A stretch of 64,000 nt of DNA from Escherichia phage JK1: the sequence record MZ436830.1. One strand, 5' to 3'. The translations under genes were made by a program, and so were the position numbers. A model generated the notes under the pieces. The model made no database searches, had not been told where the DNA came from, and was given only the letters and a program-made list of their open reading frames with translations. Shown here one piece after another: positions 1 through 64,000 of the stretch (within the stretch, counting starts at the first letter, position 1; the number at the start of each line of letters is the position of its first letter).

Positions 1-1512
1 ATCAAGAATTAGTGTGTTTATTTTAACACCTGAAACTTTTTCAGCAATATCACGCCAAGTAAATAAAAGAGCAATATCAATTCGTGCTTTTTCACCTTGA
101 CTGAATGAAGCATAACTAAAATCTTCACGACCACGGGATTTAATTGTCTCATTAAATTCTTCATCTAATGTAAACACATAATCCGCTTCCATTATTTTAA
201 GATAATGGTTAATCTGCTTATTAAATAATGGAATGTACTTTTTAATAATAGCACCTTTAATACCAGAATCTTTGAGCATATCAGTCAAAATTCCTCGGTG
301 GTATTTTTCCATTACTAAATTAGTTTTTGTCTTAACAATTTTATCAAGTTCTTCTTGAAGCAGTGCTATTTCATCAGCATGGTCAATAAACTCAGAAGAT
401 GCTTTTTCTATAGCTGCTTTAACTTTTTTAGCTTTATCTACTGTCGTGATTAGAGATTGCTTTTTATTGCGAATATCATTTGCCAACGACTGTTGGGTTT
501 TAATATTATCTCGGTATTCATCAACAAGAACTTTTAAATTATCACGGTGTGTTGAAAGCTGTTCAAACGAATGCGTACATTCAGAAACTTTATCTTTAAT
601 TTTAGAAACAACTTTATCACCGGAACTCAATTGTGACAAACAGGTTGGACATAATCCACCTTCGTGATACATATTAATGACTTTATTATACGAGTCAATT
701 TTTGATTTAATTAAAACTGCTTCTTGACCGATTTTATTAAATGCATCAGTCGGGTCTTCGTCTAAAACAATATTAACTAATCTTTCATTAGCTTCTTCTA
801 TTTCCGATTTTAGCGTTCTAGCTTCTTTTGCCAAATCATCATACATATTTTGCAGACGAGTAAGATTGTCACCCGTTAATTTTTTCTGGCGTTCAACGTT
901 ATCATTATATATTTTAATTTGTTGGATAATACTATCTTTTTTAACATCAAGCACTTGGTTTTGTGAATTTAATTCACGTATTAGTGCTTTATTAAGCTTA
1001 TCCATTTCAGCTAATGTTCCTACCTCGAGCAGGTCTTCCACAAGCTTTCTTCGCGCAGGGGTCGACAAACCCATGAAAGGGGTATACCCTGCTGTACCAA
1101 GGACAACAATCTGCTTGAAACTGGCATATGACATTCCGATAAGCTGTTCAAATTCTGCTTGGAAATCTTTACTGCTGGCAGATTCATTAAGACGTGTACC
1201 GTTAACGGTGATTTCGAAAACGTTTGGTTTTTGTCCTCTTTTGATATAGTACTTTTTCTCATCATATTCCATCCACAGTTCAACTAAAAGTTCTTTCTTA
1301 TTTGTGCTGTTTATTAATTGACCTTTCTTTACATCACGAAATGGTTTGCCAAAAAGCCCAAATGTGATGGCTTCTAACATAGTAGACTTACCACCGCCAT
1401 TTCGGCCAGTAATAAGAGTTTTTTGAACCTTATCTAGTTGAATGTCAATAGGATTTCCACCTACTGACATTATATTTTGATACCTAACTCGGTTTAGTTT
1501 AAAATTCTTCAC
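1..1512 (-). CDS. 46: Recombination endonuclease subunit gp46 (Rad50/SbcC-like ATPase), N-terminal part; C-terminus lies beyond the window start
   Basis: Minus frame open from window edge; own translation gives (V)KNFKLNRV..MSVGGNPIDIQLDKVQKTLITGRNGGGKSTMLEA with Walker A GRNGGGKST; GTG at 1512 preceded by AAGGAA (alternative ATG at 1470); sits downstream of gene 47 as in T4. Confidence 0.8.
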   Translation of the reverse strand, partial: MKNFKLNRVRYQNIMSVGGNPIDIQLDKVQKTLITGRNGGGKSTMLEAITFGLFGKPFRDVKKGQLINSTNKKELLVELWMEYDEKKYYIKRGQKPNVFEITVNGTRLNESASSKDFQAEFEQLIGMSYASFKQIVVLGTAGYTPFMGLSTPARRKLVEDLLEVGTLAEMDKLNKALIRELNSQNQVLDVKKDSIIQQIKIYNDNVERQKKLTGDNLTRLQNMYDDLAKEARTLKSEIEEANERLVNIVLDEDPTDAFNKIGQEAVLIKSKIDSYNKVINMYHEGGLCPTCLSQLSSGDKVVSKIKDKVSECTHSFEQLSTHRDNLKVLVDEYRDNIKTQQSLANDIRNKKQSLITTVDKAKKVKAAIEKASSEFIDHADEIALLQEELDKIVKTKTNLVMEKYHRGILTDMLKDSGIKGAIIKKYIPLFNKQINHYLKIMEADYVFTLDEEFNETIKSRGREDFSYASFSQGEKARIDIALLFTWRDIAEKVSGVKINTLILD

Positions 1513-1772
1513 AAAAGATTCCTTTTAATGTATCTTTTAGACCATTCTATCATATCATCATAATCTAAAAAGTATTCATCAAATTCAGCCATGCAAACAA
1601 CACCTTGTGCTGCTTTTGATGTGATATAAATTATTCCAACATATCTAGAATCTTCTTCGGTATAATCAATATTTGCTATGAATTCATCATTAATGTCAAA
1701 TGTCGAAAACTTCACAGTATGCATCCTTAATACAAGATACAGCCATATCTTGTAATGATTTAGGTGTGTCAT
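1509..1772 (-). CDS. Small hypothetical protein (T4 46.1-like position); true start probably an internal ATG near 1724
   Basis: 87 aa ORF between genes 47 and 46; overlaps the upstream ORF in another frame, so start is uncertain. Confidence 0.4.
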   Translation of the reverse strand: MTHLNHYKIWLYLVLRMHTVKFSTFDINDEFIANIDYTEEDSRYVGIIYITSKAAQGVVCMAEFDEYFLDYDDMIEWSKRYIKRNLL

Positions 1773-1959
1773 TATCTAAAATGTTGAAGTTAAAAGATAC
1801 AGCCCAGTCAGTGCAGACTGTAACCTTTTTAATACAATTATCTTCAACCTCTAACGGTTCAAACCAATATTCAATAATTTCTTTATGCCCAATATCATCT
1901 TTTACTTCGCATTCAAAATGCTGACTCATCATAACATTTTTAAATTCATCAAAAGTCAT
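1696..1959 (-). CDS. Small hypothetical protein (T4 46.2-like position)
   Basis: 87 aa ORF; its ATG overlaps the gene 47 stop (ATGA at 1956-1959). Confidence 0.45.
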   Translation of the reverse strand: MTFDEFKNVMMSQHFECEVKDDIGHKEIIEYWFEPLEVEDNCIKKVTVCTDWAVSFNFNILDNDTPKSLQDMAVSCIKDAYCEVFDI

Positions 1960-2975
1960 TGTGTTGCCTCTACATATAGCTGATTCGCATATTGAATAAG
2001 TGCTTCACGGTCAGAATCAGTGATGTCTGGAATTGCATTAATGTATTCTTCCATCAACGTCTGAAGAGATTGAACTTCAACTTCTTCACTTTCATCTGAC
2101 TCGACAGAGTTATCAATTTTTGACACAACTCGTAATGAATGCACAACTTTTTCTAGTTCAGATTCGAACTTCGTTAGATTTTTGTCTACTTCAGTTACTA
2201 TAACACGTACTGATAGATTTGTAAAATCTTTATAGTCAATTTTTCCTTTAAATGGATAATGAATTCTACGATGCCAGGTAGTATTGTTTGGAATAAATTC
2301 CATTCGTTCTGTTTCTGTATCAAACATCCAGAACCCACGAGGGTCATTCTCGTCACCTGCAGTTAGTGTCCATGGTGTCCCAATATATCTGACGTTAGCA
2401 GCCTCAGAGATAGTATGGAAGTGACCAGACCACACTTCCTTATAAGTCTTAAGGAAATCAGGTTCAAGACCGTGAGATTTCATTCCTTTATAAAAATAAA
2501 ATCCGTTCAGTTCCCAGTGACCAACGCAAAAAGAAGCAGATGAAGTTTTGATGTGTTCAAGAATTTCACCAGTATTTTCTTCACACATCCAAGGAATTAA
2601 ATCAATTAAACATCCGTCAAAATCTACTGTAGTAGGCTTATCATATACTTTAACATTAGGATATTTAGCCAAAAGCTCAGTAGAGGCATTTGGAGTTAAA
2701 GTATTTTTAAAGTGCATATCATGGTTTCCTACAACAGTATGTAGGGTAATACCAGCATCATCAAGCATTTGAACTATTTCACGAGCAAACTCCATAGTTT
2801 TATGCGTGATTGCTTTTCGCACATCAAAAATATCGCCGTATTGAATCCATGTAGTAATTCCATTTTTCTTAGAATATTCTATTGCTTGTTTAATTCCATC
2901 CAACTGAATGGATTGAACCCACTCATCATCGGCTTTAACGCCTAAATGCCAATCACCTAAATTTAAAATTTTCAT
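1956..2975 (-). CDS. 47: Recombination nuclease subunit gp47 (Mre11/SbcD-like metallophosphatase)
   Basis: 339 aa; phosphoesterase motifs GDWHLG, GDIFD, GNHD; T4 gp47 length and position. Confidence 0.9.
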   Translation of the reverse strand: MKILNLGDWHLGVKADDEWVQSIQLDGIKQAIEYSKKNGITTWIQYGDIFDVRKAITHKTMEFAREIVQMLDDAGITLHTVVGNHDMHFKNTLTPNASTELLAKYPNVKVYDKPTTVDFDGCLIDLIPWMCEENTGEILEHIKTSSASFCVGHWELNGFYFYKGMKSHGLEPDFLKTYKEVWSGHFHTISEAANVRYIGTPWTLTAGDENDPRGFWMFDTETERMEFIPNNTTWHRRIHYPFKGKIDYKDFTNLSVRVIVTEVDKNLTKFESELEKVVHSLRVVSKIDNSVESDESEEVEVQSLQTLMEEYINAIPDITDSDREALIQYANQLYVEATQ

Positions 2976-3151
2976 ATATCAAGAACCGTCATTGAAATGC
3001 AAAATAAAATTATTGAAATAAACCCATCTGGTGTGCTAAAGAACCCAATCCAACATGCTTTAGTGAATAGATAAAATGCAAGAAAAAGTATCACATATTC
3101 AAGAAATATCATTATATCAAACTCCGTATAAAGCTAAAGGGCCGAAGCCCT

Positions 3152-4354
3152 TTATTTTGTAATAATGTCAAACTGTTCTTTAAAGCAGAAGCTTGAATCT
3201 TGATGCTGATACAAAAATTCATAAGCTTTTTCGCGTTCGCGGTCATAAAGAGTTCGGTCAGATGACAGTTCTTTAATACGTTCAAATGTTGATTCCATGT
3301 CATTTTCATCAAACCAAATGATACCGCTATCATGCGAGGTCAAAGGAGTATTATCAACACGGAATTTTAAATTTTCGCCAGTAGATTTCCAAAATACCGG
3401 AATTGTTCCACATGCACCAAGCTCGAGATGAGTATATTCTAAAGAACGTTGTAGATATTTTTTATCCAACTTACTCAACTGATAACCAAAACCGGATTTA
3501 CTCATACGTTCAAGCATTTCGCTATTTACATAACGGTCAAGAATTTGCGTTGGCAAATTAGGAGCAATTTTAATTTGGTCTACTTGATGAAGACGATAAT
3601 ACTCGTATGGAATTCCTTTTTCTTTAATAGGAATGAACGCTGGAGAACGTTCCAGACCTTCCATAATAGTACTTAGTCCTGCAGGTTTAAGATGTTTTTC
3701 ATGAAAATCAAACATCTGATAAAAACCTTTCCATGTAGTCGTACGACCAATCCAACGGTTGATATTCATGTTAATTTCAGAAACATCTTTCCAGTAGGTT
3801 GACCGAACCTTCGCAATATCCATAGGAGGCTGAAAGTTATATACTGTCGGTGCTTCTTCAATATCATCAAACAGAGAAACTGTTTCAGGATACCATTCTT
3901 TCATCAGAACTTTATTAAAATCACCATTATCAGAATGGCTAAAAATAACATCAGCTCGACGAACAGTTTCTTCTAATCCCAAATTTCGGCGCAAAGAAAG
4001 AGAAGAATGGTCATGTTGATAAACTACAACACGAACAGAAGGTTTAATGTTATCAATAATTTTTTTATAGTTATTAATAGTGTCTTCTTCAACCGAAGTA
4101 GCAGGAACTGAATTGATAATTAGAATATCACAATCATTTACCAGCTTAAGTGTTTTATCATATTCTTTTGCCAATAAAACCGGAATTGAAAATGATTTAT
4201 AATCATGCGCGCAATTACGAGTAAATGATTTATCTTTAGCATAAACCAAAGTTACTTCATGACCATTCTTAATAAACCAATCACGTTGCTCAAGAGAAAA
4301 TTTAGTTACACCACAACCTTCAAGACCTCGAGCCATAAAAATACATACTTTCAT
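3152..4354 (-). CDS. agt: DNA alpha-glucosyltransferase
   Basis: 400 aa; N-terminus MKVCIFMARGLEGCGVTKFSLEQRDWFIKNGHEV matches my recollection of T4 a-gt; located between 47 and 55. Confidence 0.85.
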   Translation of the reverse strand: MKVCIFMARGLEGCGVTKFSLEQRDWFIKNGHEVTLVYAKDKSFTRNCAHDYKSFSIPVLLAKEYDKTLKLVNDCDILIINSVPATSVEEDTINNYKKIIDNIKPSVRVVVYQHDHSSLSLRRNLGLEETVRRADVIFSHSDNGDFNKVLMKEWYPETVSLFDDIEEAPTVYNFQPPMDIAKVRSTYWKDVSEINMNINRWIGRTTTWKGFYQMFDFHEKHLKPAGLSTIMEGLERSPAFIPIKEKGIPYEYYRLHQVDQIKIAPNLPTQILDRYVNSEMLERMSKSGFGYQLSKLDKKYLQRSLEYTHLELGACGTIPVFWKSTGENLKFRVDNTPLTSHDSGIIWFDENDMESTFERIKELSSDRTLYDREREKAYEFLYQHQDSSFCFKEQFDIITK

Positions 4355-4597
4355 TTAATATCCTCTTTGTTTTGGTTTATTTTACCAAAAATTTATAAAG
4401 CAATATAGGAGCCGAAGCTCCTATCTACATAATACGCCATACAGAGGCTCGTTAGAACTTTTAAATTTTATGCGCTTATATTTTATAGTTCCTTCTGCTT
4501 TAGCTTTATCATGAGACGCTTTAAAGAGTCTCATCATTTCCTCTTTAGAGGAACGAATTTTATTATAATCTATTTCAGAAGTCTGGGTGTTCATCTT

Positions 4598-4804
4598 TCA
4601 TAACTGCCACCATTTTTTGACTTGATAAGAATCAACCCACACTTTCATATTAGGGTCTGCTCTTACAATAGGAGGATTAACTTCTTTAATTGAACTATCA
4701 TGGTATTCTTTTTCAGAAATTTTCACACAAAGATGACCATTCAAAGATTCAGTAAATCCTGCATTAATTTTAAGACGCTTGAATTTTACGTGTGTAAGCA
4801 TCAA
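4598..4804 (-). CDS. Hypothetical small protein
   Basis: 68 aa minus-strand ORF in the early gene array. Confidence 0.35.
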   Translation of the reverse strand: MMLTHVKFKRLKINAGFTESLNGHLCVKISEKEYHDSSIKEVNPPIVRADPNMKVWVDSYQVKKWWQL

Positions 4805-5087
4805 TCATATCCTCAATCTGCGATCTAGTAGTCTTCCAAAGAATACTAATGAGTTCATCGTTATATGGCTGTTTTAGAATATCCCGACTTTTCTTGATAG
4901 CATATTCGTATTGAGCAAAATTATTGTTTTCAGCTGCAATCTGAGCGTGCTTATAAAGACGATTCAGTTCGCGTTTGTTTTTAGACAATAACTTATTTGC
5001 TTTTCTTTCTGCTTCAAGACGGTTCTTTTCTTCAATAGAAGAAATAAGCTTTTCCACTTCATCATTAATTTCGGGTTTATCAGTCAT
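4770..5087 (-). CDS. Hypothetical protein, predicted coiled-coil
   Basis: 105 aa ORF, charged and helical in composition. Confidence 0.45.
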   Translation of the reverse strand: MTDKPEINDEVEKLISSIEEKNRLEAERKANKLLSKNKRELNRLYKHAQIAAENNNFAQYEYAIKKSRDILKQPYNDELISILWKTTRSQIEDMIDAYTRKIQAS

Positions 5088-5088
5088 A

Positions 5089-5307
5089 TTATTTCTCTAA
5101 TATAAAATAAAAATCATCATCTGTCAAATGATACCTGTAATTTAATTCTACACCATTAGATTTAAAAGCGGTATCATACGGATTTTCTGGATCAATATCA
5201 ATGTCAAGAGCTAAAACTTCCCTGAGATACATTTTAAGTAAATAGGGAATAGCTTCAACTTCAGGTATTTCTTCCAAGAATCCGGAGAGGTTAATCGTTA
5301 GCCTCAT
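5089..5307 (-). CDS. Hypothetical small acidic protein
   Basis: 72 aa ORF, tightly packed after the preceding ORF. Confidence 0.4.
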
Positions 5308-5848
5308 ATAAAAAATCCAAACTAGGAGAATCGTCTACAACACTTTTCTTTTCAGCCCCCGGTGTTCTATAGGTTGATTCTTCGTAATGCGTCATTTTAT
5401 CGTAGATGTCTTGAATAAAAGTTTCATCTACTAACGCAACCATATCGTCGTCACGACTGTCATAGACATTGTGAACGAAGTAACTATATTTCTTTGCAAC
5501 TTCCTTACGTTCTTTTTTAATACGCTGGACGAATGCATTAAAACAAGCTTGAGTTATATACGCATGTGGGTTTTTATATTTCGTTTCATCAAAATTATGA
5601 AGCCCCTTAATAGAAGCTTCTATACCATCTGCAATCATTTCTTGTTTCCAAGACTGGGTGTATCCTGAAAAGTTGAAACGTTTAGATAAGCCTTCTGCAA
5701 TAAGCATAATGGCTAATCCGATAGTATCATTTTGACGAACTACTTTATTTGGGTCTTTATTATTTGCTAATTCTGTTTTCCAATCAATAATAGCTTGTAA
5801 AAGCTCTTTATTGTTTACGTAATTATATTTAGGCTTAGTTTCTGACAT
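5291..5848 (-). CDS. 55: Late-transcription sigma factor gp55
   Basis: Start taken at [24 protein letters not shown] (185 aa, as T4 gp55); ORF track extends 2 codons upstream. Confidence 0.85.
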
Positions 5849-5926
5849 TTTCACCTCTTAGCTCAATTCATAGATCTATTATATCATAATATTTGAAGAT
5901 CTATCTTAAAGCATAGAGAATATCAG

Positions 5927-6196
5927 TTATCTAAGTAAACAGTATGCTTGGAATACTTTCTCCATCATCTTTTTAAATTCATGAATATCTATATAATGAC
6001 TAGTTAGATCAGCATGATATAAAAAGTCTAAAAACTTTTCATGTGTACTAACATATTCACTTTCATTTAATTCAGAAACATGGCTTTCCCAATATCCAAC
6101 ACCAGTCTTATTTGGGAAAAATGAAATTTTCATGTATTGGTCAACATAGAAAATGCCATAATTTTCAATAGTAATAGAAATATTAATAAATTTCAT
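5927..6196 (-). CDS. Hypothetical protein (55.x region)
   Basis: 89 aa ORF. Confidence 0.4.
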   Translation of the reverse strand: MKFINISITIENYGIFYVDQYMKISFFPNKTGVGYWESHVSELNESEYVSTHEKFLDFLYHADLTSHYIDIHEFKKMMEKVFQAYCLLR

Positions 6197-6408
6197 ACAT
6201 TCATCAACTTAGCCGCTTCAAGAGCTGCATCTAGTGAATCAAATTGGTCAACGTATTCAATCAATTCGCCATAATTGGCATATAACCACCATTGGCTAAA
6301 TTCATACTCAAGGATGAATCCGTTTCCTTCAATTTGAGTTAAACCAATGCCATTTGTATTTACTTCATATCCAGCAAGACGCAAATCGTTAATAAGAGCT
6401 TCGTTCAT
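6193..6408 (-). CDS. Hypothetical small acidic protein (55.x region)
   Basis: 71 aa ORF; 4-nt overlap with the downstream ORF. Confidence 0.4.
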   Translation of the reverse strand: MNEALINDLRLAGYEVNTNGIGLTQIEGNGFILEYEFSQWWLYANYGELIEYVDQFDSLDAALEAAKLMNV

Positions 6409-6410
6409 AA

Positions 6411-6737
6411 TTATACCTTAGTAATTTTCAGGTCTGCAAATTTTTTCTTGCGTTGATTTTTCATGCGACGAATAGTTTTATCGGAAATTTCATGCTTTTG
6501 ATAAGCTTTAGATTCTACACCAAAAGCTTTAACATCAAATTCTGACAAGATATATTGAACCAACAATTCACGGACAGTATTGCGTCCAATCTTCTGATCA
6601 TTCTGTTTCATCGTTTGATGAAGCTCTTTTTCCCATTTATCCAAACTTTGAGGAGTTACAATATCGCCTTTTTCTAGCAAAGAAACTACTTTATCATATG
6701 CGTAAGAATTGATGGCGTTTTTAATTTGAATAGTCAT
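6411..6737 (-). CDS. Hypothetical protein (55.x region)
   Basis: 108 aa ORF. Confidence 0.45.
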   Translation of the reverse strand: MTIQIKNAINSYAYDKVVSLLEKGDIVTPQSLDKWEKELHQTMKQNDQKIGRNTVRELLVQYILSEFDVKAFGVESKAYQKHEISDKTIRRMKNQRKKKFADLKITKV

Positions 6738-6789
6738 ACATTATCCTCAATTGCGTTAAAATTTTATTATCCAAAAAGGGCCGAAGCCC

Positions 6790-6990
6790 TTAGCTAAACT
6801 TTTTGGCACCCTTCCAGCCTTCATACATCATTGCGGCTGATATTAATATTGCTCCTGAGCAACTTGAATATTTGTGATTCCAAAACCAGTTTAGAAAAAC
6901 TTCGTCATCAATACCTTGTGCTATCATATTTTCAAAGAACTGACGACGAGCTTCGGCAATTCGCTGCGATAATTTAGATTCAGGATTCAT
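6790..6990 (-). CDS. Hypothetical small protein
   Basis: 66 aa ORF. Confidence 0.35.
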   Translation of the reverse strand: MNPESKLSQRIAEARRQFFENMIAQGIDDEVFLNWFWNHKYSSCSGAILISAAMMYEGWKGAKKFS

Positions 6991-7206
6991 TTAAATTTTC
7001 CAATTACCGTTTTCATCAATGAATTTAATCCAGTCATTTACTGACCACTTAGTTGTATCGCCTTTTGGAGTAACATTTAAAGTATATAGCCCTTGCTTAA
7101 AAAGCATTCGTTTGATATTCATAATTTCCTCAGCTGTAACGATAGCACTCGTTTGATTTACGTTTAGCAACTCGTTGAGAAGTATTATAATCAAAATCAT
7201 CGTCAA
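6991..7206 (-). CDS. Hypothetical small protein; start uncertain
   Basis: 71 aa ORF overlapping the next ORF by 77 nt; probably starts at an internal Met. Confidence 0.3.
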   Translation of the reverse strand: MTMILIIILLNELLNVNQTSAIVTAEEIMNIKRMLFKQGLYTLNVTPKGDTTKWSVNDWIKFIDENGNWKI

Positions 7207-7462
7207 TGTAAACTGATTTTTTCAACTTTCTTACTTCACCACGTAATTGGCGATTTAGCTCATCTTTAACTTCTGAATCAATACCTTTCATTCTACGCCA
7301 TTTATCTGAGCGAAAAATGTTTTCAACCATATCTTTATGACTTACACCATCAGGAGCTTTACGCTTTCCGAAATAGTCATAATCACGTACTTTTAAATCT
7401 TTACGACGATACGTTTTACCCATGGAGTTTAATTTCCTTAGCAACTGAACTAAATGCAGCAC
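7130..7462 (-). CDS. Hypothetical basic protein; start probably internal (MGKTYRRKD, near 7423)
   Basis: 110 aa ORF rich in Lys/Arg. Confidence 0.4.
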   Translation of the reverse strand: MLHLVQLLRKLNSMGKTYRRKDLKVRDYDYFGKRKAPDGVSHKDMVENIFRSDKWRRMKGIDSEVKDELNRQLRGEVRKLKKSVYIDDDFDYNTSQRVAKRKSNECYRYS

Positions 7463-7598
7463 GATCGCAAATCATGCGTTTATGTAACTTGAGTATAATA
7501 TAGCAAACTTCAAAACTATTTACATGAGTAACGCGAACAGCATTACCATTAATAAGATAATACTGTCCCTTTTTAATTTCTTTATCAATCATAACCAT
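7416..7598 (-). CDS. Hypothetical small protein
   Basis: 60 aa ORF immediately downstream of an early promoter-like motif. Confidence 0.3.
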   Translation of the reverse strand: MVMIDKEIKKGQYYLINGNAVRVTHVNSFEVCYIILKLHKRMICDRAAFSSVAKEIKLHG

Positions 7599-7628
7599 AT
7601 CAATTCCTCAAAGGCAATTCATATGTTA

Positions 7629-7658
7629 ATAATACCACGGTTTGAACTTGTTGTAAAC
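7629..7658 (-). promoter_or_regulatory. Early (sigma70-type) promoter, T4 early class: GTTTAC -35, 18-nt spacer, TATTAT -10
   Basis: Plus-strand gtaaac at 7653-7658 and ataata at 7629-7634 (reverse complement GTTTAC..TATTAT); intergenic. Confidence 0.5.
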
Positions 7659-7756
7659 AACTTTGTGAAAAATATTTTAGGGAATGATAAGAAAGGAACG
7701 ATAGCTTAGAATGGTAATATACAGAATGTGAGAAAGAAAGGCCCAGAGGGCCCGTC

Positions 7757-8065
7757 TTAATCTTCTATGATATCTCTATCATATCCAAGTGAAATGAGAG
7801 TTTCTTTGAAGTGTTTAATGTTCTTTTGTCTAGAATCATTAATGAAAATGACTGGATAACGAATGTTAAGAGATGTGAATCCAGCGCGTTTAGCAAGAGA
7901 TACAATCAGTGGACGATCATACTCAATCTTACCATTATTTGTAAGAACTTTATAGAAAGTAAAAGGAGCATTGAGCTCCTTTAGAAGTTTTGTAACTGAT
8001 TGACATCCAGGACAACGACCTACTTCATCTGGAATTCCATAGACTTCAATCTTATTTTGTTTCAC
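7757..8065 (-). CDS. nrdH: Glutaredoxin-like protein NrdH
   Basis: 102 aa; CPGC redox motif (RCPGCQS); adjacent to nrdG/nrdD. Confidence 0.7.
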   Translation of the reverse strand: MKQNKIEVYGIPDEVGRCPGCQSVTKLLKELNAPFTFYKVLTNNGKIEYDRPLIVSLAKRAGFTSLNIRYPVIFINDSRQKNIKHFKETLISLGYDRDIIED

Positions 8066-8067
8066 AA

Positions 8068-8280
8068 CTATTCCTTACTAAGAGCAGCATTCAGCTTGTT
8101 AGTAATTTTATCCAGACGCTCATTGAACTCACTAGAAGATAAGCCCTTTTCTGGAGAAATTAAACTAATCACGAAAAATACAACAATAAAAGGAATAAGA
8201 AAAATAGCTCCAACTGCCATAAACAGAAAGAACGTTACAGTTGTAAGAAAATCAGCTAAACCTTTACGAAATTTATACAT
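8068..8280 (-). CDS. Small membrane protein
   Basis: 70 aa; long hydrophobic segment FLTTVTFFLFMAVGAIFLIPFIVVFFVISLI. Confidence 0.45.
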   Translation of the reverse strand: MYKFRKGLADFLTTVTFFLFMAVGAIFLIPFIVVFFVISLISPEKGLSSSEFNERLDKITNKLNAALSKE

Positions 8281-8395
8281 ATTTTACCCTTAATTGATTA
8301 ACCAAGCATTGATAAGCACTAAACTATATTGCGAATAAAATTCTGGACCAAAATGAAAAATCATATCATTTATAGTGTCCATAATATAATTCAAT

Positions 8396-8866
8396 TTAAT
8401 CATGTTTCCACACCCCATCGGTATTTGACCAAAGTCGCTGATTATCTGATCCTCGCCACAGCTTTTTAGTCGGAAGATTTTTCTCATACTTCCCATCAAT
8501 AATAACATCAACATATTTAAGCATTTCTAGTTGTTTAATATCTTCAAACTTATATCCTGTCCACAACCAAATGCTTTTATTGGGATAAAGATTTTTTACT
8601 GTTTGAACCACAGAGTGAATCACGTCTCTGTTATCAGGATAAAGAGGGTCACCTCCGGTTATAGTTAATCCTTCTATATAATCATTATTCAAACATTCAA
8701 TCAATTGTTCTAGTGTTTCACCAGTAAATGGAATACCATTTCTAGCATTCCATGTTGATTTATTATAACACCCTTCGCATTTATGCAAACAACCTGTAAC
8801 GAAAAGAACGACCCTGCAACCAGGGCCATTAACAAAATCGCAAGGATAAAATCTATCATAATTCAT
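8396..8866 (-). CDS. nrdG: Anaerobic ribonucleotide reductase activating protein (radical SAM)
   Basis: 156 aa; CxxxCxxC cluster motif CLHKCEGC; 4-nt overlap with nrdD. Confidence 0.9.
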   Translation of the reverse strand: MNYDRFYPCDFVNGPGCRVVLFVTGCLHKCEGCYNKSTWNARNGIPFTGETLEQLIECLNNDYIEGLTITGGDPLYPDNRDVIHSVVQTVKNLYPNKSIWLWTGYKFEDIKQLEMLKYVDVIIDGKYEKNLPTKKLWRGSDNQRLWSNTDGVWKHD

Positions 8867-10680
8867 TGGTGTTTAACCCTATGCATGATTTCTTTATTTT
8901 TACCGAGATTAAATCCGCGTTCGTTTGGATTTCCCAAATAACCACATGTTCTTCTTATGGTGTTCATCTTTTTAGGATCAGTTTCTCCACAAATAGAACA
9001 AACAAATCCGTTTTCAGTAGGAGTCATTTCATGGGTACTTCCACATGTAAAACATTTATCTACTGGCATATTAACACCAAAATAATCTAAATGTTGTGCA
9101 GCATAATCCCATACGGCCTCAAGACCTTTCAAGTTATTTTTCATATCAGGAAGTTCAACATAAGAAATGTGACCACCTGTCGCAATGAAATGATATGGCG
9201 CTTCACGAGAAATCTTTTCAAACGGAGTAATATTTTCTTCTACTGAAACGTGGAAACTGTTAGTGTACCAGCCTTTATCGGTAACATCTTTTACACTTCC
9301 ATATTTTTCTGTATCAAGTTTACAGAAGCGATAACAAAGGTTTTCAGCAGGAGTCGAATATAAACTAAAAGCAAATCCAGTTCTTTCAGTCCACTGTTTA
9401 AGATGAGCATTCATTTTAGTTAAAATTTCTTGTCCAATATCACGACCGACAAGAATATTCAATTCGTGAATACCAATGTATCCTAGGGACACTGAACTTC
9501 TACCGTTTTTAAATAACTCAATTATGTCGTCATCAGGTTTAAGACGAACCCCGAATGCACCTTCTTGGTAAAGAATAGGAGCAACAGTAGCTTTAACTCC
9601 TTTTAAGGAACTAATTCTACACATCAATGCTTCAAAACACAGATCCATTCGTTCATTGAACAATTCAACAAATTTCTGTTCATTGAATTGTGTTCCAATA
9701 TAAGAATCTAACGCGATGCGAGGAAGATTCAATGTTACAACACCAAGATTATTACGTCCATCAAGAATTTCATTACCGGTCGAATCTTTCCATACGCTCA
9801 AGAAACTACGGCATCCCATCGGAGAAACAGGAACAGATGAACCAGTGATAGCTTTATTGTTCTTAGCCGAAATGATGTCAGGATACATTCTTTTGCTTGC
9901 GCACTCTAAAGCAAGCTGCTTAATATCATAGTTCGGGTCGTCTTTATAAAGATTAACACCTTCTTCAACGAACATAACAAGCTTAGGGAAAATAGGAGTT
10001 ATCCCATCACGACCAAGACCTTTAATACGATTTTTCAGAATTGCTTTCTGAATCATTCGTTCAGTCCAGTCAGTTCCCGTACCAAATGTAATTGTTACAA
10101 AAGGCGTTTGTCCGTTTGAACTAAAGAGAGTATTTACTTCATATTCATAAGCTTGGAATGCATCGTATACGTCTTTTTCTGTTTTAGATTGAGCATAATT
10201 CAATGCATCAGCGATTTGCCATTTTTCTGCATCCTCAATATGTTTTGCATAGGTGCGTTTAACATAAGGAGAAAGTACTTTATCTACATTAGCAAAAGTC
10301 GTTCCGCCGTATTGGTGAGAAGCAACCTGTGCAGTAATTTGTGCCATAATTGCAGTAGCAACACCGATTGATTTAGGAGTTTCAATCTGTGCATTACCAA
10401 GCTTAAATCCGTTCTCAAGCATTCCTTTTAAATCTACTAAACAGCAATTAGTAAATGGAAGAGCAGGGGAATAATCAATATCATGGAAATGGATAATTCC
10501 GCTTTCATGAGCTTTCATAATAAAAGACGGGACCATATTTTTGGCAATGTGTTTAGACACAATACCAGCCATAAGGTCCCGTTGAGTTGGAAAAACACGA
10601 GAATCTTTATTAGCATTCTCGTTTAAAAGGTCTTTATTAGTTTTATGAATCAATCCTTCAATTTCTTTTTCAATTGTCAT
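8863..10680 (-). CDS. nrdD: Anaerobic ribonucleoside-triphosphate reductase, uninterrupted
   Basis: 605 aa continuous ORF; C-terminal glycyl-radical motif RRTCGYLG and Zn-ribbon CFTCGS..CSICGE. Confidence 0.9.
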   Translation of the reverse strand: MTIEKEIEGLIHKTNKDLLNENANKDSRVFPTQRDLMAGIVSKHIAKNMVPSFIMKAHESGIIHFHDIDYSPALPFTNCCLVDLKGMLENGFKLGNAQIETPKSIGVATAIMAQITAQVASHQYGGTTFANVDKVLSPYVKRTYAKHIEDAEKWQIADALNYAQSKTEKDVYDAFQAYEYEVNTLFSSNGQTPFVTITFGTGTDWTERMIQKAILKNRIKGLGRDGITPIFPKLVMFVEEGVNLYKDDPNYDIKQLALECASKRMYPDIISAKNNKAITGSSVPVSPMGCRSFLSVWKDSTGNEILDGRNNLGVVTLNLPRIALDSYIGTQFNEQKFVELFNERMDLCFEALMCRISSLKGVKATVAPILYQEGAFGVRLKPDDDIIELFKNGRSSVSLGYIGIHELNILVGRDIGQEILTKMNAHLKQWTERTGFAFSLYSTPAENLCYRFCKLDTEKYGSVKDVTDKGWYTNSFHVSVEENITPFEKISREAPYHFIATGGHISYVELPDMKNNLKGLEAVWDYAAQHLDYFGVNMPVDKCFTCGSTHEMTPTENGFVCSICGETDPKKMNTIRRTCGYLGNPNERGFNLGKNKEIMHRVKHQ

Positions 10681-11150
10681 TTTAAACTCTTTCTAAGCTG
10701 CTTCTTAAATGAAGCTATTAACTGTGTTTTGGTGTCAGATTCATTATATTCAAATCCTCTTTGAAGCATCTCGGCCATCATTTCCTCTTTTCCTAAACGA
10801 GAAAATTCCTTTGATTTATCTCCAACAAAGTTAGGGTGAATATTATTTTGGGTGTAATCGGATTTTAAGTAAGTAAGTAAATTTTCTAACCATTCAAGAT
10901 AATCAACACCTTGTCCCTTTAAGCCAGAACGATTAAATTTATGCTTCATTTGACCTTCTGCGGCATTACAGAGATTACAAAGCAATCCACGTACCTTTCC
11001 TGCTTTTGGTCCATTTAATTCATGGTCATGGTCGAGGTGATTAGCTTGAACATCAGGATTTAGTTCTCGTTGGCAAATTAAGCATTTACCGTTTTGTGCA
11101 TCATAAAATTTCTGTTTTTCTTCTTTATATAATTTGCCAGTCAATAACAT
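10677..11150 (-). CDS. 49: Endonuclease VII (Holliday junction resolvase)
   Basis: 157 aa; MLLTGKLYKEEKQKFYDAQNGKCLICQRELNPDVQANHLDHDHE matches T4 gp49 as I recall it. Confidence 0.85.
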   Translation of the reverse strand: MLLTGKLYKEEKQKFYDAQNGKCLICQRELNPDVQANHLDHDHELNGPKAGKVRGLLCNLCNAAEGQMKHKFNRSGLKGQGVDYLEWLENLLTYLKSDYTQNNIHPNFVGDKSKEFSRLGKEEMMAEMLQRGFEYNESDTKTQLIASFKKQLRKSLK

Positions 11151-11192
11151 AATAAAACCCTTACCTTAAATAGATAAGGGTATTTATTATTT

Positions 11193-11678
11193 TCAAGTAT
11201 TGTAAAACATTTGATTCAATCGCTTATATTGCCGAATCTTTTGGTCAGAAAAAGAAATTTGGGTTTCAAGCCATTCAATATATTCTGCCGCAGCTTGCAT
11301 CAAATTTCCTTCATAGCCATCGTTATTTTCTTGTGCAGCTAATTTAGCTAATGCATATGAAATACGTTCACCTTGAAAATCGGCTTTAGGCTTCTGAACA
11401 ACTTGATTAGTTCGCTCTACAACTTCTTCAATTTCGCCATTTTCGACTGATTCAGTATTCCACAAGCACCAATACGTAATTGGCTTATCGTAGATGTTAA
11501 TAATCTTTCCATCAGAAAGTTCAATTTCAATAATTCCAGTGTCAGGCTCTATATCATCTTCACATTCTTTTGCAAGTTCACGAACTTTAAAGACAGTACC
11601 TGCACTAAGTTCCGGCCAGTAATTACACAGCCCTGTATCAGCACGATTAATTCTAAACCACTTATCTACTGTAATCAT
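11193..11678 (-). CDS. pin: Probable protease inhibitor Pin
   Basis: 161 aa from internal Met MITVDKW (ORF track gives 167 aa); size and position after gene 49 match T4 pin. Confidence 0.55.
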   Translation of the reverse strand: MITVDKWFRINRADTGLCNYWPELSAGTVFKVRELAKECEDDIEPDTGIIEIELSDGKIINIYDKPITYWCLWNTESVENGEIEEVVERTNQVVQKPKADFQGERISYALAKLAAQENNDGYEGNLMQAAAEYIEWLETQISFSDQKIRQYKRLNQMFYNT

Positions 11679-11801
11679 GTCCCATCTCCATATCAATTAA
11701 GTCATTTATCGTTGGTTCATTATATACTGTTTCTTCATCAGTGTAAACCGGTTCTTCCAGCTCTGGCTCTACAGTTTCCCATCTAGCCGCCCACCAAGGT
11801 T

Positions 11802-12122
11802 TTATAGCGTAATCCATTCTCGTACTGTCTGAGTTACTACACGTTCATGGGGCTCGACTAGTTCAACAGTCGGAACTGCATAATACCAGTCAGAATGATA
11901 AGAACCTGACCGAGATTCATTTACAGCCACATGTACATTATGTTTTGGACTAAAGTAAACACACTGACGATATTGACATTTACCATCTTGCACCCAGTCT
12001 TCTATTTCGACAGGTTTAAGATAATCGGAAAAATCGAAATCATAGTTTTCCGAAAATGCATCATGGTCTTCAATGATTTCGCTCAGAACTGCATCAACAT
12101 CTAATTTATTTTCAATAGTCAT
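11802..12122 (-). CDS. Hypothetical protein (49.1-like position)
   Basis: 106 aa ORF. Confidence 0.45.
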   Translation of the reverse strand: MTIENKLDVDAVLSEIIEDHDAFSENYDFDFSDYLKPVEIEDWVQDGKCQYRQCVYFSPKHNVHVAVNESRSGSYHSDWYYAVPTVELVEPHERVVTQTVREWITL

Positions 12123-12305
12123 TTTTCACCAATTAATTTCGCAATTTATTAAGTTCTTCATCATCAATCCAGGATTCTAGTCCTGATGGCAGGTCACATT
12201 CAATTTCCCAAAGAAGTTCTTCAATTTTCTGAAGACGATCTAGTTCTTCAGCTGGAATAGTAACCATTGACGGAGCTCGTGATACATTAATATCGTAAAT
12301 CATAT

Positions 12306-12521
12306 TTACCCCAATTTAACCATACAATCGCCGTATTTCCACTTAGAAATAGACTTTTCACCGTTAGAATAATAAACTTCGAGTTTAGCACGATTATTTT
12401 TAATTTGAATAACCTTGGCTGTCATCAAAGTTCCATACCCATAGTAAACTGCAACTTCATCACCTACATATACCGCGCTTCCGCGGTAATCATGGATATA
12501 ATCAGTTCCTTCGAGAATCAT
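12306..12521 (-). CDS. Hypothetical small protein
   Basis: 71 aa ORF; 4-nt overlap with nrdC. Confidence 0.45.
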   Translation of the reverse strand: MILEGTDYIHDYRGSAVYVGDEVAVYYGYGTLMTAKVIQIKNNRAKLEVYYSNGEKSISKWKYGDCMVKLG

Positions 12522-12781
12522 TTAAAGTATTCTCGCAATTGGTCAAATCCACCAATATGACTTCCATCAGGAGCAAATACCTGAGGCATTGTTAAGCCGA
12601 TTTGAGTATCACGACCTAGTTTAGTCAGAAGCTCAGCAATTTTCTCATCATCAAAAACACCTTTTTCCGGCATAATGTTGATAAATTCAAACGGCTGTTT
12701 CTTCACGGTCAAAAGACGTTTTGCATTATCACAATACACGCATTTATGAATGCTGCTATCATAACCATATACTTTAAACAT
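12518..12781 (-). CDS. nrdC: Thioredoxin/glutaredoxin NrdC
   Basis: 87 aa; CVYC active-site motif; matches T4 NrdC as I recall it. Confidence 0.8.
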   Translation of the reverse strand: MFKVYGYDSSIHKCVYCDNAKRLLTVKKQPFEFINIMPEKGVFDDEKIAELLTKLGRDTQIGLTMPQVFAPDGSHIGGFDQLREYFK

Positions 12782-12782
12782 A

Positions 12783-13025
12783 TTATTCCTTAATTCCTAG
12801 TACTTGTTTAAAAGTCTCGTCGTAATCAAGACTTTGGCCCGTTTGTTCTTTATGTTTGTATATAATATCACTTACTTCTGATAGCATATTTTTATATGAA
12901 CGAGTTAAAGCAGATTTAAGCACGCTGTATCTATCAGGAAATTTACCATGTTCATTATAATACGCTATTGCTAATTCACGGACTGCCTTTTCAGCAGTCT
13001 CCATATATTCTTTACGCTTTGTCAT
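12783..13025 (-). CDS. Hypothetical protein; start set at internal Met MTKRKEY
   Basis: ORF track 12783..13166 overlaps the upstream ORF by 155 nt, so the internal start is preferred. Confidence 0.4.
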
Positions 13026-13326
13026 TTTCTTCTCGGTCAAATCGGTGTTTACAATGGCGGCATTTATAACGAAGATTACTAGTCTGCCAATGAACCAATT
13101 GCACCTGTTCAGTTCCGCATTCAGGGCAATTAGGAACGTTTTTAGAAGCACGTTCGCGGCGTTCAACCATGACCATTACAGAATCCCAATTAATAGGGCT
13201 GCTATAATCATCACAACCATGAATCTTTCCACGCATTTCCAAATCGTCTTCTTCACCAGCCATAATAATTTTAATTAGACTGGAATTACTAGAAGCTGCA
13301 ATATCTTCTAATAGACGCTTTTTCAT
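13012..13326 (-). CDS. Zinc-ribbon protein
   Basis: 104 aa; CPECG..CRHCKH four-Cys pattern. Confidence 0.5.
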
Positions 13327-14249
13327 TTCAATACCTCAATAGCATTACGTAAACCATTTGCTTTTGCATTAAGAGCTTTTAACAATTTGGTGTGTTCTGC
13401 AATTTGGGCTTCAACTTCAATCAAACGAGTATTGAGATATTCGCGTTCTTCTTTCATAGTATCATTCCCATGATTGGGTTTTGACGTAGGTTTAAATTCA
13501 CTAGGGTCCTTTAACTTAATAACAACTTTAGTTTCAAACAACGAAAGACCATAATTTGTATTATCATCAAAGGATTCAACTACATCCATTTTAGATAATA
13601 ACATACGCAAATTATAAGTCAAAGAACGAATTGTTTCATTGTGTTTATTAGCTTCACGCGGTTTCATATACGGAAGATTTTTATATATCTCGTGCGGAGC
13701 ACAGATAATAACTGATAATTCAGATGATTTATTCTGGGATGATGGAATGAATTTAGCCGTAACCCAGTCTTTTACATTCACATTAATAGTACGATCATCG
13801 CCATGACAAAACAGTCTACGAGAATGCTTAAAAAGCATATTCACGTTATTATTGAATTCGTGTGAAAACTCACTAGTAAATTTTTCTTTACTATTTTTAG
13901 AAAACCATTCTTCTAAATAAGTTCTTTTCACGTCGTTAATAATATTAAATGTAACAACACTAGCATTTGATACATTAGTCTCAATGTAGCTTGGATACAT
14001 AAATTTTTTAATGTTCTCACGAGCTACAGTAGAAGATAACACACGAGAACGCTTGAACCACTCAAGTAAAGAACCAAGAGATTGTGAATACGCATTCTGA
14101 GTATCCTTACAGATATGATTTTCCTGTCCAGTATAATCTAAAAAATCACGAAGAATATTATTGATTACTGCTCTGTGTCCGATTTGATAATTACGGTGTT
14201 TAGTAATAAGACTGTCAAAATAATCAATATAATGTTTACGAGTTTTCAT
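13323..14249 (-). CDS. Hypothetical protein with C-terminal coiled-coil
   Basis: 308 aa; first of four consecutive 300-350 aa ORFs that each end in a heptad-like helical tail. Confidence 0.6.
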   Translation of the reverse strand: MKTRKHYIDYFDSLITKHRNYQIGHRAVINNILRDFLDYTGQENHICKDTQNAYSQSLGSLLEWFKRSRVLSSTVARENIKKFMYPSYIETNVSNASVVTFNIINDVKRTYLEEWFSKNSKEKFTSEFSHEFNNNVNMLFKHSRRLFCHGDDRTINVNVKDWVTAKFIPSSQNKSSELSVIICAPHEIYKNLPYMKPREANKHNETIRSLTYNLRMLLSKMDVVESFDDNTNYGLSLFETKVVIKLKDPSEFKPTSKPNHGNDTMKEEREYLNTRLIEVEAQIAEHTKLLKALNAKANGLRNAIEVLK

Positions 14250-14301
14250 GTTCTTCTCACTTGGTTAATGATTTATACTCCGAGCCATCCTTGGCTTTAA
14301 A

Positions 14302-15354
14302 TTACTTAATTAACTGTAAAGCTTGTTCCAGACGATCAAGACGATTAACGGATTCTTCCCAAATCTTTTTAGCCTGCTCATATTCTTTGTGCGCTTTATT
14401 AGAAATTTCTAGAACTTCTTTATAAGCTTTTTCTAGTGCAATAACTTCTGGACGAATTTCTATCGGTTCAGGTGAATCGTCAAGACATTCCATTAGTTCC
14501 TCAAGGGTAGTTTCTTCTTTAGGAGTATTCACAATTTCATCACATTTTTGTTGGTAAATTTCTTTATCAGTCGGTGAGTACGCACACTTTACTTCACGAA
14601 GACTAATTACAATTTTATATCCTTCCCATCCGCATATATTCTTAAAAGGATATGTATGAATACTTTTTACAGTTTCCATACAGCCCAAAGCCATCTCTAA
14701 TTGATGAGTTATAGTGCTAGCAATTGAGAAAAATTTATTAATGTTCTTTTGATTAGCTGCTGGTGTAAAAAATCCATAATTCACAAAAATAGCTACTTTA
14801 TTTTTATCAAGCTCATATTCTTTTACGATAATCATATCAGAAGCCAAAGGATGAATTTGACGATAATCGCCATAACATAATTTAGAAGCTGATTTTAGAA
14901 TTTGTCCTTTGAAAAGTCTGAAATTACTAATCCAACGACGAGTAAAAATATTCTCAGGGTCTTCTTTGATATTAAGATGATAAGAATTAACATCACCGAA
15001 CCAATTATATCCTACTACATCTTTAGTTCGTTTAATTTCTTTCCCAAAATTACCAAGAATATCCCTATTAACCAAATATGAAAGAAGACGAGACCCTTTA
15101 AAGGTTTTCTTAATGGCATCTTTATCTGTACGACTAGAAATTTCACGAACTTCATGAATAAATTTGCCGGAAGAAACAATACTTGCATCAGTATTATTGA
15201 GCCATTGATTGATAATAGAAAGAACACTATTTTGGCCAAACAGCGGTATAACTTTATCATCAATAACGCTATTGAATGATTTGATATATTCGTTACGAGT
15301 CATAATAATCTCCTCAGTAGAAAGTAAGAACATTATACCACATCCTTGTGGCAA
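14302..15354 (-). CDS. Hypothetical protein with C-terminal coiled-coil
   Basis: 350 aa (start may be internal MTRNEYIK). Confidence 0.6.
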   Translation of the reverse strand: MPQGCGIMFLLSTEEIIMTRNEYIKSFNSVIDDKVIPLFGQNSVLSIINQWLNNTDASIVSSGKFIHEVREISSRTDKDAIKKTFKGSRLLSYLVNRDILGNFGKEIKRTKDVVGYNWFGDVNSYHLNIKEDPENIFTRRWISNFRLFKGQILKSASKLCYGDYRQIHPLASDMIIVKEYELDKNKVAIFVNYGFFTPAANQKNINKFFSIASTITHQLEMALGCMETVKSIHTYPFKNICGWEGYKIVISLREVKCAYSPTDKEIYQQKCDEIVNTPKEETTLEELMECLDDSPEPIEIRPEVIALEKAYKEVLEISNKAHKEYEQAKKIWEESVNRLDRLEQALQLIK

Positions 15355-15360
15355 AGTAAA

Positions 15361-16383
15361 CTAGTTCAGTGCATTTAGTGCATTGTTCAGTTTAGAACGT
15401 TGCTTCGTGAGATTTTTGACTTTTTCTTGAGCTTTTTCTAGCATCTTTTCAGCTTCTAACACTTCATTAGTTGCTTTAACGAGTTCATCATCTACTGCCT
15501 TGATAGACTTCTCAATCGCATGTGCATGCCATTTTTCAACAGGTTTAAGACTCGGATTTTCAATAGGAAGAAAATTCACTTTATTGAATTTCCATGCATC
15601 CTTATTACCTGAACTATACATCCAAAATTTAGGATCGTTTGATAAGTAATTAGATAAATTTAAGTTATCTTGCACTTCTTGCTTTTTCTCTTGCGTAACT
15701 TCGTCCTTTCTCAAAAAATCGTATTTAAATGAAACGATCATATCAAGTTCATATGTTGTTGTGTCTAATTTAAATCGTTCGAAATGCTGTGAAATCTTAG
15801 ACTGAACTGCAGCAACAACATCCATATACTTAAATGCTTCTGTCAACTGCGATTTAAGGCATTCGCAAATTGAAAGAGAATTTTTTGTATTAGGTTTAAA
15901 GCTAATTCGTGCAGTTCTATTATTTTCTTTTAATGGTCTTACTTCCATCTGAAGAGTATAACCATCAAATTTCAGGTTCTTTAAGTTAATGTCAGAACCT
16001 TTTAATCGACTAGCCGTCGACAAAATTTGCTTTAATTGTTTACGGAATAGAGCAATAAATCTCCATTCAATACGATAATGATTTGGATTGAAAAATCCAG
16101 ATGATAAATCAACCTTACTCTGACCAACACCTTGAACAAATAGAGGATTTTTATAATCAATAGTTTTACAGAAATCGGTGAGCTGCTCACGAGCAGTCAT
16201 TTGTGTAATATACCCCGCTTTACTAAAATGACGTAACCATTCACTGCTATTCAGATGTTTAAAGGCGTGAATGGAACAATTAACTTTACCAAGGTCTAAA
16301 TTATTTTCGCACAAAAATGTCATAGCATCACGAGTATAGCTGGCATTACGAACCATATCTTCAATTTGAGAACGAGTTTTCAT
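15361..16383 (-). CDS. Hypothetical protein with C-terminal coiled-coil
   Basis: 340 aa; begins MKTR like the 308-aa ORF. Confidence 0.6.
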   Translation of the reverse strand: MKTRSQIEDMVRNASYTRDAMTFLCENNLDLGKVNCSIHAFKHLNSSEWLRHFSKAGYITQMTAREQLTDFCKTIDYKNPLFVQGVGQSKVDLSSGFFNPNHYRIEWRFIALFRKQLKQILSTASRLKGSDINLKNLKFDGYTLQMEVRPLKENNRTARISFKPNTKNSLSICECLKSQLTEAFKYMDVVAAVQSKISQHFERFKLDTTTYELDMIVSFKYDFLRKDEVTQEKKQEVQDNLNLSNYLSNDPKFWMYSSGNKDAWKFNKVNFLPIENPSLKPVEKWHAHAIEKSIKAVDDELVKATNEVLEAEKMLEKAQEKVKNLTKQRSKLNNALNALN

Positions 16384-16391
16384 GGTGTTCC

Positions 16392-17294
16392 TTAAGATTT
16401 AAGTAAATCAACAATTTTAATTAATTTTTCACGCTCAGATTTAGCTTTACTACTCAATCCAGATAGTCTGAAAATTTCATCGTCATATTGTTGAATAGAA
16501 ATATTCAGCTCTTCAATCTGTTTATTAAAATAATCAATTTGTTCAGAATGTTTTTCGTTACTACGAACTGGTACAGGTTTTGTAGGCAATTTAGTTAAAC
16601 TGGATTCATCCGGGCGATAAATTAAAATACAATTTGAACCAATCGGGCATTTAGCACCAGACACATATTCTAATGTTCCAGCTTCTTTTAAAACTTCAAA
16701 AGCTAAACAGAGATGATGCCCCATATTGACATAATCTGTAGAGTGAGCTCTGACGTAATAATCATCTCCACGAGTGCTAAATTTAAAGCATTTAAGGTCT
16801 TCTGTATTATTAGTTTTAAAAATCATTTGTTTATCTAGACCTTTAGCCAATCGAGCACCTAATGCTAATAATCGTCGTTGATTTTCCCACAAATCCTCAA
16901 TCATTTGATCAAATGATAATTTCGGCATTAGTCGACCATAAAGGTCATATCCTTTATTATAATTACGAAGGATTTCACTCGCATTAATACGAGACAACGC
17001 TCCAATTTTATTAAGGGCTTTCATGATGCGATTAGATAAACTCATTCCAGACCCGTTTGTTCGCTGTAAATGTTTTTCTAATCCAAATCCAATATCAACT
17101 TTAAACTTATCTAAAATTTCTGCATGAACATCTCTGTCAATAACATTCAAATCCAAAGTTGGGTTAAATCTATGAAAAAATTTATCTGGCTCTCCACGAC
17201 GAAGTACAGTCCATTCATTCAATTTTTTATTAACTAAAGATTTAATTACTGCATTGACATTATTAATTACTACTGACATATTTTTCTCACTCAA
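16392..17294 (-). CDS. Hypothetical protein with C-terminal coiled-coil
   Basis: 300 aa. Confidence 0.6.
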   Translation of the reverse strand: MSEKNMSVVINNVNAVIKSLVNKKLNEWTVLRRGEPDKFFHRFNPTLDLNVIDRDVHAEILDKFKVDIGFGLEKHLQRTNGSGMSLSNRIMKALNKIGALSRINASEILRNYNKGYDLYGRLMPKLSFDQMIEDLWENQRRLLALGARLAKGLDKQMIFKTNNTEDLKCFKFSTRGDDYYVRAHSTDYVNMGHHLCLAFEVLKEAGTLEYVSGAKCPIGSNCILIYRPDESSLTKLPTKPVPVRSNEKHSEQIDYFNKQIEELNISIQQYDDEIFRLSGLSSKAKSEREKLIKIVDLLKS

Positions 17295-17695
17295 TTTTCA
17301 ATTTTACTAAATACACAGAATATGATGGAAAAGACTATATAAGCACCACACACAGATTGAACTAATACCATTCCAAAGAACCAAACAATATTATCAAACA
17401 ATGTCTGTTTTACGTCGAAAGGACGTAAACTTACAGTAATATTATCGCCTTTTTCTATTGATGAATACATCTCTGGAGAAATATATTCACTAAATCTATA
17501 ACCGTCTTTGAGTTCATATACAGCAATAAACGATAAACTAGACCCCTTTCCTTGAGTTCCTGTAAGGGTATTAACTACAGTAACATCATAATCTTTATAA
17601 TGCATATAATCATTAATTGCGTAATAACCATATGCAACTACTACACATAAACAACATATCAATAAATTCAATCTTTTAATTATCAACTGTTTCAT
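17291..17695 (-). CDS. Membrane protein (two predicted TM segments)
   Basis: 134 aa; hydrophobic N- and C-terminal segments. Confidence 0.55.
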   Translation of the reverse strand: MKQLIIKRLNLLICCLCVVVAYGYYAINDYMHYKDYDVTVVNTLTGTQGKGSSLSFIAVYELKDGYRFSEYISPEMYSSIEKGDNITVSLRPFDVKQTLFDNIVWFFGMVLVQSVCGAYIVFSIIFCVFSKIEN

Positions 17696-17750
17696 AATAA
17701 TCTCAGTTAAAAGGGCTTAGAACCATTATACCATCCTTGGTATAAAGCGG

Positions 17751-18278
17751 TTATGCGAGTACCGTCTTTAACCGTTCTTCAAACTTCCGAAGAGTATTTT
17801 GGCGTTCAGCTCTTTGCTTTTTGTAAGTTTCAATACGCTCTGAAATGAGAGTGTATCGTTCATTTACTGATTCTTTCATAAAATCAGGAATTTCACGAGA
17901 AGCTTTAATCTCGTCAAATTTATCAATAACAGCTTGCTCTTCAGCAATTAAGTTATCATACATCAAAATATCTTTCTTGATGAACTCAATATCTTCTTGA
18001 GTTACGCGAGATAATTTAGATGCTTTATCCTTTTTGTACTGTTCGTTAGTATCACGAGACCAGTGTAATGTACGATTTTTATTCGTATTCTTATAAATTT
18101 CTACAATACCAATCTCATCAATAATAACGATCCAATTCCAACGGGATTTGTAAATTTGTCCTCCATCAACTGTGATTTCACCTCCGATTGAGATGTCATT
18201 AAAGAACTTGCTTTGTGCTTCAGATTTAAATTTACCATCGTTGTAATTTACCAAGTTGAAAATATCTTTAGCGTTCAT
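17751..18278 (-). CDS. Hypothetical protein
   Basis: 175 aa; early promoter motif directly upstream. Confidence 0.55.
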   Translation of the reverse strand: MNAKDIFNLVNYNDGKFKSEAQSKFFNDISIGGEITVDGGQIYKSRWNWIVIIDEIGIVEIYKNTNKNRTLHWSRDTNEQYKKDKASKLSRVTQEDIEFIKKDILMYDNLIAEEQAVIDKFDEIKASREIPDFMKESVNERYTLISERIETYKKQRAERQNTLRKFEERLKTVLA

Positions 18279-18306
18279 TTTCTGTTCCTCCGTAGTTGAT
18301 AGTTGT

Positions 18307-18336
18307 ATAATACCACAGAGGAACAGTCTTGTAAAC
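18307..18336 (-). promoter_or_regulatory. Early promoter (GTTTAC-N18-TATTAT)
   Basis: Plus gtaaac 18331-18336, ataata 18307-18312; followed by conserved leader gttgatagttgtataatacc. Confidence 0.5.
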
Positions 18337-18338
18337 CA

Positions 18339-18653
18339 CTAAAAGAAACTTCTTTCACAATTTTTTCCACTGAACCAAGCGCTCACTGCTTTCTTAGTCT
18401 CAGGAGCAGTGTTATCCATAAACCATTCAAAGGCAGCCTTTTTATGATTCTGGAGGGCTTCTCGGGCTTTAATCTGTTCACGGTCTATTAACACTAACAT
18501 ATGAGCCTTTCTTGTCACCAAGGGCTTCTTATGATTTTTTGAATACTCCCAATCATTTGTCCATCGCATCGTTGTTGCGAACTGAAATACTGCTTCTTTA
18601 ATTTTAGTTTCGTAAATTTCACGAGCCTTTGAGTATAACATCACTACCTCCAT
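18339..18653 (-). CDS. Hypothetical protein
   Basis: 104 aa ORF. Confidence 0.5.
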   Translation of the reverse strand: MEVVMLYSKAREIYETKIKEAVFQFATTMRWTNDWEYSKNHKKPLVTRKAHMLVLIDREQIKAREALQNHKKAAFEWFMDNTAPETKKAVSAWFSGKNCERSFF

Positions 18654-18742
18654 TTACCAGTTTAATTCTAATCATCTTTTTGATGGCAGTCCATATAATC
18701 TATTTCTGAACTGCCTTTTTATCTTAGAAGGCCTCTTATGAA

Positions 18743-19723
18743 TTATTTCAGAAGAGTAACCTCAGCGATTTCTTCCCAACCGTTTTTGTCGGTCATAATA
18801 AAGTCAGCAAGATAAAGAGCAGTACGCAGTGAAACATTACGTAAACGATTAACATTGACTTTCATCCATGATAATGCTTTATAAGTTTCTTCATCAGAAA
18901 GACCGCGCTTTTGCATCATGTCAGTTGAAAGAATAACATCTTCAACCCTGACCATAATTTCTTCATTAGTGTGAACACCCAAATCCAAATAAACTGAGCG
19001 GGACACTAATGCTTGTAAATGTGGAGCAAGTTTAGTACCACGGTCTAATTCGCGGTCAATGTCAACGTTTGTGATAAAAACAATCGTTCCTTTAAATTCA
19101 AACTCACGCTCAATGCCTTTTTCTTCTAAGTAAGAAGATGCAGTGCTCCAGCAGACTTTACGGGTCTCTCCAGTGTCCAGAGCAGCTTTTAGAAGATTAA
19201 GAATGTCCATATCAGAGAAAACATCCACATCATCAATCAAAAGGACAGAATTCTCTTCACGATTATTCCAAAGCTGTTCATAAAGACCGATACCGGAGAT
19301 TTTACCGTTAATGCTTTTATATTCAATGTATCCAATATCATTTGCTTTATTTAAAGCTTTATCTAAAGAATACGTTTTACCAATACCTGCCGCACCAGAG
19401 ATAATTAATGAACGAATGTTTCCGTTAATAATACCATTCGTCATCATTCCCATAACATTAAATCTTTTATTAATGCGGGTTTTCATATCTTCATACGATT
19501 CTTTAACTTCTTCAACTTTTACACCATCATATGAAATGTCTGATTTGTAAACCCAAACACCGCGACGTTTACCGTCAATTTCAACAAAAACTTTACCATC
19601 TCCTTGTGCATCTACCGGAGCATTATCTGGGAACCATTCGCCTAAGAGCTCAAAAGTTCCAGAGATTTCTTTACCGAAGTAGATACCCTTATTGATAGTT
19701 ACAGTTTTCATTTTATTCTCCAA
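18743..19723 (-). CDS. P-loop ATPase (AAA-like; T4 nrdC.10-like position)
   Basis: 326 aa; Walker A GAAGIGKT, Walker B VLLIDDVD. Confidence 0.65.
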   Translation of the reverse strand: MENKMKTVTINKGIYFGKEISGTFELLGEWFPDNAPVDAQGDGKVFVEIDGKRRGVWVYKSDISYDGVKVEEVKESYEDMKTRINKRFNVMGMMTNGIINGNIRSLIISGAAGIGKTYSLDKALNKANDIGYIEYKSINGKISGIGLYEQLWNNREENSVLLIDDVDVFSDMDILNLLKAALDTGETRKVCWSTASSYLEEKGIEREFEFKGTIVFITNVDIDRELDRGTKLAPHLQALVSRSVYLDLGVHTNEEIMVRVEDVILSTDMMQKRGLSDEETYKALSWMKVNVNRLRNVSLRTALYLADFIMTDKNGWEEIAEVTLLK

Positions 19724-19745
19724 ATCCGTATCAGTTGATAGTTGT

Positions 19746-19775
19746 ATAGTACCATAAAGCTTTATGCTTGTAAAC
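19746..19775 (-). promoter_or_regulatory. Early promoter (GTTTAC-N18-TACTAT)
   Basis: Plus gtaaac 19770-19775, atagta 19746-19751; 22-nt leader identical to the one at 34983-35004. Confidence 0.5.
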
Positions 19776-19799
19776 AGTTTTGTGAAAAATTTTTGAAAT

Positions 19800-19824
19800 A
19801 AAAAAGGGAGCCCGAAGGCTCCCT
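19800..19824 (-). terminator. Intrinsic terminator-like hairpin with C(UUCG)G loop and U-run on the minus-strand RNA
   Basis: Plus agggagcc-cgaa-ggctccct at 19805-19824, preceded by aaaaa; lies just downstream of the 337-aa ORF stop. Confidence 0.5.
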
Positions 19825-19825
19825 A

Positions 19826-20839
19826 TCATTTATAATAACTTTGGTGGTTTTCAAGATAGACCTTCTCAAGGAAGTCATCCCAGAAACTCATGTCTACTGT
19901 TTTAGGCATACCATTCTTAGAAGCTTCAGTAGATGCTGCTTCTACTTGATCGACCACATCTTCCAAAAACTCTTGAACTGTTTTAAATGGATGTTTACCC
20001 AACTTCACGTCGAGAATAAATGGAGCATCTTGGAGTGGATAAATCAAGTCGCCAGTTTTGTAAATTTCCAATAGTTGAAGTCCACCACGACAAGCATGAC
20101 TTAGTGCTTTCCAATCAATACCTTCATTAGCTTCGGCTTTACGAGCACGTTCACCATATTCAGCATCTAATTTGTTCAGTGACTGCTTAAGCTCAATAAG
20201 AGAAAGCGTTGTCTGATATTTACGACCCAGCACTGTATAGAACGTTTGTGGACCTGTTTTCTCATGATTATGGAACACCCATTCACAGAATTCGTTTTCT
20301 GGAAGACGATGCTTAATATCTTCAACTTTAGTACGACGCTGCTTAATGGAACCGTCTTCTTGGTAATCAACCCATTGCTCAGGGATTTGATTAACTACTT
20401 TCAATACATCGCGTAATGCAGCCAAACGAGAACCCTTGACACCGTATTTAGAAGCTTGCTTGCGGACATATCCTAAATAGGATTTCATGTTAGTCGTATA
20501 AAAACGAGAACGGTTGTCTTGAATAAACTTCCACACATCAGGCAAATCAGATTTAACCACTAGTTTAGGTGGAGTATGAAGCATATCCAATGCTACAGTT
20601 TCACCATCTGCTGCTAATTTAAAGAAATATTTAAGACTGTATAGTTCATGGTCAATATCATCTTTAGTGTTTTTAGATGATGTATTGTTAGTATTTTTAC
20701 TCATATGCTCTTTAACATTTCCGACAAGAATATCGCGAGCAGGAGGAACAAAGATTTCTTTAAAATCTACATCAGATTCTGGGGTAGAAGTTCCATAAAG
20801 ATGACTACCAAAATAGCTTTTCATTACTGTTTTCATCAT
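19826..20839 (-). CDS. Hypothetical protein (T4 nrdC.11-like position)
   Basis: 337 aa ORF. Confidence 0.6.
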   Translation of the reverse strand: MMKTVMKSYFGSHLYGTSTPESDVDFKEIFVPPARDILVGNVKEHMSKNTNNTSSKNTKDDIDHELYSLKYFFKLAADGETVALDMLHTPPKLVVKSDLPDVWKFIQDNRSRFYTTNMKSYLGYVRKQASKYGVKGSRLAALRDVLKVVNQIPEQWVDYQEDGSIKQRRTKVEDIKHRLPENEFCEWVFHNHEKTGPQTFYTVLGRKYQTTLSLIELKQSLNKLDAEYGERARKAEANEGIDWKALSHACRGGLQLLEIYKTGDLIYPLQDAPFILDVKLGKHPFKTVQEFLEDVVDQVEAASTEASKNGMPKTVDMSFWDDFLEKVYLENHQSYYK

Positions 20840-21297
20840 TCAGCCTTATATTCAATAACAGGACATACTTTAGCTTTACGAGCTTTTAAAAATTCAACGA
20901 TAATCGATTTCTTGGGTTGAATAGGAGGTAAACCTTTATACGCCCTATCAATATTTTCTACGTGTAAAGCATAATCCTTTTTCCATTTATAATCTTTATA
21001 TTTTTCACGCAAATGTGCAGGAATAACAAATGAACCGATAATAAGTAAAACAACCAAAAGCGCAAGTATAAATGCCGATGGAAGAAGAGTCCATAAACTA
21101 CCGAAAATAAGCCAACGTTGTAGGCTTTCTGCACAAATAATTGTTAGCCCTACGAGTATAGCACACCCAAAAATAGAAACGAAAAATGTAGGAATGGCAA
21201 TAGACCAAAAATATGCGCATAGTGTCTTAGGTCGTTGCCATTCATCGTTAAACAATTTGAATAATTTATAGTGCCAAGAGTTTTCATTAATAATCAT
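20836..21297 (-). CDS. Membrane protein (multiple TM segments)
   Basis: 153 aa; hydrophobic stretches AIPTFFVSIFGCAILVGLTIICA and LLALLVVLLIIGSFVI. Confidence 0.55.
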   Translation of the reverse strand: MIINENSWHYKLFKLFNDEWQRPKTLCAYFWSIAIPTFFVSIFGCAILVGLTIICAESLQRWLIFGSLWTLLPSAFILALLVVLLIIGSFVIPAHLREKYKDYKWKKDYALHVENIDRAYKGLPPIQPKKSIIVEFLKARKAKVCPVIEYKAE

Positions 21298-21299
21298 AA

Positions 21300-21821
21300 T
21301 TATCCTTTCATTGAAGGCGTAACGGTTGTTAAATACTTAATCATAGCTTCAGCTTCTGATTTTGATAATGAAATTTCTCCATTGTTTTGACGAATAGAAA
21401 TAAAATCCGGATGACGGTCACCACCAGCTTTTAAAACACACATATAAGTATCAGTTTCACCTTCAATATTTGAAATGATTGAAGCAGTTCCACATGAATG
21501 TGGTTTTTGATAAATCAATGCAGCTTTTCTTCCGCCATTTGACTGCTCATAGGCTTTTAATACATCAAGCAAATCAGTTCTTTTATCAATAGCTAAAATG
21601 TTATTTTCATCTTCAATGTTAAATCCTTCGGATACTTCATAAAGCGTTACCCATAAATCACCAATGTCAATAACAGCATTTACTTTTCCACGGCTTTCAA
21701 GAGTATGACAAATTTTCTTGATTTCGTCATAACTCATTTTAATAATATCATCTCCTTGAATAAGGAAGATGTCATTTTTAAATTCAACACGAATTAAACC
21801 ACTTTCACTTGAAATAAACAT
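21300..21821 (-). CDS. Hypothetical protein, paralog of the following ORF
   Basis: 173 aa; C-terminus EAEAMIKYLTTVTPSMKG resembles that of 21828..22382. Confidence 0.5.
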   Translation of the reverse strand: MFISSESGLIRVEFKNDIFLIQGDDIIKMSYDEIKKICHTLESRGKVNAVIDIGDLWVTLYEVSEGFNIEDENNILAIDKRTDLLDVLKAYEQSNGGRKAALIYQKPHSCGTASIISNIEGETDTYMCVLKAGGDRHPDFISIRQNNGEISLSKSEAEAMIKYLTTVTPSMKG

Positions 21822-21827
21822 ATTTCC

Positions 21828-22382
21828 TCACTTTGAAATCATAGTTGGAATAACAGAATCAAGATAAGTCTTTAGTGCAATAGCTTCGTCTTTGGTAAAT
21901 GTGACAATATGTGCTCGAGAATCATCAATTTGGCGAACAAGTACGACATCGCCATCTTCATAAGAAGTCTTGACATCCAAAGTCGTAGTATAATTTGCAG
22001 CTACTGGATTAATAATGCTAGCACCACGATCTTTAGCCCATTGAAGTTTAGCCTTTTCGGGTGTTTCGACTGTTTCAGATTCCAAGAATTCTTTCACCTT
22101 GGCAACGAATGTTGCCCAATTGTTGATAGAAAGACACATAAATTCAGTTTCAATATTACCGCCGTAAAGGCCACGATAAAAACGAACTTGGAGGTCGCCT
22201 GTAATATTAGTTACACCGGTAACTCCTGAGGGAGCATAAGATAAAATCGCAGCCAGTTCCATAGGAAGAATAGTAATACTATCGTCTTCCTGCGTCAGAA
22301 CGTATACATTATCACGTTTTTCGATAACCAGGTCACCGAACAAATCAGTTGTTTCAATTACAGCTTTCATATTATTTACCAA
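21828..22382 (-). CDS. Hypothetical protein, paralog of the preceding ORF
   Basis: 184 aa; C-terminus EAIALKTYLDSVIPTMISK. Confidence 0.5.
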   Translation of the reverse strand: MVNNMKAVIETTDLFGDLVIEKRDNVYVLTQEDDSITILPMELAAILSYAPSGVTGVTNITGDLQVRFYRGLYGGNIETEFMCLSINNWATFVAKVKEFLESETVETPEKAKLQWAKDRGASIINPVAANYTTTLDVKTSYEDGDVVLVRQIDDSRAHIVTFTKDEAIALKTYLDSVIPTMISK

Positions 22383-22557
22383 TTAAAGTTTCAATATAAG
22401 AATCAAGATTTACTTTAGCTTCTTCCATAAGAGTTTTGTATTTAATCTTGTTAGCATGTCCGGAGAAAGCTGATTCATCAATAATTGTTGATGTATGAAC
22501 AGCTTTACTATACGTCTCAATTAATTCTCTTAATTTAAAAGCCTGCTCACTTGTCAT
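22372..22557 (-). CDS. Small helical protein, member of the xEQxxKLxELI paralog family
   Basis: 61 aa; MTSEQAFKLRELIETY N-terminus. Confidence 0.45.
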   Translation of the reverse strand: MTSEQAFKLRELIETYSKAVHTSTIIDESAFSGHANKIKYKTLMEEAKVNLDSYIETLIGK

Positions 22558-22689
22558 TACATACTCCTTTGAATCATATCAATAATATTGTTCACCAGAT
22601 TATAGGTAAACAAAGGATAATTATATTGAATCATCACATACACAACAAACAAAACTTTCATTCTCTTCTCCTTGGCAGTTGACAAGATT

Positions 22690-22719
22690 ACTATACCATA
22701 ACCTTGCCAACTTGTAAAC
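22690..22719 (-). promoter_or_regulatory. Early promoter-like motif (GTTTAC-N18-TATAGT)
   Basis: Plus gtaaac 22714-22719, actata 22690-22695. Confidence 0.35.
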
Positions 22720-22721
22720 CA

Positions 22722-22895
22722 TTAAATGACGTTTTCGATAAAATTCTGAAGCTTTGTATGAGCATCAACCATGATTTTCATTTCTTCCTTTGCGAAAGCT
22801 GTACCTCTTTCACGAGAAGAACATTCATAGTCAGAAACTGCATTAGCATATTCTTCAATTAGCTTCATTAAAAACATCTGCTTTTCAGTTTTCAT
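22722..22895 (-). CDS. Small helical protein, not in the ORF track; possible member of the same paralog family
   Basis: 57 aa read manually: MKTEKQMFLMKLIEEYANAV..; start overlaps the upstream ORF end (alternative ATG at 22877). Confidence 0.3.
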   Translation of the reverse strand: MKTEKQMFLMKLIEEYANAVSDYECSSRERGTAFAKEEMKIMVDAHTKLQNFIENVI

Positions 22896-23079
22896 TATTC
22901 CACCTAATCATTTCAAGATATTGAACTAACTTAGCTTTGGATTTATCCAAATCCTTTTTAGCTGCTTCTATACCGTCGTATGAATATCCTTCACAATGCT
23001 CAACTGCCAATTGATATGAATCTATTTCAATATCACGTGCTAATTTAATGATTTTTTCAAACTGTTCGCGTGTTAGCAT
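22885..23079 (-). CDS. Small helical protein, member of the xEQxxKLxELI paralog family
   Basis: 64 aa; MLTREQFEKIIKLARD N-terminus. Confidence 0.45.
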   Translation of the reverse strand: MLTREQFEKIIKLARDIEIDSYQLAVEHCEGYSYDGIEAAKKDLDKSKAKLVQYLEMIRWNNEN

Positions 23080-23081
23080 AA

Positions 23082-23321
23082 TTAAACTCTCGTATTATGA
23101 TCGATAATTTCATCAAGAAACATATCTAACGCTTCTAAAGCATTATCAACTTTAGTTTCAAAGTCTTTAATGCCTTTATTCGAAATACCCGATGAATACC
23201 AAGCAAAGTCAATCAGCTCTTCATCTGCTTTACGAATTGAAGCCACTAATTCCTTGATTTTATCTGCTTGCTCTATACTAATCATTATTCCACCACATAT
23301 GACAGAGAGAATATTGCACAC
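23082..23321 (-). CDS. Small helical protein, member of the same paralog family
   Basis: 79 aa ORF; internal start gives [17 protein letters not shown]. Confidence 0.45.
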
Positions 23322-23473
23322 GCCATGTGAGTTGCAACTTCATCACACATATTATAACGTTTCTTAAGAAATTCTACAAGTTCTTCACTAGTAACTTCAT
23401 CCATGTCGACGAAAAAATCACCATTAATGATGACGTAGATATTTCCTTCTTGATTGAGTGCTTCAATTTTCAT
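23285..23473 (-). CDS. Small acidic protein; start set at MKIEALNQ with GAGGAG ribosome-binding site
   Basis: The ORF-track start at 23518 lies upstream of the -10 element of the adjacent promoter, so the internal ATG at 23473 is preferred. Confidence 0.4.
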
Positions 23474-23501
23474 GATGTTCTCCTCTTTATCCGATAGTTG
23501 T

Positions 23502-23531
23502 ATAGTATCACAGCTCAAACGGAAAGTAAAC
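23502..23531 (-). promoter_or_regulatory. Early promoter (GTTTAC-N18-TACTAT) immediately downstream of a stem-loop
   Basis: Plus gtaaac 23526-23531, atagta 23502-23507. Confidence 0.5.
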
Positions 23532-23541
23532 CGGTAAAATG

Positions 23542-23564
23542 AAAAAAGTCTCCCGAAGGAGACT
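23542..23564 (-). terminator. Intrinsic terminator-like hairpin, C(UUCG)G loop plus U-run
   Basis: Plus agtctcc-cgaa-ggagact at 23547-23564, preceded by aaaaa. Confidence 0.5.
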
Positions 23565-23568
23565 AATG

Positions 23569-23955
23569 TTATTCGAGGGAAAGAAGATACTTACTCTGGT
23601 AAAACATCCCAGTAATATCATCTATCGTGCTTTGGATGGCTGGAGGCATTTCTTTATAAATGCTGTTAGATTGGTCTAGTATGCGATCAATCATTTTAAT
23701 TGTGTCGGTAGGAAGTTTACTGGCATCTGGAATTGAAGGTGTGTATTTTCTACCAGAATACCCCAAATATTGCTCACCAAATTTATCAATCAAATCTGGC
23801 AACTCGGAGAAAATAAAATCGTATGCTTTGTGTCTAGCATAACTTTTAGTTTCAAAATGTGCAGAATGAAAATAAGCTTGTGCAGCCATTAATAAACCTA
23901 AGTATTCATCTGCCTTTGAAGGTTTTCCACTTTGTGAAAAGTCGCTGAATTTCAT
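23569..23955 (-). CDS. Hypothetical protein (rI.-1-like position)
   Basis: 128 aa ORF immediately upstream of rI. Confidence 0.5.
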
Positions 23956-24245
23956 TCAGTCTCCAATTTAATGTTCATAATTCTAGCGTATGATTGTGCC
24001 ATCTCCGCGCCTCGTTCTATACATTCAAAATCAGAAGAGCACGGGTCATTTTTATAGGTCGTTCTCATAAAACTATAGAATTGTTCAGACGATTCTACGC
24101 TTTTATTTTCAAAAAGTGTATAAACGTGCCTAATACCAGATTCCATAAATTTATCAAAATGAGGATCGACATTCGCTTCAATCGATGGAGATAAAACAAA
24201 TGACAATCCTAGCATGGCAAATAGTGCCGTTGCTTTTAAGGCCAT
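23952..24245 (-). CDS. rI: Lysis-inhibition regulator RI (signal-anchored)
   Basis: 97 aa; MALKATALFAMLGLSFVLSPSIEANVDPHF matches T4 RI as I recall it. Confidence 0.8.
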   Translation of the reverse strand: MALKATALFAMLGLSFVLSPSIEANVDPHFDKFMESGIRHVYTLFENKSVESSEQFYSFMRTTYKNDPCSSDFECIERGAEMAQSYARIMNIKLETE

Positions 24246-24257
24246 AAAGGCCTCCTA

Positions 24258-24470
24258 TCATTTTTGTCCTGTATTTACTTTATGCCGATGCACGGCCTTA
24301 ACTTTATCAAGGTATTTTTCAAAATTTCGCAATCTAGTATAGTCTGCCGGAGATTGGTTGAGTGATACTTCTCGACGCAAAGCTGAAATAACATTTCCAA
24401 CTTCCCTACGAATTTCATCTAATTGAAGCACAGTAAGATTGCGAAGTTGCTTTTCAGTTAATTGTAGCAT
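24258..24470 (-). CDS. Hypothetical small protein (rI.1-like position)
   Basis: 70 aa ORF. Confidence 0.45.
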
Positions 24471-24512
24471 ATATACCCCTTTAGTTAGATAAACCTATTT
24501 ATAACTTTTGCA

Positions 24513-25094
24513 CTAACCGAGCTTTTTAGTTAATTCATTCCAATGTTTTCTACACAAAGAAACATAAATTTCATCACCAATACAGATTTGATTACCTTCT
24601 TTAACTGGTGTTCCATCTTCCATTAATCGAGCTGTCATAATCGCTTTTTTACCACAATGACAAACTGCTTTTAGTTCAATAAGTTTATCTGCAATCGCTA
24701 AAAGTTCTTTAGAACCTTCAAACAATTTTCCAGCGAAATCAGTCCTTAATCCATAAGCCATAACAGGAACATTATATGTATCAACAATTCGGCTCAATTG
24801 ATGCACTTGTTCAGTTTTTAAAAACTGAGCTTCATCTACAAATACGCAATGAATATCTTTTTGTGCTTCAGCCCATTTATAGAACTCGAAAATATCCATA
24901 TCATCTGTAATAATATTCGCTTCCTGTTTAATTCCAATGCGAGAAACAACTTCACAGACAGAATCGCGAGTATCAATAGCAGGCTTAAGAACTAATACAC
25001 TCATTCCACGTTCTTTATAATTATGTGCAGCAGTCAAAAGAGAAGCAGATTTTCCAGCATTCATTGCTGCATAAGTAAAAATTAAACTCGCCAT
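24513..25094 (-). CDS. tk: Thymidine kinase
   Basis: 193 aa; P-loop AMNAGKS; C-terminal Cys cluster CHCGKK..C..C. Confidence 0.9.
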   Translation of the reverse strand: MASLIFTYAAMNAGKSASLLTAAHNYKERGMSVLVLKPAIDTRDSVCEVVSRIGIKQEANIITDDMDIFEFYKWAEAQKDIHCVFVDEAQFLKTEQVHQLSRIVDTYNVPVMAYGLRTDFAGKLFEGSKELLAIADKLIELKAVCHCGKKAIMTARLMEDGTPVKEGNQICIGDEIYVSLCRKHWNELTKKLG

Positions 25095-25103
25095 ATCACC
25101 TTC

Positions 25104-25289
25104 TTAAAGCGTATTCACATAAGCTATTAATTCATTTTCTTTCTTATCAAACAGATCAGCAAATTCTTCCTGCTGTTCAGGAGATAGCGGGCCGTATTCA
25201 TCATAAAAGGTGTTTGCTTCTGTATGCTCATCTAGAAGTTCATGGATAAGCTCAAACAATTTATCTTTTTGTTCTTTACTCAGACTCAT
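25104..25289 (-). CDS. Small helical acidic protein, xEQxxKLxELI family-like
   Basis: 61 aa; MSLSKEQKDKLFELIHELL. Confidence 0.45.
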   Translation of the reverse strand: MSLSKEQKDKLFELIHELLDEHTEANTFYDEYGPLSPEQQEEFADLFDKKENELIAYVNTL

Positions 25290-25455
25290 ATATTAATTTC
25301 CAGGAGTTTTAAGATAATTCGCTTTTGCTTAAATATTTCCATCGTTAAATGATCAATATCTTTTTGACCAATTCCAATAGCAAAACCCTTATTTACGGCA
25401 AGTTCAATTAAATTATCAATATTGCGTAAAACTTCATAACGTAACTCAAAATTAT

Positions 25456-25683
25456 TCATTTTGGTTCACCTTCTTTAACGAAATCAGGATAAGGATAAAA
25501 TCCTGAATAAAATCCTTCACCTTTATGATTGATGCATCCTTTATTAGAACAATAGCACCAATAATCGAAATCACAAGCCATTTCATCGTTGCATAAAGCA
25601 AAAACAACCGGCCACTTACACTTTTCACAGTGGGCATTTTTAAGAATACTAGTTTGGCTCATAACCATGTAACCTTTAAGCAA
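25456..25683 (-). CDS. Small Cys-rich (putative zinc-binding) protein
   Basis: 75 aa with 8 Cys, including CEKCKW and CYCSNKGC. Confidence 0.45.
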   Translation of the reverse strand: MLKGYMVMSQTSILKNAHCEKCKWPVVFALCNDEMACDFDYWCYCSNKGCINHKGEGFYSGFYPYPDFVKEGEPK

Positions 25684-25871
25684 TATTCTTCTACATGTTG
25701 TTTACGACCTTTCTTATCAATAAAGGTATATTCAACGAATGTTCCAATGTAGTCTTTATCTACATCATGTGGACTATTAATTGGACATTTAGTACGGCAA
25801 ATGCGTTCCCATTGACGAATAATTACTGCTTTGTTTTTAGGATCAAACGGATGTGGGTAATGCACTTTCAT
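25659..25871 (-). CDS. Hypothetical small protein
   Basis: 70 aa ORF. Confidence 0.4.
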   Translation of the reverse strand: MKVHYPHPFDPKNKAVIIRQWERICRTKCPINSPHDVDKDYIGTFVEYTFIDKKGRKQHVEEYCLKVTWL

Positions 25872-26322
25872 AATCCACCACTATTAAATCAATATCAGGA
25901 GTAAACATGTCGATTAATTTAGAAACCTTATCCCAATCGCCGCCAGCAATACCACAACCTATGCGTGGAATGTAAATTACCGGTTTAAACAAAAGGGTTT
26001 CTGCCTGTAGATTTAATTCTATCATGCAGTTTACTAAAGCACCATAATCAAGATTAGGACCTGGTTCGTATTGCGTATACAGGTTATAGCATATACCAAA
26101 TCCCGTAGGACTATGTTTAAAAACAATAGACATATCGCCTAATTTATCACGAGAACCGTACTCAGTAGTGGTTTTATCTATTTCTAAAATTTTGGGATAG
26201 GCTCTGGCTAATTGACCCGCTACACCTGAACCCATAGTATGAAAACAATTGCACCCGTGCGCAATAATATTACCTTGAAGAAATAGGGCGACAATATCGC
26301 CCTTGATATATTTTACAATCAT
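25843..26322 (-). CDS. Possible macro-domain (ADP-ribose binding/processing) protein
   Basis: 159 aa; Gly-rich motif HGCNCFHTMGSGVAGQLARAY resembles the macro-domain N..N...GGGV.GAI..AAG signature; by eye only. Confidence 0.4.
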   Translation of the reverse strand: MIVKYIKGDIVALFLQGNIIAHGCNCFHTMGSGVAGQLARAYPKILEIDKTTTEYGSRDKLGDMSIVFKHSPTGFGICYNLYTQYEPGPNLDYGALVNCMIELNLQAETLLFKPVIYIPRIGCGIAGGDWDKVSKLIDMFTPDIDLIVVDYESALPTSV

Positions 26323-26660
26323 CTAGTACTCAATCCTCGATTATAAGAATCTACCAAACGGTCAACCATTGAATGACAAGCGGCTTTATCTTTCTCCTCC
26401 GCAACTGAACATTCTAAGGTATTCCACTTTTTAGCATATCGTTTTAACAATGTATCATTTTTGTATCTGCTTGATTTATCTCTTTCTCCGTCTTTATATG
26501 CATATATTAATTTCTGCGCAAATTCAGCTTGGCATGCTTTATTTTTCCCGCAATAATCCGCTGCAGTACGGTTTACATACTCTCTAATTTCAGTATATGA
26601 TGTATCTGCTAACGCAGAAAATGAAATTAATCCTATACATAAAACCAAAATTTTAGTCAT
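26319..26660 (-). CDS. Small secreted or periplasmic protein with signal peptide
   Basis: 113 aa; N-terminal MTKILVLCIGLISFSALA; several Cys. Confidence 0.45.
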   Translation of the reverse strand: MTKILVLCIGLISFSALADTSYTEIREYVNRTAADYCGKNKACQAEFAQKLIYAYKDGERDKSSRYKNDTLLKRYAKKWNTLECSVAEEKDKAACHSMVDRLVDSYNRGLSTR

Positions 26661-27198
26661 TTACTATTTCCAAAAGTTTATTATTTTTAAGGTAATTAGC
26701 CTTTTCTAGGACTTCAGAAGCATATTTAGAACCTGCTTTAACATTCCATCCCGAATTATAAGAGGATATTGCTTTTCTTATATCGCCCTTATGTATATTT
26801 AACCAATAAGAAAGTTCAATGTACGCCCAGGAAGCTGAATTGGACCGTTTATTCAACATTCTTTTTATTTCAGCATCGGTCATATTATAACCAAGTTCCT
26901 TAACTCTTGCTCGCATAGTAGGCAAATAATTTTGGAACATTCCATAAGCGTGATGCTTTGGTTTAGATTTTAAATTAACTCCGCCAGAGCTTTCTTGCCA
27001 TAAAATAGCAGCCATTATATGACCTAATCCGCTCTTGTGGATATTTTTGTGTGTTTTATATTTTCCATCCTTAGAAAATTGTTCCCCGAATTGATACGCG
27101 TAACGCATGTTATCGAGTTGGACATTACTGAAAGTATGCTCGGAGCTATGTGCCATCATTGAAATGGCCAATAGACCAGCGAGTAGTGCTTTTCTCAT
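26653..27198 (-). CDS. Secreted lytic-transglycosylase-like (SLT domain) protein
   Basis: 181 aa; signal peptide MRKALLAGLLAISMMAHS; AILWQESSGG (catalytic E-S) and SYNSGW motifs. Confidence 0.55.
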   Translation of the reverse strand: MRKALLAGLLAISMMAHSSEHTFSNVQLDNMRYAYQFGEQFSKDGKYKTHKNIHKSGLGHIMAAILWQESSGGVNLKSKPKHHAYGMFQNYLPTMRARVKELGYNMTDAEIKRMLNKRSNSASWAYIELSYWLNIHKGDIRKAISSYNSGWNVKAGSKYASEVLEKANYLKNNKLLEIVND

Positions 27199-27205
27199 GC
27201 TTACC

Positions 27206-27667
27206 TCATTGAGTTTTAATTACTGCTTTAGAAGCCTTTCCTGGTAAACGACGACTGTTGATAATTGCCATCCTGCATTGAAGTGACGGGTTTTTGAACT
27301 TCTCATTAGGCTTACAAACCGTAAATCCAAGCCAAAGATTTCCATCTGTGATTTCTAAACGTCCAGGACGATATTCAACCCCATCAATAAAATCCTCGTC
27401 AATGTCAGGACGCGGAGGCATACTCAGGAATTCATTAACTTCTAAAACATGGTCTTTTATTTTATGGAATAATTCAAAAACATATGTCTCATCAATCTCC
27501 CGTTGAATTGCACGATCAAGAAGATGTTGAGAATATTTTAGATGAAACGATGAGACTCCTGCTGCTTTTGATGCCTCACGAATCTCATTGTTAATTTGAC
27601 GAAACTCCGACTCAAAGTGACGACGAAGCTTATTTCGACGGATAAAAACTTCTGTATTGATAGTCAT
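27206..27667 (-). CDS. regB: RegB endoribonuclease
   Basis: 153 aa; length, position and N-terminus consistent with T4 RegB as I recall it. Confidence 0.75.
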   Translation of the reverse strand: MTINTEVFIRRNKLRRHFESEFRQINNEIREASKAAGVSSFHLKYSQHLLDRAIQREIDETYVFELFHKIKDHVLEVNEFLSMPPRPDIDEDFIDGVEYRPGRLEITDGNLWLGFTVCKPNEKFKNPSLQCRMAIINSRRLPGKASKAVIKTQ

Positions 27668-27694
27668 GTTATTCTCCTCTTAACTGATAGAAAA

Positions 27695-27724
27695 ATTATA
27701 CCACAGTCAAGAGGAAAAGTAAAC
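27695..27724 (-). promoter_or_regulatory. Early promoter upstream of regB (GTTTAC-N18-TATAAT)
   Basis: Plus gtaaac 27719-27724, attata 27695-27700. Confidence 0.5.
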
Positions 27725-27726
27725 AG

Positions 27727-28005
27727 TTATTCTTTAAATCTAATCAATTTATTCATAGACTTTGAAACTTCTGCACGAACCTCATGTAAGTTTTTAAGCT
27801 GTTCAAGACGCTGCTCATAGTAAGCAATTTCATCTTCTTCGAGACAGTCCTGTGAATCTTCTTTAAGATAACGTGCATAGTCCTGGAAAGCTTTACGGAC
27901 TACTTCCTGGAAGTCATCAAGACTTTGAATTTTCTTAGGAGCGACAGATACACGACGAGGTGCAGTATAATACTCATAACCAAACCCTGCACTTAATTGA
28001 GCCAT
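27727..28005 (-). CDS. Hypothetical protein; start at internal Met giving TAATG coupling
   Basis: ORF track 27727..28047; ATG at 28005 overlaps the upstream stop. Confidence 0.4.
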
Positions 28006-28271
28006 TAGTATTTTTCCTCTGGTTGGAACACTGCACGACAAGCCCACATACTGGCTTCTTTGAGTTTCGTTTTAGCAATAGTTAACTGATCGAGGCTTTC
28101 GGCGTAATTCTTCGCGAGTTCATCATCTTCACAGCTATCAAATGCTTCCCAAAATTCATCGTATAAAGCATCAAAGATAAGTCCTAAACGAACTTCAGCG
28201 TCTTTAATAGCATTTACTTTACCGATTTTTTCGTCGGTATGTGGCTTATAACCTTTAATATCTTCAATCAT
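28005..28271 (-). CDS. Hypothetical acidic protein; start at internal Met (MIEDIKG)
   Basis: ORF track 28005..28307; ATGATTGA overlap with the upstream ORF. Confidence 0.4.
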
Positions 28272-28485
28272 ATTTGACTTCCTCACCAGTACATAAATCG
28301 TATTCAACTAAACGAATAGGTTCATGAATGCCATATCCCTGAACAGAAATTTCTGTAGTAGGATAAATTCCATCAATATCACCCATATTCCACGCTTCGT
28401 TAAATTGCTGTTCGCCTGAATTACTAAACCACTCGGCGAAAGCATTTAGCACATCTTTAGAACCTTCAATAATTATCTTTGCCAT
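28264..28485 (-). CDS. Hypothetical small protein
   Basis: 73 aa; TAATG overlap with the upstream gene. Confidence 0.45.
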   Translation of the reverse strand: MAKIIIEGSKDVLNAFAEWFSNSGEQQFNEAWNMGDIDGIYPTTEISVQGYGIHEPIRLVEYDLCTGEEVKYD

Positions 28486-28847
28486 TACAAACTCTCGGTG
28501 AAGGTACGAGCGATAACGTCGCGCTGCTGTTCCGGAGTCAGAGAGTTAAAGCGAACTGCATAACCGGATACACGGATGGTCAGCTGCGGATATTTTTCCG
28601 GATGCTTAACTGCATCTTCCAGAGTTTCACGACGCAGAACGTTAACGTTCAGGTGTTGACCACCTTCAATTTTAACTGTAGGCTGTGGCTCAATTTCAAT
28701 TTCACGGGCATGCAAACCGTAGAAAATTTCTGGGTCTACAAAAGAGTCCTCTTTAAAGGTTTTAGAGACAATAATTCGTGCTTGAATACCATCTTCAAAA
28801 TAAATAGTGCCTTTATGTGTGCCTTCAAGAATTTGATATGCTTTCAT
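28485..28847 (-). CDS. Autonomous glycyl-radical cofactor (GrcA/YfiD-like)
   Basis: 120 aa; C-terminal glycyl-radical motif [25 protein letters not shown]. Confidence 0.8.
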
Positions 28848-28854
28848 ATAAACC

Positions 28855-29184
28855 TCAATTAGAAAATAAATTTATCCAAGATTGTTCTTTAATTAAAAAT
28901 GGCTCAGAATCATATGCCATTAAACTTTGGGTAATTAATCCTTTAAAAGGTCCATCAATAAATTCCATGGTAAAATATGGAATTTTATTCATTAGCCGTG
29001 CATTAGGAGCAGTGCACAAAACTCTGCATCCTTTGAATATACCTTTTTGTAATTTGTATTGCTTGGGATAAAATTCGCTCAAAGTGTTATTATTTGCCAA
29101 AATTTCAAAATGATTCACCAATTTATTTTTAATAGTTTTTGGCGAAAAATAAAGATATTCGAAAAGCTGAGTGTCTGTCATCAT
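28855..29184 (-). CDS. Hypothetical protein, translationally coupled to the upstream P-loop ORF
   Basis: Start MMTDTQ at 29184 (ATGATGA overlap with the upstream stop); ORF track 28855..29235. Confidence 0.45.
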
Positions 29185-29771
29185 TGCATTCCAATCACAA
29201 AAAATTGAGGACGAGTAATACCACCAATGCAACATTTACTATTACAGCAGTAGTGTACAGTGTCAATATGGACGCTATAAATCTTATCCATATCAGGAGA
29301 TTTGACAGGCTCATCAATTATATACAAAATTCGCGAAAGCGATAAACCTCTGAACTTACTTCCTTTATTACCAATAAAACTGCGCACAGAATCAGTAAAT
29401 AAACGAAAACGTATATCATCATTAGAATAACGCGAAAATTCCTTTTTAATGTTATTTGCAGAAATTTTAGCGTAAGCTGAAGTATTAGAAAGAACAATAA
29501 CTGTTCCGCCATCATACAGCCAATTAGCAGCAAAGTTAGTCACAGCAATTGATTTACCAGATTGACGTCCACCATCTAGTCGAAGTGTACAATATTCTTT
29601 AAATAAATGCGACGAATCAGGTACATAAAATCCACTATTACAAATTTCTTCTACTCTAGCATCAGAATGGTGTGTAAAAGCATTCATCAGGGATAGATAA
29701 GGACCAGTTAAAAATGTTCTCATTTTATTCTCTCTAAATTTGGGCCATTCCGTGGCGCATGAATTGTCCAT
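29181..29771 (-). CDS. Small P-loop NTPase
   Basis: 196 aa; Walker A LDGGRQSGKS, Walker B-like LYIIDEP. Confidence 0.5.
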   Translation of the reverse strand: MDNSCATEWPKFRENKMRTFLTGPYLSLMNAFTHHSDARVEEICNSGFYVPDSSHLFKEYCTLRLDGGRQSGKSIAVTNFAANWLYDGGTVIVLSNTSAYAKISANNIKKEFSRYSNDDIRFRLFTDSVRSFIGNKGSKFRGLSLSRILYIIDEPVKSPDMDKIYSVHIDTVHYCCNSKCCIGGITRPQFFVIGMQ

Positions 29772-29864
29772 TTCTGTATTTACCCATTACCGCACTCAGG
29801 CTCGACCTTATCACAGGTTGGCGGGAATCCCTCACAGAATCATGAGGTCCAGCTTGTTCCCATA

Positions 29865-30338
29865 TTATTTGAACGATTTAACGTACTGAATAGAACCTTT
29901 ACTATTCACAAAGGCAATTTTACCATTTTTATTATACATGGTAGCAGTACGTTGATAACCATAAGTTTGTTTACCAGATTGATAACCAACTAATGCGAAA
30001 TTATCTTCGCCCATTTTATTCTGTTTAGCGCGAATGCGTTCATGACCATGTGCCATAAGAACCTTAGCATCACCGGTTGCAATGGATCGACGAGTTTTTT
30101 CATCTTCAACTGTATTAACAAAGTCGTCAAATGAATCAAATTTAGCATGAGATTTATTATACAGTTTTCCATCTACTGCATAATTATATCCCTGTACATC
30201 CATCTCAACTTCTGTACCATCATCCAATACAGCAGTGATTTTTTGACCTTTTTTAAATTTCAAAAGATCAGTAAAAGATTCAGCAATAATTTGAGAATTA
30301 ATAGCTGCTTCAGTGATAAATTCTTGATATGTTTTCAT
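29865..30338 (-). CDS. Internal-protein-like ORF with capsid-targeting-sequence (CTS)-like N-terminus
   Basis: 157 aa; N-terminus MKTYQEFITEA matches the T4 internal-protein CTS (MKTYQEFIAE) with an I-x-E protease-type site; immediately downstream of denV. Confidence 0.6.
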   Translation of the reverse strand: MKTYQEFITEAAINSQIIAESFTDLLKFKKGQKITAVLDDGTEVEMDVQGYNYAVDGKLYNKSHAKFDSFDDFVNTVEDEKTRRSIATGDAKVLMAHGHERIRAKQNKMGEDNFALVGYQSGKQTYGYQRTATMYNKNGKIAFVNSKGSIQYVKSFK

Positions 30339-30347
30339 ATGTTTCCT

Positions 30348-30764
30348 TTAAATGTAAATATTTTTACCGTAATACTTATACCAATGTGGTTTCATTAAAA
30401 TTTTTTCATCAAGTCGTTGTTGACTCAATTTAATAGCTGATTTGCATGGATTATAATCATTTTTCCATTCTATTGGAATATCGCTGATGTCAGGAACTTC
30501 AGTATCTTTTATACTGAACCCGCGTTTTAAGCATTCCGTTATAATGTCTAATTGACGCTTTCGCAAAAATTCTAACTTATCGTAAAAGAACGTAACATGA
30601 CCAGAACCTAAAATAAACTCGGAAGATATTTTAAAATCTTTAACGCGCTTACCGTTTGCCACATGCTTACGAACTATACCAAAAACACGTGGCAATTCAC
30701 GATATTCTGCAATTAAATGCTGATCAGTAAGTTCAGATACTAAAGTCAAATTAATACGAGTCAT
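30348..30764 (-). CDS. denV: Endonuclease V (pyrimidine dimer DNA glycosylase)
   Basis: 138 aa; [37 protein letters not shown] matches T4 DenV as I recall it. Confidence 0.9.
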
Positions 30765-30789
30765 TTTATCCCTCCAAGTAACTGTGAAT

Positions 30790-30819
30790 ATACTATCACA
30801 ATTCTAGGAGAAAGTAAAC
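30790..30819 (-). promoter_or_regulatory. Early promoter-like motif upstream of denV (GTTTAC-N18-TAGTAT)
   Basis: Plus gtaaac 30814-30819; weaker -10; occupies the 60-bp denV-e intergenic gap. Confidence 0.4.
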
Positions 30820-30823
30820 AACT

Positions 30824-31792
<969 letters not shown>

Positions 31793-31811
<19 letters not shown>

Positions 31812-32281
31812 TCAGTGATAAAGCTATTTAAATTTTGGGTATATTTCTTTTCATCAAAAATCTTTTGTTGTCTGCGTAAACGCCATGGCATTTCAATGAA
31901 CGTGTACCATATCCCAGATAATATTGCTGCTGTAAAAATATTAACAAGTATGGTTAAAATAATCCAATCTCCCGTTCTGTCTACTGGACTTTCTCCAAAG
32001 AAGCAAAATACAAATGATGTCACAGGAAAACTAATAATGTACCACAGAATCATAATTTTATCTGTGAACCAATCAGCATTTGTTAACTTAGCACGACCAT
32101 TATGAATACACACGAATTTATCATCTGTTATAATAGATGGCTTAGCTGCTTGATATCCCATTCTAAACTCCCTAATCAACAAATTTTTCATATCTTCGGA
32201 ACAACCATTCCAGTCAACTCTATTAACTGAAATGCCATCATCCCCATCATCTAAATCATACCAGCGAGTTTTTAAAATCAT
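31793..32281 (-). CDS. Membrane protein (2 TM), member of tandem triplet with C-terminal (D/E)CRK(L/I)K-like tail
   Basis: 162 aa; hydrophobic core; ends FITECRKLK. Confidence 0.5.
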
Positions 32282-32640
32282 TTAATTTTCCTACAATCAC
32301 TCACAAACTCTTCCATTGATTCTTTTTCAATATAAGACATGTAGCTATTATATTCCTTTAATTGTATTTTGTAATCCTTTTTTCTTTGCCAATTTATTTT
32401 AAAATTATCATAATGAAAATATAACATGGTACCAAAGAATGAAAATAATGAAATAATTTTAGTATAGTGAAGTTCACTCCAAACTTCTATTATATTTACT
32501 GTGCCGTCAATGTTTAAAATAAGACAGTCAATTAACAATCCAAAAAGACTACCCGCAAGAGCTGCAGCCAACGCTACAGCAAAAATTAAAAATGACTCAG
32601 GAAGAGAATATTTGACTTTATTTAGTTTTGGCTTTTGCAT
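32278..32640 (-). CDS. Membrane protein (2 TM), tandem triplet member
   Basis: 120 aa; ends FVSDCRKIK. Confidence 0.5.
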   Translation of the reverse strand: MQKPKLNKVKYSLPESFLIFAVALAAALAGSLFGLLIDCLILNIDGTVNIIEVWSELHYTKIISLFSFFGTMLYFHYDNFKINWQRKKDYKIQLKEYNSYMSYIEKESMEEFVSDCRKIK

Positions 32641-33035
32641 CGTGATTCCTTAACAAATTTCATAATTTCATCAAATTCATGCGCAGCAAGTTTAAGCTGA
32701 TGTTCCTTTTTAATCTTTTTACACTGAGCTTTCCAATCACGTACACGTTTACGATAGTGTCTTCCTTGATACCAGTATCCTATCCAATTTATAGGTACTA
32801 ATAAAAGCGGAACTACCAATGGAAGAATTAGTGTTGCTCCAAATATTGCACCAGATTCAATATCAGTCATAACGTCTATAACTATTCCAGCAATCAGCAG
32901 AATCACAAATGATACGGCTACCACAGGACCTATTAATACATCAGTAGGAATTAGCTGACGTTTTAGTTCATACTTCACAGGTTCACTTGGAAGGTATAGT
33001 GATGGCTTTGACATATTCTCTACATTCCTTAACAA
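32622..33035 (-). CDS. Membrane protein (2 TM), tandem triplet member
   Basis: 137 aa; ends FVKESRCKSQN. Confidence 0.5.
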   Translation of the reverse strand: MLRNVENMSKPSLYLPSEPVKYELKRQLIPTDVLIGPVVAVSFVILLIAGIVIDVMTDIESGAIFGATLILPLVVPLLLVPINWIGYWYQGRHYRKRVRDWKAQCKKIKKEHQLKLAAHEFDEIMKFVKESRCKSQN

Positions 33036-33588
33036 ATTTTTCTAATAATAAATCGCTTTCAAAATTAGGATTTTCTACGAATTTATCAAAAAGATCATCA
33101 ACAATAGTTAAGATATTCTTTTTACTAAGAATACGTTTATTTTCATGCTTCGTTTCAGAATCAACTATAAGAGTAAAGAAATATTTCTTGCCCTGAAATT
33201 TTACAGTAGTATCAATATAGAATAAATTTGACTTTTGTAAATTACGTTTAAACCATGCATCACTTAAACTATAAACGCCAAGATAATCATAATCGTCGTT
33301 TAAATAACAGACCGTCCATTCAGGAGAAACAAAATCAGTAAATTCAACGTCAAAATCGCATGTTAATAAATGAATTGATTCAATACTGTTAATAAGTATT
33401 CCAGGACGTATTAAAGACTTTTTACCTTTATAAAATCCAGAAAGACTTTCATCAGTTTCATATGAAGAACCCCAATAATAATTACGTCCTTCTGCCATAC
33501 GTTTAAGAGCATTTAATAATTGGTCTGGAACATCAACCTGTCTTTGGAACTCTTCAAACATTGAATTGAAATCACTTTGCATTTTCAT
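32983..33588 (-). CDS. Hypothetical protein
   Basis: 201 aa ORF. Confidence 0.55.
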   Translation of the reverse strand: MKMQSDFNSMFEEFQRQVDVPDQLLNALKRMAEGRNYYWGSSYETDESLSGFYKGKKSLIRPGILINSIESIHLLTCDFDVEFTDFVSPEWTVCYLNDDYDYLGVYSLSDAWFKRNLQKSNLFYIDTTVKFQGKKYFFTLIVDSETKHENKRILSKKNILTIVDDLFDKFVENPNFESDLLLEKFVKECREYVKAITIPSK

Positions 33589-33608
33589 TCCTACTTACTT
33601 CAAGTAAT

Positions 33609-33624
33609 AGGGGCCGAAGCCCCT
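33609..33624 (-). other. Intergenic C(UUCG)G-loop hairpin (RNA-stabilising or weak terminator)
   Basis: Plus ggggc-cgaa-gcccc; no clear U-run. Confidence 0.35.
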
Positions 33625-33629
33625 TATCA

Positions 33630-34223
33630 TTATTTCAGAGAATTAATGTATTCCTGAACATCGGCAGAGGTAGTTTCAACCCCAGAAATATTGCCATTAA
33701 AGGTTTCAACTCGAGCAAGAGTATCTTCAATATCAACCTTAGTCAGTGCTGCAATTTCAACTACATCATCAGCAGTACTAATTCCGAGGGCATTCGCGGC
33801 GCGAGTTTCACGGATATATTCCAATTTAACTGCAAGTTCTTGGCGAGCATCATCTAACTCAACTACTTTCTTGGCGATTTCAATTCGCATTTCAGCATAA
33901 CCATCAGCTTTAGTAGTCAACTGCTCAGCTGTTCGACGATATAGTAAACCAAGTTTAGCATGCATTGTTACATCTTGACCTTCAGAAAGAAGCTTGCGAA
34001 TTTCACGCTCTTTTGATTCGGCCTGTCGATTCTTTTCGACAATAAGTTCACGAATACGTTTTTCTTCATTAATAGATTTAACAGAAGCAGTTTTTAGATC
34101 TTTAATCTTATCAAGTAGTTTTGCTGCCGCAGCAGTATACTGTTCTTCAACAGATAAATTTTTAGCCATAGCAGAACCAAGTTTAGTGCGAATAAACTCA
34201 ACAATTTTCTTCAGCATGTTCAT
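33630..34223 (-). CDS. Coiled-coil protein, possibly PspA/IM30-like
   Basis: 197 aa, strongly helical and charged; family assignment by eye only. Confidence 0.45.
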
Positions 34224-34298
34224 AGCATTTCCTTTAGTTAATTAAGGGTTTTTATAATCCGTGGGAGTATTATACTCTACTCCCAAGAGTTTGTAAAC

Positions 34299-34631
34299 TT
34301 ATTCTTCGTCCAATTCATCAATAAATTTATCGATACTACTATTAATAGACTCATCGATGATTAACAAAGCATCATCATCCATAATATTAATATTTTCTAA
34401 AGCATCAATATAAGCTTGATTGACTATAGACCATGCCCTTTGAAAATATGGGGCTTCATCATCAGGACTGAACCAACGTACACCTTCAAAGATACGTTTG
34501 GCATAATCTAACACCCATTGTACAGGCATGTTTTGAGAACGTTCGTTAAACTCTTTAAAGTCCTTAGATTCAAAAAGCTCTTCAGGATAATAATTTCTAT
34601 TACAAAAAGCTTTACTAAAGTTACGTTTCAT
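34299..34631 (-). CDS. Hypothetical acidic protein
   Basis: 110 aa ORF. Confidence 0.5.
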   Translation of the reverse strand: MKRNFSKAFCNRNYYPEELFESKDFKEFNERSQNMPVQWVLDYAKRIFEGVRWFSPDDEAPYFQRAWSIVNQAYIDALENINIMDDDALLIIDESINSSIDKFIDELDEE

Positions 34632-34687
34632 AATGTTCTCCTCAAAGTTATAGGCTCATAATATCTCAATCATGAGCCTGTGTAAAC

Positions 34688-34963
34688 TTATTTCATATTA
34701 TTGAAATATTCTTCTGCGATTTCATCGTTATCATGGTAAACTTTAGAAGACAGTTTAACATAACCTTCTGCTGTGAACATATTAATCACAACCTTTACAG
34801 TATACCACTGACCATCTTCATTACCCATTACTGCGTAAGTTTCAAACATCGGATGGTCAGGACCGATAACTTTAATATCATTCACTGTACGACCAAAATC
34901 TTCTGAAACACATTTCATAAAGAAGTTGAACAGTTCGCCGTAATTATCCATTTCATTCTCCAA
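34688..34963 (-). CDS. Hypothetical protein
   Basis: 91 aa; early promoter directly upstream. Confidence 0.5.
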   Translation of the reverse strand: MENEMDNYGELFNFFMKCVSEDFGRTVNDIKVIGPDHPMFETYAVMGNEDGQWYTVKVVINMFTAEGYVKLSSKVYHDNDEIAEEYFNNMK

Positions 34964-34994
34964 GTTGTTTTCTGTATCAGTAGTTGATAGTTGT

Positions 34995-35024
34995 ATAGTA
35001 CCATGGAAGGGTAAGGATGTAAAC
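34995..35024 (-). promoter_or_regulatory. Early promoter (GTTTAC-N18-TACTAT)
   Basis: Plus gtaaac 35019-35024, atagta 34995-35000; leader identical to 19734-19755. Confidence 0.5.
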
Positions 35025-35154
35025 TGTTTTGTGAAAAAAATTTTTAAAAAGTTTTGGGGAATTCTAGGGCAGGGAGGGGCAATTAAAAGATAGGATAATA
35101 TATTATAAAGGATAGAAACTAAATGATGTCTAGAGAGGCCCGGAAAGGCCTAGA

Positions 35155-35189
35155 TACCAAAAAGCCCCAACCTTTTGGTCGGGGCTAAG
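35155..35189 (-). repeat. 35-nt direct repeat, copy 1 (terminator hairpin plus U-run), downstream flank of the CTS-like ORF
   Basis: taccaaaaagccccaaccttttggtcggggctaag; 32/35 identical to 35690-35724. Confidence 0.7.
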
Positions 35190-35193
35190 AATG

Positions 35194-35655
35194 TTATTTG
35201 ATTTGTTTAGCAGACCAAATGCGATCTTTAATAATTTTTTGGATGTCTTCAACATACTCTAGGTCATGAGCATGTGGATTATCTTTGAAACTATGAGCTC
35301 GCGCAAGTTTCTGGCCTTCGGTCTTAATTATCAAAAGTTCTTTAAGAATTGCTTCATACCTAGAGATAATTCCTTTAGCAATATTTTTTTCTTGTGCTGC
35401 TTTAGGGTCAGCCTTAGGAGCAGGTTTACCAGAAGGTTTTTCGAAAGCCGCACCAGTAGCAACCAGGCTTTTCCAGGCGGTGGTAACATAGTTACCCACA
35501 AAGCCTTCAGCTCTCATATCGTCATAGAACTTGTACCGAGATTCGTCAGAAGCATCTTTATAAGAATATTTACCAGCTTTAATAGCAGCAGTTGCTACAG
35601 CGCGAACATCTGAAGCGGATGCTTCGGTCATTAAAAATTGAGCATAAGTTTTCAT
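35194..35655 (-). CDS. Candidate packaged internal protein: CTS-like N-terminus, own late promoter
   Basis: 153 aa; N-terminus MKTYAQFLMTEA (CTS-like, L-x-E site); AGGAAA ribosome-binding site; TATAAATA 28 nt upstream; flanked by direct repeats. Confidence 0.55.
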   Translation of the reverse strand: MKTYAQFLMTEASASDVRAVATAAIKAGKYSYKDASDESRYKFYDDMRAEGFVGNYVTTAWKSLVATGAAFEKPSGKPAPKADPKAAQEKNIAKGIISRYEAILKELLIIKTEGQKLARAHSFKDNPHAHDLEYVEDIQKIIKDRIWSAKQIK

Positions 35656-35683
35656 TATTATTTCCTGTGTTAATTAACTCATC

Positions 35684-35691
35684 TATTTATA
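35684..35691 (-). promoter_or_regulatory. Late promoter TATAAATA upstream of ORF 35194..35655
   Basis: Plus tatttata at 35684-35691. Confidence 0.5.
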
Positions 35692-35724
35692 CCAAAAAGC
35701 CCCAACCTTTCGGCTGGGGCTAAG
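35690..35724 (-). repeat. 35-nt direct repeat, copy 2 (terminator hairpin plus U-run), upstream flank of the CTS-like ORF
   Basis: taccaaaaagccccaacctttcggctggggctaag; hairpin 35698-35721 followed on the minus RNA by UUUUU. Confidence 0.7.
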
Positions 35725-35762
35725 CCTTGCGGCAACCTTGTCGGGGTTCCACCTGCTAAGGC

Positions 35763-36030
35763 AAGTGTTTGTACGAAACGCCGGGATTCGAACCCGGTTA
35801 TTAAGTAGTTGACGCTACTCAATATTTTTAAAAGGCCATATCTCGACCATATCCGAACGTTCCGTCAAAAACGCTACTCGGCTTATGGCAAAGATATTTC
35901 CTCGAATCGATAATTCGGTGCGCCGTTTCTGCTGTGATGTAAGAGGGCATCAATAAACGTAAAGATTATTAACGCAATTCCTTACTCAGGGAACATCAGT
36001 CCGACGACTTGCCGGTAGCGACCCGGCTTC
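35763..36030 (-). ncRNA. Possible stable small RNA(s) with tRNA-like 3' T-arm (T4 species-1/2 RNA-like), downstream of tRNA-Arg
   Basis: About 270 nt with no ORF between tRNA-Arg and the terminator; 3' end CCGGGTTCGAATCCCGG plus acceptor-like strand; cloverleaf not resolved. Confidence 0.3.
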
Positions 36031-36035
36031 TTGTC

Positions 36036-36111
36036 TGGTCGAGGCAGTAGGGATCGAACCTACGACCCAGGACTTAGAAGGTCCTTGCTCTTCCTTCTGA
36101 GCTATGCCTCG
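36036..36111 (-). tRNA. tRNA-Arg (anticodon UCU)
   Basis: Hand-folded: 76 nt, CCA encoded, anticodon loop CUUCUAA, T-arm GGTTCGATCC. Confidence 0.8.
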
Positions 36112-36115
36112 TATT

Positions 36116-36190
36116 TGGCGGACGTGATAGGATTCGAACCTATAACCAATCGCTTAACAGGCGATCGCTCTGCCATTGAGCTACACATCC
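36116..36190 (-). tRNA. tRNA-Asn (anticodon GUU)
   Basis: Hand-folded: 75 nt, CCA encoded, anticodon loop CUGUUAA, T-loop TTCGAAT. Confidence 0.7.
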
Positions 36191-36194
36191 AAAT

Positions 36195-36281
36195 TGGTGG
36201 GGAGTGGTGGAGTCGAACCACCCGAGTCGCAATGACAATGGATTTACAGTCCACACCGCTACCTCTACGGGATAACTCCCC
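36195..36281 (-). tRNA. tRNA-Tyr (anticodon GUA), long variable arm
   Basis: Hand-folded: 87 nt, anticodon stem-loop GTGGA-CUGUAAA-TCCAT, type II variable arm, CCA encoded. Confidence 0.7.
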
Positions 36282-36290
36282 AAATTAATT

Positions 36291-36365
36291 TGGTGGCCCT
36301 GGGTGGAATTGAACCACCATCTGGCGATTATGAGTCGCTTGCTTGAACCTTCCAGCTACAGGGCC
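36291..36365 (-). tRNA. tRNA with CAU anticodon (Ile via modified C34, or Met)
   Basis: Hand-folded: 75 nt, acceptor GGCCCTG/CAGGGCC, anticodon loop CUCAUAA. Confidence 0.7.
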
Positions 36366-36366
36366 T

Positions 36367-36442
36367 TGGTGCTGATTGACGGAATCGAACCGCCGACCTT
36401 CTCATTACAAGTGAGTTGCTCTACCTACTGAGCTAAATCAGC
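36367..36442 (-). tRNA. tRNA-Thr (anticodon UGU)
   Basis: Hand-folded: 76 nt, D-arm GCTCAGTAGGTAGAGC, anticodon loop CUUGUAA. Confidence 0.8.
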
Positions 36443-36447
36443 AAAAC

Positions 36448-36537
36448 TGGCGGAGGCGATAGGATTTGAACCTATGAGTCGCCGGAGCGACTGCCGGTTT
36501 TCAAGACCGGTGCATTAAACCACTCTGCCACGCCTCC
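36448..36537 (-). tRNA. tRNA-Ser (anticodon UGA), long variable arm
   Basis: Hand-folded: 90 nt, anticodon stem-loop CCGGT-CUUGAAA-ACCGG. Confidence 0.8.
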
Positions 36538-36539
36538 AG

Positions 36540-36613
36540 TCTCCATACAAGGATTTGAACCTTGGACCTCCTGATCCCAAATCAGGCGCTCTACCAAACT
36601 GAGCTACACGGAG
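36540..36613 (-). tRNA. tRNA-Pro (anticodon UGG)
   Basis: Hand-folded: anticodon loop UUUGGGA; CCA not encoded. Confidence 0.75.
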
Positions 36614-36623
36614 TAAATTAAAT

Positions 36624-36697
<74 letters not shown>

Positions 36698-36702
36698 AAA
36701 TT

Positions 36703-36789
36703 TGGTGCGAGAAGTGGGACTCGAACCCACAAGGAAATCATTCCGCAGCATTTTAAGTGCTGTGCCTTTACCAATTTGACCATTCTCGC
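36703..36789 (-). tRNA. tRNA-Leu (anticodon UAA), long variable arm
   Basis: Hand-folded: 87 nt, anticodon stem-loop CAGCA-CUUAAAA-TGCTG; one nucleotide separates it from tRNA-Gln (dimeric precursor). Confidence 0.8.
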
Positions 36790-36790
36790 G

Positions 36791-36863
36791 CTGGGAATAA
36801 AGGACTCGAACCTTTGCATCCTGGAATCAAAATCCAGTGCCTTACCAACTTGGCTAATTCCCA
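36791..36863 (-). tRNA. tRNA-Gln (anticodon UUG)
   Basis: Hand-folded: acceptor TGGGAAT/ATTCCCA, anticodon loop UUUUGAU. Confidence 0.8.
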
Positions 36864-36949
36864 ATTATTAACAAAGGCTCTCAAACAAGAACCCTTGATG
36901 ATAGAGGGTATTAATCAGTGCGGTATGAGTTAATAATAACAAATAATTC

Positions 36950-37465
36950 TTAAAGCAAATTAAACATTTTAACGGTCGGCAAAACAATTTCTTTTTCTAT
37001 ATAAGAGTATTTAACACTCTCAACTACACGCAAAAAATCATAATCATAATACTCAGAAGCACTGCCTAAAATATTAATAAGTCCTTCAAGCACTTTATTA
37101 CCATTCACAAAGAATAAGTCAAATACGCGTTCTTCGTCTTCTTCGGATTTATTACCAAGGTCAACTTCTATATCAAAGACCTTTTTAATGAATTCTGGAT
37201 AAAGTTGTTCTGAGAACAGTCCTTCAACCAAGTATTCATAAATAAAAAGCGATTGCTCGCTGAACAAGCCATTACCACAATAACGTTCAGCTTTAGTACT
37301 AGAATGTCTACTTTTAAACTTCTTTAAAAGATATTGAAATTGTAAGATTTCATGCTCTTCTACGCCAAACAGTGTTTTAGTTTTATAGTTGTCACCATCA
37401 TTTTCCCAGGTAGTGACATCAATTACGTAACCCTGCGGAATTGTAGTACCTAAACAAATATTCAT
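36950..37465 (-). CDS. Hypothetical acidic protein
   Basis: 171 aa ORF between the tRNA cluster and the internal-protein-like gene. Confidence 0.5.
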   Translation of the reverse strand: MNICLGTTIPQGYVIDVTTWENDGDNYKTKTLFGVEEHEILQFQYLLKKFKSRHSSTKAERYCGNGLFSEQSLFIYEYLVEGLFSEQLYPEFIKKVFDIEVDLGNKSEEDEERVFDLFFVNGNKVLEGLINILGSASEYYDYDFLRVVESVKYSYIEKEIVLPTVKMFNLL

Positions 37466-37755
37466 TTGCTCACCATATTAATGTAAGTATATTCAATACA
37501 TTCAAGACCCAAAGGATTCTTGAAAATATCATATTCAAGAGGACCTTTTTCCGTTTCAATAAAGAAATCAAAATTTACTGTATTAAATTTACGGTCTTCC
37601 TTCACTAATTTAACCTGAGAAGATGAACGGTCAATGTAAACCTTTTCAACTTCAAAACATGTTAAAATGCCATAATCATCAATCAAGGCTTTAGCTGCTT
37701 CTTGATCATATTTATATCCATTTTCAATGGATGATACTTTAGCATAAAGAATCAT
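37462..37755 (-). CDS. Hypothetical protein
   Basis: 97 aa; 4-nt overlap coupling. Confidence 0.5.
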   Translation of the reverse strand: MILYAKVSSIENGYKYDQEAAKALIDDYGILTCFEVEKVYIDRSSSQVKLVKEDRKFNTVNFDFFIETEKGPLEYDIFKNPLGLECIEYTYINMVSK

Positions 37756-37757
37756 TA

Positions 37758-38168
37758 TCAGCCTCTATCAACGATAGCATGAGTATGGGCATTTACGATT
37801 TGCCACCAGTCGAAACGATTGGAACCATAATCTGGTTTATTTTCATTTTCTTTAATGATATCACGCAGTTTATCTTCTGTTTCAGCATACGCAATTAAAT
37901 CATCATATCCGCCACAAGGATAATAATTATCACCTGCGAATAAAAGAAAATTTACCTTAGATGGATTTACGTAATAATGGTCTTTAGGATATTTAGTTCC
38001 TCTCCAATCAGTTACTTCAACATAACGGTAAGAAAATCCATTTTTACTTTCAATCCAACTCCACGCTTCAAAAGGAGTATTAAAAACTTTATCAGGTATT
38101 AAATTACCTTCAAAATGAGAAGGATTTGCATAATCCCCGGCATAAACATAATATTCGTTAATACTCAT
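37758..38168 (-). CDS. Hypothetical protein
   Basis: 136 aa, Tyr/Trp-rich. Confidence 0.5.
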   Translation of the reverse strand: MSINEYYVYAGDYANPSHFEGNLIPDKVFNTPFEAWSWIESKNGFSYRYVEVTDWRGTKYPKDHYYVNPSKVNFLLFAGDNYYPCGGYDDLIAYAETEDKLRDIIKENENKPDYGSNRFDWWQIVNAHTHAIVDRG

Positions 38169-38354
38169 CTATTCACCTTTAGAAATTTTATCCATAACGA
38201 TAGCGATTAAACCAATTAAAAATGCTACTACAAGTGAAAACACATTTTCTGCTGTAGTCAATAATCCACATATAAATCCAACAAACATTGAAAAACTAAA
38301 AGCGGAAGCAGAAATTGCAATAGCAACATTTCGAATTAATTCACAACGTTTCAT
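38169..38354 (-). CDS. Small membrane protein
   Basis: 61 aa; ISASAFSFSMFVGFICGLL and LVVAFLIGLIAIV hydrophobic segments. Confidence 0.45.
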   Translation of the reverse strand: MKRCELIRNVAIAISASAFSFSMFVGFICGLLTTAENVFSLVVAFLIGLIAIVMDKISKGE

Positions 38355-38382
38355 TTTATTCTCCTCGGTAGTTGATAGGGTA

Positions 38383-38412
38383 ATAGTATCACTACCCTAT
38401 CTAAAAGTAAAC
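38383..38412 (-). promoter_or_regulatory. Early promoter (GTTTAC-N18-TACTAT), copy of the module at 38683-38712
   Basis: Plus gtaaac 38407-38412, atagta 38383-38388; 24-nt ttgatagggtaatagtatcactac identical to 38672-38695. Confidence 0.5.
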
Positions 38413-38646
38413 TTATTTTTTACGAAAAATTGATTTATATTTATCAGCCCATTTCTCAATGACTTTTGCCGGGCCATAGATAACAAAGTAATCGCCAAAC
38501 TCTTCACCACCGAGTTGACCGAAATCATCTAATGCATCACGAAGAACTCCATGAGGCATTTCACCCATTTTATCTTTCTTGCCAGTGTAAATAAACTCAA
38601 CTTTTACATCAGCAGTTTCAGCAATAAATTCTTGATACGTTTTCAT
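38413..38646 (-). CDS. Internal protein with canonical CTS (IPI-like by position, just upstream of 57B)
   Basis: 77 aa from MKTYQEFIAE (exact T4 CTS decapeptide); GGAGAA ribosome-binding site; ORF track extends 6 codons upstream. Confidence 0.65.
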   Translation of the reverse strand: MKTYQEFIAETADVKVEFIYTGKKDKMGEMPHGVLRDALDDFGQLGGEEFGDYFVIYGPAKVIEKWADKYKSIFRKK

Positions 38647-38682
38647 TTTGTTCTCCAATTTCACATTTGTTTTGATAGGGTA

Positions 38683-38712
38683 ATAGTATCACTACTAAAA
38701 CCCCATGTAAAC
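38683..38712 (-). promoter_or_regulatory. Early promoter (GTTTAC-N18-TACTAT) for the internal-protein-like gene
   Basis: Plus gtaaac 38707-38712, atagta 38683-38688. Confidence 0.5.
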
Positions 38713-38724
38713 AACTTTGTGAAA

Positions 38725-39421
<697 letters not shown>

Positions 39422-39422
<1 letters not shown>

Positions 39423-40147
39423 TATAGTACCTTTAGTGTATTTTTAATTTTAGAAAAAAGTTCTTCAAGAGAACCATCGTTTGTAATTACTAAATCGCCA
39501 TCACGAATTGGCAATCCAGCTTCTGTAATATGTGTATCATTGGATTTTTGACCAGGACGAACTACATGAATTACTGTAGCACCCATCGCCCTAGCCGCAT
39601 CCATTTCATGATCTTGACGAGTATCAGGAACGATATAATAATCATAACCTGAGTTAAATTTATCAAGATAATCTAAAGCAAATAATTTTACCCAATACAT
39701 GCGGTCGAAGTTATTAACAATCAAATCCGTACCTAGGGCTTGCATCAGACGACGGACTGACCATTGATCTTCAATATTATTTATAACGTCAATAATCTTG
39801 TTAAATGCTACGGAATTAACTGATTCTTGTCCTTCGTCATCAAAAACAAACACACCCTTAATTGGGCTTTTACCATTAAGATAGCAAAATGCTTGTTCCA
39901 TAATCGTGATTACTTCTGATTTAGTCAGATTTAAATTAGTCTCACGATCATAGTCAATTCCTTCAAACTCTTTACGAGTTAAGCAAGGATAGTCAGTGTT
40001 TGCTGCAAATACTCCCCATGCATAAGCCAATGCATCCTTAATAGGACCAGCAAGTTGGTATTTAACTGCAGAATAATTGCTCATGATAAAATCAGCAGTA
40101 GTATCTTTTCCACTACGCTTTACACCGCTTAAAAAGATTAGTTTCAT
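39422..40147 (-). CDS. 1: Deoxynucleoside monophosphate kinase (gene 1)
   Basis: 241 aa from MKLIFLSGVKRSGKDT (P-loop); GAGGAG ribosome-binding site; ORF track extends 13 codons upstream. Confidence 0.85.
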
Positions 40148-40196
40148 GTGTTTCTCCTCAAATTTAATTAAGATTATAACACACAAAACTGAAGCA

Positions 40197-40727
40197 TTAA
40201 ACTTCTGCTATAATTTTTCCATCTTTTTCTACTTGAAAATATGTGTAAGGAATCGTTGCAGTACATACTAAAGCCGGGTCTGAATCTTCTGTGTAGCTAA
40301 ATTCTACTTCAGATAGGTCAGAAACCCAAGGCTTATAAAAATTTATTGACATCACGATTTCAGTTTTGCTATTATCTAAGATGTAAAGCGTAATGTACTC
40401 AGGACCTGTTTTTTGAGCAGTATTTTCACCTGTAAGATAGTTGCTAGTTCCTAGCATCCATTCATACATTCCTATCCATGATTTAAGTTCTTCATCAACT
40501 ATAAATCTCACAATGAGTGGATCATACTCGAATGTAACACCTGGACGTTGTGCTCGGCCCAGTCCAAACGGCCCAGTCACGGTATCAGTAACAGGTATTC
40601 TAATTCCTGGAATAGGAACTGACTGAGCATTTAAAGTAAAAGCAGATGTAGTATTACTATGTGGTATTGATAATACAAAGTTAGTTGTATTTGCTTGGTT
40701 AAAAATTTGTTGCAGAGCTTGCGACAT
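40197..40727 (-). CDS. 3: Tail completion / sheath stabiliser gp3
   Basis: 176 aa from internal Met MSQALQQ with GAGGAA ribosome-binding site; position between genes 1 and 2. Confidence 0.7.
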   Translation of the reverse strand: MSQALQQIFNQANTTNFVLSIPHSNTTSAFTLNAQSVPIPGIRIPVTDTVTGPFGLGRAQRPGVTFEYDPLIVRFIVDEELKSWIGMYEWMLGTSNYLTGENTAQKTGPEYITLYILDNSKTEIVMSINFYKPWVSDLSEVEFSYTEDSDPALVCTATIPYTYFQVEKDGKIIAEV

Positions 40728-40833
40728 ATATTCCTCATAATGCTTTATAACTGTTGGTGGTATAATGGGTCTAAGTCCCTTCCATTCAATTCCATTTAGA
40801 ACAAACAACAGAAAAGAATGGAAGATAATAGAA

Positions 40834-41658
40834 TTAGATATTTGACCAGACTTTGTTTGCAGAGAAACGTTTTCCTTTTGAAACGAACTGCTGAAGTGGC
40901 ATCAACACAACGTTCGCCCAGTCTTTCGGGGCGATTTCAACAAGGCTACCCATAATATTACCAGGTATATATGCCTTAATCATTTGGTCTGCACCCCTAA
41001 ATCCTTTCACTTGACTCCAATCAATTTTTAATTTCGTTTTATTAGTAATAGTAGGTGTATTTGCATATTGCTTTAAAAGCTCTTCTAGGAATTGCTGACG
41101 AGCTTTAGGTGGAATATAGTGCAAGTTTAATCCGTACATTAAATTATGCTTACCTAAACCAAGGTAAATTATCAAAGGAAATTTATCCCAGTAAGGAAGA
41201 GTTTCCTTGTGTTTAGCATCATAAGCAAAAGCATATATTCGTCCCGGCTGCGGGCGAACAACTTTATGTCCTTTTACTTGCTTAATAGTTTCAGCAAACC
41301 ACTTTCTGGTTTTATTATTAATTGCTGCACCTTCATTACGAATTTTATCGCGCAATGTTTGTCTGAATGAATTTATCATAAGCAGTTGTCTTTCTTGCTT
41401 ATTGAGCTTATTCATTGGTTTTGATTCAAGCTTTTGAATCTTTTCAGCTGTTTTAATTCCTGAAGCATATTTTGACATTGCCGAAGTAAACGTAGAGTAT
41501 TTGATTCCTCTTTCTTCAGCAAATTGCTTTCCTGTCATTCCTTTTGCTTTGGCCTTTTTATATTCAAGACCTATTTGAATCCATTTCTTTTCGTTTAATG
41601 ATTGCTTAACCTTTGGAACTTGGGGAGTGCTTTCATTAATTATTTGAAAAATAGCCAT
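40834..41658 (-). CDS. 2: DNA end-protector protein gp2
   Basis: 274 aa, basic; size and position as T4 gp2. Confidence 0.75.
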
Positions 41659-42110
41659 TATGCCCCCTTAAAGCCAAGAGCTCGTAATCCATCTTCTGTT
41701 AGAATTCTAAATTTTATTCCACGCTTTTCAGCTAAAGCTTGCGCTGCTTTCCATTTGTCGGTATTAACGGAATATGTATAAATTTCATTCATAAATCTTT
41801 TCTTCGCTGCAGTTGTTAGATGTGCTGGTTTAACCGGTGGTTGTGTTTCTTTTTTAGGTTTTATTTCAATAAAAAATTCTTGCCCAGAAGAATCTTTCAT
41901 CCAAATATCCATGAAGTATCTACGTTTTTTCCCTTCTGCATTACAAAAATAAGGAATTACTGCTGTTTCACTACCCCATGCAATAATTTCTGGATTTTTA
42001 TCTAACCATTCAAAAAAGAATTTTTCCCAATTTGATCTATACGTAATTTTTTTAGGGTCACCTCTATACTTTGATATATTTTTAGGAACCCATTTTCCAG
42101 AATATGCCAT
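41658..42110 (-). CDS. 4: Head completion protein gp4
   Basis: 150 aa; divergent from gene 53 across a late-promoter region. Confidence 0.7.
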
Positions 42111-42121
42111 TGGATTCTCCT

Positions 42122-42129
42122 TATAAATA
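42122..42129 (+). promoter_or_regulatory. Late promoter TATAAATA for gene 53
   Basis: tataaata at 42122-42129, 29 nt before the ATG. Confidence 0.55.
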
Positions 42130-42136
42130 GATAATA

Positions 42137-42144
42137 TATTTATA
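42137..42144 (-). promoter_or_regulatory. Late promoter TATAAATA for gene 4 (divergent)
   Basis: Plus tatttata at 42137-42144. Confidence 0.45.
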
Positions 42145-42157
42145 AACAGGAGGGCCC

Positions 42158-42748
42158 ATGCTCTTTACATTTTTTGATCCGATTGAATATGCGGCCAAAA
42201 CGGTGAATAAAAACGCGCCGACTATTCCTATGACAGATATTTTTAGAAACTATAAAGACTATTTCAAACGTGCTCTTGCGGGATACCGCTTACGTACTTA
42301 TTATATTAAAGGTTCACCACGCCCGGAAGAATTAGCAAATACTATATATGGAAATCCACAGTTGTATTGGGTTTTATTGATGTGTAATGATAATTATGAT
42401 CCATATTATGGATGGATTACTTCACAAGAAGCTGCTTATCAAGCATCTATACAAAAATACAAAAATGTGGGTGGAGATCAGATAGTATATCATGTGAATG
42501 AGAACGGTGAAAAATTTTATAATTTAATATCATACGATGATAATCCATATGTTTGGTATGATAAAGGCGATAAAGCTAGAAAATATCCTCAATATGAAGG
42601 AGCACTTGCTGCGGTCGATACGTATGAAGCTGCTGTTCTTGAAAATGAAAAACTTCGTCAAATAAAAATAATAGCAAAATCAGACATCAATTCATTTATG
42701 AACGACCTTATACGTATAATGGAGAAATCTTATGGAAATGATAAGTAA
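42158..42748 (+). CDS. 53: Baseplate wedge protein gp53
   Basis: 196 aa; first gene of the plus-strand baseplate operon. Confidence 0.8.
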   Translation: MLFTFFDPIEYAAKTVNKNAPTIPMTDIFRNYKDYFKRALAGYRLRTYYIKGSPRPEELANTIYGNPQLYWVLLMCNDNYDPYYGWITSQEAAYQASIQKYKNVGGDQIVYHVNENGEKFYNLISYDDNPYVWYDKGDKARKYPQYEGALAAVDTYEAAVLENEKLRQIKIIAKSDINSFMNDLIRIMEKSYGNDK

Positions 42749-44459
42749 TAACCTTAATTGGTTTGTTGGTGTTGTTGAAGATAGAATGGACCCATTAAAA
42801 TTAGGTCGTGTTCGTGTTCGTGTGGTTGGTCTGCATCCACCACAAAGAGCGCAAGGTGATGTAATGGGTATTCCAACTGAAAAATTACCATGGATGTCAG
42901 TTATTCAACCTATAACTTCTGCAGCAATGTCTGGAATTGGAGGTTCTGTTACTGGACCGGTAGAAGGAACTAGAGTTTATGGTCATTTTTTAGACAAATG
43001 GAAAACTAACGGAATTGTCCTTGGCACGTATGGTGGAATAGTTCGCGAAAAACCGAATAGACTTGAAGGATTTTCTGACCCAACTGGGCAATATCCTAGA
43101 CGTTTAGGAAATGATACTAACGTACTAAACCAAGGCGGTGATGTAGGATATGATTCCTCTTCTAATGTTATTCAAGATAGTAACTTAGACACTGCAATAA
43201 ATCCTGATGATAGACCACTATCAGAGATTCCAACTGATGATAATCCAAACATGTCAATGGCTGAAATGCTTCGCCGTGATGAAGGATTAAGACTAAAAGT
43301 TTATTGGGATACTGAAGGATATCCGACAATTGGTATTGGTCATCTTATCATGAAGCAGCCAGTTCGTGATATGGCTCAAATTAATAAAGTTTTATCAAAA
43401 CAAGTTGGTCGTGAAATTACAGGAAATCCAGGTTCTATTACAATGGAAGAAGCGACGACTTTATTTGAGCGTGATTTGGCTGATATGCAACGTGACATTA
43501 AATCACATTCTAAAGTAGGACCAGTCTGGCAAGCTGTCAACCGTTCTCGCCAAATGGCATTAGAAAATATGGCATTTCAGATGGGTGTTGGCGGTGTAGC
43601 TAAATTTAACACAATGTTAACTGCTATGTTAGCAGGAGATTGGGAAAAAGCATATAAAGCCGGTCGTGATTCATTGTGGTATCAACAAACAAAAGGCCGT
43701 GCATCCCGTGTTACCATGATTATTCTTACGGGGAATTTGGAATCATATGGTGTTGAAGTGAAAACTCCAGCTAGGTCTTTATCGGCAATGGCTGCGACTG
43801 TAGCTAAATCTTCTGACCCTGCTGACCCTCCTATTCCAAATGACTCGAGAATTTTATTCAAAGAACCAGTTTCTTCATATAAAGGCGAATATCCTTATGT
43901 GCATACAATGGAAACTGAAAGCGGACATATTCAGGAATTTGATGATACCCCTGGGCAAGAACGATACAGATTAGTTCATCCAACTGGAACTTATGAAGAA
44001 GTATCACCGTCAGGAAGAAGAACAAGAAAAACTGTTGATAATTTGTATGATATAACCAACGCTGATGGTAATTTTTTGGTAGCCGGTGATAAAAAGACTA
44101 ACGTCGGTGGTTCAGAAATTTATTACAACATGGATAATCGTCTTCACCAAATAGATGGAAGCAATACAATATTTGTACGTGGCGATGAAACTAAGACGGT
44201 TGAAGGTAATGGAACTATCCTAGTTAAAGGTAATGTTACTATTGTAGTTGAAGGTAATGCTGACATTACAGTTAAAGGAGATGCTACCACTTTAGTTGAA
44301 GGAAATCAGACTAATACAGTAAATGGAAATCTTTCTTGGAAAGTTGCTGGGACAGTTGATTGGGACGTTGGTGGTGATTGGACAGAAAAAATGGCATCTA
44401 TGAGTTCTATTTCATCTGGTCAATACACAATTGATGGATCGAGGATTGACATTGGCTAA
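42732..44459 (+). CDS. 5: Baseplate hub / cell-puncturing protein gp5 with lysozyme domain
   Basis: 575 aa; internal lysozyme domain MAEMLRRDEGLRLKVYWDTEGYPTIGIGHL (paralog of e); C-terminal VEGN-type beta-helix repeats. Confidence 0.9.
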   Translation: MEMISNNLNWFVGVVEDRMDPLKLGRVRVRVVGLHPPQRAQGDVMGIPTEKLPWMSVIQPITSAAMSGIGGSVTGPVEGTRVYGHFLDKWKTNGIVLGTYGGIVREKPNRLEGFSDPTGQYPRRLGNDTNVLNQGGDVGYDSSSNVIQDSNLDTAINPDDRPLSEIPTDDNPNMSMAEMLRRDEGLRLKVYWDTEGYPTIGIGHLIMKQPVRDMAQINKVLSKQVGREITGNPGSITMEEATTLFERDLADMQRDIKSHSKVGPVWQAVNRSRQMALENMAFQMGVGGVAKFNTMLTAMLAGDWEKAYKAGRDSLWYQQTKGRASRVTMIILTGNLESYGVEVKTPARSLSAMAATVAKSSDPADPPIPNDSRILFKEPVSSYKGEYPYVHTMETESGHIQEFDDTPGQERYRLVHPTGTYEEVSPSGRRTRKTVDNLYDITNADGNFLVAGDKKTNVGGSEIYYNMDNRLHQIDGSNTIFVRGDETKTVEGNGTILVKGNVTIVVEGNADITVKGDATTLVEGNQTNTVNGNLSWKVAGTVDWDVGGDWTEKMASMSSISSGQYTIDGSRIDIG

Positions 44460-44988
44460 TATACTTCCAATGAGCGCTGATTTAGGAGAATCCATGGAAG
44501 GTTCTTCTATCGACGTCACCTTTACCGCTCAATTAGAAACAGGTGAAACGTTAGTATCTATAAATATAACTAGTTACGAAGAAACTCCTGGGGTTTTAGT
44601 AGAAGAAAATCGCTTATATGGAACATATGAATCTGTATTTGGTTTCGGAAATGACGCGTTGAAATATCGTTTAGGCGATGAATTTAAAACTGCTGCTTCA
44701 TGGGAAGAACTTCCTACTGATTCTGATACTCAGTTGTATTTGTGGAAAGCTCCTCAGAATCTCCAGAAGACATTCACTTACGAAGTAACATTAATATATG
44801 ACTACCAAGAACAAAGTGAATCTGGAGGTTCTGGCAGTAATTCTAGGTCATCTTCTGATACTACTGAACCGACAGATCCTCCTGCTCCAGTAAGAAAAAC
44901 TCTCGTTAAAAATTATACTAAAACTATAGTTGGAAATTGGAGTCGTTGGGCTAATAAATTGAGAAGCTATGTGTATGAGAGGCCATAA
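44431..44988 (+). CDS. gp5.1-like protein
   Basis: 185 aa; start overlaps the gene 5 end (alternative start MSADLGE near 44470). Confidence 0.5.
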
Positions 44989-45282
44989 ATGTCAGGATTA
45001 AGTTATGATAAGTGTGTTACTGCTGGCCATGAAGCGTGGCCTCCAACAGTTGTGAATGCTACACAAAGTAAAGTATTCACTGGAGGAATTGCTGTTCTCG
45101 TAGCAGGTGATCCAATTACAGAACATACAGAAATTAAAAAGCCATATGAAACACATGGCGGAGTGACACAACCCAGAACTTCTAAGGTATATGTCACTGG
45201 AAAGAAAGCTGTTCAAATGGCTGATCCAATATCATGCGGTGATACTGTGGCTCAGGCATCATCTAAAGTATTCATTAAATAG
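44989..45282 (+). CDS. 5.4: PAAR-repeat spike-tip protein gp5.4
   Basis: 97 aa; position immediately before gene 6. Confidence 0.7.
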
Positions 45283-45290
45283 GATTTAAA

Positions 45291-47273
45291 ATGGCAAATA
45301 CCCCTGTAAATTATCAATTAACAAGAACAGCAAATGCTATTCCCGAGATATTCGTCGGGGGTACGTTTGCTGAAATAAAACAAAACCTCATTGAATGGCT
45401 TAATGGCCAAAATGAATTTTTGGATTATGATTTTGAAGGCTCAAGATTAAACGTTCTGTGTGACCTTTTGGCTTATAATACATTGTACATTCAACAATTT
45501 GGTAATGCTGCTGTGTATGAAAGCTTTATGCGTACTGCTAACTTACGAAGCTCAGTTGTTCAAGCTGCGCAAGATAACGGATATTTACCTACTTCAAAAT
45601 CCGCTGCGCAGACCGAAATTATGTTAACATGCACCGACGCATTGAATAGGAATTACATTACAATTCCTCGCGGAACTCGCTTTTTAGCATATGCAAAAGA
45701 TACTTCTGTTAATCCATATAACTTCGTTTCTACCGAAGACGTTATTGCTATTCGTGATAAAAATAACCAATATTTTCCGCGTTTAAAATTGGCCCAGGGA
45801 CGTATAGTAAGAACTGAAATCATTTATGATAAATTAACACCTATTATCATTTATGATAAAAATATTGATAGAAACCAGGTTAAATTATATGTTGATGGAG
45901 CGGAATGGATTAACTGGACAAGAAAGTCAATGGTTCATGCTGGTTCAACATCAACGATTTATTATATGCGTGAAACTATTGATGGAAACACTGAATTCTA
46001 TTTTGGTGAAGGTGAAATTTCTGTTAATGCTTCTGAAGGAGCTTTGACCGCTAATTATATCGGAGGTCTTAAACCTACTCAGAACTCTACGATTGTTATT
46101 GAGTACATCAGTACTAATGGCGCTGACGCGAACGGAGCAGTCGGATTTTCATACGCAGATACATTAACAAATATAACTGTCATCAATATTAATGAAAATC
46201 CAAACGATGACCCAGATTTTGTTGGGGCAGATGGCGGCGGCGATCCAGAAGATATTGAACGTATTCGCGAATTGGGTACTATTAAACGCGAAACCCAGCA
46301 ACGCTGCGTAACTGCAACTGACTATGATACATTCGTTTCAGAGAGATTTGGTTCTATTATTCAAGCAGTTCAGACTTTCACTGATTCTACTAAACCTGGG
46401 TATGCATTTATTGCTGCTAAACCTAAATCAGGACTGTATTTAACTACTGTACAGCGCGAAGATATTAAAAATTATCTCAAAGACTATAATTTAGCTCCTA
46501 TTACGCCATCAATTATTTCTCCTAATTATCTTTTTATTAAGACTAATTTAAAAGTCACATATGCTTTAAATAAACTGCAAGAATCCGAACAGTGGCTTGA
46601 AGGTCAAATAATTGATAAAATTGATCGCTATTATACCGAAGATGTAGAAATTTTTAACTCGTCTTTCGCTAAATCTAAGATGTTGACATATGTAGATGAT
46701 GCAGATCATTCTGTCATTGGTTCATCAGCGACTATTCAAATGGTTCGTGAAGTACAAAACTTCTATAAAACGCCTGAAGCAGGTATTAAATACAATAATC
46801 AAATAAAAGATCGTTCTATGGAATCTAATACGTTTTCATTTAATTCTGGACGAAAGGTTATAAATCCTGATACTGGTTTAGAAGAAGATGTATTATATGA
46901 CGTTCGCATAGTATCAACAGACCGAGATTCTAAAGGAATTGGTAAAGTTATTATTGGTCCATTTGCTTCTGGCGATGTTACAGAAAATGAAAACATTCAG
47001 CCGTATACAGGCAACGATTTTAACAAATTAGCAAATTCTGATGGACGCGACAAATACTATGTTATCGGTGAAATAAATTATCCAGCTGACATGATTTATT
47101 GGAATATCGCTAAAATTAATTTAACATCTGAAAAATTTGAAGTTCAGACTATTGAATTATATTCTGACCCAACTGATGATGTTATCTTTACTCGCGATGG
47201 TTCACTGATTGTATTTGAAAATGACTTACGTCCACAATACTTAACTATCGATTTGGAGCCTATATCACAATGA
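45291..47273 (+). CDS. 6: Baseplate wedge protein gp6
   Basis: 660 aa, size and order as T4. Confidence 0.85.
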   Translation: MANTPVNYQLTRTANAIPEIFVGGTFAEIKQNLIEWLNGQNEFLDYDFEGSRLNVLCDLLAYNTLYIQQFGNAAVYESFMRTANLRSSVVQAAQDNGYLPTSKSAAQTEIMLTCTDALNRNYITIPRGTRFLAYAKDTSVNPYNFVSTEDVIAIRDKNNQYFPRLKLAQGRIVRTEIIYDKLTPIIIYDKNIDRNQVKLYVDGAEWINWTRKSMVHAGSTSTIYYMRETIDGNTEFYFGEGEISVNASEGALTANYIGGLKPTQNSTIVIEYISTNGADANGAVGFSYADTLTNITVININENPNDDPDFVGADGGGDPEDIERIRELGTIKRETQQRCVTATDYDTFVSERFGSIIQAVQTFTDSTKPGYAFIAAKPKSGLYLTTVQREDIKNYLKDYNLAPITPSIISPNYLFIKTNLKVTYALNKLQESEQWLEGQIIDKIDRYYTEDVEIFNSSFAKSKMLTYVDDADHSVIGSSATIQMVREVQNFYKTPEAGIKYNNQIKDRSMESNTFSFNSGRKVINPDTGLEEDVLYDVRIVSTDRDSKGIGKVIIGPFASGDVTENENIQPYTGNDFNKLANSDGRDKYYVIGEINYPADMIYWNIAKINLTSEKFEVQTIELYSDPTDDVIFTRDGSLIVFENDLRPQYLTIDLEPISQ

Positions 47274-50200
47274 CAGTAAAAGCACCTTCAGTCACTAGTC
47301 TCAGAATTTCCAAGTTATCCGCAAATCAGGTGCAAGTACGCTGGGATGACGTTGGTGCTAATTTCTACTATTTTGTAGAAATCGCTGAGACAAAAACAAA
47401 CTCGGGGGAAAATCTCCCGAGTAATCAATACAGATGGATTAACTTAGGATATACTGCAAATAACAGCTTCTTTTTTGATGATGCTGATCCATTGACATCA
47501 TACATTATCAGAGTAGCTACAGCTGCGCAAGATTTTGAGCAGTCTGATTGGATTTATACCGAAGAGTTTGAAACTTTTGCTACAAATGCTTATACATTTC
47601 AAAACATGATTGAAATGCAATTAGCCAATAAATTCATTCAGGAAAAATTTACTCTTAATAATTCTGATTATGTTAATTTTAATAATGACACTATAATGGC
47701 TGCATTGATGAATGAATCATTTCAATTCAGCCCATCGTATGTTGATGTTTCATCAATAAGTAATTTTATTATTGGTGAAAATGAGTATCATGAAATACAA
47801 GGTTCTATTCAGCAAGTATGTAAGGATATTAACCGAGTTTATTTGATGGAATCAGAAGGAATTCTATATCTTTTTGAGCGCTATCAACCTGTAGTTAAAG
47901 TATCCAATGATAAAGGACAAACTTGGAAAGCTGTAAAGCTCTTCAATGACCGTGTAGGATATCCTTTATCTAAGACAGTATATTACCAATCTGCGAACAC
48001 AACATACGTTCTAGGATACGACAAGATTTTCTATGGCCGCAAATCTACTGATGTTAGATGGTCAGCCGATGATGTCAGATTTAGTTCTCAGGATATAACA
48101 TTTGCTAAACTTGGCGACCAACTTCATTTAGGATTTGATGTAGAAATTTTTGCCACTTACGCGACTTTGCCAGCGAATGTATACCGCATTGCAGAAGCTA
48201 TTACTTGCACCGATGATTACATTTACGTTGTCGCCAGAGACAAAGTTAGATACATAAAAACGAGTAATGCACCTATAGATTCTGATCCATTATCTCCAAC
48301 ATATTCGGAAAGACTTTTTGAACCTGATACTATGACTATAACCGGAAATCCTAAAGCGGTATGCTATAAAATGGATTCTATCGGTGATAAAGTTTTTGCT
48401 CTTATTATTGGTGAAGTTGAAACATTAAATGCTAATCCTAGAACATCAAAAATAATTGATTCCGCTGATAAAGGAATATATGTTTTAAATCATGACGAAA
48501 AAACATGGAAAAGAGTTTTTGGTAATACCGAAGAAGAAAGAAGACGTATTCAACCCGGATATGCGAATATGTCAACTGACGGTAAATTAGTTTCTCTGTC
48601 TTCGAGTAATTTTAAATTTTTAAGTGATAATGTTGTTAATGACCCTGAAACTGCAGCAAAATATCAGTTAATTGGTGCTGTCAAATATGAATTTCCTCGT
48701 GAATGGCTAGCTGATAAGCATTATCATATGATGGCATTTATAGCGGATGAAAAATCTGATTGGGAAACTTTTACTCCTCAACCAATGAAATACTACGCAG
48801 AACCGTTCTTTAACTGGTCTAAAAAATCTAACACACGCTGTTGGATAAACAACTCCGATAGGGTTGTAGTAGTTTATGCTGATTTAAAATACACTAAAGT
48901 TATAGAAAATATTCCGGAAACATCACCAGATAGATTAGTTCATGAATACTGGGATGATGGCGATTGTACTATAGTAATGCCAAATGTTAAATTCACTGGA
49001 TTTAAAAAATATGCATCTGGGATGCTTTTCTATAAAGCCTCTGGTGAAATAATTTCTTACTATGATTTTAACTATCGCGTGAGAGATACAGTAGAAATTA
49101 TTTGGAAGCCAACTGAAGTATTTTTAAAAGCATTTTTACAAAACCAAGAGCATGAAACTCCTTGGTCGCCTGAAGAAGAGCGTGGATTGGCTGACCCTGA
49201 TTTAAGACCATTGATTGGCACAATGATGCCTGATTCTTATTTGTTGCAGGATTCGAATTTTGAGGCATTTTGCGAAGCATATATTCAGTATCTTTCTGAT
49301 GGATATGGAACTCAGTATAACAATTTACGAAATTTAATTCGTAACAAATATCCACGAGAAGAGCATGCATGGGAATATTTGTGGTCAGAGATATATAAAA
49401 GAAACATTTATTTAAATGCTGACAAACGTGATGCTGTTGCAAGATTTTTCGAATCACGTAGCTATGATTTTTATTCTACTAAAGGAATTGAAGCATCATA
49501 CAAATTTCTTTTTAAAGTTCTTTATAATGAAGAGGTTGAAATTGAAATTGAATCTGGGGCTGGTACTGAATATGATATAATCGTTCAATCTGATTCTTTG
49601 ACTGAAGACTTAGTAGGACAAACGATTTATACAGCTACAGGAAGATGTAATGTTACTTATATAGAAAGAAGCTATTCTAATGGTAAATTGCAATGGACCG
49701 TAACTATTCATAATCTTTTGGGACGATTAATTGCTGGCCAAGAAGTTAAAGCAGAAAGACTTCCTAGTTTTGAAGGCGAAATTATTCGTGGGGTTAAAGG
49801 AAAGGATTTGCTTCAAAATAATATAGACTATATTAATAGAAGTCGATCATATTATGTAATGAAAATTAAATCCAATTTACCTTCTTCTCGTTGGAAATCT
49901 GACGTTATTCGTTTTGTTCATCCAGTAGGATTTGGATTTATAGCAATTACCCTTTTAACGATGTTTATTAATGTTGGTTTAACTCTTAAACACACAGAGA
50001 CTATAATTAATAAATACAAAAACTATAAATGGGATTCTGGATTGCCTACTGAATATGCTGATAGAGTAGCTAAATTGACTCCAACTGGTGAAATTGAGCA
50101 TGATTCGGTAACAGGCGAAGCAATTTATGAGCCTGGCCCAATGGCTGGTGTAGAATATCCTCTTCCTGATGACTATAATGCTGAAAATAATAATTCAATA

Positions 50201-50368
50201 TTTCAAGGTCAATTGCCGTCTGAACGACGTAAATTAATGAGTCCTTTATTTGATGCATCTGGAACAACATTTGCGCAATTTAGAGATTTAGTTAATAAAC
50301 GTCTAAAAGATAATATAGGAAATACAAGAGACCCTGAAAATCCAACACAGGTTAAAATAGATGAATGA
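47270..50368 (+). CDS. 7: Baseplate wedge protein gp7
   Basis: 1032 aa, size and order as T4. Confidence 0.85.
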   Translation: MTVKAPSVTSLRISKLSANQVQVRWDDVGANFYYFVEIAETKTNSGENLPSNQYRWINLGYTANNSFFFDDADPLTSYIIRVATAAQDFEQSDWIYTEEFETFATNAYTFQNMIEMQLANKFIQEKFTLNNSDYVNFNNDTIMAALMNESFQFSPSYVDVSSISNFIIGENEYHEIQGSIQQVCKDINRVYLMESEGILYLFERYQPVVKVSNDKGQTWKAVKLFNDRVGYPLSKTVYYQSANTTYVLGYDKIFYGRKSTDVRWSADDVRFSSQDITFAKLGDQLHLGFDVEIFATYATLPANVYRIAEAITCTDDYIYVVARDKVRYIKTSNAPIDSDPLSPTYSERLFEPDTMTITGNPKAVCYKMDSIGDKVFALIIGEVETLNANPRTSKIIDSADKGIYVLNHDEKTWKRVFGNTEEERRRIQPGYANMSTDGKLVSLSSSNFKFLSDNVVNDPETAAKYQLIGAVKYEFPREWLADKHYHMMAFIADEKSDWETFTPQPMKYYAEPFFNWSKKSNTRCWINNSDRVVVVYADLKYTKVIENIPETSPDRLVHEYWDDGDCTIVMPNVKFTGFKKYASGMLFYKASGEIISYYDFNYRVRDTVEIIWKPTEVFLKAFLQNQEHETPWSPEEERGLADPDLRPLIGTMMPDSYLLQDSNFEAFCEAYIQYLSDGYGTQYNNLRNLIRNKYPREEHAWEYLWSEIYKRNIYLNADKRDAVARFFESRSYDFYSTKGIEASYKFLFKVLYNEEVEIEIESGAGTEYDIIVQSDSLTEDLVGQTIYTATGRCNVTYIERSYSNGKLQWTVTIHNLLGRLIAGQEVKAERLPSFEGEIIRGVKGKDLLQNNIDYINRSRSYYVMKIKSNLPSSRWKSDVIRFVHPVGFGFIAITLLTMFINVGLTLKHTETIINKYKNYKWDSGLPTEYADRVAKLTPTGEIEHDSVTGEAIYEPGPMAGVEYPLPDDYNAENNNSIFQGQLPSERRKLMSPLFDASGTTFAQFRDLVNKRLKDNIGNTRDPENPTQVKIDE

Positions 50369-51365
50369 TTCAAGTGTTATCTATCGTGCGATAGTTACTT
50401 CAAAATTTAGAACAGAAAAAATGTTGAATTTTTATAATTCAATTGGAAGTGGTCCGGATAAAAACACTATCTTTATCACATTTGGAAGATCAGAACCGTG
50501 GTCATCAAATGAAAATGAGGTGGGCTTTGCCCCACCTTATCCTACCGATTCTGTATTAGGTGTAACTGACATGTGGACTCATATGATGGGAACAGTAAAG
50601 GTTCTTCCATCAATGCTTGATGCTGTTATTCCTCGTAGAGATTGGGGAGATACTAGATATCCGGATCCATACACATTTAGAATTAACGATATTGTAGTGT
50701 GTAACTCAGCTCCTTACAACGCTACTGAATCAGGCGCAGGCTGGTTAGTATATCGTTGTTTAGATGTTCCTGATACCGGAATGTGTTCAATCGCATCTTT
50801 AACTGATAAGGATGAATGCCTTAAGTTAGGTGGAAAATGGACTCCTTCTGCTAGGTCAATGACTCCTCCTGAAGGTCGAGGAGATGCTGAAGGAACAATT
50901 GAACCTGGGGACGGATATGTTTGGGAATATCTATTTGAGATTCCGCCTGATGTATCTATAAATAGATGCACGAATGAATATATCGTGGTTCCTTGGCCTG
51001 AGGAATTAAAAGAAGACCCGACTAGATGGGGATATGAAGATAATCTCACTTGGCAGCAAGATGATTTTGGATTAATTTACCGTGTTAAGGCAAATACTAT
51101 CCGTTTTAAAGCATATTTAGATTCAGTTTATTTTCCTGAAGCTGCATTGCCAGGAAATAAAGGATTTAGACAAATATCAATAATCACGAATCCTCTTGAA
51201 GCTAAAGCTCATCCAAATGACCCAAACGTTAAAGCTGAAAAGGATTATTATGATCCGGAAGATTTAATGAGGCATTCGGGCGAAATGATTTATATGGAAA
51301 ATAGGCCACCTATTATTATGGCAATGGATCAGACAGAAGAAATCAATATTCTGTTTACATTTTAA
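50361..51365 (+). CDS. 8: Baseplate wedge protein gp8
   Basis: 334 aa. Confidence 0.85.
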   Translation: MNDSSVIYRAIVTSKFRTEKMLNFYNSIGSGPDKNTIFITFGRSEPWSSNENEVGFAPPYPTDSVLGVTDMWTHMMGTVKVLPSMLDAVIPRRDWGDTRYPDPYTFRINDIVVCNSAPYNATESGAGWLVYRCLDVPDTGMCSIASLTDKDECLKLGGKWTPSARSMTPPEGRGDAEGTIEPGDGYVWEYLFEIPPDVSINRCTNEYIVVPWPEELKEDPTRWGYEDNLTWQQDDFGLIYRVKANTIRFKAYLDSVYFPEAALPGNKGFRQISIITNPLEAKAHPNDPNVKAEKDYYDPEDLMRHSGEMIYMENRPPIIMAMDQTEEINILFTF

Positions 51366-51370
51366 ATTAA

Positions 51371-51393
51371 GGGAGCCCATGGGCTCCCTTTTT
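51371..51393 (+). terminator. Rho-independent terminator after gene 8
   Basis: gggagcccatgggctccc hairpin followed by ttttt. Confidence 0.6.
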
Positions 51394-51396
51394 CTT

Positions 51397-51404
51397 TATA
51401 AATA
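51397..51404 (+). promoter_or_regulatory. Late promoter TATAAATA for gene 9
   Basis: tataaata at 51397-51404, 25 nt before the ATG. Confidence 0.55.
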
Positions 51405-51428
51405 CTATAAACTCATAAGGAAACCGCT

Positions 51429-52295
51429 ATGTTCATTCAAGAACCAAAGAAATTGATTGATACCGGCGAAATTGGTAACGCTTCTACTGGTGATATCTTA
51501 TTCGACGGTGGTAATAAAATTAATAGTGATTTTAACGCAATTTATAATGCGTTTGGCGATCAACGTAAAATGGCAGTAGCAAATGGCACCGGAGCAGATG
51601 GTCAAATTATCCATGCTACTGGATATTATCAAAAACACTCTATTGCAGAGTATGCAACTCCAGTAAAAGTTGGCACTAGGCATGATATTGATACCTCTAC
51701 TGTAGGTGTTAAAGTTATCATTGAAAGAGGCGAACTCGGCGATTGTGTTGAATTCATTAATTCTAACGGATCAATATCAGTTACTAATCCTTTGACAATT
51801 CAAGCTATTGATTCAATTAAAGGTGTTTCAGGTAATTTAGTAGTAACTAGCCCATATAGTAAAGTTACTTTACGCTGTATTTCATCTGATAATTCTACGT
51901 CGGTTTGGAATTATTCTATTGAAAGTATGTTTGGACAAAAGGAATCACCAGCTGAAGGTACATGGAATATTTCTACATCTGGATCAGTTGATATTCCACT
52001 ATTTCATCGCACTGAATACAATATGGCTAAATTACTAGTTACATGCCAATCGGTAGATGGAAGAAAAATTAAAACAGCAGAAATAAATATTCTTGTGGAT
52101 ACTGTCAATTCAGAGGTAATTTCTTCTGAATATGCTGTCATGCGAGTTGGGAATGAAACCGAAGAAGACGAAATCGCTAATATTGCATTTAGTATTAAAG
52201 AAAATTACGTAACGGCGACTATAAGTTCTTCAACTGTCGGTATGAGAGCAGCAGTTAAAGTTATCGCTACGCAGAAAATCGGGGTGGCTCAATAA
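51429..52295 (+). CDS. 9: Baseplate protein gp9 (long tail fibre socket)
   Basis: 288 aa. Confidence 0.85.
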   Translation: MFIQEPKKLIDTGEIGNASTGDILFDGGNKINSDFNAIYNAFGDQRKMAVANGTGADGQIIHATGYYQKHSIAEYATPVKVGTRHDIDTSTVGVKVIIERGELGDCVEFINSNGSISVTNPLTIQAIDSIKGVSGNLVVTSPYSKVTLRCISSDNSTSVWNYSIESMFGQKESPAEGTWNISTSGSVDIPLFHRTEYNMAKLLVTCQSVDGRKIKTAEINILVDTVNSEVISSEYAVMRVGNETEEDEIANIAFSIKENYVTATISSSTVGMRAAVKVIATQKIGVAQ

Positions 52296-54103
52296 TGAAA
52301 CAAAATATTAATATCGGTAATGTTGTAGATGATGGTACCGGTGACTACCTGCGTAAAGGTGGTATAAAAATAAATGAAAACTTTGATGAGCTTTATTATG
52401 AACTCGGTGATGGTGATGTTCCATATTCAGCCGGTGCCTGGAAAACTTATAATGCTTCATCAGGACAAACATTAACAGCAGAATGGGGAAAATCGTACGC
52501 TATTAATACATCTTCTGGAAGAGTGACTATAAATCTTCCAAAGGGCACAGTTAATGATTACAACAAGGTAATTAGAGCTAGAGACGTATTTGCTACATGG
52601 AACGTCAACCCAGTTACACTAGTAGCTGCTTCCGGAGATACGATTAAAGGGTCTGCAGTACCAGTTGAAATTAATGTTCAATTCAGCGATTTAGAACTAG
52701 TGTATTGTGCCCCAGGACGTTGGGAATATGTCAAAAATAAACAAATTGACAAAATTACCAGTTCAGACATTAGTAATGTAGCTCGTAAAGAATTTTTAGT
52801 CGAAGTCCAAGGACAAACAGACTTTTTAGATGTTTTCCGTGGAACCAGTTATAATGTAAATAACATCAGAGTAAAACATCGTGGTAACGAATTGTATTAT
52901 GGCGATGTGTTTAGCGAAAACAGTGATTTTGGCTCTCCGGGCGAAAATGAAGGAGAACTAGTTCCTCTTGATGGATTTAATATTCGATTAAGACAGCCTT
53001 GTAATATTGGTGACACTGTTCAAATTGAAACATTTATGGATGGTGTATCGCAGTGGAGAAGTTCATATACAAGACGTCAAATTAGATTGTTAGATTCAAA
53101 ATTAACGTCAAAAACTTCTTTAGAAGGAAGCATTTACGTTACTGATTTATCAACAATGAAATCAATTCCATTTTCTGCTTTTGGATTAATTCCAGGAGAA
53201 CCTATTAATCCTAACTCTCTTGAGGTTCGTTTTAACGGGATTTTGCAGGAATTGGCTGGCACAGTTGGAATGCCATTATTTCATTGTGTTGGTGCCGATT
53301 CAGACGATGAAGTAGAATGCTCTGTTTTAGGTGGAACTTGGGAACAATCTCATACCGATTATTCAGTTGAAACTGATGAAAACGGCATACCGGAAATTTT
53401 ACATTTCGATAGAGTATTTGAGCATGGTGACATTATCAATATCACCTGGTTTAATAATGATTTAGGTACATTATTAACAAAAGATGAGATTATTGATGAA
53501 ACTGATAATCTCTATGTATCGCAAGGACCAGGAGTAGATATTTCCGGTGATGTAAATTTAACAGACTTCGATAAAATTGGTTGGCCAAATGTAGAAGCAG
53601 TTCAATCTTATCAACGCGAATTTAATGCTGTTTCAAATATCTTTGATACGATTTATCCTATTGGAACTATATATGAAAACGCTGTTAATCCAAACAACCC
53701 TGTTACATATATGGGATTCGGCTCATGGAAATTATTTGGGCAAGGAAAAGTTTTAGTTGGATGGAATGAAGATATTTCGGACCCTAACTTTGCTCTAAAT
53801 AACAACGATTTAGATTCGGGTGGAAATCCTTCGCATACTGCAGGTGGAACAGGTGGTTCTACTTCTGTTACATTGGAAAATGCTAATCTTCCTGCAACTG
53901 AAACAGATGAAGAAGTTCTAATAGTTGATGAAAATGGATCAGTCATTGTTGGTGGGTGTCAATACGATCCAGATGAATCCGGTCCAATTTACACTAAATA
54001 CCGTGAAGCTAAAGCATCTACTAACTCTACTCACACTCCGCCAACATCAATAACTAACATTCAACCATATATTACAGTTTATCGTTGGATAAGGATTGCA
54101 TAA
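52295..54103 (+). CDS. 10: Baseplate wedge protein gp10
   Basis: 602 aa. Confidence 0.85.
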
Positions 54104-54762
54104 TGAGTTTACTTAATAATAAAGCGGGAGTTATTTCCCGCTTAGCCGATTTTCTTGGTTTTAGACCTAAAGCTGGTAATATAGATGTAATGAATCGTCA
54201 ATCAGTTGGGTCAGTGACAATTTCTCAATTAGCGAAAGGATTCTATGAACCAAACGTAGAATCAGCTATTAATGATGTTCATAATTTTTCTATAAAAGAC
54301 ATTGGTACAATTATTACTAATAAAACTGGTGTTTCTCCTGAGGGTGTTTCTCAAACTGATTATTGGGCATTTTCTGGAACTGTAACAGACGATTCTCTTC
54401 CTCCGGGTTCTCCTGTTACGGTATTAGTATTTGGTCTTCCAGTTTCAGCAACTACTGGAATGACGGCAATTGAGTTTGTTGCAAAAGTTCGTGTTGCCCT
54501 TCAAGAAGCTATTGCGTCATTTACTGCTATTAACTCATATAAAGACCATCCAACAGATGGTAGTAAATTAGAAGTTACTTATTTAGATAATCAAAAACAT
54601 GTATTAAGCACATATTCTACATATGGAATAACTATTTCACAGGAAATTATTTCTGAGTCTAAACCTGGCTACGGTACATGGAATTTATTAGGCGCACAAA
54701 CTGTAACTTTAGATAATCAGCAGACTCCTACAGTACTTTATCATTTTGAGAGAACAGCATGA
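54103..54762 (+). CDS. 11: Baseplate wedge protein gp11 (short tail fibre attachment)
   Basis: 219 aa from MSLLNNKAG; TAATG overlap with the gene 10 stop; ORF track starts 6 codons upstream. Confidence 0.8.
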
Positions 54763-56342
54763 GTAATAATACATATCAACACGTTTCTAATGAATCTCGT
54801 TATGTAAAATTTGATCCAACTGGTACAAATTTTCCGGAAGAGATTACTGATGTTCAGGCTGCTATAGCAGCCATTTCTCCTGCTGGCGTAAATGGAGTTC
54901 CTGATGCATCGTCAACAACAAAGGGAATTTTATTTCTTGCCACTGAACAGGAAGTTATAGATGGAACTAATAATACCAAAGCAGTTACACCGGCAACGTT
55001 GGCAACAAGATTATCATATCCAAATGCTACCGAAGAAGTTTATGGACTTACACGTTATTCAACAGACGATGAAGCTGTAGCTGGTGTTAATAATGAATCA
55101 TCTATAACTCCGGCTAAATTTACTACAGCAATTAATCACATTTTTGATACACGAATTTCTTCTGAAAGTTCACTTGGCGTTATTAAGTTATCATCTCTAC
55201 CGCAAGCATTAGCTGGTGCAGATGATACTACTGCAATGACTCCATTAAAAACGCAGCAGTTAGCTATTAAATTAATTGCGCAAATTGCTCCTTCTGAAAC
55301 CACAGCTACCGAATCGGACCAAGGTGTTGTTCAATTAGCAACAGTAGCGCAGGTTCGTCAGGGAACTTTAAGAGAAGGCTATGCAATTTCTCCTTATACG
55401 TTTATGAATTCATCTGCTACTGAAGAATATAAAGGCGTAATTAAATTAGGAACACAGTCAGAAGTTAACTCGAATAATGCTTCTGTTGCTGTTACTGGTG
55501 CAACTCTTAATGGTCGTGGTTCTACAACGTCAATGAGAGGCGTAGTTAAATTAACTACAACTGCCGGCTCACAGAGTGGAGGTGATGCTTCATCAGCACT
55601 AGCTTGGAATGCTGATGTTATCCACCAAAGAGGTGGTCAAACGATTAATGGAACACTTCGCATTAATAATACGCTTACAATAGCTTCAGGTGGAGCAAAT
55701 ATTACCGGAACAGTTAACATGACTGGCGGTTATATTCAAGGTAAGCGTGTCGTAACACAAAATGAAATTGATAGAACTATTCCTGTCGGAGCTATTATGA
55801 TGTGGGCCGCTGATAGTCTTCCTAGTGATGCTTGGCGTTTTTGCCACGGTGGAACTGTTTCAGCGTCAGATTGTCCATTATATGCTTCTAGAATTGGAAC
55901 AAGATATGGCGGAAGCTCATCAAATCCTGGATTGCCTGACATGCGTGGTCTTTTTGTTCGTGGTTCTGGTCGTGGCTCTCACTTAACAAATCCAAATGTT
56001 AATGGTAATGACCAATTTGGTAAACCTAGATTAGGTGTAGGTTGTACTGGTGGATATGTTGGTGAAGTACAGAAACAACAGATGTCTTATCATAAACATG
56101 CTGGCGGATTTGGTGAGCATGATGATTCTGGGGCATTCGGTAATACCCGTAGATCAAATTTTGTTGGTACACGTAAAGGACTTGACTGGGATAACCGTTC
56201 ATACTTCACCAATGACGGATATGAAATTGACCCGGCATCACAACGAAATTCCAAATATACATTAAATCGTCCTGAATTAATTGGAAATGAAACACGTCCA
56301 TGGAACATTTCTTTAAACTACATAATTAAGGTAAAAGAATGA
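54759..56342 (+). CDS. 12: Short tail fibre protein gp12
   Basis: 527 aa. Confidence 0.85.
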
Positions 56343-57802
56343 CAGATATTGTACTGAATGACTTACCATTCGTTGACGGCCCTCCTGCAGAGGGCCAGAG
56401 CCGCATTTCCTGGATTAAAAACGGCGAAGAAATATTAGGAGCTGACACACAGTATGGAAGTGAAGGTTCAATGAATAGACCTACAGTTTCTGTACTAAGA
56501 AATGTTGAAGTTCTCGATAAAAACATTGGAATACTTAAAACATCTTTAGAAACCGCAAATAGTGATATTAAAACAATTCAGGGCATCTTAGATGTATCTG
56601 GTGATATTGAAGCTTTGGCCCAAATAAGTATCAATAAAAATGATATTTCTGACCTTAAAACGCTAACCAGTGAACATACAGAAATATTAAATGGGACTAA
56701 TAGTACAGTTGACAGCATTCTTGCTGATATTGGTCCATTTAACTCCGAGGCCAACTCTGTATACAGAACGATCAGAAATGATTTACTATGGATAAAGCGT
56801 GAACTTGGACAATACACAGGTCAAGATATTAATGGTCTTCCTGTTGTAGGAAATCCTAGTAGTGGAATGAAGCATCGTATTATTAATAATACTGATGTCA
56901 TTACTTCACAGGGAATACGTTTAAGCGAATTAGAAACAAAATTTATTGAATCTGATGTAGGTTCTTTGACTATTGAAGTTGGCAATCTTCGCGAAGAGCT
57001 TGGACCGAAACCACCATCATTTTCACAGAACGTTTATAGTCGTTTAAATGAAATTGACACTAAACAGACAACAGTTGAGTCTGACATTAGTGCTATTAAG
57101 ACCTCAATAGGATATCCAGGAAATAATTCGATTATCACGAGTGTTAATACAAACACTGATAATATTGCATCTATTAATTTAGAGCTAAATCAAAGTGGAG
57201 GTATTAAACAGCGTTTAACCGTTATTGAAACTTCTATTGGATCAGACGATATTCCTTCAAGTATTAAAGGCCAAATCAAAGATAATACAACTTCAATCGA
57301 ATCTCTAAATGGAATCGTCGGTGAAAACACTTCATCTGGTTTAAGAGCGAATGTTTCGTGGTTAAACCAAATTGTTGGAACTGATTCTAGCGGTGGACAA
57401 CCTTCTCCTCCTGGGTCTCTTTTAAACCGAGTTTCTACAATTGAAACTTCTGTTTCAGGCTTGAATAACGATGTTCAAAACCTACAAGTAGAGATTGGTA
57501 ATAACAGCACAGGAATTAAAGGACAAGTTGTAGCGTTAAATACTTTAGTAAATGGAACTAATCCAAACGGTTCAACTGTTGAAGAACGCGGATTAACCAA
57601 TTCAATAAAAGCTAACGAAACCAACATCGCATCAGTTACACAAGAAGTAAATACAGCCAAAGGTAGTATATCTTCTCTGCAAGGTGATGTTCAAGCTCTA
57701 CAAGAAGCAGGTTATATTCCTGAAGCTCCAAAAGATGGTCAAGCTTACGTTCGTAAAGACGGCGAGTGGGTATTACTTTCTACCTTTTTATCACCAGCAT
57801 AA
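56339..57802 (+). CDS. wac: Fibritin (whisker antigen control, wac)
   Basis: 487 aa; coiled-coil; C-terminal foldon [27 protein letters not shown]. Confidence 0.9.
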
Positions 57803-57805
57803 CAT

Positions 57806-57821
57806 GGGGCCGCAAGGCCCC
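57806..57821 (+). other. GC hairpin with GCAA loop after wac (possible weak terminator or RNA-stabilising element)
   Basis: ggggcc-gcaa-ggcccc. Confidence 0.35.
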
Positions 57822-57834
57822 AAAGGATTTTTAA

Positions 57835-59536
<1,702 letters not shown>

Positions 59537-59577
59537 TAAATATTATAAACTAATTAAAGCCCAGATTAGGAGAAATC

Positions 59578-62718
<3,141 letters not shown>

Positions 62719-62746
62719 TATTAAAGCATATTAAAGAGGATTAAAA

Positions 62747-64000
62747 ATGACTTTATTATCTCCGGGCATTGAGCTCAAAGAAACTACGGTTCAAAGCACC
62801 GTGGTTAATAACTCTACTGGTACAGCAGCTTTGGCCGGTAAATTCCAGTGGGGTCCTGCTTTTCAGATTAAACAGGTTACAAATGAAGTAGATTTAGTTA
62901 ATACTTTTGGTCAACCAACCGCTGAAACTGCTGACTATTTTATGTCTGCGATGAATTTCTTGCAGTACGGAAATGACTTACGAGTAGTTCGTGCTGTTGA
63001 TAGAGATACCGCTAAAAACTCATCTCCGATTGCTGGTAATATTGAATACACAATTTCTACCCCAGGTAGTAACTATGCAGTTGGAGATAAAATCACGGTC
63101 AAATATGTTTCAAATGATATTGAAACTGAAGGTAAAATTACTGAAGTAGACGCAGATGGAAAAATTAAGAAAATTAATATTCCTACTGCAAAAATTATCG
63201 CTAAAGCTAAAGAAGTCGGTGAATACCCAACATTAGGTTCTAACTGGACTGCAGAAATTTCTTCGTCTTCCTCTGGTTTAGCCGCAGTAATAACTCTTGG
63301 AAAAATTATTACTGATTCTGGTATTTTATTAGCTGAAATTGAAAATGCTGAAGCTGCTATGACAGCGGTTGACTTTCAAGCAAATCTCGAAAAATACGGA
63401 ATTCCAGGAGTAGTAGCTCTTTATCCAGGCGAATTAGGCGATAAAATTGAAATTGAAATCGTATCTAAAGCTGACTATGCAAAAGGAGCTTCTGTATTAC
63501 TCCCAATTTATCCAGGTGGTGGTACTCGTGCATCTACTGCTAAAGCAGTGTTTGGATATGGACCACAAACTGATTCACAGTACGCTATTATAGTTCGTCG
63601 TAATGATGCTATTGTTCAAAGTGTTGTTCTTTCAACTAAGCGTGGTGAAAAAGATATTTACGATAGTAACATCTATATCGATGACTTTTTCGCAAAAGGT
63701 GGTTCAGAATATATTTTTGCAACTGCACAAAACTGGCCAGAAGGCTTCTCTGGAATTTTAACTCTTTCTGGTGGATTATCATCAAATGCTGAAGTAACAG
63801 CAGGAGATTTGATGGAAGCTTGGGACTTCTTTGCTGACCGTGAATCTGTAGATGTTCAACTGTTTATTGCGGGTTCTTGTGCCGGTGAATCTTTAGAAAC
63901 AGCATCTACTGTCCAAAAACATGTTGTTTCAATTGGGGATGCTCGTCAAGATTGCTTAGTATTGTGCTCACCACCACGTGAAACTGTAGTTGGAATTCCT
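62747..64000 (+). CDS. 18: Tail sheath protein gp18, N-terminal 418 codons (continues beyond window end)
   Basis: Frame open to window edge; MTLLSPGIELKETTVQSTVVNNSTGTAALAGKFQWGPAF matches T4 gp18 as I recall it. Confidence 0.9.
   Translation, partial: MTLLSPGIELKETTVQSTVVNNSTGTAALAGKFQWGPAFQIKQVTNEVDLVNTFGQPTAETADYFMSAMNFLQYGNDLRVVRAVDRDTAKNSSPIAGNIEYTISTPGSNYAVGDKITVKYVSNDIETEGKITEVDADGKIKKINIPTAKIIAKAKEVGEYPTLGSNWTAEISSSSSGLAAVITLGKIITDSGILLAEIENAEAAMTAVDFQANLEKYGIPGVVALYPGELGDKIEIEIVSKADYAKGASVLLPIYPGGGTRASTAKAVFGYGPQTDSQYAIIVRRNDAIVQSVVLSTKRGEKDIYDSNIYIDDFFAKGGSEYIFATAQNWPEGFSGILTLSGGLSSNAEVTAGDLMEAWDFFADRESVDVQLFIAGSCAGESLETASTVQKHVVSIGDARQDCLVLCSPPRETVVGIP

Follow-up and report, generated by a model that had tools for sequence, protein, structure and literature searches.

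By sequence comparison, the stretch of DNA that follows the last tRNA gene in the tRNA cluster of Escherichia phage JK1 (MZ436830.1) encodes the orthologues of rnaD and then rnaC, the genes for the small stable RNAs of phage T4 termed species 2 and species 1, respectively. Both RNAs became known in the 1970s, i.e., about 50 years ago, and the locus, consisting of already-known T4 small RNA genes, is ordinary as a locus; the added value of the present analysis lies in the covariation-supported architectures of both RNAs, the kissing-loop prediction for rnaC and the distribution of the two genes. Taken jointly, the identity, the structures and the processing logic of the explanation given here are very probably correct. 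The window, i.e., the whole stretch of 64,000 nucleotides that was analyzed, stems from a Tequatrovirus, that is, a T4-like phage, and carries ten consecutive tRNA genes on the minus strand from 36863 to 36036, which were detected by ARAGORN and Rfam in the order Gln, Leu, Gly, Pro, Ser, Thr, Met/Ile(CAT), Tyr, Asn and Arg. The segment studied comprises the 264 nt after tRNA-Arg on the same strand (36035 to 35772), and the original prediction of a non-coding stretch of about 270 nt is in accordance with its content: no credible ORF was found when both strands were examined, and all frames across 36035-35772, on both strands, measured 23-47 aa (none above 47 aa), nearly all of them starting with TTG. 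The ten tRNAs, rnaD and rnaC share one strand, the gap between the CCA end of tRNA-Arg and the start of the rnaD homologue being about 1-2 nt, and the sole terminator comes after them. The features of the region are as follows, the coordinates of rnaD and rnaC having been transferred from the T4 and RB33 annotations via alignment A1:

36036..36111, minus strand: tRNA-Arg (anticodon TCT), last tRNA of the cluster (ARAGORN; Rfam tRNA model, 65.8 bits)
35917..36034, minus strand: rnaD homologue (T4 species 2 RNA), 118 nt, 113/119 identical to T4 (95%)
35911..35916, minus strand: AU-rich spacer GAAUUA between rnaD and rnaC, 6 nt, putative endonucleolytic processing site (alignment)
35772..35910, minus strand: rnaC homologue (T4 species 1 RNA), 139 nt, 137/139 identical to T4 (98.6%)
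35722..35771, minus strand: 3' trailer with two or three small hairpins, conserved across relatives (alignment)
35693..35721, minus strand: intrinsic terminator AGCCCCAGCC-GAAA-GGUUGGGGCU followed by UUUUU, closing the tRNA/small-RNA transcription unit

A megablast search with positions 35690-36040 (351 nt) matched 701 phage records with identities of 80-99%, almost all belonging to Tequatrovirus and its relatives. In the record of phage RB33 (KM607001), 'rnaD, species II RNA' and 'rnaC' are annotated directly downstream of tRNA-Arg, and the T4 reference (NC_000866) carries 'rnaD, small stable RNA, species 2' and 'rnaC, species 1' at the corresponding place. Since these annotations align exactly to the stretch, the leading interpretation of the original prediction, namely stable small RNAs like the T4 species 1 and 2 RNAs, was correct, and the RNAs are, by their 95% and 98.6% identity, orthologues of exactly those. 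T4 and the window have the order, strand and position after tRNA-Arg in common, and the architecture of spacer and terminator hairpin matches as well. By contrast, the rnaD 3' end reads CACCA in T4 and CACCG in the window, the spacer reads AAAUUA in T4 and GAAUUA in the window, and the upstream context of the window comprises tRNA-Tyr, tRNA-Asn and a different tRNA-Arg, whereas segB lies there in T4. The window shares its tRNA-region layout with T2L, RB1 and RB3, the tRNA regions of which, without segB, also carry the genes for RNA species I and II (PMC2330249). In T4, RNAC and RNAD are classed as late, and a Northern blot confirmed RNAC (PMC9697503). The strong terminator predicted at the end of the stretch is indeed present, with a 10-bp stem containing 7 G-C pairs (35721..35698) followed by a T run, and a terminator is annotated at the corresponding place in the record of Yersinia phage fPS-90; however, it does not follow immediately, as the 50-nt trailer (35771..35722) intervenes. 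Trailer and terminator together showed a folding z of -3.2 as compared to shuffled sequence.

The structure of rnaC was analyzed in an alignment of 22 distinct sequences from GenBank phages, IMG/VR and metagenomes (A4). As modeled, rnaC is a tRNA-shaped four-way junction, the ends of which form an acceptor-like helix stacked on a T arm, while a 70-nt irregular arm and a 26-nt hairpin take the place of the D and anticodon arms and no anticodon loop is present:

35903..35910 with 35780..35773, minus strand: acceptor-like helix, 5' strand UCGAUUCG and 3' strand CGUUUCGU, nucleotides 1-8 with 131-138 (pair counts)
35833..35902, minus strand: long arm P2-P3-P4, nucleotides 9-78, with loop L4 UUGACG at 35868..35863 (covariation)
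35799..35824, minus strand: arm P5, 10-bp stem with loop L5 CGUCAA at 35814..35809 (covariation)
35781..35797, minus strand: T arm CCGGG-UUCGAAU-CCCGG, 5-bp stem (pair counts, T-loop scan)

The rnaC sequence of the window has a minimum free energy (MFE) of -50.6 kcal/mol (z = -5.2), and none of 200 shuffled sequences folded as well. RNAalifold on A4 predicted 35 pairs, 19 of them with compensatory changes, and pair counts over a hand-written structure of 37 pairs revealed 88.9% paired cells as compared to 34-51% in slid controls, with compensatory changes at 18 of the 37 tested pairs among the 22 sequences and 0 of 500 shuffles as good. The middle of P2, where MAFFT placed the strands one column out of register between types, was excluded from these counts. 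The fact that MFE, RNAalifold and pair counts independently agree supports the four-way junction. Compensatory changes were observed at all five pairs of P4 (99% paired) and at all eight counted stem pairs of P5, and P2 and P3 covary too. The middle pair of the T stem is divided between G-C (10 sequences) and U-A (11). Within the acceptor-like helix, the pairs C2-G, G3-C, C7-G and G8-C are invariant in the 22 sequences, as are the mismatches U5.U and U6.U; pair 4 is split evenly between A-U and G-C (11 sequences each), and position 1 is mostly U.U, with A-U in three sequences. This helix hence has three non-canonical positions and one covarying pair, the latter split along one deep tree branch.

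The T-arm-like sequence and acceptor-like 3' strand that had been noticed at the end of the transcribed strand were both found from 35797..35781 onward: CCGGGTTCGAATCCCGG (CCGGGUUCGAAUCCCGG) occupies these positions on the minus strand and CGTTTCGTA (CGUUUCGUA) comes next. The T-loop core GGTTCGAATCC, with at most one mismatch, occurs eight times in the 64-kb window vs 0.64 times expected, and seven of these sites are tRNA genes, the eighth being the rnaC homologue. As for the acceptor-like 3' strand, its partner turned out to be the 5' end of rnaC, about 130 nt upstream, and not a nearby segment as in a normal-sized tRNA. A 94-nt tRNA reading, in which the internal ACGGAACG pairs with the 3' strand as in the tRNA-Sec alignment, was rejected, showing 88.6% pairing and compensatory changes at none of its eight pairs; the U-to-C change at column 138 of A4 has its counterpart at column 4 in 11/11 sequences but at column 49 in only 2/11. 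As the ACGGAACG helix has no compensatory pair of its own and takes up the 3' strand of P4, a helix with covariation at 5/5 pairs, it was rejected as the main fold; the 94-nt tRNA-like fold could be an alternative conformer in T4-type copies. Position 35772 is a discriminator-like A, after which the genome reads CAA in the window and in T4, so that no CCA is encoded, and the 3' end of Marfavirus-type rnaC is C-CAA (...GUCCAA). In rnaC of Enterobacter phage CIP9 the T stem is kept and the loop reads UGCAUGC instead of UUCGAAU, which implies that not every copy needs the T-loop. In the T4 annotation, mature rnaC has its ends at those of the acceptor-like helix, with one nucleotide added.

Loops L4 (UUGACG) and L5 (CGUCAA) are complementary at 6/6 pairs in 22/22 rnaC sequences, including five of Marfavirus type in which A46-U102 is replaced by G-C (UUGGCG/CGCCAA); the covariation between the loops thus amounts to a single compensatory event. 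L4 and L5 are predicted to form a kissing pair, either within one molecule or between two. A known loop-loop complex pairing all six nucleotides of 6-nt loops is HIV TAR/TAR*. The architecture of rnaC, i.e., a tRNA-shaped junction with kissing loops, is absent from Rfam, and no description of it was found in a literature search.

At Rfam gathering thresholds, the ten tRNAs alone were found and the rnaD/rnaC stretch was without match. Likewise, a permissive Rfam scan of 35600-36120 (E up to 10) gave no credible match over 35693..36035: the best hit was tRNA-Sec (RF01852) over 35865..35773 with 17 bits vs a threshold of 47, and the tmRNA signal was limited to a 10-bit fragment on the T loop. The tRNA model RF00005 did not match rnaD or rnaC, be it at the gathering score or with E raised to 10, and ARAGORN, which searches for tRNA and tmRNA, called nothing in the stretch. 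Hence, of the check that had been suggested, folding and a covariance-model search, the folding was favorable, as the folds beat shuffled sequences, whereas no Rfam family was matched; rnaC and rnaD appear to be without a family in Rfam 15, and two new families, one for each, would be justified. The suggestion of a degenerate or unusual tRNA could not be upheld, since ARAGORN and the Rfam tRNA model make no call and the non-tRNA arms are kept by compensatory substitutions.

Comparison with canonical tRNA (RF00005) shows that rnaC shares the four-way junction, the acceptor-like helix built from both ends, a 5-bp T stem closed by G-C (G53-C61) with the loop UUCGAAU, in agreement with UUCRANY, on which this helix is stacked, and the position in a tRNA operon with tRNA-like spacers. 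By contrast, rnaC is 139 nt long, has no D arm, no anticodon stem and no 7-nt anticodon loop, encodes no CCA, carries invariant tandem U.U mismatches in its acceptor helix and is not scored by tRNA models. The combination of threshold score, 8/5 acceptor/T arrangement and long variable arm that characterizes tRNA-Sec was not found in rnaC either. In tmRNA (SsrA), as in rnaC, acceptor helix and T arm arise where both ends of a longer RNA come together, and the junction sends out a long helix at the place of the anticodon stem; the 5' end of tmRNA is matured by RNase P (PMC3985003). However, rnaC has no mRNA-like tag reading frame or conserved ORF, no pseudoknot ring and, in place of the alanine identity pair G3.U70, a G3-C pair, and it differs furthermore by the second hairpin kissing the first. 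Lastly, rnaC, which matches no Rfam family by sequence or covariance model, may be likened to YrlA and the plant-virus tRNA-like structures. The bacterial YrlA, which is Y-RNA-like, and the plant-virus structures engage tRNA-recognizing proteins via a mimic of the T arm and acceptor, the ends of YrlA forming a Ro-binding helix rather than an acceptor mimic.

For rnaD, 23 distinct sequences were aligned (A5), and the rnaD of the window showed a folding z of -2.1 vs shuffled sequence. According to the model derived from them, rnaD consists of a 5' hairpin and a long hairpin with invariant internal-loop nucleotides and is not tRNA-like:

36011..36027, minus strand: 5' hairpin P1, GCCGG-GUCGCUA-CCGGC (per-sequence folding)
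35920..36008, minus strand: long irregular hairpin with three helices (pair counts, RNAalifold)

P1 was checked by folding each sequence individually, MAFFT having placed its strands one column out of register between types. A stable 5' hairpin was found in all sequence types but Marfavirus, where a weak 4-bp hairpin (-3.3 kcal/mol) is predicted, and the stems are unrelated between types, reading GUCAGAA-GACG-UUCUGAU in Karamvirus and UCCAUGA-GACG-UCAUGGA in Moon. Helix 1 of the long hairpin is a long-range helix of GUCGUCG (36008..36002) with CGGCGC (35925..35920), in which G-C is changed to C-G in Moon and to A-U in KpV477. Helix 2 pairs GUU/UG with CA.CAG around an invariant CCC bulge (35991..35989) and reads AAU/AUU in Karamvirus, and helix 3 (P3, GUAAG/CUUAC) closes a variable apical domain. 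Over 16 pairs, 95.1% of the cells are paired as compared to 30-52% in slid controls, nine of the 16 pairs show a compensatory change and 0 of 500 shuffles were as good. At the 3' end, T4 itself is the only phage with an A after the tail CACC, close relatives having G, C or T there and distant relatives lacking the tail; this variable or absent tail, together with the fold, indicates that rnaD is not tRNA-like. A lack of conserved secondary structure had been named, together with the lack of a discrete transcript, as what would speak against the original prediction, and conserved secondary structure was present in the form of covariation-supported folds in 22 rnaC and 23 rnaD homologues.

Distant blastn searches revealed rnaC and rnaD to be separable modules, which occur together or singly, lie in or beside tRNA gene clusters in several phage genera, and are found across at least eight genera, moving independently of any particular tRNA. 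The gene order is Phe - rnaC - Trp in Kagamiyamavirus EcS1, Met - rnaC - Gly in Moonvirus Moon and Trp - rnaC - Gly in Karamvirus Pet-CM3-4 and fGh-Ecl01, with spacers of 4-6 nt between rnaC and the tRNAs in these four phages; in EcS1, Moon and Pet-CM3-4 the 4-6 nt from the tRNA CCA end to the stand-alone rnaC are A/U-rich. Kanagawavirus and Marfavirus further possess rnaC. Conversely, rnaD without rnaC is present in Dhakavirus MX01 and SHP1, where the T4-type 3' trailer comes directly after rnaD, and in the Vequintavirinae phage A73, where rnaD lies directly after tRNA-Met. Both genes are carried, not adjacent to each other, by Moon, Karamvirus and Marfavirus, and rnaD begins 1-6 nt past a tRNA in T4, A73, Moon and Karamvirus. 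Scanning 185,579 genomes of bacteria and archaea for both patterns yielded 0 hits for rnaC and, for rnaD, 17 hits in unrelated taxa, none of which was confirmed by nhmmer (E up to 10); according to these scans, rnaC and rnaD are phage-restricted. A few additional rnaC types came from a metagenome scan. Four loci matching the rnaC pattern (L041, L042, L045, L048), three of them from the metagenome scan, were rejected as chance hits, and so were almost all of the at least 120 loci in viral contigs matching a loose rnaD pattern (loci L049-L167 were discounted), since nhmmer, among the loose matches listed, kept the known relatives and L098 and none else.

Based on the transcriptional arrangement, we propose that rnaD and rnaC would form the 3' part of a polycistronic tRNA precursor and be released by the host tRNA-processing enzymes. 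RNase P would cut at the 5' side of the rnaC acceptor-like helix, an endonucleolytic cut in the AU-rich spacer would separate rnaD from rnaC and, in the last step, rnaC would be trimmed at its 3' side back to the discriminator. The mature ends of rnaC at the acceptor-like helix plus one nucleotide are as expected from tRNA-type maturation without CCA. We infer this release from the architecture and from earlier T4 work: Abelson, McClain, Apirion and colleagues reportedly found RNase P and RNase E to be involved in the maturation of species 1 and 2 RNAs, and a dimeric species 2-species 1 precursor reportedly accumulates in RNase E mutants. The AU-rich spacer between rnaD and rnaC is presumably the site linked to RNase E. 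In our preferred reading, rnaC would be excised by tRNA-processing enzymes and mimic tRNA. With regard to function, we tentatively consider it possible that late in infection rnaC, by this mimicry, occupies or titrates a host factor recognizing the acceptor/T-arm half of tRNA, and that rnaD is a partner RNA which binds protein or acts by base pairing.

Several other explanations have to be weighed against this reading. It is hardly conceivable that the stretch is protein-coding or a decaying tRNA pseudogene: one to three 'hypothetical protein' genes are automatically annotated there in many GenBank records, but the frames are short (23-47 aa), nearly all TTG-started and spread over both strands, the substitutions among homologues are compensatory in RNA helices and not codon-patterned, and covarying non-tRNA arms would not be maintained in a pseudogene. 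Moreover, conservation is 90-99% in about 680 records, and discrete RNAs have been demonstrated in T4 (PMC9697503). The stretch should accordingly be annotated as rnaD and rnaC in place of the blank or the spurious 'hypothetical protein' found in many GenBank records. An aminoacylated, ribosome-entering rnaC, i.e., an aberrant adaptor in the form of an unusual tRNA or a tmRNA-like or tRNA-Sec-like RNA, would account for the acceptor-like helix stacked on a canonical T arm, for the weak tRNA-Sec hit of 17 bits over 35865..35773 and for the Marfavirus end ...GUCCAA, which is readable as discriminator U plus CCA. This is nevertheless very improbable given that ARAGORN is silent on both tRNA and tmRNA, that the Rfam tRNA and tmRNA models are unmatched at E up to 10 with tRNA-Sec far under its threshold of 47, and that the acceptor implied by tRNA-Sec, with 0/8 compensatory pairs, competes with P4 at 5/5. 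In addition, there is no 7-nt anticodon loop, the candidate loops being of 6 nt and pairing mutually, no tag ORF is present, and T4-type copies encode CAA instead of CCA.

Alternatively, rnaC and rnaD might have no function in trans and be structured by-products of the tRNA operon; as spacer or terminal modules, they would direct the cuts by RNase P and RNase E, shield the upstream tRNAs from 3' exonucleases and owe their stability to tight folding alone. We regard this as rather unlikely, although both RNAs are invariably located within a tRNA cluster or at its end (in T4-type phages, the last tRNA precedes them and the terminator follows), the antisense scan with two invariant rnaD motifs revealed no target in the 64-kb window, and the tRNA region is non-essential (PMC2330249). 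Contrarily, UUGACG, CGUCAA, AGGA, CCC and AUCACAG are invariant though the stems drift, which exceeds the needs of a passive spacer, both RNAs persist in at least eight genera independently of any particular tRNA, and a convergent adaptive SNP arose in rnaD on a new host (PMC12685909). Furthermore, rnaC is internal in EcS1, Moon and Karamvirus, with tRNAs on both sides, and can therefore not be a 3'-terminal protector there; these internal copies and the invariant loops weaken the notion of passive modules. It is also conceivable, but unlikely, that the RNAs, rnaD especially, are base-pairing regulatory small RNAs, the invariant unpaired motifs of which would target phage or host mRNAs and for which tRNA-type processing would only serve release. 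Regulators derived from tRNA operons are known in E. coli, and the long invariant rnaD stretches AAGUCGUCGG, GUUCCCUG and AUCACAGC are only partly paired in the consensus. Moreover, RNAC and RNAD have been termed small regulatory RNAs (PMC9697503). However, a scan of the 64-kb window for antisense sites of two invariant rnaD motifs detected self-matches and one hit with two mismatches that was within chance, i.e., no complementary site beyond chance, and the two conserved loops of rnaC complement each other and are thus not free. According to a review from 2010, no trans-acting regulatory RNA had been characterized in T4 (PMC3014915).

Returning to the preferred reading of rnaC as a processed tRNA mimic, one version of it is that rnaC is a phage-restricted junction RNA, the kissing loops of which tie its arms together or dimerize it, and that it may serve as a decoy or sponge for a host factor recognizing the acceptor/T-arm half of tRNA, for instance a defense toxin that targets tRNA, a processing enzyme or a repair enzyme. 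We consider this version speculative and rather doubtful; if it were true, species 1 and 2 RNAs would be conditional determinants of host range or counter-defense. The biological roles of the T4 species 1 and 2 RNAs are unknown (PMC3014915), and this old question of the function of RNAs that are conserved in hundreds of phages is made easier to attack by the handles added here, namely the covariation-backed structures, the kissing pair UUGACG/CGUCAA, the CCC bulge of rnaD and the distribution data. The tRNA region is dispensable for growth of T4 on laboratory hosts (PMC2330249), from which it follows that any function of rnaC and rnaD is conditional. A hint at interaction with the host comes from rnaD, in which a convergent SNP appeared in every line when a T4-like phage was evolved on E. 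coli ECOR34 (PMC12685909).

An rnaD-like RNA was detected in Escherichia phage A73 (Vequintavirinae, rV5-like), at 2497-2597 of its locus (L005) and straight after tRNA-Met. The conserved cores of this RNA are the same as those of T4 and its 5' hairpin covaries, and A73 is a carrier from outside Straboviridae, which suggests that the rnaD module was moved horizontally along with tRNA genes. A modular arrangement is also suggested 3' of rnaC, where a conserved trailer of 50 nt (35722-35771, minus strand) with small hairpins, including CACUUGC-CUUA-GCAGGUG, separates rnaC from the terminator: in the Dhakavirus phages MX01 and SHP1, rnaD is directly followed by this same trailer, as if rnaC had been cleanly inserted or excised as a module.

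The window has two nearly identical terminator hairpins, and a putative late-promoter sequence lies beside one of them:

35163-35186 and 35698-35721, minus strand: terminator hairpin AGCCCCGACCAAAAGGTTGGGGCT or the near-identical AGCCCCAGCCGAAAGGTTGGGGCT, followed by TTTTTGGTAT at each site
35691..35684, minus strand: putative late-promoter sequence TATAAATA, beside the terminator at 35698-35721

The hairpins AGCCCCGACCAAAAGGTTGGGGCT and AGCCCCAGCCGAAAGGTTGGGGCT have almost the same sequence, with TTTTTGGTAT after both, and they bracket an ORF of 153 aa (35655..35194) on the minus strand. Together, terminator and late promoter TATAAATA look like a repeated cassette.

Within rnaC, the internal sequence ACGGAACG (35858-35865, minus strand) is, in T4-type copies, fully complementary to the 3' acceptor strand at 35773-35780, forming 8 bp with one G.U pair. 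This pairing competes with the 5' end of rnaC and with helix P4 and is therefore a candidate alternative conformer or switch; cross-genus covariation gave no support to the pairing. A divergent rnaC homologue was located at about 418-562 of the Enterobacter phage CIP9 locus (L185). Its T stem CCGGG/CCCGG is kept, while the T loop reads UGCAUGC in place of UUCGAAU and CGCC is present where GGCC is invariant in other copies; CIP9 rnaC may be a decaying copy or evidence of a dispensable T-loop.

With regard to database annotation, a family for rnaC or rnaD was not found in Rfam 15, and of the phage GenBank records that match, about 700-800 in number, only a few annotate either RNA (T4, T4T, RB3, RB7, RB33, Kha5h, Aplg8 and GiZh); in many matching records the region is blank or overlaid by one to three 'hypothetical protein' genes.

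Upstream (36036-36365, minus strand), tRNA-Tyr and tRNA-Asn, together with a tRNA-Arg(TCT), separate tRNA-Met/Ile(CAT) from the small RNAs in the window, whereas T4 carries the homing-endonuclease gene segB at their place. Such an arrangement corresponds to the segB-less layout of T2L/RB1/RB3 type, where the preferred SegB cleavage site lies within the tRNA-Asn gene (PMC2330249). The tRNA-Arg(TCT) of the window shares just 42/76 identical positions with T4 tRNA-Arg. The tRNA with CAT anticodon (36291-36365, minus strand) was called Met by ARAGORN; at the matching cluster position the T4 reference annotates tRNA-Ile, whereas RB33 and fPS-90 give the label tRNA-Met.

Follow-up and report, generated by a model that had tools for sequence, protein, structure and literature searches.

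A putatively early accessory gene block beside the tRNA cluster of Escherichia phage JK1 includes an optional gene tentatively linked to tRNA repair

Four ORFs of Escherichia phage JK1 (MZ436830.1) make up one co-directional, translationally coupled accessory block of a T4-like (Tequatrovirus) phage, in the order trna.4, trna.3, trna.2 and orf171. The last of these is an optional gene, present in T2 and absent in T4. The identity of the genes and the architecture of the block, as described below, we regard as virtually certain. Our best explanation of the locus as a whole, an early accessory block driven by a PeSL-type promoter in which orf171 serves tRNA or RNA repair, is put forward with rather less than even confidence. 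These genes already figure as hypothetical proteins in the annotations of T4, T2 and hundreds of relatives, and the locus is a known kind of plastic region.

Results

Four minus-strand ORFs form a coupled block

In the window, that is, the whole stretch of 64,000 nucleotides that was analysed, four closely packed ORFs of 171, 97, 136 and 61 aa occupy positions 36950-38354 between tRNA-Gln (36790-36863) and an internal-protein gene (38413-38646). The ORF list placed them on the minus strand at exactly the coordinates of the original prediction, and their junctions either abut or overlap (TAG followed directly by ATG; TGAtaATG; ATGA). The tRNA cluster (36036-36863, minus strand) begins 86 bp downstream of orf171, reads in the same direction and holds 10 genes, for Gln, Leu, Gly, Pro, Ser, Thr, Met, Tyr, Asn and Arg. 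On the other side, the internal-protein gene (minus strand) encodes 77 aa from an ATG at 38646, matches phrog_8111 ('internal virion protein') and opens with a capsid-targeting-like sequence, MKTYQEFIAE, past which no homology to T4 IPI was found.

The products had been described beforehand as acidic, rich in aromatic residues and devoid of recognisable motifs, the smallest being a membrane protein, and each of these descriptions was borne out. The three soluble products have pI values of 4.62, 4.69 and 4.85 and F+W+Y contents of 15%, 14% and 19%, and the 61-aa product contains two hydrophobic, probably transmembrane, segments (residues ~10-32 and 35-57). Pfam and NCBIfam scans of the four ORFs stayed at noise level, and PADLOC returned no family for any of them at E <= 1. 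No credible match came from sequence searches of the PDB, whether by single sequence or by profile, the best being a 23-bit hit to an Elongator subunit without a significant stretch. Literature searches with the PHROG and UniProt identifiers retrieved only T4 omics and DRT1 papers. Each ORF aligned over its full length with one PHROG family (E-values from 6e-35 to 2e-68), and comparison with diverged Tequatrovirus copies revealed purifying selection on all four (dN/dS 0-0.55). These two results together indicate that the four are not chance ORFs.

Three of the genes are shared with T4 and one is optional

Synteny with T4 runs through tRNA-Gln, trna.2, trna.3, trna.4, the internal-protein gene, 57B, 57A, gene 1, gene 3 and gene 2, and the annotation of phage vB_Eco_Some agrees with the same position and orientation of the three trna genes. 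By BLASTP, the 61-aa product (38169-38354, minus strand) is identical to T4 Trna.4 (61/61, 100%), the 136-aa product (37758-38168, minus strand) is identical to T4 Trna.3 (136/136, 100%) and the 97-aa product (37462-37755, minus strand) matches T4 Trna.2 at 88 of 91 positions (97%). The original label 'uncharacterised' holds as regards function, but three of the ORFs are named T4 genes and only the 171-aa ORF is additional. The homology was to T4 genes of unknown function, and none was found to T4 genes with a known housekeeping role.

The T4 block measures 887 bp (72628-73514) against 1405 bp in JK1, in agreement with the earlier statement that the region is shorter in T4, and the excess is orf171 (36950-37465, minus strand), which encodes an acidic protein of 171 aa belonging to phrog_2290 and is found in T2, RB18 and Sf21 and not in T4. 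Its start codon overlaps the trna.2 stop (ATGA). T4 has a clean "empty site" instead of a counterpart: a gap of ~510 bp in the alignment opens within the last codons of trna.2 and closes within those of orf171, the sequence downstream is nearly identical, and only 97 bp separate tRNA-Gln from trna.2. A survey of presence and absence across T4-like phages, as had been proposed, found orf171 to be variable: the full gene occurs in 253 of ~653 Tequatrovirus-like records (about 39%), and the remainder show joined flanks only. The 64-kb window contains no paralogue of orf171. The dN/dS of orf171 is 0.13-0.24.

Of the shared genes, trna.3 (dN/dS 0.23-0.24) is hypervariable in its N-terminal half, and its C-terminal module (NFLLFAGDNYYPxGGYxDL...FDWWQIV) is conserved. 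Compared with Sf21, the gene behaves as a gene-precise allelic cassette, and old alleles have been exchanged between near-identical phages. The trna.2 gene (dN/dS 0-0.55) has homologues in only 21 representative clusters by exhaustive search; matches to a pair of large proteins, in 7 and 4 repeated stretches, were set aside as repeat or compositional artefacts because those proteins gave many weak, unrelated Pfam hits, none with a significant stretch. For trna.4, 5-6 synonymous and no non-synonymous changes were counted. In T4 omics data, trna.2 and trna.3 are represented by early RNA and early protein; trna.4 is represented by early RNA, and its protein was undetected in T4 proteomics. The prediction that the genes are accessory is supported by the variable occurrence of orf171, the allelic cassette of trna.3 and the early expression of the T4 orthologues.

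A DRT1 pulldown enriched T4 Trna.2, a finding that the authors took no further (PMC13275509). This enrichment is the only experimental hint of an anti-host role for any of the four proteins.

PeSL-type repeats and a middle-promoter-like site border the block

A PeSL-type element, consisting of a match to the early promoter consensus and a stem-loop, lies upstream of trna.4 (38372-38412, minus strand). Its putative promoter reads TTTACT (38411-38406)-N17-TACTAT (38388-38383) and overlaps a 12-bp stem-loop (about 38401-38374), after which come a GAGGAG ribosome-binding site and the trna.4 ATG. A second copy of the same 41-nt repeat, 80% identical and reading TTTACA-17-TACTAT, is located upstream of the internal-protein gene (38672-38712, minus strand), so that two direct repeats, 300 bp apart, bracket that gene. 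The two stem-loops have predicted energies of -16.4 and -17.6 kcal/mol (z = -3.5 and -4.6 versus shuffles). Both JK1 copies fit the PeSL promoter consensus of the T4/PST type, TTTACW-N17-TAYWAT (PMC4122927), and the T4 copy is a hybrid of the two. A generic sigma-70 scan gave no excess of sites over shuffled sequence. Collectively, the promoter match and the T4 omics data for the orthologues suggest that the block is transcribed early from the putative PeSL-type promoter upstream of trna.4.

At the other border, a middle-promoter-like site (36933-36960, minus strand) combines the MotA box TTTGCTTTA (36959-36951), a 12-nt spacer and TATTAT (36938-36933). Read from 36960 to 36933, aatTTGCTTTA, 12 nt and TATTAT match the consensus for a MotA box, (a/t)(a/t)(a/t)TGCTT(t/c)A, with an 11-13 bp spacer and a TAnnnT -10 element (PMC4122927 and general knowledge). 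The site lies across the orf171 stop codon and is directed towards the tRNA cluster. It is nearly identical in T4 and coincides with the downstream edge of the indel.

orf171 belongs to a phage family whose predicted fold has no solved relative

A profile search collected 199 homologues of orf171, none with a Pfam domain, and each of the 108 aligned family members matched phrog_2290 alone. The family is essentially confined to phages: 185,579 species genomes contained a single locus, 1.85 kb downstream of a 10-tRNA array. Mean column identity is 17%, with G12, E21, N22, D23, D25 and R146 nonetheless invariant; the motif GY..x.T[ST]WENDGDNYKT contains the invariant WENDGD hairpin. The AlphaFold model of the 171-aa protein has a pLDDT of 90.6 and is without a solved structural relative, and the hits of a BFVD fold search were all uncharacterised phage proteins from this family. 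Neither sequence nor fold similarity was detected to ligases, kinases, phosphatases or 2H, HD and Pol-beta enzymes, and there was no homology to ATP-grasp or RtcB ligases, P-loop kinases, HAD, 2H, HD and calcineurin phosphoesterase proteins or Pol-beta nucleotidyltransferases.

Two specific candidates were rejected. The predicted topology lacks the (beta-alpha)5 receiver fold with catalytic aspartates at receiver positions, which argues against cRec, the cyclic-phosphate-processing receiver domain that is linked to RNA ligases in jumbo phages. We infer that the protein is not a HAD phosphatase either: it has a DGD at a strand end, but the fold does not correspond and Pfam gives no hit.

According to the model, orf171 would encode a soluble protein of unsolved fold with the invariant E-N-D-G-D at the tip of a beta-hairpin, together with an invariant Arg and a Gly-Asn pair elsewhere. 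This residue pattern fits a predicted metal- or phosphate-binding active or ligand site. The acidic character of the protein could equally suit a nucleic-acid mimic or inhibitor.

Family members recur beside tRNAs and RNA-repair genes

Among 60 family loci on viral contigs, 32 have a tRNA within 10 kb, on the same strand every time. When the loci were collapsed into 33 clusters at 40% identity by complete linkage, a tRNA was found within 2.5 kb in 12 of them and within 10 kb in 18. The tRNA-linked lineages include Straboviridae, whose cases have a common ancestry and amount to about one event, jumbo phages of 306-366 kb, a 41-kb contig (26 bp between gene and tRNA) and a 99-kb contig (71 bp). 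A tRNA lies 141 bp downstream of the family gene in jumbo phage K64-1, and in Jiaodavirus the gene sits within the tRNA cluster.

Genes of RNA repair were found directly next to the family gene in three lineages. In one (L006), it stands between RNA ligase and RlaP, in that order of reading, with 4-nt overlaps; in another (L073), RNA ligase starts 9 nt downstream; and in a third (L060), a group of RlaP, an unknown ORF, RNA ligase and PNKP ends ~110-130 bp upstream. Ligases also lie farther off, namely Rnl1 at -2.8 kb (L047), an RNA ligase at -6 kb (L071), and Rnl1 at +3.6 kb with Rnl2 at +5.8 kb (L011). RNA_ligase, RNA_lig_T4_1, RlaP, HAD_PNKP and Band_7 were among the commonest Pfam families in the 142 neighbouring ORFs, and NAD-related genes (NADAR, NAPRTase, NAMPT, NUDIX) were recurrent as well. 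In about half of the lineages, tRNAs and repair genes are both missing within 10 kb, and no RNA ligase or PNKP gene adjoins the JK1 cluster.

Discussion

Since the family recurs beside phage tRNA arrays and the genes for RNA ligase, PNKP and RlaP, we propose that the orf171 product would most likely help to maintain a usable tRNA pool while the phage infects its host. Damaged tRNA ends could be its substrate, or it could assist or protect tRNA-repair enzymes or the phage tRNAs themselves. A link of orf171 to tRNA or RNA repair, which is guilt by association, is a tentative assignment that we think more apt to be wrong than right. Counting against it is T4, the classic tRNA-repair phage, which does without the gene. 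Moreover, tRNA arrays and small accessory ORFs gather in the same plastic early regions of large phages, so proximity could be architectural and not functional. In this main reading, the products of trna.2, trna.3 and trna.4 would be early, host-directed accessory proteins, that of trna.4 a small inner-membrane protein and that of trna.3 a pairing of a variable N-terminal domain with a constant C-terminal module. The four ORFs may have an anti-host role, as originally suggested; this we infer.

A more specific version makes the family a new-fold, phage-exclusive component of tRNA repair or protection, with a metal or phosphate site formed by E-N-D-G-D, Arg146 and Gly64-Asn65, and makes trna.3 an arms-race gene; taken together, these claims are rather unlikely. 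In such a scheme, the orf171 product would counter host anticodon nucleases, either by acting on the ends of cleaved tRNAs or in partnership with RNA ligase, PNKP and RlaP, and the variable N-terminal domain of trna.3 would recognise a polymorphic host target.

The alternative that survives best is a serious though minority possibility: all four proteins, orf171 included, would be generic early anti-defence or host-takeover factors (an inhibitor, a mimic or a signal sponge) without a tRNA connection, and the tRNA adjacency would reflect a plastic region that holds tRNAs and optional ORFs in T4-like and jumbo phages alike. The neighbours do include known or presumed counter-defence genes, namely the internal-protein genes and 57B, which we take to be Acb1, an anti-CBASS enzyme. 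Modular exchange between PeSL flanks, the presence/absence polymorphism of orf171 and the allele swaps of trna.3 are all in keeping with this explanation, as are the acidity of every soluble product and the T4 Trna.2 pulldown with DRT1 (PMC13275509). It also accommodates the roughly half of phrog_2290 lineages that lack a tRNA or RNA-repair neighbour, and the NAD-related genes that recur nearby. However, plasticity hardly explains direct adjacency to, or overlap with, RNA ligase, RlaP or PNKP genes in three unrelated lineages, where chance would give, by estimate rather than from a computed control, well below one such case in ~39 lineages. Invariant polar residues at a mean column identity of 17% suggest fixed chemistry and not the surface of a fast-evolving inhibitor, and the proteins match no PADLOC model or solved anti-defence protein.

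An improbable alternative is that orf171 maintains the phage's own tRNAs, through precursor processing, modification or stabilisation, and takes no part in repair or counter-defence. Several lineages do have the gene directly upstream of a tRNA array or within it, in the same orientation. In JK1 the predicted middle promoter of the tRNA cluster overlaps the orf171 stop, so read-through would put orf171 and the tRNAs on one transcript. Against this, T4 and ~60% of Tequatrovirus-like records lack orf171 yet express a tRNA cluster that is very similar, many family members reside on contigs with no tRNA within 10 kb, and adjacency to ligase, PNKP and RlaP genes favours damage repair over maturation.

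That some of the ORFs are functionless, dispensable passengers or mis-called is very improbable and largely refuted by the selection and conservation data: Trna.4 protein escaped detection in T4, orf171 is missing from most close relatives and the region is dispensable in laboratory T4 deletion strains, but dN/dS is well below 1 for all four ORFs (trna.4 having no non-synonymous change at all), the Trna.2 and Trna.3 proteins can be detected at an early stage of infection by T4, and the orf171 family has been kept across very distant phages with its invariant residues and a confidently predicted fold.

If orf171 is indeed involved in repairing or protecting tRNA, it would be a new component of the oldest known phage counter-defence pathway, which might help to explain why some T-even phages carry it and T4 does not. 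The proposal is worth keeping because the family is widespread, confined to phages and outside Pfam, and because it combines a confident fold and an acidic hairpin with tRNA and RNA-repair neighbours; with it, one of the many functionally unassigned T-even genes gains a concrete hypothesis. The gene-precise replacement of trna.3 and the DRT1 pulldown of Trna.2 mark these early genes for host-interaction screens.

Comparison with known systems

The closest relatives of the block are T4 trna.2, trna.3 and trna.4 (T4p133-135; UniProt P13324, P13323 and P13322), which in JK1 are the same genes in the same order, on the same strand and with the same flanks, preceded by the same promoter and stem-loop upstream of trna.4. 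The two phages differ in the last 6-10 residues of Trna.2, as the indel boundary falls there. For orf171 the counterpart is the protein annotated in T2, RB18 and Sf21 as 'similar to phiD1 gp142' (phrog_2290), which is the same gene, 80-100% identical and at the same site in ~250 Tequatrovirus-like records, whereas homologues from other genera are merely 25-45% identical.

The internal proteins of T4 (IPI*, IPII and IPIII), which are injected and act in anti-restriction, share this hypervariable neighbourhood and its modular exchange. They begin with a capsid-targeting sequence of the MKTY..IAE type, about 10 N-terminal residues that end in an (L/I)xE cleavage site. The four JK1 ORFs start with MNICLGTT, MILYAKVS, MSINEYYV and MKRCELIR and have no such motif, which occurs only in the internal-protein gene and in a 153-aa ORF. 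The T4 orthologues of the JK1 block are, moreover, made early and not late.

In the 'hyperplastic' regions of T4, short conserved promoter cassettes let genes swap in and out. The JK1 elements resemble described PeSL cassettes (PMC2839356, PMC4122927) in their consensus, in the overlapping stem-loop, in their repetition at the borders of variable ORFs and in their link to gene-content differences among close relatives. Such an architecture would explain why the orf171 indel is clean, why the internal-protein gene has been exchanged and why the trna.3 allele has been replaced, although the orf171 indel is itself bounded by the 3' end of trna.2 and the MotA-box middle-promoter-like site rather than by two PeSL copies.

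Finally, phage tRNA-repair modules are known in which T4 Pnkp works with Rnl1 and Rnl2, and in which the RNA-ligase-associated nucleotidyltransferase RlaP occurs (PMC7824862, PMC12776372). RlaP likewise adjoins RNA ligase and PNKP genes in tRNA-rich phages. The orf171 family differs from it in that such an association is seen in a minority of lineages only; in one of these, the orf171-family gene sits between the ligase and RlaP.

Four genes between the tRNA cluster and an internal-protein gene

The ORF list places four ORFs exactly at the coordinates of the original prediction, all on the minus strand: orf171 (36950-37465, 171 aa) and orthologues of T4 trna.2 (37462-37755, 97 aa), trna.3 (37758-38168, 136 aa) and trna.4 (38169-38354, 61 aa). 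They are indeed bordered by the tRNA cluster (10 genes, 36036-36863) on one side and an internal-protein gene on the other. Their junctions (a TAG directly abutting an ATG, TGAtaATG, and an overlapping ATGA) are, judged by sequence, those typically seen in phage genes with coupled translation. The products had been described as acidic, aromatic-rich and, for the smallest, membrane-type; the three soluble proteins have a pI of 4.6-4.9 and 14-19% aromatic residues, and the trna.4 sequence encodes a small, conserved protein that contains two hydrophobic segments. Comparison with diverged Tequatrovirus copies showed purifying selection on all four ORFs, trna.4 having accumulated 5-6 synonymous and no non-synonymous substitutions.

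The phage is a Tequatrovirus by sequence, and the 1.9-kb region, which matched 848 phage records, is 99% identical to that of phage vB_Eco_Some. At the equivalent position, the T4 reference carries trna.2 (95 aa), trna.3 (136 aa) and trna.4 (61 aa), with protein identities of 97%, 100% and 100%, respectively. No T4 counterpart of orf171 was found; about 510 bp are cleanly missing on the T4 side of the alignment, from the final codons of trna.2 to those of orf171, beyond which the two phages are nearly identical into tRNA-Gln. The T4 region is therefore shorter, as had been stated, and the excess is one gene. T2, RB18, Sf21 and others carry orf171, and the full gene is present in 253 of about 653 Tequatrovirus-like records matching the junction, the remainder having the flanks joined as in T4. 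This supports the proposed accessory character of the block, whose identity and architecture we regard as practically certain; the ORFs may also have the anti-host role suggested for them.

Consistent with the reported lack of recognisable motifs, none of the four proteins matched Pfam (a copy without PF26894), NCBIfam or PADLOC, and neither single-sequence nor profile searches of PDB sequences gave a match. Homologues of trna.3 bear the precomputed tag PF26894. Each protein matches end to end one PHROG without assigned function. The sole experimental mention found for them is the enrichment of T4 Trna.2, together with Inh, in a pulldown of the defence protein DRT1, which was not followed up there (PMC13275509).

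Expression signals and flanking genes

Two copies of a 41-nt direct repeat (38372-38412 and 38672-38712) flank the internal-protein gene, one on each side. Both read TTTAC[T/A]-N17-TACTAT and thus fit the promoter-early stem-loop (PeSL) consensus of T4 and PST, TTTACW-N17-TAYWAT (PMC4122927); a stem-loop overlaps each (z-scores -3.5 and -4.6 against shuffled sequence). T4 has the same PeSL-type element upstream of trna.4; its -35 side resembles the other repeat copy of our phage, a hybrid-like structure such as would arise were the internal-protein gene exchanged through recombination between copies. A MotA-box-like site (36960-36933; TTTGCTTTA, 12 nt, TATTAT) faces the tRNA cluster, overlaps the orf171 stop codon and is conserved in T4. 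All these promoters are putative consensus matches, and a generic promoter scan found sites no more numerous than in shuffled sequence. In time-resolved omics of T4, trna.2 and trna.3 are early for both RNA and protein, while trna.4 RNA is early and its protein undetected (PMC9697503).

The internal-protein gene (38413-38646, -) begins MKTYQEFIAE, probably at the ATG at 38646 that follows GGAG rather than at the GTG chosen by the ORF finder (38664). It had been called IPI-like; the match to phrog_8111 ('internal virion protein') upholds an internal protein but not homology to IPI, the targeting peptide alone being similar (7/16 identities). Against Sf21, its identity dips locally to 65% at 38461-38520. 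Beyond it lies the orthologue of T4 57B (38725-39180, -), labelled 'RNA ligase' in the T4 record. We take 57B to be the 2H-phosphoesterase Acb1, a degrader of CBASS cyclic-nucleotide signals, so that a known counter-defence gene may sit about 370 bp upstream of the four-ORF cluster.

On the other side, Rfam confirmed all ten tRNA genes (Arg, Asn, Tyr, Met, Thr, Ser, Pro, Gly, Leu and Gln). tRNA-Gln(UUG) (36790-36863, -) differs from its T4 counterpart (L001 4459-4531) in little but the anticodon arm. Compensatory changes affect three of the five stem pairs (CUGGA/UCCAG in our phage, UAGCA/UGCUA in T4), and the loop has U/U at positions 32 and 38 where T4 has C/C; the remainder of the tRNA is identical. 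It could represent a distinct allele relevant to anticodon-nuclease recognition. Directly downstream of tRNA-Arg, at about 35740-36035 (-), are homologues (~97% identical) of T4 rnaD and rnaC, the stable species 2 and species 1 RNAs, for which no Rfam family reached the gathering threshold. Further on, a basic 153-aa ORF (35194-35655, -; pI 9.3, phrog_2280) has an N-terminus, MKTYAQFLMTE, resembling the internal-protein capsid-targeting sequence. Since it is flanked by terminator hairpins (AGCCCC...GGGGCT plus a T run; 35154-35189 and 35689-35724) that are 92% identical, this ORF too has the look of an exchangeable cassette.

Cassette-like allelic exchange of trna.3

Our phage and Sf21 (L081) are 97-100% identical over orf171, trna.2 and trna.4, whereas trna.3 shows 55-73% nucleotide identity, confined exactly to the gene (37800-38160; dS ~1.2). 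Such gene-precise divergence indicates old alleles swapped between otherwise near-identical phages, a pattern that would be expected of diversifying or frequency-dependent selection. The C-terminal half of trna.3 (NFLLFAGDNYYPxGGYxDL...FDWWQIV) is strongly conserved, is present in 770 phage records and at times forms a stand-alone ORF of ~58 aa; allele differences lie mainly in the N-terminal half, of which there are at least three strongly divergent classes. The trna.2 family is small: an exhaustive search gave 21 representative clusters.

The orf171 family and its genomic neighbors

A profile search with orf171 recovered 199 homologues, most of them from metagenomes. None has a Pfam domain, and the 108 members that were aligned all match phrog_2290 and nothing else. 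Mean column identity is 17%, with G12, E21, N22, D23, D25 and R146 invariant and Y13, W20, G24, Y27, T29, F50, G64 and N65 nearly so. The confident AlphaFold2 model (pLDDT 90.6, pTM 0.85) predicts a beta-hairpin (12-21, 26-35), five helices and a strand (147-156), which would put the ENDGD motif at the hairpin tip and R146 immediately before the strand. Assignment to the RNA-ligase-linked 'cRec' domain of a jumbo-phage paper was rejected on the modelled fold, cRec being a receiver fold. Only one phrog_2290 locus was found among 185,579 bacterial and archaeal species (one genome each), and it sits on a 43-kb phage-like MAG contig (L080), so that the family is in essence restricted to phages.

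Family members recur beside tRNA genes. In Jiaodavirus the gene is embedded in the tRNA cluster. In T4-like phages of Aeromonas and Proteus it follows the gp3, gp1, 57A, 57B block and precedes tRNAs by 2-3 kb, and in the unrelated jumbo phage K64-1 it lies 141 bp before a tRNA array. Among 60 viral-contig loci, 32 lie no more than 10 kb from a tRNA, which is on the same strand in every case. When loci were collapsed at 40% identity, the nearest tRNA was at most 2.5 kb away in 12 of 33 clusters and at most 10 kb away in 18. These include 306-366-kb contigs as well as contigs of 41 kb (tRNA at 26 bp) and 99 kb (at 71 bp); by our own estimate, a random 20-kb window holds a tRNA in ~7-15% of cases for genomes with one or two arrays. 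The 'cellular' locus has a 10-tRNA array 1.85 kb upstream. About 1 kb downstream of its phrog_2290 gene is a DUF2828/DUF7788 protein (L080 7472-8908), a family seen once more among viral-contig neighbors (A5); we presume it to be TROVE/Ro-like and RNA-binding, which would suit an RNA-repair theme.

RNA-repair genes are also neighbors. On a 211-kb contig (L006), the gene overlaps an upstream RNA ligase and a downstream RlaP by 4 nt each, with genes for AAA_33, CTP_transf_like, YAcAr and Thg1 close by, as well as a faint match to HD_4; on a 52-kb contig (L073) an RNA ligase begins 9 nt after it; and on a 130-kb contig (L060) a cassette of RlaP, an uncharacterised ORF, RNA ligase and PNKP ends ~110-130 bp before it. 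In three further lineages, ligases of the Rnl1 or Rnl2 type lie at a distance of 3-6 kb. Among 142 neighboring ORFs, the commonest Pfam families include RNA_ligase, RNA_lig_T4_1, RlaP, HAD_PNKP and Band_7, and NADAR and NAD-salvage genes likewise recur. Published accounts assign to RlaP and these ligases the repair of tRNAs cleaved by anticodon nucleases of the host (PMC7824862, PMC12776372). Pfam-less ORFs within the cassettes (L060 7019-7555; L006 4003-4752 and 7667-8074) may likewise belong to phage RNA-repair modules without having been recognised as such.

This moderate, associative evidence leads us to suggest, tentatively, that the orf171 family works with tRNAs or their repair. Against a functional link, about half of the lineages have neither a tRNA nor an RNA-repair neighbor, the synteny within Straboviridae is inherited, tRNAs and optional ORFs occupy common plastic regions, and T4 itself does without orf171. 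An equally likely reading, also short of probable, is that orf171 has a generic anti-defence role and that its tRNA linkage is only architectural. That orf171 is a maintenance factor for the phage's own tRNAs, as its place beside them might suggest, seems improbable to us, given T4.

Comparison with known phages

T4 has the homing-endonuclease gene segB and 8 tRNAs, including tRNA-Ile but lacking Asn, Tyr and Met, unlike our phage, in which no segB was found at 36036-36863; the arrangement of our phage is T2L-like, the one replaced through SegB homing (PMC2330249). The useful yield of the analysis is a testable hypothesis for phrog_2290 and the cassette-like behavior of trna.3. The four genes themselves are not new: all are on record as hypothetical, three of them as named T4 genes and one as a T2-type optional gene, and the region they occupy is of a familiar type, plastic and transcribed early. 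The block is therefore an ordinary finding.

Follow-up and report, generated by a model that had tools for sequence, protein, structure and literature searches.

The window, by which we mean the whole 64,000-nucleotide stretch analysed here, comes from Escherichia phage JK1 (MZ436830.1), a Tequatrovirus. The region of interest matched 850 phage records by megablast, and the closest relative was phage KIT03, with 99.7% identity over 38169–39180. All genes around 38.4 kb lay on the minus strand. In the order of transcription, gene 1 for dNMP kinase (39422–40186) was followed by 57A (39180–39422), 57B (38725–39180), ip6 (38413–38646) and a homologue of trna.4 (38169–38354). The two genes next to ip6 formed conserved anchors. 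On the left, 57B encodes an Acb1 family anti-CBASS nuclease (Pfam PF23474, E = 2.6e-60) and showed 98% nucleotide identity to the T4 gene; on the right, the trna.4 homologue encodes a 61-aa predicted membrane protein (phrog_1692) and was 96.8% identical to T4 trna.4 at the nucleotide level. Further downstream there were three more small ORFs and then ten tRNA genes (36036–36863). This arrangement, 57B to trna.4, is the classic hyperplastic ipI locus of T4-like phages. No homing endonuclease gene was found inside the tRNA cluster of the window; such a gene was present in the tRNA cluster of some relatives, ~1.8 kb from the locus. The ORFs from 36.9 to 40.2 kb included no recombinase or integrase, so that the locus does not qualify as integron-like. 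A plus-strand ORF of 60 aa (38551–38733) ran antisense to ip6 and was taken as non-coding on its position alone.

The ip6 gene encodes a protein of 77 aa that begins with a capsid-targeting sequence (CTS), MKTYQEFIAE, followed by TADV. The CTS of T-even phages ends in the prohead-protease motif (I/L-x-E). The same decapeptide was found in Ip9 and in the ip87 variants. Ip6 belonged to phrog_8111, "internal virion protein" (E = 3.9e-51); its protein was detected by tblastn in 245 phage records and also occurs in T6, and the gene is labelled ip6 or ipVI in phages VR20, VR25, and GiZh. With its CTS and its PHROG family, Ip6 is a putative internal (injected) head protein. No Pfam family and no PDB relative were matched by Ip6, and a literature search returned no paper on its function. 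The sequence-only reading had called the gene IPI-like, which held for its position and its CTS. The homology did not: BLASTP aligned Ip6 with T4 IPI over residues 1–16 only, of which 7 were identical, and the CTS was the sole part that the two proteins shared, without any similarity between the mature proteins. By analogy with Ip1–3, each of which inhibits a distinct GmrSD (type IV restriction enzyme), Ip6 may be an injected anti-defence protein. A second IP locus in the window carried a CTS gene of 157 aa (29865–30338). Its upstream region differed from that of ip6, and the presence of the same module at this second IP locus was rejected.

The ip6 gene was bracketed by a direct repeat of 24 nt in intergenic DNA, TTGATAGGGTAATAGTATCACTAC on the plus strand and GTAGTGATACTATTACCCTATCAA on the coding strand. 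The upstream copy was located at 38672–38695, where it spanned the −10 plus the start-site region of the module described below, and the downstream copy, with the same letters, at 38372–38395. The repeat had been noticed in the sequence-only reading, and both the exact identity of the copies and their position on either side of the 77-aa CTS gene were confirmed. The two copies were the sole matches to the 24-mer at ≤3 mismatches in the 64 kb, and none was obtained in 100 dinucleotide shuffles. The repeat continued to 41 nt at 80% identity (38372–38412 and 38672–38712), including the −35 hexamer, and the leaders formed a second short repeat, TTTCATTTTRTTCTCC, with 94% identity. In the closest relatives, the two cores differed from each other at 1–2 nt, which indicated that exact identity itself is not conserved. 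Moreover, GTG.TAYTAT, CTATCAAC, and the GGAG leader within the repeat represent the general T4 early-promoter and leader consensus and were also found at other promoters of the window. Since these other promoters carry parts of the repeat, some of the identity reflects functional constraint.

Each copy of the repeat was part of a longer module on the minus strand. Module A, the 57B–ip6 intergenic cassette (38647–38724), read TAATTTCACAAAGTT-GTTTAC-ATGGGGTTTTA-GTAGTGATACTATTACCCTATCAA-AACAAATGTGAAATTGGAGAACAAA-ATG on the coding strand. It comprised the upstream element TAATTTCACAAAGTT, a −35 GTTTAC (38707–38712), an 18-nt spacer, and a −10 TACTAT (38683–38688), followed by the 3′ arm CCCTATCAA and the leader AACAAATGTGAAATTGGAGAACAAA. 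The promoter scan returned it as TTTACA-17-TACTAT with extended TG. In relatives, modules of this type also preceded Ip6 or Ip9. The cassette between ip6 and trna.4, module B (38355–38412), read TAA-GTTTAC-TTTTAGATAGG-GTAGTGATACTATTACCCTATCAA-CTACCGAGGAGAATAAA-ATG. Its −35 GTTTAC (38407–38412) directly adjoined the ip6 stop codon, and was followed by the spacer TTTTAGATAGG, a −10 TACTAT (38383–38388), the same 3′ arm CCCTATCAA, and the leader CTACCGAGGAGAATAAA.

The early promoter GTTTAC-N18-TACTAT that had been proposed for each copy was indeed present at both sites, on the coding (minus) strand at 38383–38412 and 38683–38712. The same sites fitted the promoter consensus of the PST/T4 PeSLs, TTTACW-N17-TAYWAT (Comeau 2014, PMC4122927), as TTTACA-N17-TACTAT at 38683–38712 and TTTACT-N17-TACTAT at 38383–38412. 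The annotation of phage Lutter has promoter features at the two corresponding positions. The gene strand of the window contained fourteen GTTTAC-N18-TAYWAT sites, and several of the early-type promoters had TTTCACAAA upstream, GTGGTAYTAT, and ACAACTATCAACTAC..GGAG downstream (CTATCAACTAC..GGAG). We predict from these matches that each module serves as an early promoter of the gene that follows it.

A leader, GGAGAAYAAAATG, followed the promoter core in each module, and both leaders contained GGAGAAYAAAATGAAA. The similarity of the leaders had been remarked on in the sequence-only reading and was borne out. The motif was not peculiar to this pair: six occurrences were counted in the window, where 0.34 were expected, and it equals the RegB/S1 Shine-Dalgarno consensus. 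In T4, RegB together with ribosomal protein S1 requires the 11-nt GGAGAAUAAAA for efficient cleavage of early mRNAs (Durand et al., 2006, PMC1702504). The site in module A, GGAGAACAAAA (38646–38656, minus strand), matched this sequence at 10 of 11 positions, whereas that in module B, GGAGAATAAAA (38354–38364, minus strand), which precedes the trna.4 homologue, was the exact consensus. These matches would place the early mRNAs of ip6 and trna.4 among the candidate RegB/S1 substrates. As in the RegB/S1 sites of T4, both were intergenic and overlapped the Shine-Dalgarno sequence. The motif accounts for the likeness of the leaders but not for the identity of the promoter cores.

Both modules were also predicted to fold, a feature absent from the sequence-only reading. 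In module B, a 12-bp hairpin, GAUAGGGUAGUG-AUAC-UAUUACCCUAUC, was formed around the −10 (38374–38401, minus strand; −17.4 kcal/mol, z = −2.65). In module A, an extended imperfect hairpin of 72 nt covered the whole module (38656–38727, minus strand; −29.1 kcal/mol, z = −5.86), reaching from the stop codon of 57B as far as the first G in the ip6 Shine-Dalgarno sequence, and none of 200 shuffles folded as well. Module A folds as one long hairpin because its leader AAAACAAATGTGAAATTG repeats the upstream TAATTTCACAAAGTTGTTT in inverted orientation; the outer stem between the upstream element and the leader gave z = −4.8 in a duplex test. A general pairing of upstream elements with leaders was ruled out, since only the U1+L2 type was significant and eight other types had z from +1.2 to −1.1. 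The hairpin around the −10 was found in all module types and in other genera, and folded better than shuffles (z from −2.3 to −5.9). Within one module type, ST0 (a Mosigvirus) and LF82-2 had it at the same position but with different letters. Among 27 distinct modules compared in a fixed register, 79.9% of the cells were paired and five pairs had changed on both sides (for instance, AU and GC replaced each other at columns 15–36 and 16–35). The covariation support for this hairpin is modest, given that the sequences are related and recombinant and that the S2 type uses another register.

Both stems lacked a U-run behind them, and the terminator scan was empty in both modules. The modules were thus rejected as Rho-independent terminators, in which a GC-rich stem precedes a U-run, and the sequence lends no support to termination, the defining role of the stem-loop in classic PeSLs. 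The region 38100–38900 gave no Rfam match at E ≤ 1. It is possible but unlikely that module A is more than a promoter, with its long hairpin forming only in read-through transcripts, such as late ones from the TATAAATA described below, and not in those started at its own promoter. If so, the hairpin could split the mRNAs into two classes that differ in processing, stability or RegB access, and the corresponding DNA cruciform could turn the site into a hot spot of recombination. Two points count against such a role: the outer stem was limited to U1+L2, and most of the Shine-Dalgarno sequence was left unpaired. A late-promoter-like TATAAATA was located on the gene strand inside gene 1 (39778–39785). 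It is speculative that late read-through from this site could supply the transcription needed for packaging Ip6.

The interval from 57B to trna.4 was compared in 20 genomes, the window and 19 others, and every intergenic module was classified. There were 12 arrangements with 0–4 ip genes, and exactly one module was located before every gene. Klebsiella phage Roth21 had no ip gene, and 57B was followed by trna.4. Single ip genes were Ip6 in the window, TadeuszReichstein, PaulHMueller, and slur07 (and also in KIT03), ipI in T4 and ESh18, Ip5 in Lutter, and an 87-aa ip gene in Mosigvirus ST0. Two ip genes occurred as Ip5-Ip6 in T6, OE5505, vB_Eco_Some, QOTSP, and AndreasVesalius, as Ip5-ipI in RB14, as Ip9-Ip7 in Pu-Krd-SF6, and as ipI-Ip7 in LF82-2. 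Three were found in RB32 (Ip5-Ip9-Ip7) and F13076 (Ip9-Ip7-Ip8), and four in RB15 (Ip5-Ip9-Ip7-Ip8). By blastn, module B had matches at 1549 places in 769 phage records, all of them in unannotated intergenic DNA. Thus, the sequence-only reading, which had staked its proposal on repeats that are kept among relatives and on gene content that is not identical in all of them, agreed with the comparison on both counts. In Roth21, a stretch of 71 nt comprising the core, the leader, and the first trna.4 codons was 93% identical to the window, whereas its neighbors 57B, trna.4, and 57A were 70, 64, and 58% identical, respectively.

The modules were mosaics of four kinds of segments, namely upstream segment, spacer, conserved core, and leader. 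The upstream segment went along with the 3′ end of the gene before it, the spacers were of types S1, S2, and S3 and carried the 5′ arm of the hairpin, and four leader types (L1 to L4) were distinguished. Spacers S2 and S3 each occurred with both L1 and L3, the four combinations accounting for 2, 8, 4, and 13 modules. Some chimeras joined an S2 or S3 5′ arm to an S1-type 3′ arm, and the hairpin was destroyed. Neither the full set of combinations nor the chimeras with a broken hairpin could have arisen without crossovers inside the core that the modules share. In addition, one gene could have several leaders: Ip6 was preceded by L2 or L4; for Ip9, the leader was L2 or L3 and the CTS had three variants. 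The same gene with different leaders and CTS spellings indicated that exchange also occurred between the leader and the coding start.

Pairwise comparisons located the boundaries more closely. The flanks of ESh18 were 97.7% identical to the window, and a T4-type ipI was found in the place of ip6. On its left side, homology was unbroken from 57B through the −35, and past that point the shared core alone matched; on the right side, homology picked up again at GTGATACTATTACCCTATCAACTACCGAGGAG. Phage vB_Eco_Some equaled the window plus one Ip5 cassette, and the 3′ end of its Ip5 (GAAGATTTAAAATAATTTCACAAAGTTGTTTAC) repeated the 3′ end of 57B plus the upstream element. The modules upstream of trna.4 in T4 (between ipI and trna.4) and Lutter were of module A type in their 5′ half and of module B type in their 3′ half. 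The module between ipI and trna.4 in RB14 was, letter for letter, the junction predicted from recombination between the two 24-mers of the window. In this comparison, the modules were conserved, the content between them was variable, and the boundaries of the variation lay within the modules. The breakpoints inside modules, the chimeric modules and the full set of segment combinations support the modular exchange by homologous recombination that had been suggested for the pair of repeats.

Here, we propose that the cassettes very probably have two roles, as early promoters with RegB-sensitive leaders, as read from their sequence, and as homology patches for the exchange of ip genes, as seen from the comparison. 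Each small gene between 57B and trna.4 would have its own intergenic cassette of ~60–80 nt, consisting of a T4-type early promoter, a hairpin at the −10, and a Shine-Dalgarno leader, followed by ATGAAA. In the first role, the cassettes would drive early transcription of ip6 and trna.4 by the host RNA polymerase, and the GGAGAAYAAAA leader would make the early mRNAs substrates of the T4 RegB/S1 endoribonuclease. In the second, the shared cores would serve as short patches of homology, along with the shared upstream element and the first codons of the ip genes, which encode the CTS. On these patches, the general recombination of the phage could insert, delete or replace ip cassettes, so that the set of injected anti-defence proteins would come to vary from phage to phage. 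Between the two copies in the window, recombination is predicted to remove ip6, release a circle of 300 bp, and leave the junction ...GTTTACATGGGGTTTTAGTAGTGATACTATTACCCTATCAACTACCGAGGAG... This predicted deletion junction resembles the trna.4-upstream modules of T4, Lutter, and RB14, which are natural equivalents of such junctions. A length of 24 nt is short even for T4 recombination, which counts against the exchange model; for T4 recombination, under 50 bp has been cited as sufficient (Arbiol 2010, PMC2839356).

The similarity of the modules might instead result from functional constraint alone, that is, from selection for strong early promoters and RegB-sensitive leaders, with no special role for recombination. 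The fourteen promoter sites on the gene strand, several of which share flanking motifs, and the excess of the leader motif, equal to the RegB/S1 consensus, are in line with this explanation. However, no other promoter in the window came within 3 mismatches of the 24-mer, homology between near-identical phages broke off inside the modules, and constraint alone would not produce chimeric modules in all four segment combinations, including those that break the hairpin. Some of the likeness between the modules is thus due to constraint, which leaves the breakpoints, the chimeras, and the unique 24-mer unexplained; as a sufficient account, we regard it as quite improbable. It is more improbable still that the repeats are passive scars of an old tandem duplication of a promoter and an ip gene whose coding parts have since diverged. 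The promoter, the leader, and the CTS codons are common to the ip genes, just the parts that selection would retain after a duplication, but the mature ip proteins are unrelated (Ip6 and IPI align over 16 residues only) and the trna.4 homologue has a module without having a CTS. Moreover, phages with flanks of 97–98% identity differ by whole cassettes, which points to recent events rather than to an old one, and the segments of the modules reassort.

Exchange at these places could also be site-specific and independent of general homologous recombination, if the hairpin or palindrome of the module were recognized by a specialized protein, be it a structure-specific nuclease, homing endonuclease or integron-like recombinase. 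This possibility has been raised for PeSLs (Arbiol 2010, PMC2839356). In its favor, the −10 hairpin of every module folded better than shuffles, the same hairpin position was reached from different sequences in ST0 and LF82-2, and a homing endonuclease is found nearby in the tRNA cluster of some relatives. However, that cluster has no endonuclease gene in the window, the locus encodes no recombinase or integrase, and crossovers were located at several places (upstream element, core, and leader–CTS), which fits homology better than a single cut site. We consider a site-specific mechanism the least probable of the explanations.

If the cassettes act as proposed, as expression signals and as recombination linkers at the same time, incoming ip genes would be ready for expression and the essential genes would remain undisturbed. 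The locus shows T4-like phages reshuffling their injected anti-restriction proteins, which is relevant to phage host range and to the design of therapeutic phages.

The internal proteins IPI, IPII, and IPIII of T4 are the known counterparts of Ip6, which is likewise small, bears an N-terminal CTS, holds the ipI position, and falls into an "internal virion protein" PHROG. Beyond the CTS, no sequence similarity links Ip6 to IPI, and Ip6 has no Pfam family and no solved relative.

The idea of exchange at this locus is already published, by Repoila 1994, Arbiol 2010, and Comeau 2014, and in a GenBank note: the record of RB32 describes Ip7 and Ip9 as "flanked by 43 bp direct repeat". The RB15 entry Z35082 (Repoila) has Ip5, Ip9, Ip7, and Ip8 between 57B and trna.4. 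According to Arbiol 2010 (PMC2839356), PeSL-like elements were seen at two IP loci by Repoila 1994. As described by Arbiol 2010 and in GenBank records, that work (Repoila, Tetart, Bouet & Krisch, EMBO J 13:4181) deals with the same locus and with CTS-bearing Ip genes, and its elements are of the same type, a T4 early promoter with an AT-rich stem-loop, repeated between ip genes; nothing essential distinguishes them from the modules of JK1, which has the arrangement with Ip6 alone. The T-even IP elements have been described as T4 early promoters with weaker AT-rich stem-loops and proposed as the cause of the plasticity of these loci (Arbiol 2010, PMC2839356). Later, the T4/PST pair was added to the phages with PeSLs, and the connection with the IP locus was drawn again (Comeau 2014, PMC4122927).

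Like the window modules, the PeSLs of RB49/phi1, PST/T4, and nt-1/KVP40 are intergenic composites that combine an early promoter and a stem-loop with a Shine-Dalgarno sequence and start codon. Elements of both kinds recur in hyperplastic regions and lie beside indels between close relatives, and both have been proposed as homology "linkers" for cassette shuffling. A subclass with a stem-loop overlapping the −10 has already been described. The T-even IP elements were regarded as analogues and not homologues of the RB49 PeSLs, from which they differ in having a T4 early promoter rather than a sigma-70 consensus and stems without polyG/polyC (Arbiol 2010, PMC2839356); the JK1 stems further differ from classic PeSLs in lacking the U-run. 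The spacing of the promoters, the stem-loop, the repeated intergenic position in a hyperplastic region, and the association with indels and replacements were all found at the JK1 locus. At the level of sequence, the elements in the window thus qualify as PeSL-like cassettes, as known from Repoila 1994, Arbiol 2010, and Comeau 2014, to which the present analysis adds a clean and well-documented example and a survey of breakpoints and chimeras over 20 genomes that supports crossovers within the ~24-nt core.

In phage vB_Eco_Some, the C-termini of Ip5 (...EDLK*) and 57B (...DDLK*) ended in identical last codons, GATTTAAAATAA, as also observed in T6, RB14, and RB32, and after GATTTAAAATAA both genes continued into the same upstream element, the module segment 5′ of the -35. 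The two repeat copies were located at about 2320–2345 and 2650–2675 of the vB_Eco_Some sequence (L002). These shared last codons and upstream element indicated that the Ip5-flanking repeat extends into both coding regions, which would be as expected for cassette integration by homologous recombination.

An "empty site", without an ip gene at the locus, was found in Klebsiella phage Roth21. A 71-nt stretch of this phage (L010, 2001–2071) was 93% identical to window positions 38323–38395 and comprised the promoter core, the leader, and the first trna.4 codons; the flanking genes in Roth21 were just 58–70% identical to those of the window. This 93%-identical stretch was common to the window coliphage and 117 Klebsiella phage records.

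In the window, the entire 57B–ip6 intergenic region (38656–38727, minus strand) formed a 72-nt imperfect palindrome (z = -5.86), in which the leader was an inverted copy of the promoter upstream element. Its outer stem was not found in the other module types tested. Upstream of ip6, a late-promoter box TATAAATA lay on the gene strand within gene 1, encoding dNMP kinase (39778–39785, minus strand), and could be the source of late transcripts through 57A, 57B, and ip6; the motif occurred 12 times in the window against 9.8 expected, which was not in excess of chance.

Downstream of trna.4, PaulHMueller (L003, 1359–1739) and QOTSP (L004, 1441–1821) contained an extra 126-aa gene, located between the homologs of the 97-aa and 136-aa ORFs of the window (about 37755–37760), and in QOTSP the 171-aa ORF of the window was replaced by different small genes. 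Therefore, cassette-type variation extends downstream of trna.4. Two further early-type promoters with an inverted repeat around the -10, GGGAGTA..TATAAT..TACTCCC (34269–34298) and AGGCTCAT..TATTAT..GAGCCT (34658–34687), both on the minus strand, had the same hairpin design as the ipI-locus modules, and small ORFs of unknown function followed them.

A 157-aa ORF (29865–30338, minus strand; Pfam DUF7412; phrog_3155, "internal virion protein") with the capsid-targeting sequence MKTYQEFITE probably belongs to the second IP locus; the ipI-locus module was not present upstream of it. Directly downstream of the tRNA cluster, and in neither classical IP locus, was a 153-aa ORF (35194–35655, minus strand) of the function-unknown family phrog_2280, whose N-terminus, MKTYAQFLMTEASA..., was similar to the capsid-targeting sequence of internal proteins. 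It was preceded by a GC-rich hairpin with a T-run, agccccagccgaaaggttggggcttttt (about 35700–35735, minus strand), and, between this hairpin and the ORF, by a perfect late-promoter box, TATAAATA (35684–35691, minus strand). This ORF may encode an extra packaged protein that is expressed late.

The tRNA cluster itself comprised ten contiguous genes (Arg, Asn, Tyr, Met, Thr, Ser, Pro, Gly, Leu, and Gln; 36036–36863, minus strand). No homing-endonuclease ORF was found among these ten genes, in contrast to T4, which carries segB within its tRNA cluster, and to TadeuszReichstein and QOTSP, in which an endonuclease adjoins tRNA-Gly.
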